Position numbers and translations under genes: made by a program. The notes under the pieces were generated by a model. That model was not told where the DNA came from, did not search any database, and worked only from the letters and a program-made list of their open reading frames with translations. 64,000 nt of DNA from Eledone cirrhosa (taxonomy: Eukaryota), in contig OZ024754.1 in NCBI GenBank assembly GCA_964016885.1, positions 21,390,001 to 21,454,000 on the forward strand, written 5' to 3'. Below are positions 1-64,000 of this stretch, piece by piece (position 1 is the first letter of the stretch; every line of letters starts with the position of its first letter).

Positions 1-673
1 GTTAAGTATATACTATATTAACTAGTTTTAATAAATCGTCTAGATATTAAGTATATACTATATTAACTACAGTTTTAATAAATTATCTAGATGTTAAGTA
101 TATACTATATTAACTACAGTTTTAATAAATTGTCTAGATGTTAAGTATATACTATATTAACTACAGTTTTAATAAATTATCTAGATGTTAAGTATATACT
201 ATATTAACTAGTTTTAATAAATTGTCTAGATGTTAAGTATATACTATATTAACTAGTTTTAATAAATTGTCTAGATATTAAGTATATACTATATTAACTA
301 CAGTTTTAATAAATTGTCTAGATGTTAAGTATATACTATATTAACTACAGTTTTAATAAATTGTCTAGATGTTAAGTATATACTATATTAACTAGTTTTA
401 ATAAATTGTCTAGATGTTAAGTATATACTCTATTAACCACAGTTTTAATAAATTGTCTAGATGTTAAGTATATACTATATTAACTACAGTTTTAATAAAT
501 TGTCTAAATGTTAAGTATATACTATATTAACTACAGTTTTAATAAATTGTCTAAATGTTAAGTATATACTATATTAACTACAGTTTAAATAAATTGTCTA
601 GATGTTAAGTATATAGCGGAGATTACTGGTTATATGAATGTAACAAAACGAGACAATGTTTGTGTATATAATA

Positions 674-679
674 TTTAAT
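674..679 (-). terminator. Putative LTR polyadenylation signal ATTAAA
   Basis: Minus strand ATTAAA about 60 nt from the LTR 3' end, followed by CA dinucleotides and a T-rich stretch. Motif evidence only. Confidence 0.35.
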
Positions 680-893
680 TAACGGTAGATAGAATACTTG
701 ACATGTCAAAGATAGATGTTAGAATGAAACAAAGTTAGTAGTTACCGTTTTGATTGCCAGGCAAATGCGGCTGGCAGAGGGCGCCTGGCTAAGGCCAGGC
801 GCCTGTTGGCCAAATTAATGGCAGAGCCAAATGAGAAGACTCTTGACCTGGTGCCGAAAAGGCAAAGAGAGAGAGGAAGCTTAAAGTTGTTAG

Positions 894-900
894 TTTTATA
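894..900 (-). promoter_or_regulatory. Putative LTR TATA box (equivalent in every LTR)
   Basis: Minus strand CCCTATAAAA about 80 nt into the LTR, with a pyrimidine-rich CTCTCTCTCTTT tract about 25-30 nt downstream. Confidence 0.5.
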
Positions 901-978
901 GGGCTCTCACCGGAAGTTGCAGAAAGGGTTCCACTTCCCGTCTAGATCCCAATCAAAACAAGGGAGACAACCGCTACA

Positions 979-991
979 TAACCTCCCGCCA
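979..991 (-). promoter_or_regulatory. Polypurine tract (plus-strand primer site)
   Basis: Minus strand TGGCGGGAGGTTA lies immediately before the TGTAG start of the 3' LTR. Confidence 0.7.
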
Positions 992-1854
992 GAATTTTAG
1001 TGTATAAAAATCGAAATGAAAATATGTAGCAAGTTGGCGAGAATGTTGTAACAGGCATGAAAATTACGACAAAAGAATGTTTGGAAAAATCAATGATAGA
1101 TATCAAGGTAGCCAACCGCTCTTGGCCAGAGAACGACTGGACATCCATCTATCCATCACCCAAAGATACAATGTAATAAAGTAAAAGTAATAAAAGAGCT
1201 CAAAGTTCAAAATATAGTTCACAGGTGTGCAATCACATGACAGCGGGAAAGAAAGTGTTCCAGAGAATGAATGCAGGTGGTTTCTGTTCTGTGGTATATC
1301 GTGAAATTTCCAACCTCCGAATGGATTTTCTCACAGGAAGAGTGCTGCAAAAATAAATTCTCTGGCTTTGGTGAAGCTGTGTTGATGTATTGCTGTTGCT
1401 GTTATATTGCTGTTGCTGCTGCTGTTGTCTCGCTGAGTGAGCGTATTCGGTGTTTAAATTCACAGTAAAAAAATTTTTTTTTAGAAAAAAATGAGTTGCG
1501 CAAAGTGCTAGAAATAGCAGCCGAAGTTGATGGTCGATGTTGAGAATGCGTTGACCTGGAAGGGTCAAGAGGCCAGCGACCAGAGAAATAAGCATTCTTA
1601 ATAAATGCGCGGTTATCAACGGTAAATTTACATTGTAAATTTATAAACCGGCAAATAGAAGAATATAGCTTAAGGCTGAAGAATCCCTGGTGATAAATGG
1701 CGTGCGGCTGTCTGTGAGAAGAGACATCTCAGTGAATCAAGAATTTATGCTGCCTACACGTGCCAATACAAGGTTGAAAAAAAATATTTCTAACGCGCGA
1801 GAAAATGATAGTGCAATTTTGAAAGTGACAATGATGAAATGTTTTTTAAAGAAT

Positions 1855-1860
<6 letters not shown>

Positions 1861-1897
<37 letters not shown>

Positions 1898-2020
1898 GTT
1901 TTGAAAGAGTTCGTTGTAAGAAACGAGAAACATATATATATATCGTGAAATGTTTTTTTTTTGTTTTGAAAGTGTTCGTTGTAAGAAACGAGAAACATAT
2001 ATATATATATTGGTGAAATG
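1861..2020. repeat. Poly-T (35 nt) plus 65-bp internal tandem duplication in the LTR element interior
   Basis: GTTTTGAAAG(A/T)GTTCGTTGTAAGAAACGAGAAACATATATATAT occurs at 1898 and 1963, each preceded by a T-run. Confidence 0.85.
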
Positions 2021-2219
2021 CGACAGTTAATTGATGCGTGAGAGAAAAAGTATGTCTGTGCGAATTCCACATGTGCGTGTGTGCGTGTCCTTGAGTATTT
2101 TCATAGTTTGTCGCTAAATTTGCTGTGTATTCGTAATGTTACTCACAAAACCAGATGTGCTATTTTTTTCTTTTTTTGGGGGGGTGACCACTTATAGCGA
2201 TGAACGGCTGCGTGTTCGT

Positions 2220-2237
2220 ATCACGTCGGGGTCACCA
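2220..2237 (-). promoter_or_regulatory. Primer-binding site complementary to the 3' 18 nt of tRNA-Trp (present in the 6 complete copies)
   Basis: Plus strand reads ATCACGTCGGGGTCACCA, the 3' end including CCA of metazoan cytosolic tRNA-Trp as recalled. It lies 1 nt from the LTR. Confidence 0.9.
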
Positions 2238-2238
2238 A

Positions 2239-2605
2239 TATAGCGGAGATTACTGGTTATATGAATGTAACAAAACGAGACAATGTTTGTGTATATAATA
2301 TTTAATTAACGGTAGATAGAATACTTGACATGTCAAAGATAGATGTTAGAATGAAACAAAGTTAGTAGTTACCGTTTTGATTGCCAGGCAAATGCGGCTG
2401 GCAGAGGGCGCCTGGCTAAGGCCAGGCGCCTGTTGGCCAAATTAATGGCAGAGCCAAATGAGAAGACTCTTGACCTGGTGCCGAAAAGGCAAAGAGAGAG
2501 AGGAAGCTTAAAGTTGTTAGTTTTATAGGGCTCTCACCGGAAGTTGCAGAAAGGGTTCCACTTCCCGTCTAGATCCCAATCAAAACAAGGGAGACAACCG
2601 CTACA
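2239..2605 (-). repeat. 5' LTR of copy 1 (367 bp)
   Basis: Followed on the minus strand, after 1 nt, by the PBS TGGTGACCCCGACGTGAT. Confidence 0.93.
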
Positions 2606-3274
2606 AGTATATACTATATTAACTACAGTTTTAATAAATTGTCTAGATGTTAAGTATATACTCTATTAACCACAGTTTTAATAAATTGTCTAGATGTTAA
2701 GTATATACTATATTAACTACAGTTTTAATAAATTGTCTAAATGTTAAGTATATACTATATTAACTACAGTTTAAATAAATTGTCTAGATGTTAAGTATAT
2801 ACTATATTAACTACAGTTTTAATAAATTGTCTAGATGTTAAGTATATACTATATTAACTACAGTTTTAATAAATTGTCTAGATGTTAAGTATATACTATA
2901 TTAACTACAGTTTTAATAAATTGTTTAAATGTTAAGTATATACTATATTAACTACAGTTTAAATAAATTGTCTAGATGTTAAGTATATACTATATTAACT
3001 ACAGTTTTAATAAATTGTCTAGATGTTAAGTATATACTATATTAACTCCAGTTTTAATAAATTGTCTAGATGTTAAGTATATACTATATTAACTACAGTT
3101 TTAATAAATTGTCTAGATGTTAAGTATATACTATATTAACTACAGTTTTAATAAATTGTCTAGATGTTAAGTATATACTATATTAACTACAGTTTTAATA
3201 AATTGTCTAGATGTTAAGTATATACTATATTAACTAGTTTTAATAAATTGTCTAGATGTTAAGTATATACTATA

Positions 3275-4135
3275 CTAGCAGTAAAGCCCGGCGTTGCTCA
3301 GGGTCGCTCAGTAGCTGTGTTAAAGTTACAATGTTAAGTTTCTTTCTTGGCTTAAAAACTATAGTGTCTACTGTGCAGACTTGCATGTGGTGTTTTTGAT
3401 TAATATTCCCTCAACCAACAATATGCCTTATGAAGTTAAGAAAACATAACGATAACCCGAATGTTATAACAAAAGAGGATGCTGGGGATAGAAACTGCAC
3501 TGGTTATTTATTAACAAAGATCGAAAATGTAAACACTGCAACGCAGAGAAAAACATTAACGTAACCAAATTATCAGTTATGTCTGTCTGCACGCCTATAT
3601 CACCTCTCTGCACGACTGTCTGTCTGCACGCCTATATCACCTCTCTGCACGACTGTCTGTCTGCACGCGTATATCACCTCTCTGCACGACTGTCTGTCTG
3701 CACGCCTAACGACGAAATATTTGCTTGTTTTACGTAGTCTTTAAATAGACTTGTTTTCAAGTAAAAATATTGTTTTAAGATGCTTTTAAATGGAAATGAA
3801 GCAAAACGGAAGCTTAGTGTTCGAACTGATGAATTTTGGAGGTCAATATTTTGCTGGCTCGACAACTGTTAAAGCCAGCGTAATTTTTCACGTAAGACGC
3901 TCAATGTAAACAAAACAAAGGGAAATAACTGATAACTTACGCTCAAAAATCGATACATTATATTCGATTTCGTCACATAGGGTGGGTCAATTTGAAATTT
4001 TTTTTTTCCGATTTCTTCGCTAGGGCTCAATGTACAAGTATAGCAATTTCGGTGCAATTCCGTGAGAGATTCTAAGAGGAGATGTGTGCCAAAAATCGAT
4101 AGACAGACAGACAACCACAGTTTTATATATATAGA
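3275..4135 (-). mobile_element. Non-autonomous Helitron (861 bp), subtype A, copy 1
   Basis: Minus strand starts TCTATATATATAAAA followed by a (GTCT)n microsatellite, and ends CCCTGAGCAACGCCGGG-CTTTACTG-CTAG (GC hairpin 12 nt from the end). Removing it restores the satellite TACTATA|TTAACTA: an A|T target with no TSD, as expected for Helitrons. Confidence 0.9.
3581..3708. repeat. 37-bp minisatellite (~3.5 copies) inside the Helitron
   Basis: GTCTGTCTGCACGCCTATATCACCTCTCTGCACGACT three times plus a partial copy. Subtype B has an extra 16 bp (GTCTGTCTGCACGACT). Confidence 0.92.
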
Positions 4136-6309
4136 TTAACTAGTTTTAATAAATTGTCTAGATGTTAAGTATATACTATATTAACTACAGTTTTAATAAA
4201 TTGTCTAGATGTTAAGTATATACTATATTAACTACAGTTTTAATAAATTATCTAGATGTTAAGTATATACTATATTAACTACAGTTTTAATAAATTGTCT
4301 AGATGTTAAGTATATCCTATATTAACTAGTTTTAATAAATTGTCTAGATGTTAAGTATATACTCTATTAACCACAGTTTTAATAAATTGTCTAGATATTA
4401 AGTATATACTATATTAACTACAGTTTTAACAAATTATCTAGATGTTAAGTATATACTATATTAACTAGGTTTAATAAATTGTCTAGATGTTAAGTATATA
4501 CTATATTAACTAGTTTTAATAAATTGTCTAGATATTAAGTATATACTATATTAACTACAGTTTTAATAAATTGTCTAGATGTTAAGTATATACTATATTA
4601 ACTACAGTTTTAATAAATTGTCTAGATGTTAAGTATATACTATATTAACTACAGTTTTAATAAATTGTCTAGATGTTAAGTATATACAATATTAACTACA
4701 GTTTTAATAAATTGTCTAGATGTTAAGTATATACTATATTAACTAGTTTTAATAAATTGTCTAGATGTTGAGTATATACTCTATTAACCACAGTTTTAAT
4801 AAATTGTCTAGATGTTAAGTATATACTATATTAACTAGTTTTAATAAATTGTCTAGATGTTAAGTATATACTATATTAACTAGTTTTAATAAATTGTCTA
4901 GATGTTAAGTATATACTATATTAACTAGTTTTAATAAATTGTCTAGATGTTAAGTAAATACTATATTAACTACAGTTTTAATAAATTGTCTAAATGTTAA
5001 GTATATACTATATTAACTACAGTTTAAATAAATTGTCTAGATGTTAAGTATATACTATATTAACTACAGTTTTAATAAATTGTCTAGATGTTAAGTATAT
5101 ACTCTATTAACCACAGTTTTAATAAATTGTCTAGATGTTAAGTATATACTATATTAACTACAGTTTTAATAAATTGTCTAAATGTTAAGTATATACTATA
5201 TTAACTACAGTTTAAATAAATTGTCTAGATGTTAAGTATATACTATATTAACTACAGTTTTAATAAATTGTCTAGATGTTAAGTATATACTATATTAACT
5301 ACAGTTTTAATAAATTGTCTAGATGTTAAGTATATACTATATTAACTACAGTTTTAATAAATTGTTTAAATGTTAAGTATATACTATATTAACTACAGTT
5401 TAAATAAATTGTCTAGATGTTAAGTATATACTATATTAACTACAGTTTTAATAAATTGTCTAGATGTTAAGTATATACTATATTAACTCCAGTTTTAATA
5501 AATTGTCTAGATGTTAAGTATATACTATATTAACTACAGTTTTAATAAATTGTCTAGATGTTAAGTATATACTATATTAACTACAGTTTTAATAAATTGT
5601 CTCGATGTTAAGTATATACTATATTAACTAGTTTTAATAAATTGTCTAGATGTTAAGTATATACTATATTAACTGCAGTTTTAATAAATTGTCTAGATGT
5701 TAAGTATATACTATATTAACTAGTTTTAATAAATCGTCTAGATATTAAGTATATACTATATTAACTACAGTTTTAATAAATTATCTAGATGTTAAGTATA
5801 TACTATATTAACTACAGTTTTAATAAATTGTCTAGATGTTAAGTATATACTATATTAACTACAGTTTTAATAAATTATCTAGATGTTAAGTATATACTAT
5901 ATTAACTAGTTTTAATAAATTGTCTAGATGTTAAGTATATACTATATTAACTAGTTTTAATAAATTGTCTAGATATTAAGTATATACTATATTAACTACA
6001 GTTTTAATAAATTGTCTAGATGTTAAGTATATACTATATTAACTACAGTTTTAATAAATTGTCTAGATGTTAAGTATATACTATATTAACTAGTTTTAAT
6101 AAATTGTCTAGATGTTAAGTATATACTCTATTAACCACAGTTTTAATAAATTGTCTAGATGTTAAGTATATACTATATTAACTACAGTTTTAATAAATTG
6201 TCTAAATGTTAAGTATATACTATATTAACTACAGTTTTAATAAATTGTCTAAATGTTAAGTATATACTATATTAACTACAGTTTAAATAAATTGTCTAGA
6301 TGTTAAGTA

Positions 6310-7552
6310 TATAGCGGAGATTACTGGTTATATGAATGTAACAAAACGAGACAATGTTTGTGTATATAATATTTAATTAACGGTAGATAGAATACTTGAC
6401 ATGTCAAAGATAGATGTTAGAATGAAACAAAGTTAGTAGTTACCGTTTTGATTGCCAGGCAAATGCGGCTGGCAGAGGGCGCCTGGCTAAGGCCAGGCGC
6501 CTGTTGGCCAAATTAATGGCAGAGCCAAATGAGAAGACTCTTGACCTGGTGCCGAAAAGGCAAAGAGAGAGAGGAAGCTTAAAGTTGTTAGTTTTATAGG
6601 GCTCTCACCGGAAGTTGCAGAAAGGGTTCCACTTCCCGTCTAGATCCCAATCAAAACAAGGGAGACAACCGCTACATAACCTCCCGCCAGAATTTTAGTG
6701 TATAAAAATCGAAATGAAAATATGTAGCAAGTTGGCGAGAATGTTGTAACAGGCATGAAAATTACGACAAAAGAATGTTTGGAAAAATCAATGATAGATA
6801 TCAAGGTAGCCAACCGCTCTTGGCCAGAGAACGACTGGACATCCATCTATCCATCACCCAAAGATACAATGTAATAAAGTAAAAGTAATAAAAGAGCTCA
6901 AAGTTCAAAATATAGTTCACAGGTGTGCAATCACATGACAGCGGGAAAGAAAGTGTTCCAGAGAATGAATGCAGGTGGTTTCTGTTCTGTGGTATATCGT
7001 GAAATTTCCAACCTCCGAATGGATTTTCTCACAGGAAGAGTGCTGCAAAAATAAATTCTCTGGCTTTGGTGAAGCTGTGTTGATGTATTGCTGTTGCTGT
7101 TATATTGCTGTTGCTGCTGCTGTTGTCTCGCTGAGTGAGCGTATTCGGTGTTTAAATTCACAGTAAAAAAATTTTTTTTTAGAAAAAAATGAGTTGCGCA
7201 AAGTGCTAGAAATAGCAGCCGAAGTTGATGGTCGATGTTGAGAATGCGTTGACCTGGAAGGGTCAAGAGGCCAGCGACCAGAGAAATAAGCATTCTTAAT
7301 AAATGCGCGGTTATCAACGGTAAATTTACATTGTAAATTTATAAACCGGCAAATAGAAGAATATAGCTTAAGGCTGAAGAATCCCTGGTGATAAATGGCG
7401 TGCGGCTGTCTGTGAGAAGAGACATCTCAGTGAATCAAGAATTTATGCTGCCTACACGTGCCAATACAAGGTTGAAAAAAAATATTTCTAACGCGCGAGA
7501 AAATGATAGTGCAATTTTGAAAGTGACAATGATGAAATGTTTTTTAAAGAAT

Positions 7553-7595
<43 letters not shown>

Positions 7596-8303
7596 GTTTT
7601 GAAAGAGTTCGTTGTAAGAAACGAGAAACATATATATATATCGTGAAATGTTTTTTTTTTGTTTTGAAAGTGTTCGTTGTAAGAAACGAGAAACATATAT
7701 ATATATATTGGTGAAATGCGACAGTTAATTGATGCGTGAGAGAAAAAGTATGTCTGTGCGAATTCCACATGTGCGTGTGTGCGTGTCCTTGAGTATTTTC
7801 ATAGTTTGTCGCTAAATTTGCTGTGTATTCGTAATGTTACTCACAAAACCAGATGTGCTATTTTTTTCTTTTTTTGGGGGGGTGACCACTTATAGCGATG
7901 AACGGCTGCGTGTTCGTATCACGTCGGGGTCACCAATATAGCGGAGATTACTGGTTATATGAATGTAACAAAACGAGACAATGTTTGTGTATATAATATT
8001 TAATTAACGGTAGATAGAATACTTGACATGTCAAAGATAGATGTTAGAATGAAACAAAGTTAGTAGTTACCGTTTTGATTGCCAGGCAAATGCGGCTGGC
8101 AGAGGGCGCCTGGCTAAGGCCAGGCGCCTGTTGGCCAAATTAATGGCAGAGCCAAATGAGAAGACTCTTGACCTGGTGCCGAAAAGGCAAAGAGAGAGAG
8201 GAAGCTTAAAGTTGTTAGTTTTATAGGGCTCTCACCGGAAGTTGCAGAAAGGGTTCCACTTCCCGTCTAGATCCCAATCAAAACAAGGGAGACAACCGCT
8301 ACA
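6310..8303 (-). mobile_element. Non-autonomous LTR element, copy 2
   Basis: Offset +5698 from copy 1, with the same TSD and flanks. Confidence 0.93.
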
Positions 8304-8972
8304 AGTATATACTATATTAACTACAGTTTTAATAAATTGTCTAGATGTTAAGTATATACTCTATTAACCACAGTTTTAATAAATTGTCTAGATGTTAAGT
8401 ATATACTATATTAACTACAGTTTTAATAAATTGTCTAAATGTTAAGTATATACTATATTAACTACAGTTTAAATAAATTGTCTAGATGTTAAGTATATAC
8501 TATATTAACTACAGTTTTAATAAATTGTCTAGATGTTAAGTATATACTATATTAACTACAGTTTTAATAAATTGTCTAGATGTTAAGTATATACTATATT
8601 AACTACAGTTTTAATAAATTGTTTAAATGTTAAGTATATACTATATTAACTACAGTTTAAATAAATTGTCTAGATGTTAAGTATATACTATATTAACTAC
8701 AGTTTTAATAAATTGTCTAGATGTTAAGTATATACTATATTAACTCCAGTTTTAATAAATTGTCTAGATGTTAAGTATATACTATATTAACTACAGTTTT
8801 AATAAATTGTCTAGATGTTAAGTATATACTATATTAACTACAGTTTTAATAAATTGTCTAGATGTTAAGTATATACTATATTAACTACAGTTTTAATAAA
8901 TTGTCTAGATGTTAAGTATATACTATATTAACTAGTTTTAATAAATTGTCTAGATGTTAAGTATATACTATA

Positions 8973-9833
8973 CTAGCAGTAAAGCCCGGCGTTGCTCAGG
9001 GTCGCTCAGTAGCTGTGTTAAAGTTACAATGTTAAGTTTCTTTCTTGGCTTAAAAACTATAGTGTCTACTGTGCAGACTTGCATGTGGTGTTTTTGATTA
9101 ATATTCCCTCAACCAACAATATGCCTTATGAAGTTAAGAAAACATAACGATAACCCGAATGTTATAACAAAAGAGGATGCTGGGGATAGAAACTGCACTG
9201 GTTATTTATTAACAAAGATCGAAAATGTAAACACTGCAACGCAGAGAAAAACATTAACGTAACCAAATTATCAGTTATGTCTGTCTGCACGCCTATATCA
9301 CCTCTCTGCACGACTGTCTGTCTGCACGCCTATATCACCTCTCTGCACGACTGTCTGTCTGCACGCGTATATCACCTCTCTGCACGACTGTCTGTCTGCA
9401 CGCCTAACGACGAAATATTTGCTTGTTTTACGTAGTCTTTAAATAGACTTGTTTTCAAGTAAAAATATTGTTTTAAGATGCTTTTAAATGGAAATGAAGC
9501 AAAACGGAAGCTTAGTGTTCGAACTGATGAATTTTGGAGGTCAATATTTTGCTGGCTCGACAACTGTTAAAGCCAGCGTAATTTTTCACGTAAGACGCTC
9601 AATGTAAACAAAACAAAGGGAAATAACTGATAACTTACGCTCAAAAATCGATACATTATATTCGATTTCGTCACATAGGGTGGGTCAATTTGAAATTTTT
9701 TTTTTCCGATTTCTTCGCTAGGGCTCAATGTACAAGTATAGCAATTTCGGTGCAATTCCGTGAGAGATTCTAAGAGGAGATGTGTGCCAAAAATCGATAG
9801 ACAGACAGACAACCACAGTTTTATATATATAGA
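8973..9833 (-). mobile_element. Helitron subtype A, copy 2
   Basis: Offset +5698 from copy 1, same termini and flanks. Confidence 0.9.
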
Positions 9834-12007
9834 TTAACTAGTTTTAATAAATTGTCTAGATGTTAAGTATATACTATATTAACTACAGTTTTAATAAATT
9901 GTCTAGATGTTAAGTATATACTATATTAACTACAGTTTTAATAAATTATCTAGATGTTAAGTATATACTATATTAACTACAGTTTTAATAAATTGTCTAG
10001 ATGTTAAGTATATCCTATATTAACTAGTTTTAATAAATTGTCTAGATGTTAAGTATATACTCTATTAACCACAGTTTTAATAAATTGTCTAGATATTAAG
10101 TATATACTATATTAACTACAGTTTTAACAAATTATCTAGATGTTAAGTATATACTATATTAACTAGGTTTAATAAATTGTCTAGATGTTAAGTATATACT
10201 ATATTAACTAGTTTTAATAAATTGTCTAGATATTAAGTATATACTATATTAACTACAGTTTTAATAAATTGTCTAGATGTTAAGTATATACTATATTAAC
10301 TACAGTTTTAATAAATTGTCTAGATGTTAAGTATATACTATATTAACTACAGTTTTAATAAATTGTCTAGATGTTAAGTATATACAATATTAACTACAGT
10401 TTTAATAAATTGTCTAGATGTTAAGTATATACTATATTAACTAGTTTTAATAAATTGTCTAGATGTTGAGTATATACTCTATTAACCACAGTTTTAATAA
10501 ATTGTCTAGATGTTAAGTATATACTATATTAACTAGTTTTAATAAATTGTCTAGATGTTAAGTATATACTATATTAACTAGTTTTAATAAATTGTCTAGA
10601 TGTTAAGTATATACTATATTAACTAGTTTTAATAAATTGTCTAGATGTTAAGTAAATACTATATTAACTACAGTTTTAATAAATTGTCTAAATGTTAAGT
10701 ATATACTATATTAACTACAGTTTAAATAAATTGTCTAGATGTTAAGTATATACTATATTAACTACAGTTTTAATAAATTGTCTAGATGTTAAGTATATAC
10801 TCTATTAACCACAGTTTTAATAAATTGTCTAGATGTTAAGTATATACTATATTAACTACAGTTTTAATAAATTGTCTAAATGTTAAGTATATACTATATT
10901 AACTACAGTTTAAATAAATTGTCTAGATGTTAAGTATATACTATATTAACTACAGTTTTAATAAATTGTCTAGATGTTAAGTATATACTATATTAACTAC
11001 AGTTTTAATAAATTGTCTAGATGTTAAGTATATACTATATTAACTACAGTTTTAATAAATTGTTTAAATGTTAAGTATATACTATATTAACTACAGTTTA
11101 AATAAATTGTCTAGATGTTAAGTATATACTATATTAACTACAGTTTTAATAAATTGTCTAGATGTTAAGTATATACTATATTAACTCCAGTTTTAATAAA
11201 TTGTCTAGATGTTAAGTATATACTATATTAACTACAGTTTTAATAAATTGTCTAGATGTTAAGTATATACTATATTAACTACAGTTTTAATAAATTGTCT
11301 CGATGTTAAGTATATACTATATTAACTAGTTTTAATAAATTGTCTAGATGTTAAGTATATACTATATTAACTGCAGTTTTAATAAATTGTCTAGATGTTA
11401 AGTATATACTATATTAACTAGTTTTAATAAATCGTCTAGATATTAAGTATATACTATATTAACTACAGTTTTAATAAATTATCTAGATGTTAAGTATATA
11501 CTATATTAACTACAGTTTTAATAAATTGTCTAGATGTTAAGTATATACTATATTAACTACAGTTTTAATAAATTATCTAGATGTTAAGTATATACTATAT
11601 TAACTAGTTTTAATAAATTGTCTAGATGTTAAGTATATACTATATTAACTAGTTTTAATAAATTGTCTAGATATTAAGTATATACTATATTAACTACAGT
11701 TTTAATAAATTGTCTAGATGTTAAGTATATACTATATTAACTACAGTTTTAATAAATTGTCTAGATGTTAAGTATATACTATATTAACTAGTTTTAATAA
11801 ATTGTCTAGATGTTAAGTATATACTCTATTAACCACAGTTTTAATAAATTGTCTAGATGTTAAGTATATACTATATTAACTACAGTTTTAATAAATTGTC
11901 TAAATGTTAAGTATATACTATATTAACTACAGTTTTAATAAATTGTCTAAATGTTAAGTATATACTATATTAACTACAGTTTAAATAAATTGTCTAGATG
12001 TTAAGTA

Positions 12008-13250
12008 TATAGCGGAGATTACTGGTTATATGAATGTAACAAAACGAGACAATGTTTGTGTATATAATATTTAATTAACGGTAGATAGAATACTTGACAT
12101 GTCAAAGATAGATGTTAGAATGAAACAAAGTTAGTAGTTACCGTTTTGATTGCCAGGCAAATGCGGCTGGCAGAGGGCGCCTGGCTAAGGCCAGGCGCCT
12201 GTTGGCCAAATTAATGGCAGAGCCAAATGAGAAGACTCTTGACCTGGTGCCGAAAAGGCAAAGAGAGAGAGGAAGCTTAAAGTTGTTAGTTTTATAGGGC
12301 TCTCACCGGAAGTTGCAGAAAGGGTTCCACTTCCCGTCTAGATCCCAATCAAAACAAGGGAGACAACCGCTACATAACCTCCCGCCAGAATTTTAGTGTA
12401 TAAAAATCGAAATGAAAATATGTAGCAAGTTGGCGAGAATGTTGTAACAGGCATGAAAATTACGACAAAAGAATGTTTGGAAAAATCAATGATAGATATC
12501 AAGGTAGCCAACCGCTCTTGGCCAGAGAACGACTGGACATCCATCTATCCATCACCCAAAGATACAATGTAATAAAGTAAAAGTAATAAAAGAGCTCAAA
12601 GTTCAAAATATAGTTCACAGGTGTGCAATCACATGACAGCGGGAAAGAAAGTGTTCCAGAGAATGAATGCAGGTGGTTTCTGTTCTGTGGTATATCGTGA
12701 AATTTCCAACCTCCGAATGGATTTTCTCACAGGAAGAGTGCTGCAAAAATAAATTCTCTGGCTTTGGTGAAGCTGTGTTGATGTATTGCTGTTGCTGTTA
12801 TATTGCTGTTGCTGCTGCTGTTGTCTCGCTGAGTGAGCGTATTCGGTGTTTAAATTCACAGTAAAAAAATTTTTTTTTAGAAAAAAATGAGTTGCGCAAA
12901 GTGCTAGAAATAGCAGCCGAAGTTGATGGTCGATGTTGAGAATGCGTTGACCTGGAAGGGTCAAGAGGCCAGCGACCAGAGAAATAAGCATTCTTAATAA
13001 ATGCGCGGTTATCAACGGTAAATTTACATTGTAAATTTATAAACCGGCAAATAGAAGAATATAGCTTAAGGCTGAAGAATCCCTGGTGATAAATGGCGTG
13101 CGGCTGTCTGTGAGAAGAGACATCTCAGTGAATCGAGAATTTATGCTGCCTACACGTGCCAATACAAGGTTGAAAAAAAATATTTCTAACGCGCGAGAAA
13201 ATGATAGTGCAATTTTGAAAGTGACAATGATGAAATGTTTTTTAAAGAAT

Positions 13251-13293
<43 letters not shown>

Positions 13294-14001
13294 GTTTTGA
13301 AAGAGTTCGTTGTAAGAAACGAGAAACATATATATATATCGTGAAATGTTTTTTTTTTGTTTTGAAAGTGTTCGTTGTAAGAAACGAGAAACATATATAT
13401 ATATATTGGTGAAATGCGACAGTTAATTGATGCGTGAGAGAAAAAGTATGTCTGTGCGAATTCCACATGTGCGTGTGTGCGTGTCCTTGAGTATTTTCAT
13501 AGTTTGTCGCTAAATTTGCTGTGTATTCGTAATGTTACTCACAAAACCAGATGTGCTATTTTTTTCTTTTTTTGGGGGGGTGACCACTTATAGCGATGAA
13601 CGGCTGCGTGTTCGTATCACGTCGGGGTCACCAATATAGCGGAGATTACTGGTTATATGAATGTAACAAAACGAGACAATGTTTGTGTATATAATATTTA
13701 ATTAACGGTAGATAGAATACTTGACATGTCAAAGATAGATGTTAGAATGAAACAAAGTTAGTAGTTACCGTTTTGATTGCCAGGCAAATGCGGCTGGCAG
13801 AGGGCGCCTGGCTAAGGCCAGGCGCCTGTTGGCCAAATTAATGGCAGAGCCAAATGAGAAGACTCTTGACCTGGTGCCGAAAAGGCAAAGAGAGAGAGGA
13901 AGCTTAAAGTTGTTAGTTTTATAGGGCTCTCACCGGAAGTTGCAGAAAGGGTTCCACTTCCCGTCTAGATCCCAATCAAAACAAGGGAGACAACCGCTAC
14001 A
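12008..14001 (-). mobile_element. Non-autonomous LTR element, copy 3
   Basis: Same structure. Carries the AATCGAG allele (copies 1-2 have AATCAAG). Confidence 0.93.
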
Positions 14002-15687
14002 AGTATATACTATATTAACTACAGTTTTAATAAATTGTCTAGATGTTAAGTATATACTCTATTAACCACAGTTTTAATAAATTGTCTAGATGTTAAGTAT
14101 ATACTATATTAACTACAGTTTTAATAAATTGTCTAAATGTTAAGTATATACTATATTAACTACAGTTTAAATAAATTGTCTAGATGTTAACTATATACTA
14201 TATTAACTACAGTTTTAATAAATTGTCTAGATGTTAAGTATATACTATATTAACTACAGTTTTAATAAATTGTCTAGATGTTAAGTATATACTATATTAA
14301 CTACAGTTTTAATAAATTGTTTAAATGTTAAGTATATACTATATTAACTACAGTTTAAATAAATTGTCTAGATGTTAAGTATATACTATATTAACTACAG
14401 TTTTAATAAATTGTCTAGATGTTAAGTATATACTATATTAACTCCAGTTTTAATAAATTGTCTAGATGTTAAGTATATACTATATTAACTACAGTTTTAA
14501 TAAATTGTCTAGATGTTAAGTATATACTATATTAACTACAGTTTTAATAAATTGTCTAGATGTTAAGTATATACTATATTAACTACAGTTTTAATAAATT
14601 GTCTAGATGTTAAGTATATACTATATTAACTACAGTTTTAATAAATTGTCTAGATGTTAAGTATATACTATATTAACTACAGTTTTAATAAATTGTCTAG
14701 ATGTTAAGTATATACTATATTAACTACAGTTTTAATAAATTGTTTAAATGTTAAGTATATACTATATTAACTACAGTTTAAATAAATTGTCTAGATGTTA
14801 AGTATATACTATATTAACTACAGTTTTAATAAATTGTCTAGATGTTAAGTATATACTATATTAACTCCAGTTTTAATAAATTGTCTAGATGTTAAGTATA
14901 TACTATATTAACTACAGTTTTAATAAATTGTCTAGATGTTAAGTATATACTATATTAACTACAGTTTTAATAAATTGTCTCGATGTTAAGTATATACTAT
15001 ATTAACTAGTTTTAATAAATTGTCTAGATGTTAAGTATATACTATATTAACTGCAGTTTTAATAAATTGTCTAGATGTTAAGTATATACTATATTAACTA
15101 GTTTTAATAAATCGTCTAGATATTAAGTATATACTATATTAACTACAGTTTTAATAAATTATCTAGATGTTAAGTATATACTATATTAACTACAGTTTTA
15201 ATAAATTGTCTAGATGTTAAGTATATACTATATTAACTACAGTTTTAATAAATTATCTAGATGTTAAGTATATACTATATTAACTAGTTTTAATAAATTG
15301 TCTAGATGTTAAGTATATACTATATTAACTAGTTTTAATAAATTGTCTAGATATTAAGTATATACTATATTAACTACAGTTTTAATAAATTGTCTAGATG
15401 TTAAGTATATACTATATTAACTACAGTTTTAATAAATTGTCTAGATGTTAAGTATATACTATATTAACTAGTTTTAATAAATTGTCTAGATGTTAAGTAT
15501 ATACTCTATTAACCACAGTTTTAATAAATTGTCTAGATGTTAAGTATATACTATATTAACTACAGTTTTAATAAATTGTCTAAATGTTAAGTATATACTA
15601 TATTAACTACAGTTTTAATAAATTGTCTAAATGTTAAGTATATACTATATTAACTACAGTTTAAATAAATTGTCTAGATGTTAAGTA

Positions 15688-16930
15688 TATAGCTGAGATT
15701 ACTGGTTATATGAATGTAACAAAACGAGACAATGTTTGTGTATATAATATTTAATTAACGGTAGATAGAATACTTGACATGTCAAAGATAGATGTTAGAA
15801 TGAAACAAAGTTAGTAGTTACCGTTTTGATTGCCAGGCAAATGCGGCTGGCAGAGGGCGCCTGGCTAAGGCCAGGCGCCTGTTGGCCAAATTAATGGCAG
15901 AGCCAAATGAGAAGACTCTTGACCTGGTGCCGAAAAGGCAAAGAGAGAGAGGAAGCTTAAAGTTGTTAGTTTTATAGGGCTCTCACCGGAAGTTGCAGAA
16001 AGGGTTCCACTTCCCGTCTAGATCCCAATCAAAACAAGGGAGACAACCGCTACATAACCTCCCGCCAGAATTTTAGTGTATAAAAATCGAAATGAAAATA
16101 TGTAGCAAGTTGGCGAGAATGTTGTAACAGGCATGAAAATTACGACAAAAGAATGTTTGGAAAAATCAATGATAGATATCAAGGTAGCCAACCGCTCTTG
16201 GCCAGAGAACGACTGGACATCCATCTATCCATCACCCAAAGATACAATGTAATAAAGTAAAAGTAATAAAAGAGCTCAAAGTTCAAAATATAGTTCACAG
16301 GTGTGCAATCACATGACAGCGGGAAAGAAAGTGTTCCAGAGAATGAATGCAGGTGGTTTCTGTTCTGTGGTATATCGTGAAATTTCCAACCTCCGAATGG
16401 ATTTTCTCACAGGAAGAGTGCTGCAAAAATAAATTCTCTGGCTTTGGTGAAGCTGTGTTGATGTATTGCTGTTGCTGTTATATTGCTGTTGCTGCTGCTG
16501 TTGTCTCGCTGAGTGAGCGTATTCGGTGTTTAAATTCACAGTAAAAAAATTTTTTTTTAGAAAAAAATGAGTTGCGCAAAGTGCTAGAAATAGCAGCCGA
16601 AGTTGATGGTCGATGTTGAGAATGCGTTGACCTGGAAGGGTCAAGAGGCCAGCGACCAGAGAAATAAGCATTCTTAATAAATGCGCGGTTATCAACGGTA
16701 AATTTACATTGTAAATTTATAAACCGGCAAATAGAAGAATATAGCTTAAGGCTGAAGAATCCCTGGTGATAAATGGCGTGCGGCTGTCTGTGAGAAGAGA
16801 CATCTCAGTGAATCGAGAATTTATGCTGCCTACACGTGCCAATACAAGGTTGAAAAAAAATATTTCTAACGCGCGAGAAAATGATAGTGCAATTTTGAAA
16901 GTGACAATGATGAAATGTTTTTTAAAGAAT

Positions 16931-16978
<48 letters not shown>

Positions 16979-17686
16979 GTTTTGAAAGAGTTCGTTGTAA
17001 GAAACGAGAAACATATATATATATCGTGAAATGTTTTTTTTTTGTTTTGAAAGTGTTCGTTGTAAGAAACGAGAAACATATATATATATATTGGTGAAAT
17101 GCGACAGTTAATTGATGCGTGAGAGAAAAAGTATGTCTGTGCGAATTCCACATGTGCGTGTGTGCGTGTCCTTGAGTATTTTCATAGTTTGTCGCTAAAT
17201 TTGCTGTGTATTCGTAATGTTACTCACAAAACCAGATGTGCTATTTTTTTCTTTTTTTGGGGGGGTGACCACTTATAGCGATGAACGGCTGCGTGTTCGT
17301 ATCACGTCGGGGTCACCAATATAGCGGAGATTACTGGTTATATGAATGTAACAAAACGAGACAATGTTTGTGTATATAATATTTAATTAACGGTAGATAG
17401 AATACTTGACATGTCAAAGATAGATGTTAGAATGAAACAAAGTTAGTAGTTACCGTTTTGATTGCCAGGCAAATGCGGCTGGCAGAGGGCGCCTGGCTAA
17501 GGCCAGGCGCCTGTTGGCCAAATTAATGGCAGAGCCAAATGAGAAGACTCTTGACCTGGTGCCGAAAAGGCAAAGAGAGAGAGGAAGCTTAAAGTTGTTA
17601 GTTTTATAGGGCTCTCACCGGAAGTTGCAGAAAGGGTTCCACTTCCCGTCTAGATCCCAATCAAAACAAGGGAGACAACCGCTACA
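15688..17686 (-). mobile_element. Non-autonomous LTR element, copy 4
   Basis: Left LTR begins TATAGCTG instead of TATAGCGG. Poly-T is 5 nt longer. Confidence 0.93.
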
Positions 17687-18355
17687 AGTATATACTATAT
17701 TAACTACAGTTTTAATAAATTGTCTAGATGTTAAGTATATACTCTATTAACCACAGTTTTAATAAATTGTCTAGATGTTAAGTATATACTATATTAACTA
17801 CAGTTTTAATAAATTGTCTAAATGTTAAGTATATACTATATTAACTACAGTTTAAATAAATTGTCTAGATGTTAAGTATATACTATATTAACTACAGTTT
17901 TAATAAATTGTCTAGATGTTAAGTATATACTATATTAACTACAGTTTTAATAAATTGTCTAGATGTTAAGTATATACTATATTAACTACAGTTTTAATAA
18001 ATTGTTTAAATGTTAAGTATATACTATATTAACTACAGTTTAAATAAATTGTCTAGATGTTAAGTATATACTATATTAACTACAGTTTTAATAAATTGTC
18101 TAGATGTTAAGTATATACTATATTAACTCCAGTTTTAATAAATTGTCTAGATGTTAAGTATATACTATATTAACTACAGTTTTAATAAATTGTCTAGATG
18201 TTAAGTATATACTATATTAACTACAGTTTTAATAAATTGTCTAGATGTTAAGTATATACTATATTAACTACAGTTTTAATAAATTGTCTAGATGTTAAGT
18301 ATATACTATATTAACTAGTTTTAATAAATTGTCTAGATGTTAAGTATATACTATA

Positions 18356-19216
18356 CTAGCAGTAAAGCCCGGCGTTGCTCAGGGTCGCTCAGTAGCTGTG
18401 TTAAAGTTACAATGTTAAGTTTCTTTCTTGGCTTAAAAACTATAGTGTCTACTGTGCAGACTTGCATGTGGTGTTTTTGATTAATATTCCCTCAACCAAC
18501 AATATGCCTTATGAAGTTAAGAAAACATAACGATAACCCGAATGTTATAACAAAAGAGGATGCTGGGGATAGAAACTGCACTGGTTATTTATTAACAAAG
18601 ATCGAAAATGTAAACACTGCAACGCAGAGAAAAACATTAACGTAACCAAATTATCAGTTATGTCTGTCTGCACGCCTATATCACCTCTCTGCACGACTGT
18701 CTGTCTGCACGCCTATATCACCTCTCTGCACGACTGTCTGTCTGCACGCGTATATCACCTCTCTGCACGACTGTCTGTCTGCACGCCTAACGACGAAATA
18801 TTTGCTTGTTTTACGTAGTCTTTAAATAGACTTGTTTTCAAGTAAAAATATTGTTTTAAGATGCTTTTAAATGGAAATGAAGCAAAACGGAAGCTTAGTG
18901 TTCGAACTGATGAATTTTGGAGGTCAATATTTTGCTGGCTCGACAACTGTTAAAGCCAGCGTAATTTTTCACGTAAGACGCTCAATGTAAACAAAACAAA
19001 GGGAAATAACTGATAACTTACGCTCAAAAATCGATACATTATATTCGATTTCGTCACATAGGGTGGGTCAATTTGAAATTTTTTTTTTCCGATTTCTTCG
19101 CTAGGGCTCAATGTACAAGTATAGCAATTTCGGTGCAATTCCGTGAGAGATTCTAAGAGGAGATGTGTGCCAAAAATCGATAGACAGACAGACAACCACA
19201 GTTTTATATATATAGA
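18356..19216 (-). mobile_element. Helitron subtype A, copy 3
   Basis: Same termini and flanks. Confidence 0.9.
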
Positions 19217-20043
19217 TTAACTAGTTTTAATAAATTGTCTAGATGTTAAGTATATACTATATTAACTACAGTTTTAATAAATTGTCTAGATGTTAAGTAT
19301 ATACTATATTAACTACAGTTTTAATAAATTATCTAGATGTTAAGTATATACTATATTAACTACAGTTTTAATAAATTGTCTAGATGTTAAGTATATCCTA
19401 TATTAACTAGTTTTAATAAATTGTCTAGATGTTAAGTATATACTCTATTAACCACAGTTTTAATAAATTGTCTAGATATTAAGTATATACTATATTAACT
19501 ACAGTTTTAACAAATTATCTAGATGTTAAGTATATACTATATTAACTAGGTTTAATAAATTGTCTAGATGTTAAGTATATACTATATTAACTAGTTTTAA
19601 TAAATTGTCTAGATATTAAGTATATACTATATTAACTACAGTTTTAATAAATTGTCTAGATGTTAAGTATATACTATATTAACTACAGTTTTAATAAATT
19701 GTCTAGATGTTAAGTATATACTATATTAACTACAGTTTTAATAAATTGTCTAGATGTTAAGTATATACAATATTAACTACAGTTTTAATAAATTGTCTAG
19801 ATGTTAAGTATATACTATATTAACTAGTTTTAATAAATTGTCTAGATGTTGAGTATATACTCTATTAACCACAGTTTTAATAAATTGTCTAGATGTTAAG
19901 TATATACTATATTAACTACAGTTTTAATAAATTGTCTAAATGTTAAGTATATACTATATTAACTACAGTTTTAATAAATTGTCTAAATGTTAAGTATATA
20001 CTATATTAACTACAGTTTAAATAAATTGTCTAGATGTTAAGTA

Positions 20044-21286
20044 TATAGCTGAGATTACTGGTTATATGAATGTAACAAAACGAGACAATGTTTGTGTATA
20101 TAATATTTAATTAACGGTAGATAGAATACTTGACATGTCAAAGATAGATGTTAGAATGAAACAAAGTTAGTAGTTACCGTTTTGATTGCCAGGCAAATGC
20201 GGCTGGCAGAGGGCGCCTGGCTAAGGCCAGGCGCCTGTTGGCCAAATTAATGGCAGAGCCAAATGAGAAGACTCTTGACCTGGTGCCGAAAAGGCAAAGA
20301 GAGAGAGGAAGCTTAAAGTTGTTAGTTTTATAGGGCTCTCACCGGAAGTTGCAGAAAGGGTTCCACTTCCCGTCTAGATCCCAATCAAAACAAGGGAGAC
20401 AACCGCTACATAACCTCCCGCCAGAATTTTAGTGTATAAAAATCGAAATGAAAATATGTAGCAAGTTGGCGAGAATGTTGTAACAGGCATGAAAATTACG
20501 ACAAAAGAATGTTTGGAAAAATCAATGATAGATATCAAGGTAGCCAACCGCTCTTGGCCAGAGAACGACTGGACATCCATCTATCCATCACCCAAAGATA
20601 CAATGTAATAAAGTAAAAGTAATAAAAGAGCTCAAAGTTCAAAATATAGTTCACAGGTGTGCAATCACATGACAGCGGGAAAGAAAGTGTTCCAGAGAAT
20701 GAATGCAGGTGGTTTCTGTTCTGTGGTATATCGTGAAATTTCCAACCTCCGAATGGATTTTCTCACAGGAAGAGTGCTGCAAAAATAAATTCTCTGGCTT
20801 TGGTGAAGCTGTGTTGATGTATTGCTGTTGCTGTTATATTGCTGTTGCTGCTGCTGTTGTCTCGCTGAGTGAGCGTATTCGGTGTTTAAATTCACAGTAA
20901 AAAAATTTTTTTTTAGAAAAAAATGAGTTGCGCAAAGTGCTAGAAATAGCAGCCGAAGTTGATGGTCGATGTTGAGAATGCGTTGACCTGGAAGGGTCAA
21001 GAGGCCAGCGACCAGAGAAATAAGCATTCTTAATAAATGCGCGGTTATCAACGGTAAATTTACATTGTAAATTTATAAACCGGCAAATAGAAGAATATAG
21101 CTTAAGGCTGAAGAATCCCTGGTGATAAATGGCGTGCGGCTGTCTGTGAGAAGAGACATCTCAGTGAATCGAGAATTTATGCTGCCTACACGTGCCAATA
21201 CAAGGTTGAAAAAAAATATTTCTAACGCGCGAGAAAATGATAGTGCAATTTTGAAAGTGACAATGATGAAATGTTTTTTAAAGAAT

Positions 21287-21334
<48 letters not shown>

Positions 21335-22042
21335 GTTTTGAAAGAGTTCGTTGTAAGAAACGAGAAACATATATATATATCGTGAAATGTTTTTTTTTTG
21401 TTTTGAAAGTGTTCGTTGTAAGAAACGAGAAACATATATATATATATTGGTGAAATGCGACAGTTAATTGATGCGTGAGAGAAAAAGTATGTCTGTGCGA
21501 ATTCCACATGTGCGTGTGTGCGTGTCCTTGAGTATTTTCATAGTTTGTCGCTAAATTTGCTGTGTATTCGTAATGTTACTCACAAAACCAGATGTGCTAT
21601 TTTTTTCTTTTTTTGGGGGGGTGACCACTTATAGCGATGAACGGCTGCGTGTTCGTATCACGTCGGGGTCACCAATATAGCGGAGATTACTGGTTATATG
21701 AATGTAACAAAACGAGACAATGTTTGTGTATATAATATTTAATTAACGGTAGATAGAATACTTGACATGTCAAAGATAGATGTTAGAATGAAACAAAGTT
21801 AGTAGTTACCGTTTTGATTGCCAGGCAAATGCGGCTGGCAGAGGGCGCCTGGCTAAGGCCAGGCGCCTGTTGGCCAAATTAATGGCAGAGCCAAATGAGA
21901 AGACTCTTGACCTGGTGCCGAAAAGGCAAAGAGAGAGAGGAAGCTTAAAGTTGTTAGTTTTATAGGGCTCTCACCGGAAGTTGCAGAAAGGGTTCCACTT
22001 CCCGTCTAGATCCCAATCAAAACAAGGGAGACAACCGCTACA
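20044..22042 (-). mobile_element. Non-autonomous LTR element, copy 5
   Basis: Shares TATAGCTG and the +5 poly-T with copy 4. Confidence 0.93.
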
Positions 22043-22711
22043 AGTATATACTATATTAACTACAGTTTTAATAAATTGTCTAGATGTTAAGTATATACTC
22101 TATTAACCACAGTTTTAATAAATTGTCTAGATGTTAAGTATATACTATATTAACTACAGTTTTAATAAATTGTCTAAATGTTAAGTATATACTATATTAA
22201 CTACAGTTTAAATAAATTGTCTAGATGTTAAGTATATACTATATTAACTACAGTTTTAATAAATTGTCTAGATGTTAAGTATATACTATATTAACTACAG
22301 TTTTAATAAATTGTCTAGATGTTAAGTATATACTATATTAACTACAGTTTTAATAAATTGTTTAAATGTTAAGTATATACTATATTAACTACAGTTTAAA
22401 TAAATTGTCTAGATGTTAAGTATATACTATATTAACTACAGTTTTAATAAATTGTCTAGATGTTAAGTATATACTATATTAACTCCAGTTTTAATAAATT
22501 GTCTAGATGTTAAGTATATACTATATTAACTACAGTTTTAATAAATTGTCTAGATGTTAAGTATATACTATATTAACTACAGTTTTAATAAATTGTCTAG
22601 ATGTTAAGTATATACTATATTAACTACAGTTTTAATAAATTGTCTAGATGTTAAGTATATACTATATTAACTAGTTTTAATAAATTGTCTAGATGTTAAG
22701 TATATACTATA

Positions 22712-23572
22712 CTAGCAGTAAAGCCCGGCGTTGCTCAGGGTCGCTCAGTAGCTGTGTTAAAGTTACAATGTTAAGTTTCTTTCTTGGCTTAAAAACTATA
22801 GTGTCTACTGTGCAGACTTGCATGTGGTGTTTTTGATTAATATTCCCTCAACCAACAATATGCCTTATGAAGTTAAGAAAACATAACGATAACCCGAATG
22901 TTATAACAAAAGAGGATGCTGGGGATAGAAACTGCACTGGTTATTTATTAACAAAGATCGAAAATGTAAACACTGCAACGCAGAGAAAAACATTAACGTA
23001 ACCAAATTATCAGTTATGTCTGTCTGCACGCCTATATCACCTCTCTGCACGACTGTCTGTCTGCACGCCTATATCACCTCTCTGCACGACTGTCTGTCTG
23101 CACGCGTATATCACCTCTCTGCACGACTGTCTGTCTGCACGCCTAACGACGAAATATTTGCTTGTTTTACGTAGTCTTTAAATAGACTTGTTTTCAAGTA
23201 AAAATATTGTTTTAAGATGCTTTTAAATGGAAATGAAGCAAAACGGAAGCTTAGTGTTCGAACTGATGAATTTTGGAGGTCAATATTTTGCTGGCTCGAC
23301 AACTGTTAAAGCCAGCGTAATTTTTCACGTAAGACGCTCAATGTAAACAAAACAAAGGGAAATAACTGATAACTTACGCTCAAAAATCGATACATTATAT
23401 TCGATTTCGTCACATAGGGTGGGTCAATTTGAAATTTTTTTTTTCCGATTTCTTCGCTAGGGCTCAATGTACAAGTATAGCAATTTCGGTGCAATTCCGT
23501 GAGAGATTCTAAGAGGAGATGTGTGCCAAAAATCGATAGACAGACAGACAACCACAGTTTTATATATATAGA
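22712..23572 (-). mobile_element. Helitron subtype A, copy 4
   Basis: Same termini and flanks. Confidence 0.9.
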
Positions 23573-25746
23573 TTAACTAGTTTTAATAAATTGTCTAGAT
23601 GTTAAGTATATACTATATTAACTACAGTTTTAATAAATTGTCTAGATGTTAAGTATATACTATATTAACTACAGTTTTAATAAATTATCTAGATGTTAAG
23701 TATATACTATATTAACTACAGTTTTAATAAATTGTCTAGATGTTAAGTATATCCTATATTAACTAGTTTTAATAAATTGTCTAGATGTTAAGTATATACT
23801 CTATTAACCACAGTTTTAATAAATTGTCTAGATATTAAGTATATACTATATTAACTACAGTTTTAACAAATTATCTAGATGTTAAGTATATACTATATTA
23901 ACTAGGTTTAATAAATTGTCTAGATGTTAAGTATATACTATATTAACTAGTTTTAATAAATTGTCTAGATATTAAGTATATACTATATTAACTACAGTTT
24001 TAATAAATTGTCTAGATGTTAAGTATATACTATATTAACTACAGTTTTAATAAATTGTCTAGATGTTAAGTATATACTATATTAACTACAGTTTTAATAA
24101 ATTGTCTAGATGTTAAGTATATACAATATTAACTACAGTTTTAATAAATTGTCTAGATGTTAAGTATATACTATATTAACTAGTTTTAATAAATTGTCTA
24201 GATGTTGAGTATATACTCTATTAACCACAGTTTTAATAAATTGTCTAGATGTTAAGTATATACTATATTAACTAGTTTTAATAAATTGTCTAGATGTTAA
24301 GTATATACTATATTAACTAGTTTTAATAAATTGTCTAGATGTTAAGTATATACTATATTAACTAGTTTTAATAAATTGTCTAGATGTTAAGTAAATACTA
24401 TATTAACTACAGTTTTAATAAATTGTCTAAATGTTAAGTATATACTATATTAACTACAGTTTAAATAAATTGTCTAGATGTTAAGTATATACTATATTAA
24501 CTACAGTTTTAATAAATTGTCTAGATGTTAAGTATATACTCTATTAACCACAGTTTTAATAAATTGTCTAGATGTTAAGTATATACTATATTAACTACAG
24601 TTTTAATAAATTGTCTAAATGTTAAGTATATACTATATTAACTACAGTTTAAATAAATTGTCTAGATGTTAAGTATATACTATATTAACTACAGTTTTAA
24701 TAAATTGTCTAGATGTTAAGTATATACTATATTAACTACAGTTTTAATAAATTGTCTAGATGTTAAGTATATACTATATTAACTACAGTTTTAATAAATT
24801 GTTTAAATGTTAAGTATATACTATATTAACTACAGTTTAAATAAATTGTCTAGATGTTAAGTATATACTATATTAACTACAGTTTTAATAAATTGTCTAG
24901 ATGTTAAGTATATACTATATTAACTCCAGTTTTAATAAATTGTCTAGATGTTAAGTATATACTATATTAACTACAGTTTTAATAAATTGTCTAGATGTTA
25001 AGTATATACTATATTAACTACAGTTTTAATAAATTGTCTCGATGTTAAGTATATACTATATTAACTAGTTTTAATAAATTGTCTAGATGTTAAGTATATA
25101 CTATATTAACTGCAGTTTTAATAAATTGTCTAGATGTTAAGTATATACTATATTAACTAGTTTTAATAAATCGTCTAGATATTAAGTATATACTATATTA
25201 ACTACAGTTTTAATAAATTATCTAGATGTTAAGTATATACTATATTAACTACAGTTTTAATAAATTGTCTAGATGTTAAGTATATACTATATTAACTACA
25301 GTTTTAATAAATTATCTAGATGTTAAGTATATACTATATTAACTAGTTTTAATAAATTGTCTAGATGTTAAGTATATACTATATTAACTAGTTTTAATAA
25401 ATTGTCTAGATATTAAGTATATACTATATTAACTACAGTTTTAATAAATTGTCTAGATGTTAAGTATATACTATATTAACTACAGTTTTAATAAATTGTC
25501 TAGATGTTAAGTATATACTATATTAACTAGTTTTAATAAATTGTCTAGATGTTAAGTATATACTCTATTAACCACAGTTTTAATAAATTGTCTAGATGTT
25601 AAGTATATACTATATTAACTACAGTTTTAATAAATTGTCTAAATGTTAAGTATATACTATATTAACTACAGTTTTAATAAATTGTCTAAATGTTAAGTAT
25701 ATACTATATTAACTACAGTTTAAATAAATTGTCTAGATGTTAAGTA

Positions 25747-27728
25747 TATAGCGGAGATTACTGGTTATATGAATGTAACAAAACGAGACAATGTTTGTGT
25801 ATATAATATTTAATTAACGGTAGATAGAATACTTGACATGTCAAAGATAGATGTTAGAATGAAACAAAGTTAGTAGTTACCGTTTTGATTGCCAGGCAAA
25901 TGCGGCTGGCAGAGGGCGCCTGGCTAAGGCCAGGCGCCTGTTGGCCAAATTAATGGCAGAGCCAAATGAGAAGACTCTTGACCTGGTGCCGAAAAGGCAA
26001 AGAGAGAGAGGAAGCTTAAAGTTGTTAGTTTTATAGGGCTCTCACCGGAAGTTGCAGAAAGGGTTCCACTTCCCGTCTAGATCCCAATCAAAACAAGGGA
26101 GACAACCGCTACATAACCTCCCGCCAGAATTTTAGTGTATAAAAATCGAAATGAAAATATGTAGCAAGTTGGCGAGAATGTTGTAACAGGCATGAAAATT
26201 ACGACAAAAGAATGTTTGGAAAAATCAATGATAGATATCAAGGTAGCCAACCGCTCTTGGCCAGAGAACGACTGGACATCCATCTATCCATCACCCAAAG
26301 ATACAATGTAATAAAGTAAAAGTAATAAAAGAGCTCAAAGTTCAAAATATAGTTCACAGGTGTGCAATCACATGACAGCGGGAAAGAAAGTGTTCCAGAG
26401 AATGAATGCAGGTGGTTTCTGTTCTGTGGTATATCGTGAAATTTCCAACCTCCGAATGGATTTTCTCACAGGAAGAGTGCTGCAAAAATAAATTCTCTGG
26501 CTTTGGTGAAGCTGTGTTGATGTATTGCTGTTGCTGTTATATTGCTGTTGCTGCTGCTGTTGTCTCGCTGAGTGAGCGTATTCGGTGTTTAAATTCACAG
26601 TAAAAAAATTTTTTTTTAGAAAAAAATGAGTTGCGCAAAGTGCTAGAAATAGCAGCCGAAGTTGATGGTCGATGTTGAGAATGCGTTGACCTGGAAGGGT
26701 CAAGAGGCCAGCGACCAGAGAAATAAGCATTCTTAATAAATGCGCGGTTATCAACGGTAAATTTACATTGTAAATTTATAAACCGGCAAATAGAAGAATA
26801 TAGCTTAAGGCTGAAGAATCCCTGGTGATAAATGGCGTGCGGCTGTCTGTGAGAAGAGACATCTCAGTGAATCGAGAATTTATGCTGCCTACACGTGCCA
26901 ATACAAGGTTGAAAAAAAATATTTCTAACGCGCGAGAAAATGATAGTGCAATTTTGAAAGTGACAATGATGAAATGTTTTTTAAAGAATATCAAATTTTT
27001 TTTTTTTTTTTTTTTTTTGCGTTTTGAAAGAGTTCGTTGTAAGAAACGAGAAACATATATATATATCGTGAAATGTTTTTTTTTTGTTTTGAAAGTGTTC
27101 GTTGTAAGAAACGAGAAACATATATATATATATTGGTGAAATGCGACAGTTAATTGATGCGTGAGAGAAAAAGTATGTCTGTGCGAATTCCACATGTGCG
27201 TGTGTGCGTGTCCTTGAGTATTTTCATAGTTTGTCGCTAAATTTGCTGTGTATTCGTAATGTTACTCACAAAACCAGATGTGCTATTTTTTTCTTTTTTT
27301 GGGGGGGTGACCACTTATAGCGATGAACGGCTGCGTGTTCGTATCACGTCGGGGTCACCAATATAGCGGAGATTACTGGTTATATGAATGTAACAAAACG
27401 AGACAATGTTTGTGTATATAATATTTAATTAACGGTAGATAGAATACTTGACATGTCAAAGATAGATGTTAGAATGAAACAAAGTTAGTAGTTACCGTTT
27501 TGATTGCCAGGCAAATGCGGCTGGCAGAGGGCGCCTGGCTAAGGCCAGGCGCCTGTTGGCCAAATTAATGGCAGAGCCAAATGAGAAGACTCTTGACCTG
27601 GTGCCGAAAAGGCAAAGAGAGAGAGGAAGCTTAAAGTTGTTAGTTTTATAGGGCTCTCACCGGAAGTTGCAGAAAGGGTTCCACTTCCCGTCTAGATCCC
27701 AATCAAAACAAGGGAGACAACCGCTACA
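25747..27728 (-). mobile_element. Non-autonomous LTR element, copy 6
   Basis: Same structure. Poly-T is 12 nt shorter. Confidence 0.93.
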
Positions 27729-28397
27729 AGTATATACTATATTAACTACAGTTTTAATAAATTGTCTAGATGTTAAGTATATACTCTATTAACCACAGTT
27801 TTAATAAATTGTCTAGATGTTAAGTATATACTATATTAACTACAGTTTTAATAAATTGTCTAAATGTTAAGTATATACTATATTAACTACAGTTTAAATA
27901 AATTGTCTAGATGTTAAGTATATACTATATTAACTACAGTTTTAATAAATTGTCTAGATGTTAAGTATATACTATATTAACTACAGTTTTAATAAATTGT
28001 CTAGATGTTAAGTATATACTATATTAACTACAGTTTTAATAAATTGTTTAAATGTTAAGTATATACTATATTAACTACAGTTTAAATAAATTGTCTAGAT
28101 GTTAAGTATATACTATATTAACTACAGTTTTAATAAATTGTCTAGATGTTAAGTATATACTATATTAACTCCAGTTTTAATAAATTGTCTAGATGTTAAG
28201 TATATACTATATTAACTACAGTTTTAATAAATTGTCTAGATGTTAAGTATATACTATATTAACTACAGTTTTAATAAATTGTCTAGATGTTAAGTATATA
28301 CTATATTAACTACAGTTTTAATAAATTGTCTAGATGTTAAGTATATACTATATTAACTAGTTTTAATAAATTGTCTAGATGTTAAGTATATACTATA

Positions 28398-29258
28398 CTA
28401 GCAGTAAAGCCCGGCGTTGCTCAGGGTCGCTCAGTAGCTGTGTTAAAGTTACAATGTTAAGTTTCTTTCTTGGCTTAAAAACTATAGTGTCTACTGTGCA
28501 GACTTGCATGTGGTGTTTTTGATTAATATTCCCTCAACCAACAATATGCCTTATGAAGTTAAGAAAACATAACGATAACCCGAATGTTATAACAAAAGAG
28601 GATGCTGGGGATAGAAACTGCACTGGTTATTTATTAACAAAGATCGAAAATGTAAACACTGCAACGCAGAGAAAAACATTAACGTAACCAAATTATCAGT
28701 TATGTCTGTCTGCACGCCTATATCACCTCTCTGCACGACTGTCTGTCTGCACGCCTATATCACCTCTCTGCACGACTGTCTGTCTGCACGCGTATATCAC
28801 CTCTCTGCACGACTGTCTGTCTGCACGCCTAACGACGAAATATTTGCTTGTTTTACGTAGTCTTTAAATAGACTTGTTTTCAAGTAAAAATATTGTTTTA
28901 AGATGCTTTTAAATGGAAATGAAGCAAAACGGAAGCTTAGTGTTCGAACTGATGAATTTTGGAGGTCAATATTTTGCTGGCTCGACAACTGTTAAAGCCA
29001 GCGTAATTTTTCACGTAAGACGCTCAATGTAAACAAAACAAAGGGAAATAACTGATAACTTACGCTCAAAAATCGATACATTATATTCGATTTCGTCACA
29101 TAGGGTGGGTCAATTTGAAATTTTTTTTTTCCGATTTCTTCGCTAGGGCTCAATGTACAAGTATAGCAATTTCGGTGCAATTCCGTGAGAGATTCTAAGA
29201 GGAGATGTGTGCCAAAAATCGATAGACAGACAGACAACCACAGTTTTATATATATAGA
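28398..29258 (-). mobile_element. Helitron subtype A, copy 5
   Basis: Same termini and flanks. Confidence 0.9.
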
Positions 29259-32200
29259 TTAACTAGTTTTAATAAATTGTCTAGATGTTAAGTATATACT
29301 ATATTAACTACAGTTTTAATAAATTGTCTAGATGTTAAGTATATACTATATTAACTACAGTTTTAATAAATTATCTAGATGTTAAGTATATACTATATTA
29401 ACTACAGTTTTAATAAATTGTCTAGATGTTAAGTATATCCTATATTAACTAGTTTTAATAAATTGTCTAGATGTTAAGTATATACTCTATTAACCACAGT
29501 TTTAATAAATTGTCTAGATATTAAGTATATACTATATTAACTACAGTTTTAACAAATTATCTAGATGTTAAGTATATACTATATTAACTAGGTTTAATAA
29601 ATTGTCTAGATGTTAAGTATATACTATATTAACTAGTTTTAATAAATTGTCTAGATATTAAGTATATACTATATTAACTACAGTTTTAATAAATTGTCTA
29701 GATGTTAAGTATATACTATATTAACTACAGTTTTAATAAATTGTCTAGATGTTAAGTATATACTATATTAACTACAGTTTTAATAAATTGTCTAGATGTT
29801 AAGTATATACAATATTAACTACAGTTTTAATAAATTGTCTAGATGTTAAGTATATACTATATTAACTAGTTTTAATAAATTGTCTAGATGTTGAGTATAT
29901 ACTCTATTAACCACAGTTTTAATAAATTGTCTAGATGTTAAGTATATACTATATTAACTAGTTTTAATAAATTGTCTAGATGTTAAGTATATACTATATT
30001 AACTAGTTTTAATAAATTGTCTAGATGTTAAGTATATACTATATTAACTAGTTTTAATAAATTGTCTAGATGTTAAGTAAATACTATATTAACTACAGTT
30101 TTAATAAATTGTCTAAATGTTAAGTATATACTATATTAACTACAGTTTAAATAAATTGTCTAGATGTTAAGTATATACTATATTAACTACAGTTTTAATA
30201 AATTGTCTAGATGTTAAGTATATACTCTATTAACCACAGTTTTAATAAATTGTCTAGATGTTAAGTATATACTCTATTAACCACAGTTTTAATAAATTGT
30301 CTAGATGTTAAGTATATACTATATTAACTACAGTTTTAATAAATTGTCTAAATGTTAAGTATATACTATATTAACTACAGTTTAAATAAATTGTCTAGAT
30401 GTTAAGTATATACTATATTAACTACAGTTTTAATAAATTGTCTAGATGTTAAGTATATACTATATTAACTACAGTTTTAATAAATTGTCTAGATGTTAAG
30501 TATATACTATATTAACTACAGTTTTAATAAATTGTTTAAATGTTAAGTATATACTATATTAACTACAGTTTAAATAAATTGTCTAGATGTTAAGTATATA
30601 CTATATTAACTACAGTTTTAATAAATTGTCTAGATGTTAAGTATATACTATATTAACTCCAGTTTTAATAAATTGTCTAGATGTTAAGTATATACTATAT
30701 TAACTACAGTTTTAATAAATTGTCTAGATGTTAAGTATATACTATATTAACTACAGTTTTAATAAATTGTCTCGATGTTAAGTATATACTATATTAACTA
30801 GTTTTAATAAATTGTCTAGATGTTAAGTATATACTATATTAACTGCAGTTTTAATAAATTGTCTAGATGTTAAGTATATACTATATTAACTAGTTTTAAT
30901 AAATCGTCTAGATATTAAGTATATACTATATTAACTACAGTTTTAATAAATTATCTAGATGTTAAGTATATACTATATTAACTACAGTTTTAATAAATTG
31001 TCTAGATGTTAAGTATATACTATATTAACTACAGTTTTAATAAATTATCTAGATGTTAAGTATATACTATATTAACTAGTTTTAATAAATTGTCTAGATG
31101 TTAAGTATATACTATATTAACTAGTTTTAATAAATTGTCTAGATATTAAGTATATACTATATTAACTACAGTTTTAATAAATTGTCTAGATGTTAAGTAT
31201 ATACTATATTAACTACAGTTTTAATAAATTGTCTAGATGTTAAGTATATACTATATTAACTAGTTTTAATAAATTGTCTAGATGTTAAGTATATACTCTA
31301 TTAACCACAGTTTTAATAAATTGTCTAGATGTTAAGTATATACTATATTAACTACAGTTTTAATAAATTGTCTAAATGTTAAGTATATACTATATTAACT
31401 ACAGTTTAAATAAATTGTCTAGATGTTAAGTATATACTATATTAACTACAGTTTTAATAAATTGTCTAGATGTTAAGTATATACTATATTAACTACAGTT
31501 TTAATAAATTGTCTAGATGTTAAGTATATACTATATTAACTACAGTTTTAATAAATTGTCTAAATGTTAAGTATATACTATATTAACTACAGTTTAAATA
31601 AATTGTCTAGATGTTAAGTATATACTATATTAACTACAGTTTTAATAAATTGTCTAGATGTTAAGTATATACTATATTAACTCCAGTTTTAATAAATTGT
31701 CTAGATGTTAAGTATATACTATATTAACTACAGTTTTAATAAATTGTCTAGATGTTAAGTATATACTATATTAACTTCAGTTTTAATAAATTGTCTAGAT
31801 GTTAAGTATATACTATATTAACTAGTTTTAATAAATTGTCTAGATGTTAAGTATATACTATATTAACTACGGTTTTAATAGATTGTCTAGATGTTAAATA
31901 TATACTATATTAACTACAGTTTTAATAAATTGCCTAAATGTTAGGTATATACTATATTAACTACAGTTTAAATAAATTGTCTAGATGTTAAGTATATACT
32001 ATATTAACTACAGTTTTAATAAATTGTCTAGATGTTAAGTATATACTATATTAACTACAGTTTTAATAAATTGTCTAGATGTTAAGTATATACTATATTA
32101 ACTACAGTTTTAATAAATTGTCTAGATGTTCAGTATATACTATATTAACTACAGTTTTAATAAATTGTCTAGATGTTAAGTATATACTATATTAACTACA

Positions 32201-33076
32201 GTTTTAATAAATTGTCTAGATGTTAAGTATATACTATATTAACTACAGTTTTAATAAATTGTCTAGATGTTAAGTATATACTATATTAACTACAGTTTTA
32301 ATAAATTGTCTAGATGTTAAGTATATACTATATTAACTACAGTTTTAATAAATTGTCTAGATGTTAAGTATATACTATATTAACTAGTTTTAATAAATTG
32401 TCTAGATGTTAAGTATATACTATATTAACTACAGTTTTAATAAATTGTCTAGATGTTAAGTATATACTATATTAACTACAGTTTTAATAAATTGTCTAAA
32501 TGTTAAGTATATACTATATTAACTACAGTTTAAATAAATTGTCTAGATGTTAAGTATATACTATATTAACTACATTTTTAATAAATTGTCTAGATGTTAA
32601 GTATATACTATATTAACTACAGTTTTAATAAATTGTCTAGATGTTAAGTATATACTATATTAACTACAGTTTTAATAAATTGTCTAGATGTTAAGTATAT
32701 ACTATATTAACTACAGTTTTAATAAATTGTCTAGATGTTAAGTATATACTATATTAACTACAGTTTTAATAAATTGTCTAGATGTTAAGTATATACTATA
32801 TTAACTAGTTTTAATAAATTGTCTAGATGTTAAGTATATACTCTATTAACCACAGTTTTAATAAATTGTCTAGATGTTAAGTATATACTATATTAACTAG
32901 TTTTAATAAATTGTCTAGATGTTAAGTATATACTATATTAACTACAGTTTTAATAAATTGTCTAGATGTTAAGTATATACTATATTAACTACAGTTTTAA
33001 TATATTGTCTAGATGTTAAGTATATACTATATTAACTAGTTTTAATAAATTGTCTAGATGTTAAGTATATACTATA

Positions 33077-33953
33077 CTAGCAGTAAAGCCCGGCGTTGCT
33101 CGGGGTCGCTCAGTAGCTGTGTTAAAGTTACAATGTTAAGTTTCTTTCTTGGCTTAAAAACTGTAGTGTCTACTGTGCCGACTTGCATGTGGTGTTTTTG
33201 ATTAATATTCCCTCAACCAACAATATGCCTTATGAAGTTAAGAAAACATAACGATAACCCGAATGTTATAACAAAAGAGGATGCTGGGGATAGAAACTGC
33301 ACTGGTTATTTATTAACAAAGATCGAAAATGTAAACACTGCAACGCAGAGAAAAACATTAACGTAACCAAATTATCAGTTATGTCTGTCTGCACGCCTAT
33401 ATCACCTCTCTGCACGACTGTCTGTCTGCACGCCTATATCACCTCTCTGCACGACTGTCTGTCTGCACGCGTATATCACCTCTCTGCACGACTGTCTGTC
33501 TGCACGACTGTCTGTCTGCACGCCTAACGACGAAATATTTGCTTGTTTTACGTAGTCTTTAAATAGACTTGTTTTCAAGTAAAAATATTGTTTTAAGATG
33601 CTTTTAAATGGAAATGAAGCAAAACGGAAGCTTAGTGGTCGAACTGATGAATTTTGGAGGTCAATATTTTGCTGGCTCGACAACTGTTAAAGCCAGCGTA
33701 ATTTTTTACGTAAGACGCTCAATGTAAACAGAACAAAGGGAAATAACTGATAACTTACGCTCAAAAATCGATACATTATATTCGATTTCGTCACATAGGG
33801 TGGGTCAATTTGAAATTTTTTTTTTCCGATTTCTTCGCTAGGGCTCAATGTACAAGTATAGCAATTTCGGTGCAATTCCGTGAGAGATTCTAAGAGGAGA
33901 TGTGTGCCAAAAATCGATAGACAGACAGACAACCACAGTTTTATATATATAGA
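33077..33953 (-). mobile_element. Helitron subtype B (877 bp), copy 6
   Basis: GCTCGGGG hairpin allele, AACTGTAG, AACAGAAC and +16 bp in the minisatellite. Private SNPs GTGCCGAC and TAGTGGTC. Confidence 0.9.
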
Positions 33954-36943
33954 TTAACTAGTTTTAATAAATTGTCTAGATGTTAAGTATATACTATATT
34001 AACTACAGTTTTAATAAATTGTCTAGATGTTAAGTATATACTATATTAACTACAGTTTTAATAAATTATCTAGATGTTAAGTATATACTATATTAACTAC
34101 AGTTTTAATAAATTGTCTAGATGTTAAGTATATCCTATATTAACTAGTTTTAATAAATTGTCTAGATGTTAAGTATATACTCTATTAACCACAGTTTTAA
34201 TAAATTGTCTAGATATTAAGTATATACTATATTAACTACAGTTTTAATAAATTGTCTAAATGTTAAGTATATACTATATTAACTACAGTTTTAATAAATT
34301 GTCTAGATGTTAAGTATATACTATATTAACTACAGTTTTAATAAATTATCTAGATGTTAAGTATATACTATATTAACTACAGTTTTAATAAATTGTCTAG
34401 ATGTTAAGTATATCCTATATTAACTAGTTTTAATAAATTGTCTAGATGTTAAGTATATACTCTATTAACCACAGTTTTAATAAATTGTCTAGATATTAAG
34501 TATATACTATATTAACTACAGTTTTAATAAATTGTCTAAATGTTAAGTATATACTATATTAACTACAGTTTTAATAAATTGTCTAGATGTTAAGTATATA
34601 CTATATTAACTACAGTTTTAATAAATTGTCTAGATGTTAAGTATATACTCTATTAACCACAGTTTTAATAAATTGTCTAGATGTTAAGTATATACTATAT
34701 TAACTACAGTTTTAATAAATTGTCTAGATGTTAAGTATATACTATATTAACTACAGTTTTAATAAATTGTCTAGATGTTAAGTATATACTATATTAACTA
34801 GTTTTAATAAATTGTCTAGATGTTAAGTATATACTCTATTAACCACAGTTTTAATAAATTGTCTAGATGTTAAGTATATACTATATTAACTACAGTTTTA
34901 ATAAATTGTCTAAATGTTAAGTATATACTATATTAACTACAGTTTAAATAAATTGTCTAGATGTTAAGTATATACTATATTAACTACAGTTTTAATAAAT
35001 TGTCTAGATGTTAAGTATATACTATATTAACTACAGTTTTAATAAATTGTCTAGATGTTAAGTATATACTATATTAACTACAGTTTTAATAAATTGTCTA
35101 AATGTTAAGTATATACTATATTAACTACAGTTTAAATAAATTGTCTAGATGTTAAGTATATACTATATTAACTACAGTTTTAATAAATTGTCTAGATGTT
35201 AAGTATATACTATATTAACTACAGTTTTAATAAATTGTCTAGATGTTAAGTATATACTATATTAACTAGTTTTAATAAATTGTCTAGATGTTAAGTATAT
35301 ACTCTATTAACCACAGTTTTAATAAATTGTCTAGATGTTAAGTATATACTATATTAACTACAGTTTTAATAAATTGTCTAAATGTTAAGTATATACTATA
35401 TTAACTACAGTTTAAATAAATTGTCTAGATGTTAAGTATATACTATATTAACTACAGTTTTAATAAATTGTCTAGATGTTAAGTATATACTATATTAACT
35501 ACAGTTTTAATAAATTGTCTAGATGTTAAGTATATACTATATTAACTACAGTTTTAATAAATTGTCTAAATGTTAAGTATATACTATATTAACTACAGTT
35601 TAAATAAATTGTCTAGATGTTAAGTATATACTATATTAACTACAGTTTTAATAAATTGTCTAGATGTTAAGTATATACTATATTAACTCCAGTTTTAATA
35701 AATTGTCTAGATGTTAAGTATATACTATATTAACTACAGTTTTAATAAATTGTCTAGATGTTAAGTATATACTATATTAACTTCAGTTTTAATAAATTGT
35801 CTAGATGTTAAGTATATACTATATTAACTAGTTTTAATAAATTGTCTAGATGTTAAGTATATACTATATTAACTACGGTTTTAATAGATTGTCTAGATGT
35901 TAAATATATACTATATTAACTACAGTTTTAATAAATTGCCTAAATGTTAGGTATATACTATATTAACTACAGTTTAAATAAATTGTCTAGATGTTAAGTA
36001 TATACTATATTAACTACAGTTTTAATAAATTGTCTAGATGTTAAGTATATACTATATTAACTACAGTTTTAATAAATTGTCTAGATGTTAAGTATATACT
36101 ATATTAACTACAGTTTTAATAAATTGTCTAGATGTTCAGTATATACTATATTAACTACAGTTTTAATAAATTGTCTAGATGTTAAGTATATACTATATTA
36201 ACTACAGTTTTAATAAATTGTCTAGATGTTAAGTATATACTATATTAACTACAGTTTTAATAAATTGTCTAGATGTTAAGTATATACTATATTAACTACA
36301 GTTTTAATAAATTGTCTAGATGTTAAGTATATACTATATTAACTACAGTTTTAATAAATTGTCTAGATGTTAAGTATATACTATATTAACTAGTTTTAAT
36401 AAATTGTCTAGATGTTAAGTATATACTATATTAACTACAGTTTTAATAAATTGTCTAGATGTTAAGTATATACTATATTAACTACAGTTTTAATAAATTG
36501 TCTAAATGTTAAGTATATACTATATTAACTACAGTTTAAATAAATTGTCTAGATGTTAAGTATATACTATATTAACTACATTTTTAATAAATTGTCTAGA
36601 TGTTAAGTATATACTATATTAACTACAGTTTTAATAAATTGTCTAGATGTTAAGTATATACTATATTAACTACAGTTTTAATAAATTGTCTAGATGTTAA
36701 GTATATACTATATTAACTACAGTTTTAATAAATTGTCTAGATGTTAAGTATATACTATATTAACTAGTTTTAATAAATTGTCTAGATGTTAAGTATATAC
36801 TCTATTAACCACAGTTTTAATAAATTGTCTAGATGTTAAGTATATACTATATTAACTAGTTTTAATAAATTGTCTAGATGTTAAGTATATACTATATTAA
36901 CTACAGTTTTAATAAATTGTCTAGATGTTAAGTATATACTATA

Positions 36944-37820
36944 CTAGCAGTAAAGCCCGGCGTTGCTCGGGGTCGCTCAGTAGCTGTGTTAAAGTTACAA
37001 TGTTAAGTTTCTTTCTTGGCTTAAAAACTGTAGTGTCTACTGTGCAGACTTGCATGTGGTGTTTTTGATTAATATTCCCTCAACCAACAATATGCCTTAT
37101 GAAGTTAAGAAAACATAACGATAACCCGAATGTTATAACAAAAGAGGATGCTGGGGATAGAAACTGCACTGGTTATTTATTAACAAAGATCGAAAATGTA
37201 AACACTGCAACGCAGAGAAAAACATTAACGTAACCAAATTATCAGTTATGTCTGTCTGCACGCCTATATCACCTCTCTGCACGACTGTCTGTCTGCACGC
37301 CTATATCACCTCTCTGCACGACTGTCTGTCTGCACGCGTATATCACCTCTCTGCACGACTGTCTGTCTGCACGACTGTCTGTCTGCACACCTAACGACGA
37401 AATATTTGCTTGTTTTACGTAGTCTTTAAATAGACTTGTTTTCAAGTAAAAATATTGTTTTAAGATGCTTTTAAATGGAAATGAAGCAAAACGGAAGCTT
37501 AGTGTTCGAACTGATGAATTTTGGAGGTCAATATTTTGCTGGCTCGACAACTGTTAAAGCCAGCGTAATTTTTTACGTAAGACGCTCAATGTAAACAGAA
37601 CAAAGGGAAATAACTGATAACTTACGCTCAAAAATCGATACATTATATTCGATTTCGTCACATAGGGTGGGTCAATTTGAAATTTTTTTTTTCCGATTTC
37701 TTCGCTAGGGCTCAATGTACAAGTATAGCAATTTCGGTGCAATTCCGTGAGAGATTCTAAGAGGAGATGTGTGCCAAAAATCGATAGACAGACAGACAAC
37801 CACAGTTTTATATATATAGA
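36944..37820 (-). mobile_element. Helitron subtype B, copy 7
   Basis: Subtype B alleles, plus private GCACACCTAAC. Confidence 0.9.
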
Positions 37821-40800
37821 TTAACTAGTTTTAATAAATTGTCTAGATGTTAAGTATATACTATATTAACTACAGTTTTAATAAATTGTCTAGATGTTAA
37901 GTATATACTATATTAACTACAGTTTTAATAAATTATCTAGATGTTAAGTATATACTATATTAACTACAGTTTTAATAAATTGTCTAGATGTTAAGTATAT
38001 CCTATATTAACTAGTTTTAATAAATTGTCTAGATGTTAAGTATATACTCTATTAACCACAGTTTTAATAAATTGTCTAGATATTAAGTATATACTATATT
38101 AACTACAGTTTTAATAAATTGTCTAAATGTTAAGTATATACTATATTAACTACAGTTTTAATAAATTGTCTAGATGTTAAGTATATACTATATTAACTAC
38201 AGTTTTAATAAATTGTCTAGATGTTAAGTATATACTATATTAACTACAGTTTTAATAAATTGTCTAGATGTTAAGTATATACTATATTAACTACAGTTTT
38301 AATAAATTGTCTAGATGTTAAGTATATACTATATTAACTAGTTTTAATAAATTGTCTAGATGTTAAGTATATACTCTATTAACCACAGTTTTAATAAATT
38401 GTCTAGATGTTAAGTATATACTATATTAACTACAGTTTTAATAAATTGTCTAAATGTTAAGTATATACTATATTAACTACAGTTTAAATAAATTGTCTAG
38501 ATGTTAAGTATATACTATATTAACTACAGTTTTAATAAATTGTCTAGATGTTAAGTATATACTATATTAACTACAGTTTTAATAAATTGTCTAGATGTTA
38601 AGTATATACTATATTAACTACAGTTTTAATAAATTGTCTAAATGTTAAGTATATACTATATTAACTACAGTTTAAATAAATTGTCTAGATGTTAAGTATA
38701 TACTATATTAACTACAGTTTTAATAAATTGTCTAGATGTTAAGTATATACTATATTAACTCCAGTTTTAATAAATTGTCTAGATGTTAAGTATATACTAT
38801 ATTAACTACAGTTTTAATAAATTGTCTAGATGTTAAGTATATACTATATTAACTTCAGTTTTAATAAATTGTCTAGATGTTAAGTATATACTATATTAAC
38901 TAGTTTTAATAAATTGTCTAGATGTTAAGTATATACTATATTAACTACGGTTTTAATAGATTGTCTAGATGTTAAATATATACTATATTAACTACAGTTT
39001 TAATAAATTGCCTAAATGTTAGGTATATACTATATTAACTACAGTTTAAATAAATTGTCTAGATGTTAAGTATATACTATATTAACTACAGTTTTAATAA
39101 ATTGTCTAGATGTTAAGTATATACTATATTAACTACAGTTTTAATAAATTGTCTAGATGTTAAGTATATACTATATTAACTACAGTTTTAATAAATTGTC
39201 TAGATGTTCAGTATATACTATATTAACTACAGTTTTAATAAATTGTCTAGATGTTAAGTATATACTATATTAACTACAGTTTTAATAAATTGTCTAGATG
39301 TTAAGTATATACTATATTAACTACAGTTTTAATAAATTGTCTAGATGTTAAGTATATACTATATTAACTACAGTTTTAATAAATTGTCTAGATGTTAAGT
39401 ATATACTATATTAACTAGTTTTAATAAATTGTCTAGATGTTGAGTATATACTCTATTAACCACAGTTTTAATAAATTGTCTAGATGTTAAGTATATACTA
39501 TATTAACTAGTTTTAATAAATTGTCTAGATGTTAAGTATATACTATATTAACTAGTTTTAATAAATTGTCTAGATGTTAAGTATATACTATATTAACTAG
39601 TTTTAATAAATTGTCTAGATGTTAAGTAAATACTATATTAACTACAGTTTTAATAAATTGTCTAAATGTTAAGTATATACTATATTAACTACAGTTTAAA
39701 TAAATTGTCTAGATGTTAAGTATATACTATATTAACTACAGTTTTAATAAATTGTCTAGATGTTAAGTATATACTCTATTAACCACAGTTTTAATAAATT
39801 GTCTAGATGTTAAGTATATACTATATTAACTACAGTTTTAATAAATTGTCTAAATGTTAAGTATATACTATATTAACTACAGTTTAAATAAATTGTCTAG
39901 ATGTTAAGTATATACTATATTAACTACAGTTTTAATAAATTGTCTAGATGTTAAGTATATACTATATTAACTACAGTTTTAATAAATTGTCTAGATGTTA
40001 AGTATATACTATATTAACTACAGTTTTAATAAATTGTTTAAATGTTAAGTATATACTATATTAACTACAGTTTAAATAAATTGTCTAGATGTTAAGTATA
40101 TACTATATTAACTACAGTTTTAATAAATTGTCTAGATGTTAAGTATATACTATATTAACTCCAGTTTTAATAAATTGTCTAGATGTTAAGTATATACTAT
40201 ATTAACTACAGTTTTAATAAATTGTCTAGATGTTAAGTATATACTATATTAACTAGTTTTAATAAATTGTCTAGATGTTAAGTATATACTATATTAACTG
40301 CAGTTTTAATAAATTGTCTAGATGTTAAGTATATACTATATTAACTAGTTTTAATAAATCGTCTAGATATTAAGTATATACTATATTAACTACAGTTTTA
40401 ATAAATTGTCTAGATGTTAAGTATATACTATATTAACTACAGTTTTAATAAATTGTCTAGATGTTAAGTATATACTATATTAACTACAGTTTTAATAAAT
40501 TATCTAGATGTTAAGTATATACTATATTAACTAGTTTTAATAAATTGTCTAGATGTTAAGTATATACTATATTAACTAGTTTTAATAAATTGTCTAGATA
40601 TTAAGTATATACTATATTAACTACAGTTTTAATAAATTGTCTAGATGTTAAGTATATACTATATTAACTACAGTTTTAATAAATTGTCTAGATGTTAAGT
40701 ATATACTATATTAACTAGTTTTAATAAATTGTCTAGATGTTAAGTATATACTATATTAACTACGGTTTTAATAGATTGTCTAGATGTTAAATATATACTA

Positions 40801-43800
40801 TATTAACTACAGTTTTAATAAATTGCCTAAATGTTAGGTATATACTATATTAACTACAGTTTAAATAAATTGTCTAGATGTTAAGTATATACTATATTAA
40901 CTACAGTTTTAATAAATTGTCTAGATGTTAAGTATATACTATATTAACTACAGTTTTAATAAATTGTCTAGATGTTAAGTATATACTATATTAACTACAG
41001 TTTTAATAAATTGTCTAGATGTTCAGTATATACTATATTAACTACAGTTTTAATAAATTGTCTAGATGTTAAGTATATACTATATTAACTACAGTTTTAA
41101 TAAATTGTCTAGATGTTAAGTATATACTATATTAACTAGTTTTAATAAATTGTCTAGATGTTAAGTATATAGTCTATTAACCACTGTTTTAATAAATTGT
41201 CTAGATGTTAAGTATATACTATATTAACTAGTTTTAATAAATTGTCTAGATGTTAAGTATATACTATATTAACTAGTTTTAATAAATTGTCTAGATGTTC
41301 AGTATATACTATATTAACTAGTTTTAATAAATTGTCTAGATGTTAAGTATATACTATATTAACTACAGTTTTAATAAATTGTCTAAATGTTAAGTATATA
41401 CTATATAAACTACAGTTTAAATAAATTGTCTAGATGTTAAATATATACTATATTAACTACAGTTTTAATAAATTGTCTAGATGTTAAGTATATACTCTAT
41501 TAACCACAGTTTTAATAAATTGTCTAGATGTTATGTATATACTATATTAACTACAGTTTAAATAAATTGTCTAGATGTTAAGTATGTACTATATTAACTA
41601 CAGTTTTAATAAATTATCTAGATGTTAAGTATATACTATATTAACTACAGTTTTAGTAAATTGTCTAGATGTTAAGTATATACTATATTAACTACAGTTT
41701 TAATAAATTGTCTAAATGTTAAGTATATACTATATTAACTACAGTTTAAATAAATTGTCTAGATGTTAAGTATATACTATATTAATTACAGTTTTAATAA
41801 ATTGTCTAGATGTTAAGTATATACTATATTAACTCCAGTTTTAATAAATTGTCTAGATGTTAAGTATATACTATATTAACTACAGTTTTAATAAATTGTC
41901 TAGATGTTAAGTATATACTATATTAACTACAGTTTTAATAAATTGTCTAGATGTTAAGTATATACTATATTAACTAGTTTTAATAAATTGTTTAGATTTT
42001 AAGTATATACTATATTAACTACAGTTTTAATAAATTGTCTAGATGTTAAGTATATACTATATTAACTAGTTTTAATGAATTGTCTAGATATTAAGTATAT
42101 ACTATATTAACTACAGTTTTAATAAATTGTCTAGATGTTAAGTATATACTATATTAACTACAGTTTTAATAAATTGTCTAGATGTTAAGTATATACTATA
42201 TTAACTACAGTTTTAATAAATTGTCTAGATGTTAAGTATATACTATATTAACTAGTTTTAATAAATTGTCTAGATGTTAAGTATATACTATATTAACTAC
42301 AGTTTTAATAAATTGTTTAAATGTTAAGTATATACTATATTAACTACAGTTTAAATAAATTGTCTAGATGTTAAGTATATACTATATTAACTACAGTTTT
42401 AATAAATTGTCTAGATGTTAAGTATATACTATATTAACTCCAGTTTTAATAAATTGTCTAGATGTTAAGTATATACTATATTAACTACAGTTTTAATAAA
42501 TTGTCTAGATGTTAAGTATATACTATATTAACTAGTTTTAATAAATTGTCTAGATGTTAAGTATATACTATATTAACTGCAGTTTTAATAAATTGTCTAG
42601 ATGTTAAGTATATACTATATTAACTAGTTTTAATAAATCGTCTAGATATTAAGTATATACTATATTAACTACAGTTTTAATAAATTGTCTAGATGTTAAG
42701 TATATACTATATTAACTACAGTTTTAATAAATTGTCTAGATGTTAAGTATATACTATATTAACTACAGTTTTAATAAATTGCCTAAATGTTAGGTATATA
42801 CTATATTAACTACAGTTTAAATAAATTGTCTAGATGTTAAGTATATACTATATTAACTACAGTTTTAATAAATTGTCTAGATGTTAAGTATATACTATAT
42901 TAACTACAGTTTTAATAAATTGTCTAGATGTTAAGTATATACTATATTAACTACAGTTTTAATAAATTGTCTAGATGTTCAGTATATACTATATTAACTA
43001 CAGTTTTAATAAATTGTCTAGATGTTAAGTATATACTATATTAACTACAGTTTTAATAAATTGTCTAGATGTTAAGTATATACTATATTAACTAGTTTTA
43101 ATAAATTGTCTAGATGTTAAGTATATAGTCTATTAACCACTGTTTTAATAAATTGTCTAGATGTTAAGTATATACTATATTAACTAGTTTTAATAAATTG
43201 TCTAGATGTTCAGTATATACTATATTAACTAGTTTTAATAAATTGTCTAGATGTTAAGTATATACTATATTAACTACAGTTTTAATAAATTGTCTAAATG
43301 TTAAGTATATACTATATAAACTACAGTTTAAATAAATTGTCTAGATGTTAAATATATACTATATTAACTACAGTTTTAATAAATTGTCTAGATGTTAAGT
43401 ATATACTCTATTAACCACAGTTTTAATAAATTGTCTAGATGTTAAGTATATACTATATTAACTACAGTTTAAATAAATTGTCTAGATGTTAAGTATGTAC
43501 TATATTAACTACAGTTTTAATAAATTATCTAGATGTTAAGTATATACTATATTAACTACAGTTTTAATAAATTGTCTAGATGTTAAGTATATACTATATT
43601 AACTACAGTTTTAATAAATTGTCTAGATGTTAAGTATATACTATATTAACTACAGTTTTAATAAATTGTCTAGATGTTCAGTATATACTATATTAACTAC
43701 AGTTTTAATAAATTGTCTAGATGTTAAGTATATACTATATTAACTACAGTTTTAATAAATTGTCTAGATGTTAAGTATATACTATATTAACTAGTTTTAA

Positions 43801-46800
43801 TAAATTGTCTAGATGTTAAGTATATAGTCTATTAACCACTGTTTTAATAAATTGTCTAGATGTTAAGTATATACTATATTAACTAGTTTTAATAAATTGT
43901 CTAGATGTTAAGTATATACTATATTAACTAGTTTTAATAAATTGTCTAGATGTTCAGTATATACTATATTAACTAGTTTTAATAAATTGTCTAGATGTTA
44001 AGTATATACTATATTAACTACAGTTTTAATAAATTGTCTAAATGTTAAGTATATACTATATAAACTACAGTTTAAATAAATTGTCTAGATGTTAAATATA
44101 TACTATATTAACTACAGTTTTAATAAATTGTCTAGATGTTAAGTATATACTCTATTAACCACAGTTTTAATAAATTGTCTAGATGTTATGTATATACTAT
44201 ATTAACTACAGTTTAAATAAATTGTCTAGATGTTAAGTATGTACTATATTAACTACAGTTTTAATAAATTATCTAGATGTTAAGTATATACTATATTAAC
44301 TACAGTTTTAATAAATTGTCTAGATGTTAAGTATATACTATATTAACTACAGTTTTAATAAATTGTCTAAATGTTAAGTATATACTATATTAACTACAGT
44401 TTAAATAAATTGTCTAGATGTTAAGTATATACTATATTAATTACAGTTTTAATAAATTGTCTAGATGTTAAGTATATACTATATTAACTCCAGTTTTAAT
44501 AAATTGTCTAGATGTTAAGTATATACTATATTAACTACAGTTTTAATAAATTGTCTAGATGTTAAGTATATACTATATTAACTACAGTTTTAATAAATTG
44601 TCTAGATGTTAAGTATATACTATATTAACTAGTTTTAATAAATTGTTTAGATTTTAAGTATATACTATATTAACTACAGTTTTAATAAATTGTCTAGATG
44701 TTAAGTATATACTATATTAACTAGTTTTAATGAATTGTCTAGATATTAAGTATATACTATATTAACTACAGTTTTAATAAATTGTCTAGATGTTAAGTAT
44801 ATACTATATTAACTACAGTTTTAATAAATTGTCTAGATGTTAAGTATATACTATATTAACTACAGTTTTAATAAATTGTCTAGATGTTAAGTATATACTA
44901 TATTAACTAGTTTTAATAAATTGTCTAGATGTTAAGTATATACTATATTAACTACAGTTTTAATAAATTGTTTAAATGTTAAGTATATACTATATTAACT
45001 ACAGTTTAAATAAATTGTCTAGATGTTAAGTATATACTATATTAACTACAGTTTTAATAAATTGTCTAGATGTTAAGTATATACTATATTAACTCCAGTT
45101 TTAATAAATTGTCTAGATGTTAAGTATATACTATATTAACTACAGTTTTAATAAATTGTCTAGATGTTAAGTATATACTATATTAACTAGTTTTAATAAA
45201 TTGTCTAGATGTTAAGTATATACTATATTAACTGCAGTTTTAATAAATTGTCTAGATGTTAAGTATATACTATATTAACTAGTTTTAATAAATCGTCTAG
45301 ATATTAAGTATATACTATATTAACTACAGTTTTAATAAATTGTCTAGATGTTAAGTATATACTATATTAACTACAGTTTTAATAAATTGTCTAGATGTTA
45401 AGTATATACTATATTAACTACAGTTTTAATAAATTGCCTAAATGTTAGGTATATACTATATTAACTACAGTTTAAATAAATTGTCTAGATGTTAAGTATA
45501 TACTATATTAACTACAGTTTTAATAAATTGTCTAGATGTTAAGTATATACTATATTAACTACAGTTTTAATAAATTGTCTAGATGTTAAGTATATACTAT
45601 ATTAACTACAGTTTTAATAAATTGTCTAGATGTTCAGTATATACTATATTAACTACAGTTTTAATAAATTGTCTAGATGTTAAGTATATACTATATTAAC
45701 TACAGTTTTAATAAATTGTCTAGATGTTAAGTATATACTATATTAACTAGTTTTAATAAATTGTCTAGATGTTAAGTATATAGTCTATTAACCACTGTTT
45801 TAATAAATTGTCTAGATGTTAAGTATATACTATATTAACTAGTTTTAATAAATTGTCTAGATGTTCAGTATATACTATATTAACTAGTTTTAATAAATTG
45901 TCTAGATGTTAAGTATATACTATATTAACTACAGTTTTAATAAATTGTCTAAATGTTAAGTATATACTATATAAACTACAGTTTAAATAAATTGTCTAGA
46001 TGTTAAATATATACTATATTAACTACAGTTTTAATAAATTGTCTAGATGTTAAGTATATACTCTATTAACCACAGTTTTAATAAATTGTCTAGATGTTAA
46101 GTATATACTATATTAACTACAGTTTAAATAAATTGTCTAGATGTTAAGTATGTACTATATTAACTACAGTTTTAATAAATTATCTAGATGTTAAGTATAT
46201 ACTATATTAACTACAGTTTTAATAAATTGTCTAGATGTTAAGTATATACTATATTAACTACAGTTTTAATAAATTGTCTAAATGTTAAGTATATACTATA
46301 TTAACTACAGTTTAAATAAATTGTCTAGATGTTAAGTATATACTATATTAATTACAGTTTTAATAAATTGTCTAGATGTTAAGTATATACTATATTAACT
46401 CCAGTTTTAATAAATTGTCTAGATGTTAAGTATATACTATATTAACTACAGTTTTAATAAATTGTCTAGATGTTAAGTATATACTATATTAACTACAGTT
46501 TTAATAAATTGTCTAGATGTTAAGTATATACTATATTAACTAGTTTTAATAAATTGTTTAGATGTTAAGTATATACTATATTAACTACAGTTTTAATAAA
46601 TTGTCTAGATGTTAAGTATATACTATATTAACTAGTTTTAATGAATTGTCTAGATATTAAGTATATACTATATTAACTACAGTTTTAATAAATTGTCTAG
46701 ATGTTAAGTATATACTATATTAACTACAGTTTTAATAAATTGTCTAGATGTTAAGTATATACTATATTAACTACAGTTTTAATAAATTGTCTAGATGTTA

Positions 46801-46867
46801 AGTATATACTATATTAACTAGTTTTAATAAATTGTCTAGATGTTAAGTATATACTATATTAACTTCA

Positions 46868-46930
46868 GTATATACTATATTATATACTATACTATATTAT
46901 ATACTATACTATACTATATACTTAAGTATA
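46868..46930. repeat. (TATAC)n micro-expansion inside a satellite monomer; also at ~51069 and ~59650
   Basis: GTATATACTATATTATATACTATACTATATTATATACTATACTATACTATACTTAAGTATA replaces normal monomer sequence. Three copies, at offsets +4201 and +12782. Confidence 0.88.
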
Positions 46931-48179
46931 TACTATATTAACTAGTTTTAATAAATTGTCTAGATGTTAAGTATATACTATATTAACTCCAGTTTTATAA
47001 GTATATACTATATTAACTACAGTTTTAATAAATTGTCTAGATGTTAAGTATATACTATATTAACTAGTTTTAATAAATTGTCTAGATGTTACGTATATAC
47101 TATATTAACTACAGTTTTAATAAATTGTCTAGATGTTAAGTTTATACTATATTAACTACAGTTTTAATAAATTGTCTAAATGTTAAGTATATACTATATT
47201 AACTACAGTTTTAATCAATTGTCTAGATGTTAAGTATATACTATATTAACTACAGTTTTAATAAATTGTCTAGATGTTAAGTATATACTATATTAACTAC
47301 AGTTTTATAAGTATAAACTATATTAACTACAGTTTTAATAAATTGTCTAGATGTTAAGTATATACTATATTAACTACAATTTTAATAAATTGTCTAGATG
47401 TTAAGTTTATACTATATTAACTCCAGTTTTAATAAATTGTCTAGATGTTAAGTATATACTATATTAACTACAGTTTTAATAAATTGTCTAGATGTTAAGT
47501 ATATACTATATTAACTACAGTTTTAATAAATTGTCTCGATGTTAAGTATATACTATATTAACTAGTTTTAATAAATTGTCTAGATGTCAAGTATATACTA
47601 TAGTAACTACAGTTTTAATAAATTGTCTAGATGTTAAGTATATACTATATTAACTACAGTTTTAATAAATTGTCTAGATGTTAAGTATATACTATATTAA
47701 CTAGTTTTAATAAATCGTCTAGATATTAAGTATATACTATATTAACTACAGTTTTAATCAATTGTCTAGATGTTAAGTATATACTATATTAACTACAGTT
47801 TTAATAAATTGTCTAGATGTTAAGTATATACTATATTAACTACAGTTTTAATAAATTGTCTAGATGTTAAGTATATACTATATTAACTCCAGTTTTAATA
47901 AATTGTCTAGATGTTAAGTATATACTATATTAACTAGTTTTAATAAATTGTCTAGATGTTAAGTATATACTATATTAACTAGTTTTAATAAATTGTCTAG
48001 ATGTTAAGTATATACTATATTAACTACAGTTTTAATAAATTGTCTAGATGTTAAGTATATACTATATTAACTACAGTTTTAATAAATTGTCTAGATGTTA
48101 AGAATATACTATATTAACTTCAGTATATACTATATTAACTAGTTTTAATAAATTGTCTAGATGTTAAGTATATACTATA

Positions 48180-49056
48180 CTAGCAGTAAAGCCCGGCGTT
48201 GCTCGGGGTCGCTCAGTAGCTGTGTTAAAGTTACAATGTTAAGTTTCTTTCTTGGCTTAAAAACTGTAGTGTCTACTGTGCAGACTTGCATGTGGTGTTT
48301 TTGATTAATATTCCCTCAACCAACAATATGCCTTATGAAGTTAAGAAAACATAACGATAACCCGAATGTTATAACAAAAGAGGATGCTGGGGATAGAAAC
48401 TGCACTGGTTATTTATTAACAAAGATCGAAAATGTAAACACTGCAACGCAGAGAAAAACATTAACGTAACCAAATTATCAGTTATGTCTGTCTGCACGCC
48501 TATATCACCTCTCTGCACGACTGTCTGTCTGCACGCCTATATCACCTCTCTGCACGACTGTCTGTCTGCACGCGTATATCACCTCTCTGCACGACTGTCT
48601 GTCTGCACGACTGTCTGTCTGCACGCCTAACGACGAAATATTTGCTTGTTTTACGTAGTCTTTAAATAGACTTGTTTTCAAGTAAAAATATTGTTTTAAG
48701 ATGCTTTTAAATGGAAATGAAGCAAAACGGAAGCTTAGTGTTCGAACTGATGAATTTTGGAGGTCAATATTTTGCTGGCTCGACAACTGTTAAAGCCAGC
48801 GTAATTTTTTACGTAAGACGCTCAATGTAAACAGAACAAAGGGAAATAACTGATAACTTACGCTCAAAAATCGATACATTATATTCGATTTCGTCACATA
48901 GGGTGGGTCAATTTGAAATTTTTTTTTTCCGATTTCTTCGCTAGGGCTCAATGTACAAGTATAGCAATTTCGGTGCAATTCCGTGAGAGATTCTAAGAGG
49001 AGATGTGTGCCAAAAATCGATAGACAGACAGACAACCACAGTTTTATATATATAGA
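48180..49056 (-). mobile_element. Helitron subtype B, copy 8
   Basis: Subtype B alleles. Confidence 0.9.
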
Positions 49057-52000
49057 TTAACTAGTTTTAATAAATTGTCTAGATGTTAAGTATATACTAT
49101 ATTAACTACAGTTTTAATAAATTGTCTAGATGTTAAGTATATACTATATTAACTACAGTTTTAATAAATTATCTAGATGTTAAGTATATACTATATTAAC
49201 TACAGTTTTAATAAATTGTCTAGATGTTAAGTATATCCTATATTAACTAGTTTTAATAAATTGTCTAGATGTTAAGTATATACTCTATTAACCACAGTTT
49301 TAATAAATTGTCTAGATATTAAGTATATACTATATTAACTACAGTTTTAATAAATTGTCTAAATGTTAAGTATATACTATATTAACTACAGTTTTAATAA
49401 ATTGTCTAGATGTTAAGTATATACTATATTAACTACAGTTTTAATAAATTGTCTAGATGTTAAGTATATACTATATTAACTACAGTTTTAATAAATTGTC
49501 TAGATGTTAAGTATATACTATATTAACTACAGTTTTAATAAATTGTCTAGATGTTAAGTATATACTATATTAACTAGTTTTAATAAATTGTCTAGATGTT
49601 AAGTATATACTCTATTAACCACAGTTTTAATAAATTGTCTAGATGTTAAGTATATACTATATTAACTACAGTTTTAATAAATTGTCTAAATGTTAAGTAT
49701 ATACTATATTAACTACAGTTTAAATAAATTGTCTAGATGTTAAGTATATACTATATTAACTACAGTTTTAATAAATTGTCTAGATGTTAAGTATATACTA
49801 TATTAACTACAGTTTTAATAAATTGTCTAGATGTTAAGTATATACTATATTAACTACAGTTTTAATAAATTGTCTAAATGTTAAGTATATACTATATTAA
49901 CTACAGTTTAAATAAATTGTCTAGATGTTAAGTATATACTATATTAACTACAGTTTTAATAAATTGTCTAGATGTTAAGTATATACTATATTAACTCCAG
50001 TTTTAATAAATTGTCTAGATGTTAAGTATATACTATATTAACTACAGTTTTAATAAATTGTCTAGATGTTAAGTATATACTATATTAACTTCAGTTTTAA
50101 TAAATTGTCTAGATGTTAAGTATATACTATATTAACTAGTTTTAATAAATTGTCTAGATGTTAAGTATATACTATATTAACTACGGTTTTAATAGATTGT
50201 CTAGATGTTAAATATATACTATATTAACTACAGTTTTAATAAATTGCCTAAATGTTAGGTATATACTATATTAACTACAGTTTAAATAAATTGTCTAGAT
50301 GTTAAGTATATACTATATTAACTACAGTTTTAATAAATTGTCTAGATGTTAAGTATATACTATATTAACTACAGTTTTAATAAATTGTCTAGATGTTAAG
50401 TATATACTATATTAACTACAGTTTTAATAAATTGTCTAGATGTTCAGTATATACTATATTAACTACAGTTTTAATAAATTGTCTAGATGTTAAGTATATA
50501 CTATATTAACTACAGTTTTAATAAATTGTCTAGATGTTAAGTATATACTATATTAACTACAGTTTTAATAAATTGTCTAGATGTTAAGTATATACTATAT
50601 TAACTACAGTTTTAATAAATTGTCTAGATGTTAAGTATATACTATATTAACTAGTTTTAATAAATTGTCTAGATGTTGAGTATATACTCTATTAACCACA
50701 GTTTTAATAAATTGTCTAGATGTTAAGTATATACTATATTAACTAGTTTTAATAAATTGTCTAGATGTTAAGTATATACTATATTAACTAGTTTTAATAA
50801 ATTGTCTAGATGTTAAGTATATACTATATTAACTAGTTTTAATGAATTGTCTAGATATTAAGTATATACTATATTAACTACAGTTTTAATAAATTGTCTA
50901 GATGTTAAGTATATACTATATTAACTACAGTTTTAATAAATTGTCTAGATGTTAAGTATATACTATATTAACTACAGTTTTAATAAATTGTCTAGATGTT
51001 AAGTATATACTATATTAACTAGTTTTAATAAATTGTCTAGATGTTAAGTATATACTATATTAACTTCAGTATATACTATATTATATACTATACTATATTA
51101 TATACTATACTATACTATATACTTAAGTATATACTATATTAACTAGTTTTAATAAATTGTCTAGATGTTAAGTATATACTATATTAACTCCAGTTTTATA
51201 AGTATATACTATATTAACTACAGTTTTAATAAATTGTCTAGATGTTAAGTATATACTATATTAACTAGTTTTAATAAATTGTCTAGATGTTACGTATATA
51301 CTATATTAACTACAGTTTTAATAAATTGTCTAGATGTTAAGTTTATACTATATTAACTACAGTTTTAATAAATTGTCTAAATGTTAAGTATATACTATAT
51401 TAACTACAGTTTTAATCAATTGTCTAGATGTTAAGTATATACTATATTAACTACAGTTTTAATAAATTGTCTAGATGTTAAGTATATACTATATTAACTA
51501 CAGTTTTATAAGTATAAACTATATTAACTACAGTTTTAATAAATTGTCTAGATGTTAAGTATATACTATATTAACTACAATTTTAATAAATTGTCTAGAT
51601 GTTAAGTTTATACTATATTAACTCCAGTTTTAATAAATTGTCTAGATGTTAAGTATATACTATATTAACTACAGTTTTAATAAATTGTCTAGATGTTAAG
51701 TATATACTATATTAACTACAGTTTTAATAAATTGTCTCGATGTTAAGTATATACTATATTAACTAGTTTTAATAAATTGTCTAGATGTCAAGTATATACT
51801 ATAGTAACTACAGTTTTAATAAATTGTCTAGATGTTAAGTATATACTATATTAACTACAGTTTTAATAAATTGTCTAGATGTTAAGTATATACTATATTA
51901 ACTAGTTTTAATAAATCGTCTAGATATTAAGTATATACTATATTAACTACAGTTTTAATCAATTGTCTAGATGTTAAGTATATACTATATTAACTACAGT

Positions 52001-52380
52001 TTTAATAAATTGTCTAGATGTTAAGTATATACTATATTAACTACAGTTTTAATAAATTGTCTAGATGTTAAGTATATACTATATTAACTCCAGTTTTAAT
52101 AAATTGTCTAGATGTTAAGTATATACTATATTAACTAGTTTTAATAAATTGTCTAGATGTTAAGTATATACTATATTAACTAGTTTTAATAAATTGTCTA
52201 GATGTTAAGTATATACTATATTAACTACAGTTTTAATAAATTGTCTAGATGTTAAGTATATACTATATTAACTACAGTTTTAATAAATTGTCTAGATGTT
52301 AAGAATATACTATATTAACTTCAGTATATACTATATTAACTAGTTTTAATAAATTGTCTAGATGTTAAGTATATACTATA

Positions 52381-53257
52381 CTAGCAGTAAAGCCCGGCGT
52401 TGCTCGGGGTCGCTCAGTAGCTGTGTTAAAGTTACAATGTTAAGTTTCTTTCTTGGCTTAAAAACTGTAGTGTCTACTGTGCAGACTTGCATGTGGTGTT
52501 TTTGATTAATATTCCCTCAACCAACAATATGCCTTATGAAGTTAAGAAAACATAACGATAACCCGAATGTTATAACAAAAGAGGATGCTGGGGATAGAAA
52601 CTGCACTGGTTATTTATTAACAAAGATCGAAAATGTAAACACTGCAACGCAGAGAAAAACATTAACGTAACCAAATTATCAGTTATGTCTGTCTGCACGC
52701 CTATATCACCTCTCTGCACGACTGTCTGTCTGCACGCCTATATCACCTCTCTGCACGACTGTCTGTCTGCACGCGTATATCACCTCTCTGCACGACTGTC
52801 TGTCTGCACGACTGTCTGTCTGCACGCCTAACGACGAAATATTTGCTTGTTTTACGTAGTCTTTAAATAGACTTGTTTTCAAGTAAAAATATTGTTTTAA
52901 GATGCTTTTAAATGGAAATGAAGCAAAACGGAAGCTTAGTGTTCGAACTGATGAATTTTGGAGGTCAATATTTTGCTGGCTCGACAACTGTTAAAGCCAG
53001 CGTAATTTTTTACGTAAGACGCTCAATGTAAACAGAACAAAGGGAAATAACTGATAACTTACGCTCAAAAATCGATACATTATATTCGATTTCGTCACAT
53101 AGGGTGGGTCAATTTGAAATTTTTTTTTTCCGATTTCTTCGCTAGGGCTCAATGTACAAGTATAGCAATTTCGGTGCAATTCCGTGAGAGATTCTAAGAG
53201 GAGATGTGTGCCAAAAATCGATAGACAGACAGACAACCACAGTTTTATATATATAGA
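52381..53257 (-). mobile_element. Helitron subtype B, copy 9
   Basis: Subtype B alleles. Offset +4201 from copy 8 and +15437 from copy 7. Confidence 0.9.
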
Positions 53258-56200
53258 TTAACTAGTTTTAATAAATTGTCTAGATGTTAAGTATATACTA
53301 TATTAACTACAGTTTTAATAAATTGTCTAGATGTTAAGTATATACTATATTAACTACAGTTTTAATAAATTATCTAGATGTTAAGTATATACTATATTAA
53401 CTACAGTTTTAATAAATTGTCTAGATGTTAAGTATATCCTATATTAACTAGTTTTAATAAATTGTCTAGATGTTAAGTATATACTCTATTAACCACAGTT
53501 TTAATAAATTGTCTAGATATTAAGTATATACTATATTAACTACAGTTTTAATAAATTGTCTAAATGTTAAGTATATACTATATTAACTACAGTTTTAATA
53601 AATTGTCTAGATGTTAAGTATATACTATATTAACTACAGTTTTAATAAATTGTCTAGATGTTAAGTATATACTATATTAACTACAGTTTTAATAAATTGT
53701 CTAGATGTTAAGTATATACTATATTAACTACAGTTTTAATAAATTGTCTAGATGTTAAGTATATACTATATTAACTAGTTTTAATAAATTGTCTAGATGT
53801 TAAGTATATACTCTATTAACCACAGTTTTAATAAATTGTCTAGATGTTAAGTATATACTATATTAACTACAGTTTTAATAAATTGTCTAAATGTTAAGTA
53901 TATACTATATTAACTACAGTTTAAATAAATTGTCTAGATGTTAAGTATATACTATATTAACTACAGTTTTAATAAATTGTCTAGATGTTAAGTATATACT
54001 ATATTAACTACAGTTTTAATAAATTGTCTAGATGTTAAGTATATACTATATTAACTACAGTTTTAATAAATTGTCTAAATGTTAAGTATATACTATATTA
54101 ACTACAGTTTAAATAAATTGTCTAGATGTTAAGTATATACTATATTAACTACAGTTTTAATAAATTGTCTAGATGTTAAGTATATACTATATTAACTCCA
54201 GTTTTAATAAATTGTCTAGATGTTAAGTATATACTATATTAACTACAGTTTTAATAAATTGTCTAGATGTTAAGTATATACTATATTAACTTCAGTTTTA
54301 ATAAATTGTCTAGATGTTAAGTATATACTATATTAACTAGTTTTAATAAATTGTCTAGATGTTAAGTATATACTATATTAACTACGGTTTTAATAGATTG
54401 TCTAGATGTTAAATATATACTATATTAACTACAGTTTTAATAAATTGCCTAAATGTTAGGTATATACTATATTAACTACAGTTTAAATAAATTGTCTAGA
54501 TGTTAAGTATATACTATATTAACTACAGTTTTAATAAATTGTCTAGATGTTAAGTATATACTATATTAACTACAGTTTTAATAAATTGTCTAGATGTTAA
54601 GTATATACTATATTAACTACAGTTTTAATAAATTGTCTAGATGTTCAGTATATACTATATTAACTACAGTTTTAATAAATTGTCTAGATGTTAAGTATAT
54701 ACTATATTAACTACAGTTTTAATAAATTGTCTAGATGTTAAGTATATACTATATTAACTACAGTTTTAATAAATTGTCTAGATGTTAAGTATATACTATA
54801 TTAACTACAGTTTTAATAAATTGTCTAGATGTTAAGTATATACTATATTAACTAGTTTTAATAAATTGTCTAGATGTTGAGTATATACTCTATTAACCAC
54901 AGTTTTAATAAATTGTCTAGATGTTAAGTATATACTATATTAACTAGTTTTAATAAATTGTCTAGATGTTAAGTATATACTATATTAACTAGTTTTAATA
55001 AATTGTCTAGATGTTAAGTATATACTATATTAACTAGTTTTAATAAATTGTCTAGATGTTAAGTAAATACTATATTAACTACAGTTTTAATAAATTGTCT
55101 AAATGTTAAGTATATACTATATTAACTACAGTTTAAATAAATTGTCTAGATGTTAAGTATATACTATATTAACTACAGTTTTAATAAATTGTCTAGATGT
55201 TAAGTATATACTCTATTAACCACAGTTTTAATAAATTGTCTAGATGTTAAGTATATACTATATTAACTACAGTTTTAATAAATTGTCTAAATGTTAAGTA
55301 TATACTATATTAACTACAGTTTAAATAAATTGTCTAGATGTTAAGTATATACTATATTAACTACAGTTTTAATAAATTGTCTAGATGTTAAGTATATACT
55401 ATATTAACTACAGTTTTAATAAATTGTCTAGATGTTAAGTATATACTATATTAACTACAGTTTTAATAAATTGTTTAAATGTTAAGTATATACTATATTA
55501 ACTACAGTTTAAATAAATTGTCTAGATGTTAAGTATATACTATATTAACTACAGTTTTAATAAATTGTCTAGATGTTAAGTATATACTATATTAACTCCA
55601 GTTTTAATAAATTGTCTAGATGTTAAGTATATACTATATTAACTACAGTTTTAATAAATTGTCTAGATGTTAAGTATATACTATATTAACTAGTTTTAAT
55701 AAATTGTCTAGATGTTAAGTATATACTATATTAACTGCAGTTTTAATAAATTGTCTAGATGTTAAGTATATACTATATTAACTAGTTTTAATAAATCGTC
55801 TAGATATTAAGTATATACTATATTAACTACAGTTTTAATAAATTGTCTAGATGTTAAGTATATACTATATTAACTACAGTTTTAATAAATTGTCTAGATG
55901 TTAAGTATATACTATATTAACTACAGTTTTAATAAATTATCTAGATGTTAAGTATATACTATATTAACTAGTTTTAATAAATTGTCTAGATGTTAAGTAT
56001 ATACTATATTAACTAGTTTTAATAAATTGTCTAGATATTAAGTATATACTATATTAACTACAGTTTTAATAAATTGTCTAGATGTTAAGTATATACTATA
56101 TTAACTACAGTTTTAATAAATTGTCTAGATGTTAAGTATATACTATATTAACTAGTTTTAATAAATTGTCTAGATGTTAAGTATATACTATATTAACTAC

Positions 56201-59200
56201 GGTTTTAATAGATTGTCTAGATGTTAAATATATACTATATTAACTACAGTTTTAATAAATTGCCTAAATGTTAGGTATATACTATATTAACTACAGTTTA
56301 AATAAATTGTCTAGATGTTAAGTATATACTATATTAACTACAGTTTTAATAAATTGTCTAGATGTTAAGTATATACTATATTAACTACAGTTTTAATAAA
56401 TTGTCTAGATGTTAAGTATATACTATATTAACTACAGTTTTAATAAATTGTCTAGATGTTCAGTATATACTATATTAACTACAGTTTTAATAAATTGTCT
56501 AGATGTTAAGTATATACTATATTAACTACAGTTTTAATAAATTGTCTAGATGTTAAGTATATACTATATTAACTAGTTTTAATAAATTGTCTAGATGTTA
56601 AGTATATAGTCTATTAACCACTGTTTTAATAAATTGTCTAGATGTTAAGTATATACTATATTAACTAGTTTTAATAAATTGTCTAGATGTTAAGTATATA
56701 CTATATTAACTAGTTTTAATAAATTGTCTAGATGTTCAGTATATACTATATTAACTAGTTTTAATAAATTGTCTAGATGTTAAGTATATACTATATTAAC
56801 TACAGTTTTAATAAATTGTCTAAATGTTAAGTATATACTATATAAACTACAGTTTAAATAAATTGTCTAGATGTTAAATATATACTATATTAACTACAGT
56901 TTTAATAAATTGTCTAGATGTTAAGTATATACTCTATTAACCACAGTTTTAATAAATTGTCTAGATGTTATGTATATACTATATTAACTACAGTTTAAAT
57001 AAATTGTCTAGATGTTAAGTATGTACTATATTAACTACAGTTTTAATAAATTATCTAGATGTTAAGTATATACTATATTAACTACAGTTTTAATAAATTG
57101 TCTAGATGTTAAGTATATACTATATTAACTACAGTTTTAATAAATTGTCTAAATGTTAAGTATATACTATATTAACTACAGTTTAAATAAATTGTCTAGA
57201 TGTTAAGTATATACTATATTAATTACAGTTTTAATAAATTGTCTAGATGTTAAGTATATACTATATTAACTCCAGTTTTAATAAATTGTCTAGATGTTAA
57301 GTATATACTATATTAACTACAGTTTTAATAAATTGTCTAGATGTTAAGTATATACTATATTAACTACAGTTTTAATAAATTGTCTAGATGTTAAGTATAT
57401 ACTATATTAACTAGTTTTAATAAATTGTTTAGATTTTAAGTATATACTATATTAACTACAGTTTTAATAAATTGTCTAGATGTTAAGTATATACTATATT
57501 AACTAGTTTTAATGAATTGTCTAGATATTAAGTATATACTATATTAACTACAGTTTTAATAAATTGTCTAGATGTTAAGTATATACTATATTAACTACAG
57601 TTTTAATAAATTGTCTAGATGTTAAGTATATACTATATTAACTACAGTTTTAATAAATTGTCTAGATGTTAAGTATATACTATATTAACTAGTTTTAATA
57701 AATTGTCTAGATGTTAAGTATATACTATATTAACTACAGTTTTAATAAATTGTTTAAATGTTAAGTATATACTATATTAACTACAGTTTAAATAAATTGT
57801 CTAGATGTTAAGTATATACTATATTAACTACAGTTTTAATAAATTGTCTAGATGTTAAGTATATACTATATTAACTCCAGTTTTAATAAATTGTCTAGAT
57901 GTTAAGTATATACTATATTAACTACAGTTTTAATAAATTGTCTAGATGTTAAGTATATACTATATTAACTAGTTTTAATAAATTGTCTAGATGTTAAGTA
58001 TATACTATATTAACTGCAGTTTTAATAAATTGTCTAGATGTTAAGTATATACTATATTAACTAGTTTTAATAAATCGTCTAGATATTAAGTATATACTAT
58101 ATTAACTACAGTTTTAATAAATTGTCTAGATGTTAAGTATATACTATATTAACTACAGTTTTAATAAATTGTCTAGATGTTAAGTATATACTATATTAAC
58201 TACAGTTTTAATAAATTGCCTAAATGTTAGGTATATACTATATTAACTACAGTTTAAATAAATTGTCTAGATGTTAAGTATATACTATATTAACTACAGT
58301 TTTAATAAATTGTCTAGATGTTAAGTATATACTATATTAACTACAGTTTTAATAAATTGTCTAGATGTTAAGTATATACTATATTAACTACAGTTTTAAT
58401 AAATTGTCTAGATGTTCAGTATATACTATATTAACTACAGTTTTAATAAATTGTCTAGATGTTAAGTATATACTATATTAACTACAGTTTTAATAAATTG
58501 TCTAGATGTTAAGTATATACTATATTAACTAGTTTTAATAAATTGTCTAGATGTTAAGTATATAGTCTATTAACCACTGTTTTAATAAATTGTCTAGATG
58601 TTAAGTATATACTATATTAACTAGTTTTAATAAATTGTCTAGATGTTCAGTATATACTATATTAACTAGTTTTAATAAATTGTCTAGATGTTAAGTATAT
58701 ACTATATTAACTACAGTTTTAATAAATTGTCTAAATGTTAAGTATATACTATATAAACTACAGTTTAAATAAATTGTCTAGATGTTAAATATATACTATA
58801 TTAACTACAGTTTTAATAAATTGTCTAGATGTTAAGTATATACTCTATTAACCACAGTTTTAATAAATTGTCTAGATGTTAAGTATATACTATATTAACT
58901 ACAGTTTAAATAAATTGTCTAGATGTTAAGTATGTACTATATTAACTACAGTTTTAATAAATTATCTAGATGTTAAGTATATACTATATTAACTACAGTT
59001 TTAATAAATTGTCTAGATGTTAAGTATATACTATATTAACTACAGTTTTAATAAATTGTCTAAATGTTAAGTATATACTATATTAACTACAGTTTAAATA
59101 AATTGTCTAGATGTTAAGTATATACTATATTAATTACAGTTTTAATAAATTGTCTAGATGTTAAGTATATACTATATTAACTCCAGTTTTAATAAATTGT

Positions 59201-62200
59201 CTAGATGTTAAGTATATACTATATTAACTACAGTTTTAATAAATTGTCTAGATGTTAAGTATATACTATATTAACTACAGTTTTAATAAATTGTCTAGAT
59301 GTTAAGTATATACTATATTAACTAGTTTTAATAAATTGTTTAGATGTTAAGTATATACTATATTAACTACAGTTTTAATAAATTGTCTAGATGTTAAGTA
59401 TATACTATATTAACTAGTTTTAATGAATTGTCTAGATATTAAGTATATACTATATTAACTACAGTTTTAATAAATTGTCTAGATGTTAAGTATATACTAT
59501 ATTAACTACAGTTTTAATAAATTGTCTAGATGTTAAGTATATACTATATTAACTACAGTTTTAATAAATTGTCTAGATGTTAAGTATATACTATATTAAC
59601 TAGTTTTAATAAATTGTCTAGATGTTAAGTATATACTATATTAACTTCAGTATATACTATATTATATACTATACTATATTATATACTATACTATACTATA
59701 TACTTAAGTATATACTATATTAACTAGTTTTAATAAATTGTCTAGATGTTAAGTATATACTATATTAACTCCAGTTTTATAAGTATATACTATATTAACT
59801 ACAGTTTTAATAAATTGTCTAGATGTTAAGTATATACTATATTAACTAGTTTTAATAAATTGTCTAGATGTTACGTATATACTATATTAACTACAGTTTT
59901 AATAAATTGTCTAGATGTTAAGTTTATACTATATTAACTACAGTTTTAATAAATTGTCTAAATGTTAAGTATATACTATATTAACTACAGTTTTAATCAA
60001 TTGTCTAGATGTTAAGTATATACTATATTAACTACAGTTTTAATAAATTGTCTAGATGTTAAGTATATACTATATTAACTACAGTTTTATAAGTATAAAC
60101 TATATTAACTACAGTTTTAATAAATTGTCTAGATGTTAAGTATATACTATATTAACTACAATTTTAATAAATTGTCTAGATGTTAAGTTTATACTATATT
60201 AACTCCAGTTTTAATAAATTGTCTAGATGTTAAGTATATACTATATTAACTACAGTTTTAATAAATTGTCTAGATGTTAAGTATATACTATATTAACTAC
60301 AGTTTTAATAAATTGTCTCGATGTTAAGTATATACTATATTAACTAGTTTTAATAAATTGTCTAGATGTTAAGTATATACTATAGTAACTACAGTTTTAA
60401 TAAATTGTCTAGATGTTAAGTATATACTATATTAACTACAGTTTTAATAAATTGTCTAGATGTTAAGTATATACTATATTAACTAGTTTTAATAAATCGT
60501 CTAGATATTAAGTATATACTATATTAACTACAGTTTTAATCAATTGTCTAGATGTTAAGTATATACTATATTAACTACAGTTTTAATAAATTGTCTAGAT
60601 GTTAAGTATATACTATATTAACTACAGTTTTAATAAATTGTCTAGATGTTAAGTATATACTATATTAACTCCAGTTTTAATAAATTGTCTAGATGTTAAG
60701 TATATACTATATTAACTAGTTTTAATAAATTGTCTAGATGTTAAGTATATACTATATTAACTACAGTTTAAATAAATTGTCTAGATGTTAAGTATATACT
60801 ATATTAACTACAGTTTTAATAAATTGTCTAGATGTTAAGTATATACTATATTAACTACAGTTTTAATAAATTGTCTAGATGTTAAGTATATACTATATTA
60901 ACTACAGTTTTAATAAATTGTCTAGATGTTAAGTATATACTATATTAACTAGTTTTAATAAATTGTCTAGATGTTAAGTATATACTATATTAACTACAGT
61001 TTTAATAAATTATCTAGATGTTAAGTATATACTATATTAACTAGTTTTAATAAATTGTCTAGATGTTAAGTATATACTATATTAACTAGTTTTAATAAAT
61101 TGTCTAGATATTAAGTATATACTATATTAACTACAGTTTTAATAAATTGTCTAGATGTTAAGTATATACTATATTAACTACAGTTTTAATAAATTGTCTA
61201 GATGTTAAGTATATACTATATTAACTAGTTTTAATAAATTGTCTAGATGTTAAGTATATACTATATTAACTACGGTTTTAATAGATTGTCTAGATGTTAA
61301 ATATATACTATATTAACTACAGTTTTAATAAATTGCCTAAATGTTAGGTATATACTATATTAACTACAGTTTAAATAAATTGTCTAGATGTTAAGTATAT
61401 ACTATATTAACTACAGTTTTAATAAATTGTCTAGATGTTAAGTATATACTATATTAACTACAGTTTTAATAAATTGTCTAGATGTTAAGTATATACTATA
61501 TTAACTACAGTTTTAATAAATTGTCTAGATGTTCAGTATATACTATATTAACTACAGTTTTAATAAATTGTCTAGATGTTAAGTATATACTATATTAACT
61601 ACAGTTTTAATAAATTGTCTAGATGTTAAGTATATACTATATTAACTAGTTTTAATAAATTGTCTAGATGTTAAGTATATAGTCTATTAACCACTGTTTT
61701 AATAAATTGTCTAGATGTTAAGTATATACTATATTAACTAGTTTTAATAAATTGTCTAGATGTTAAGTATATACTATATTAACTAGTTTTAATAAATTGT
61801 CTAGATGTTCAGTATATACTATATTAACTAGTTTTAATAAATTGTCTAGATGTTAAGTATATACTATATTAACTACAGTTTTAATAAATTGTCTAAATGT
61901 TAAGTATATACTATATAAACTACAGTTTAAATAAATTGTCTAGATGTTAAATATATACTATATTAACTACAGTTTTAATAAATTGTCTAGATGTTAAGTA
62001 TATACTCTATTAACCACAGTTTTAATAAATTGTCTAGATGTTATGTATATACTATATTAACTACAGTTTAAATAAATTGTCTAGATGTTAAGTATGTACT
62101 ATATTAACTACAGTTTTAATAAATTATCTAGATGTTAAGTATATACTATATTAACTACAGTTTTAATAAATTGTCTAGATGTTAAGTATATACTATATTA

Positions 62201-62562
62201 ACTACAGTTTTAATAAATTGTCTAAATGTTAAGTATATACTATATTAACTACAGTTTAAATAAATTGTCTAGATGTTAAGTATATACTATATTAATTACA
62301 GTTTTAATAAATTGTCTAGATGTTAAGTATATACTATATTAACTAGTTTTAATAAATTGTCTAGATGTTAAGTATATACTCTATTAACCACAGTTTTAAT
62401 AAATTGTCTAGATGTTAAGTATATACTATATTAACTACAGTTTTAATAAATTGTCTAAATGTTAAGTATATACTATATTAACTACAGTTTTAATAAATTG
62501 TCTAAATGTTAAGTATATACTATATTAACTACAGTTTAAATAAATTGTCTAGATGTTAAGTA

Positions 62563-63815
62563 TATAGCGGAGATTACTGGTTATATGAATGTAACAAAAC
62601 GAGACAATGTTTGTGTATATAATATTTAATTAACGGTAGATAGAATACTTGACATGTCAAAGATAGATGTTAGAATGAAACAAAGTTAGTAGTTACCGTT
62701 TTGATTGCCAGGCAAATGCGGCTGGCAGAGGGCGCCTGGCTAAGGCCAGGCGCCTGTTGGCCAAATTAATGGCAGAGCCAAATGAGAAGACTCTTGACCT
62801 GGTGCCGAAAAGGCAAAGAGAGAGAGGAAGCTTAAAGTTGTTAGTTTTATAGGGCTCTCACCGGAAGTTGCAGAAAGGGTTCCACTTCCCGTCTAGATCC
62901 CAATCAAAACAAGGGAGACAACCGCTACATAACCTCCCGCCAGAATTTTAGTGTATAAAAATCGAAATGAAAATATGTAGCAAGTTGGCGAGAATGTTGT
63001 AACAGGCATGAAAATTACGACAAAAGAATGTTTGGAAAAATCAATGATAGATATCAAGGTAGCCAACCGCTCTTGGCCAGAGAACGACTGGACATCCATC
63101 TATCCATCACCCAAAGATACAATGTAATAAAGTAAAAGTAATAAAAGAGCTCAAAGTTCAAAATATAGTTCACAGGTGTGCAATCACATGACAGCGGGAA
63201 AGAAAGTGTTCCAGAGAATGAATGCAGGTGGTTTCTGTTCTGTGGTATATCGTGAAATTTCCAACCTCCGAATGGATTTTCTCACAGGAAGAGTGCTGCA
63301 AAAATAAATTCTCTGGCTTTGGTGAAGCTGTGTTGATGTATTGCTGTTGCTGTTATATTGCTGTTGCTGCTGCTGTTGTCTCGCTGAGTGAGCGTATTCG
63401 GTGTTTAAATTCACAGTAAAAAAATTTTTTTTTAGAAAAAAATGAGTTGCGCAAAGTGCTAGAAATAGCAGCCGAAGTTGATGGTCGATGTTGAGAATGC
63501 GTTGACCTGGAAGGGTCAAGAGGCCAGCGACCAGAGAAATAAGCATTCTTAATAAATGCGCGGTTATCAACGGTAAATTTACATTGTAAATTTATAAACC
63601 GGCAAATAGAAGAATATAGCTTAAGGCTGAAGAATCCCTGGTGATAAATGGCGTGCGGCTGTCTGTGAGAAGAGACATCTCAGTGAATCGAGAATTTATG
63701 CTGCCTACACGTGCCAATACAAGGTTGAAAAAAAATATTTCTAACGCGCGAGAAAATGATAGTGCAATTTTGAAAGTGACAATGATGAAATGTTTTTTAA
63801 AGAATATCAATTTTT

Positions 63816-63850
<35 letters not shown>

Positions 63851-64000
63851 GTTTTGAAAGAGTTCGTTGTAAGAAACGAGAAACATATATATATATCGTG
63901 AAATGTTTTTTTTTTGTTTTGAAAGTGTTCGTTGTAAGAAACGAGAAACATATATATATATATTGGTGAAATGCGACAGTTAATTGATGCGTGAGAGAAA
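62563..64000 (-). mobile_element. Non-autonomous LTR element, copy 7 (cut by window end)
   Basis: Same left flank (CAGTTTAAATAAATTGTCTAGATGTTAAGTA|TATAGCGG). Poly-T is interrupted by a G. Confidence 0.92.

Follow-up and report, generated by a model that had tools for sequence, protein, structure and literature searches.

Long tRNA-complementary primer-binding sites (PBSs) have a precedent in a Cer element of C. elegans. The closest described system is the primer over-extension sequence of lentiviruses and spumaviruses (Muthuswami et al. 2002, cited in PMC13191261; PMC8599865), in which complementarity to the primer runs past the 18-nt PBS and across position 58, and is tied to read-through of incompletely modified A58. 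According to the same sources, m1A58 is the main stop of plus-strand synthesis in HIV, which also halts to a minor extent at 55, 54 and 37, m1A58 is stated for Trp primers (PMC13191261), and strand transfer is expected to fail for strong-stop DNA that is over-extended (PMC8599865). m1A has been described as causing both arrest of reverse transcriptase (RT) and misincorporation (PMC4787781), and AMV RT as being blocked by m1G, with tandem m2,2G26/27 remaining a block (PMC4787781, PMC8062790).

The element described here, from Eledone cirrhosa, carries a tRNA-Trp PBS of 32 nt that likewise continues across position 58. With a probability of roughly 0.78, we consider this site to be a frozen copy of the primer tRNA-Trp, made through read-through past position 58. 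A sequence-only reading of this DNA had offered two explanations, a genomic fossil of RT read-through or a selected, extended pairing site. The former is well supported by recurrent independent captures, an excess of mismatches at 58, ends that cluster close to 37 and 26, and the presence of CCA, and the two are compatible, as an accidental origin and a possible later use.

The element and its extended primer-binding site

The window, that is, the whole 64,000-nt stretch of DNA that was analysed, consists of a 47-bp satellite array carrying two types of insert. One of them, an element of 1,994 bp, lies on the minus strand and is bounded by a 4-bp target-site duplication (608..611 and 2606..2609, the same 4 bases at both ends) and by identical 367-bp LTRs (3' LTR at 612..978, 5' LTR at 2239..2605). 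A purine-rich run adjoining the 3' LTR (979..990) is, from its position, the putative polypurine tract, and the internal region that follows (991..2180) is non-coding: the element strand has only two stop-to-stop frames (133-135 aa), neither of them above the Pfam cut-off. No tRNA gene was found inside the window by ARAGORN or Rfam. With direct LTRs and a target-site duplication, a PBS and a polypurine tract within the LTRs, no coding capacity and dispersed insertions, the element has the features of a non-autonomous LTR retrotransposon. Six complete copies (PBS cores at 2220, 7918, 13616, 17301, 21657 and 27343) and one cut by the window end all have common flanks, and are thus a single insertion amplified together with the satellite, not six events. 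The satellite itself forms higher-order repeats of about 3.7-5.7 kb throughout the window (1-64000), and since these include both inserts, the transposons were amplified with the array. The second insert (3278-4125 and later copies, 848-864 bp) contains internal short tandem repeats, and its ends look like those of non-autonomous Helitron-like elements. Genome-wide, the extension pattern of the family to which the window element belongs (hereafter the window family) has at least 549 matches, and flank anchors that leave the extension free have at least 431. The dispersed copies have differing 4-bp duplications and LTR pairs that are 90-100% identical in 19/20 copies, and the family is dispersed by retrotransposition.

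Within the minus-strand element, window positions 2206-2237 correspond to positions 45-76 of the host tRNA-Trp(CCA) at 31/32 sites. The canonical 18-nt PBS (2220..2237, tRNA positions 59-76) is perfect in the window copy, the sole mismatch is a T in tRNA sense at 2219, opposite A58, and the extension (2206..2218) is complementary to positions 45-57. The host genes used for this comparison, 15 in 5 fetched loci and confirmed by ARAGORN, have A58 and G37 in 15/15 cases and vary mainly at 5, 47 and 57; the isodecoder with C47/G57 is an exact match over positions 45-73 save 58, and thus matches the extension at 13/13 positions. These genes bear out both the PBS of about 32 nt with a lone mismatch at 58 and the 13 nt of matching sequence beyond it that had been read from the element. 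CCA is carried by the element and missing from the host tRNA-Trp genes. For any given PBS, a further 13 nt of matching sequence would arise by chance with a probability of about 6e-8, and a control search with the reversed pattern gave 0 matches. Elsewhere in the genome, a tandem cluster (G000:C4:353394900-353457976) has more than 25 T-arm matches, which are tRNA-Trp genes where fetched, mostly of an A57 isodecoder.

Extended tRNA-Trp matches across the genome

A perfect 18-nt Trp PBS with CCA has at least 353 matches in the genome. Among the first 100, about 33 are clearly extended by an eye count and come from six origins, and the others end at 59 or within a few bases of it. A search for long extensions returned 35 places; since a match at 41-46 was required, ends at 42-57 are under-sampled in this set. 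When all fetched loci were pooled, 182 places fell into 38 junction clusters, or about 35 after merging of rearranged window-family copies, which represent independent junctions in CsRn1-type elements. In the 35 long extensions, the base at position 58 is A in 22, T in 8, C in 3 and G in 2, all three substitutions thus being represented. Position 58 is non-A in 13/35 of them, whereas unconstrained sites (positions 48 and 65-70) are mismatched in 9/245 cases (p=5e-8). Removal of six copies that share a junction leaves 9/29 versus 7/203 (p=1.4e-5), with the correct A58 in 20/29 captures; an excess of mismatches at 58 only is the signature of m1A58 on RT.

Which base stands at 58 apparently varies with the family, possibly through RT-specific misreading: it is non-A in 7/7 loci with one kind of LTR tip (L010, L037, L087, L092, L109, L113, L121), and A in 4/4 loci with another kind (L039, L043, L045, L088). 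One of the former, L109, is a palindromic locus with two back-to-back extended PBSs that reach 27 and about 38, both with T58.

The end points are also unevenly distributed. Among the 28 ends located at 41 or lower, the range 35-41 accounts for 22 and the range 27-30 for the other 6, leaving none at 31-34 or beyond 27; such clustering has p of about 2e-4 under a constant stop rate, in a post-hoc test. The pooled loci add a third group of ends at 44-46. We take m1G37 and m2,2G26 to be present in tRNA-Trp, as the basis for stops near 37 and 26, and we infer these modifications and m1A58 for the host tRNA-Trp. One capture (L010/L080) combines A58>C with G37>C, and in another (L106), 5 nt spanning position 37 appear to have been skipped; with a mismatch at 37 in only 1/11 captures passing that position, a signature of misincorporation at G37 is not established.

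In the window element, the extension is followed by a duplicated stretch of 15 nt from the LTR's U5 tip (2191..2205), and then by a decayed 10-nt remnant of a second PBS (2181..2190) with one change at the position-72 equivalent; in a related subfamily (L017/L029), the second PBS is an intact match for 11 nt. The duplicate resembles the subfamily's own LTR tip, with 14 nt identical to that of L271, and is joined through a GG microhomology with tRNA 45-46. This full layout of extension, U5 tip and second PBS is found in the window family, in L177 and in L052. In L177, a close relative that shares 89-91% identity with the related subfamily, the capture is a separate one and ends at 51 with A57 and A58, and L052 belongs to a coding family, with an extension of only about 3 nt. 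At least 9 nt are common to the junction and the element's own U5 tip in 4/35 long junctions, versus 11/1164 cross-family null pairs. The U5-tip duplication is not shown by 31/35 long junctions, and in other junctions the extension is followed by integrase sequence or unrelated DNA. Taken together, these junctions suggest that over-extended strong-stop DNA may be rescued by microhomology.

Some further observations concern this region. In several copies (L013, L016, L152, L182), a 46-nt unit of PBS, extension and U5 tip is tandemly duplicated, probably through slippage between the two U5-tip/PBS repeats. In the main lineage, both PBS copies are altered at the position-72 equivalent (2181-2190, 2233), and a hairpin formed between these two sites is predicted for the window copy. 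The U5 tip is hypervariable 7-14 nt from the LTR end (window 2245-2258; L287-L306), with 4.3 changes per column versus 0.9 over the remaining LTR; in 10/19 copies, the two LTRs differ from each other in their first 22 nt, often with 98-99% identity elsewhere.

Under the read-through reading, plus-strand strong-stop synthesis would have passed the normal stop at 58, probably misreading the methylated A58, and RT would have stalled near position 45. The 3' end would then have re-annealed via the GG microhomology to U5 on the minus strand, a step that requires a 1-nt loss beside the microhomology, so that the U5 tip and the primer would have been copied a second time. The second copy of the PBS would have completed strand transfer, giving the order LTR, PBS, extension, U5 tip, second PBS and leader, and the extension would thereafter have been inherited by the family through its RNA. 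Taken alone, the T58 of the window family could also be a later non-templated addition at the strong-stop end, or an ordinary mutation. Two copies of a coding family extended to 45 (L064, L122) carry a 1-nt insertion exactly at the 58/59 boundary, as expected of such an addition.

Inheritance, likely helper and rival explanations

The history of the extension was followed in 90 of the first 100 listed flank-anchor matches and the window copy (n=91). Comparison of position 58 across these dispersed copies, as had been proposed, gave T in 89, C in 2 and A in 0. The single mismatch reported for the window copy stands for that copy but not for the family, since A67 and T72 accompany T58 as core mismatches in 73/91 copies, and only 4/91 have the tRNA base at both 67 and 72. 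No tRNA-Trp gene with A67 was found, the 7 matches to a pattern that excluded T58 and some flanks all being elements, so that the core mismatches are read as mutations of the element. On a tree of the 64 best-covered copies (27/91 being left out for incomplete coverage), position 72 changes 11 times and position 67 three times, compared with a background rate of 0.7 changes per column, and these changes are read as probable reversions to the tRNA base, seen in 12/64 copies at 72 and 3/64 at 67. The window copy nests among A67/T72 copies, yet matches the tRNA at both positions, and thus appears to be a tRNA-templated revertant whose core was repaired from the primer. By contrast, 58 never changes to A on this tree, even though read-through most often yields A; the extension and its T58 thus appear to be inherited rather than re-copied in each cycle, with tRNA-templated correction occasionally fixing 72 and 67 and never reaching 58. 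The core repair events most likely stopped at 59.

Within the extension, positions 45-57 changed 2 times versus 9.3 expected (Poisson p=0.005; 64 copies), an earlier run with 29 copies having given p=0.053. However, 11% of 13-column windows and 3/38 non-overlapping windows are equally conserved, and the adjacent duplication, which is not tRNA sequence, is nearly so. Selection on tRNA pairing, the other origin offered by the sequence-only reading, is consequently suggested by the low number of changes but not shown. A candidate claim that no other part of the element is as conserved as the extension (0/1074 windows) was withdrawn, having been inflated by a non-homologous outlier and gappy columns.

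A partner for the non-coding element was sought among coding families. One gag-pro-RT family with the CHCC motif (L265) repeatedly forms chimeras with the window family, including head-to-head PBS fusions, swapped LTRs and a swapped leader, and these point to co-packaging. It is likely the helper of the window family, the link being drawn from the chimeras, as BLAST found no LTR similarity between the two. About half of 33 listed matches to this family have a PBS of 18 nt, some with a 1-nt insertion or A67, and the others are mostly chimeras, rearranged ends or 3' LTRs; the comparison of PBS length with the partner thus gives 18 nt for the likely helper versus 32 nt for the window family. In several fusions (L006/L275, L078/L276, L282-L284), a helper LTR with exactly 18 nt of PBS is reversed and joined to a window-family leader with a 3-nt microhomology at the joint; these look like strong-stop DNA ending at 59. 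The sequence-only reading had also tied the extension to the non-coding nature of its carrier. The window element is indeed non-coding, but the trait is not peculiar to it, since two gag-pro-coding families have extensions of their own, one to 45 with A58 and one to 37.

If the extension were selected as a longer grip on the primer, it would let the element out-compete its 18-nt helper and tolerate core mismatches; this is compatible with a read-through origin, and we place it somewhat below even odds. Positions 45-55 are invariant in 64/64 copies while most cores carry A67/T72, and with such a core the predicted duplex energy about doubles with the extension (-27.7 kcal/mol without it, -55.9 kcal/mol with it), in a calculation that leaves out what it costs to unfold the tRNA. 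A mismatch opposite m1A should cost little, and the extra 13 bp may help the element to hold its primer despite two core mismatches. The near-equal quietness of the duplication and of other windows weighs against this, however, as do the helper-family copies with A67 but without any extension, another family whose extension has decayed in several copies, and L269, a window-family member with the 18-nt PBS and leader of the helper. L269 has LTRs that are 100% identical, which indicates that its integration took place without the extension. That the extension helps in primer capture is plausible and weakly supported. An unlikely alternative is that the site is a long primer over-extension sequence, serving as a landing pad for strong-stop DNA that has read through, which it would rescue, and being rewritten from the tRNA whenever this happens, as the lentiviral precedent would suggest (PMC13191261, PMC8599865). 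Rewriting is hinted at in the 37-ended coding family, with moderate support, where T58/T47 gave way to A58/C47 in seemingly separate branches and A58 appears again in L197, and two copies of another family with a common junction differ at 58 (L104 with G, L112 with T). The tree of the 37-ended family is small (11 copies), with two partitions that differ in detail, and in the window family the absence of A58 from all 91 copies, set against its frequency among independent read-throughs, argues against rewriting, as does an end at 45, which is not the commonest stop.

The remaining rivals concern the template. Cleaved 3' tRNA halves could have served as primers, with RT running off the end of the fragment and no stop at a modification. 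Cleavage in the anticodon loop would likewise account for ends at 35-41, and their spread over 7 positions, not sharp at 38, is counted in favour of this idea; it would nevertheless still need read-through of 58 and would leave the ends at 27-30 and 44-46 unaccounted for, so that we regard it as slightly less likely than rewriting. DNA-level recombination with a genomic tRNA-Trp gene or a tRNA-derived SINE, T58 being a chance mutation, would draw on the many clustered tRNA-Trp genes in the genome. It is nonetheless very improbable, and largely refuted by the distribution of ends: no capture goes past 27 in the 5' direction or enters the flanks of a gene, mismatches accumulate at 58, and all captures are contiguous with a CCA-ended PBS beside an LTR tip.

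Wider meaning and comparison with known systems

In vivo, the stop at m1A58 and the fate of read-through products have so far been argued mostly from HIV in vitro and from mutant cells, and dozens of integrated, independent products now provide in vivo end points and misreads for the RT of a retrotransposon. Tentatively, and at odds of about one in three, animal genomes would hold a heritable germ-line record of tRNA modifications (misreads at 58, stops at 37 and 26), slip-back onto U5 would routinely rescue "dead-end" over-run strong-stop DNA, and one accident would have given a parasitic element a 32-nt grip, which allowed its core to fall to two mismatches and its copies to exceed those of its 18-nt helper more than tenfold. 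The same tally could be applied to any genome and primer tRNA, yielding sites of modification and RT-specific read-through. In addition, captures explain in a simple way how PBS regions could become long or duplicated, and the window family lends itself to testing, in nature, whether a non-coding element competes better when its primer pairs over more than 18 nt.

Within the Ty3/gypsy elements, the window element resembles the CsRn1 clade in its tRNA-Trp PBS and 4-bp target duplication (PMC2582038). The CsRn1-type CX2HX9CX3C Gag motif described there is found in the likely helper and in other Trp-primed coding neighbours, and is absent from the window element, which encodes nothing, so that its placement in the clade rests on cis features and the helper chimeras. 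Recurrent genomic read-through captures with such ends and mismatches are not reported in the literature searched, whose coverage was incomplete and mostly without subscription papers, but several systems share some features with them. In mouse ETn, MusD and IAP elements, as in the window family, the commonest PBS has two mismatches and revertants are scattered (PMC7472051). The available part of that account describes no extension, and its authors did not find mismatch at modified positions; moreover, reversion at 72 and 67 in the window family is well below 50%, unlike in these mouse elements. The cqgypsy_1 element of Culex likewise has a long CCA-ended tRNA sequence at its PBS, and the end of the LTR is directly duplicated alongside this sequence (PMC3286476). 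It differs in being a single case, with two whole tRNAs head to head that were read as a SINE-like insertion, and no modification signature is reported in the part of that account available. Bipartite primer interactions of Ty1 and Ty3 also involve T-arm pairing outside the core PBS (PMC5371799), but in discontinuous segments, whereas the match here is a single uninterrupted antisense copy that has its lesion at 58.

The primer over-extension sequence thus remains the closest parallel. As in that system, complementarity to the tRNA lies directly past the 18-nt PBS, here for 13 nt (45-57). The lentiviral sequence (PMC13191261, PMC8599865) stops at 55 after about 4 nt, whereas the window extension ends at 45 and not at the second stop of 55/54, and extensions in this genome reach 45, 37 or 27 and arise repeatedly. 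Products that stop at 37 are described as inactive templates in HIV and are integrated here, and, unlike the lentiviral sequence with its rewriting, the extension of the window family appears to be passed on without being rewritten.
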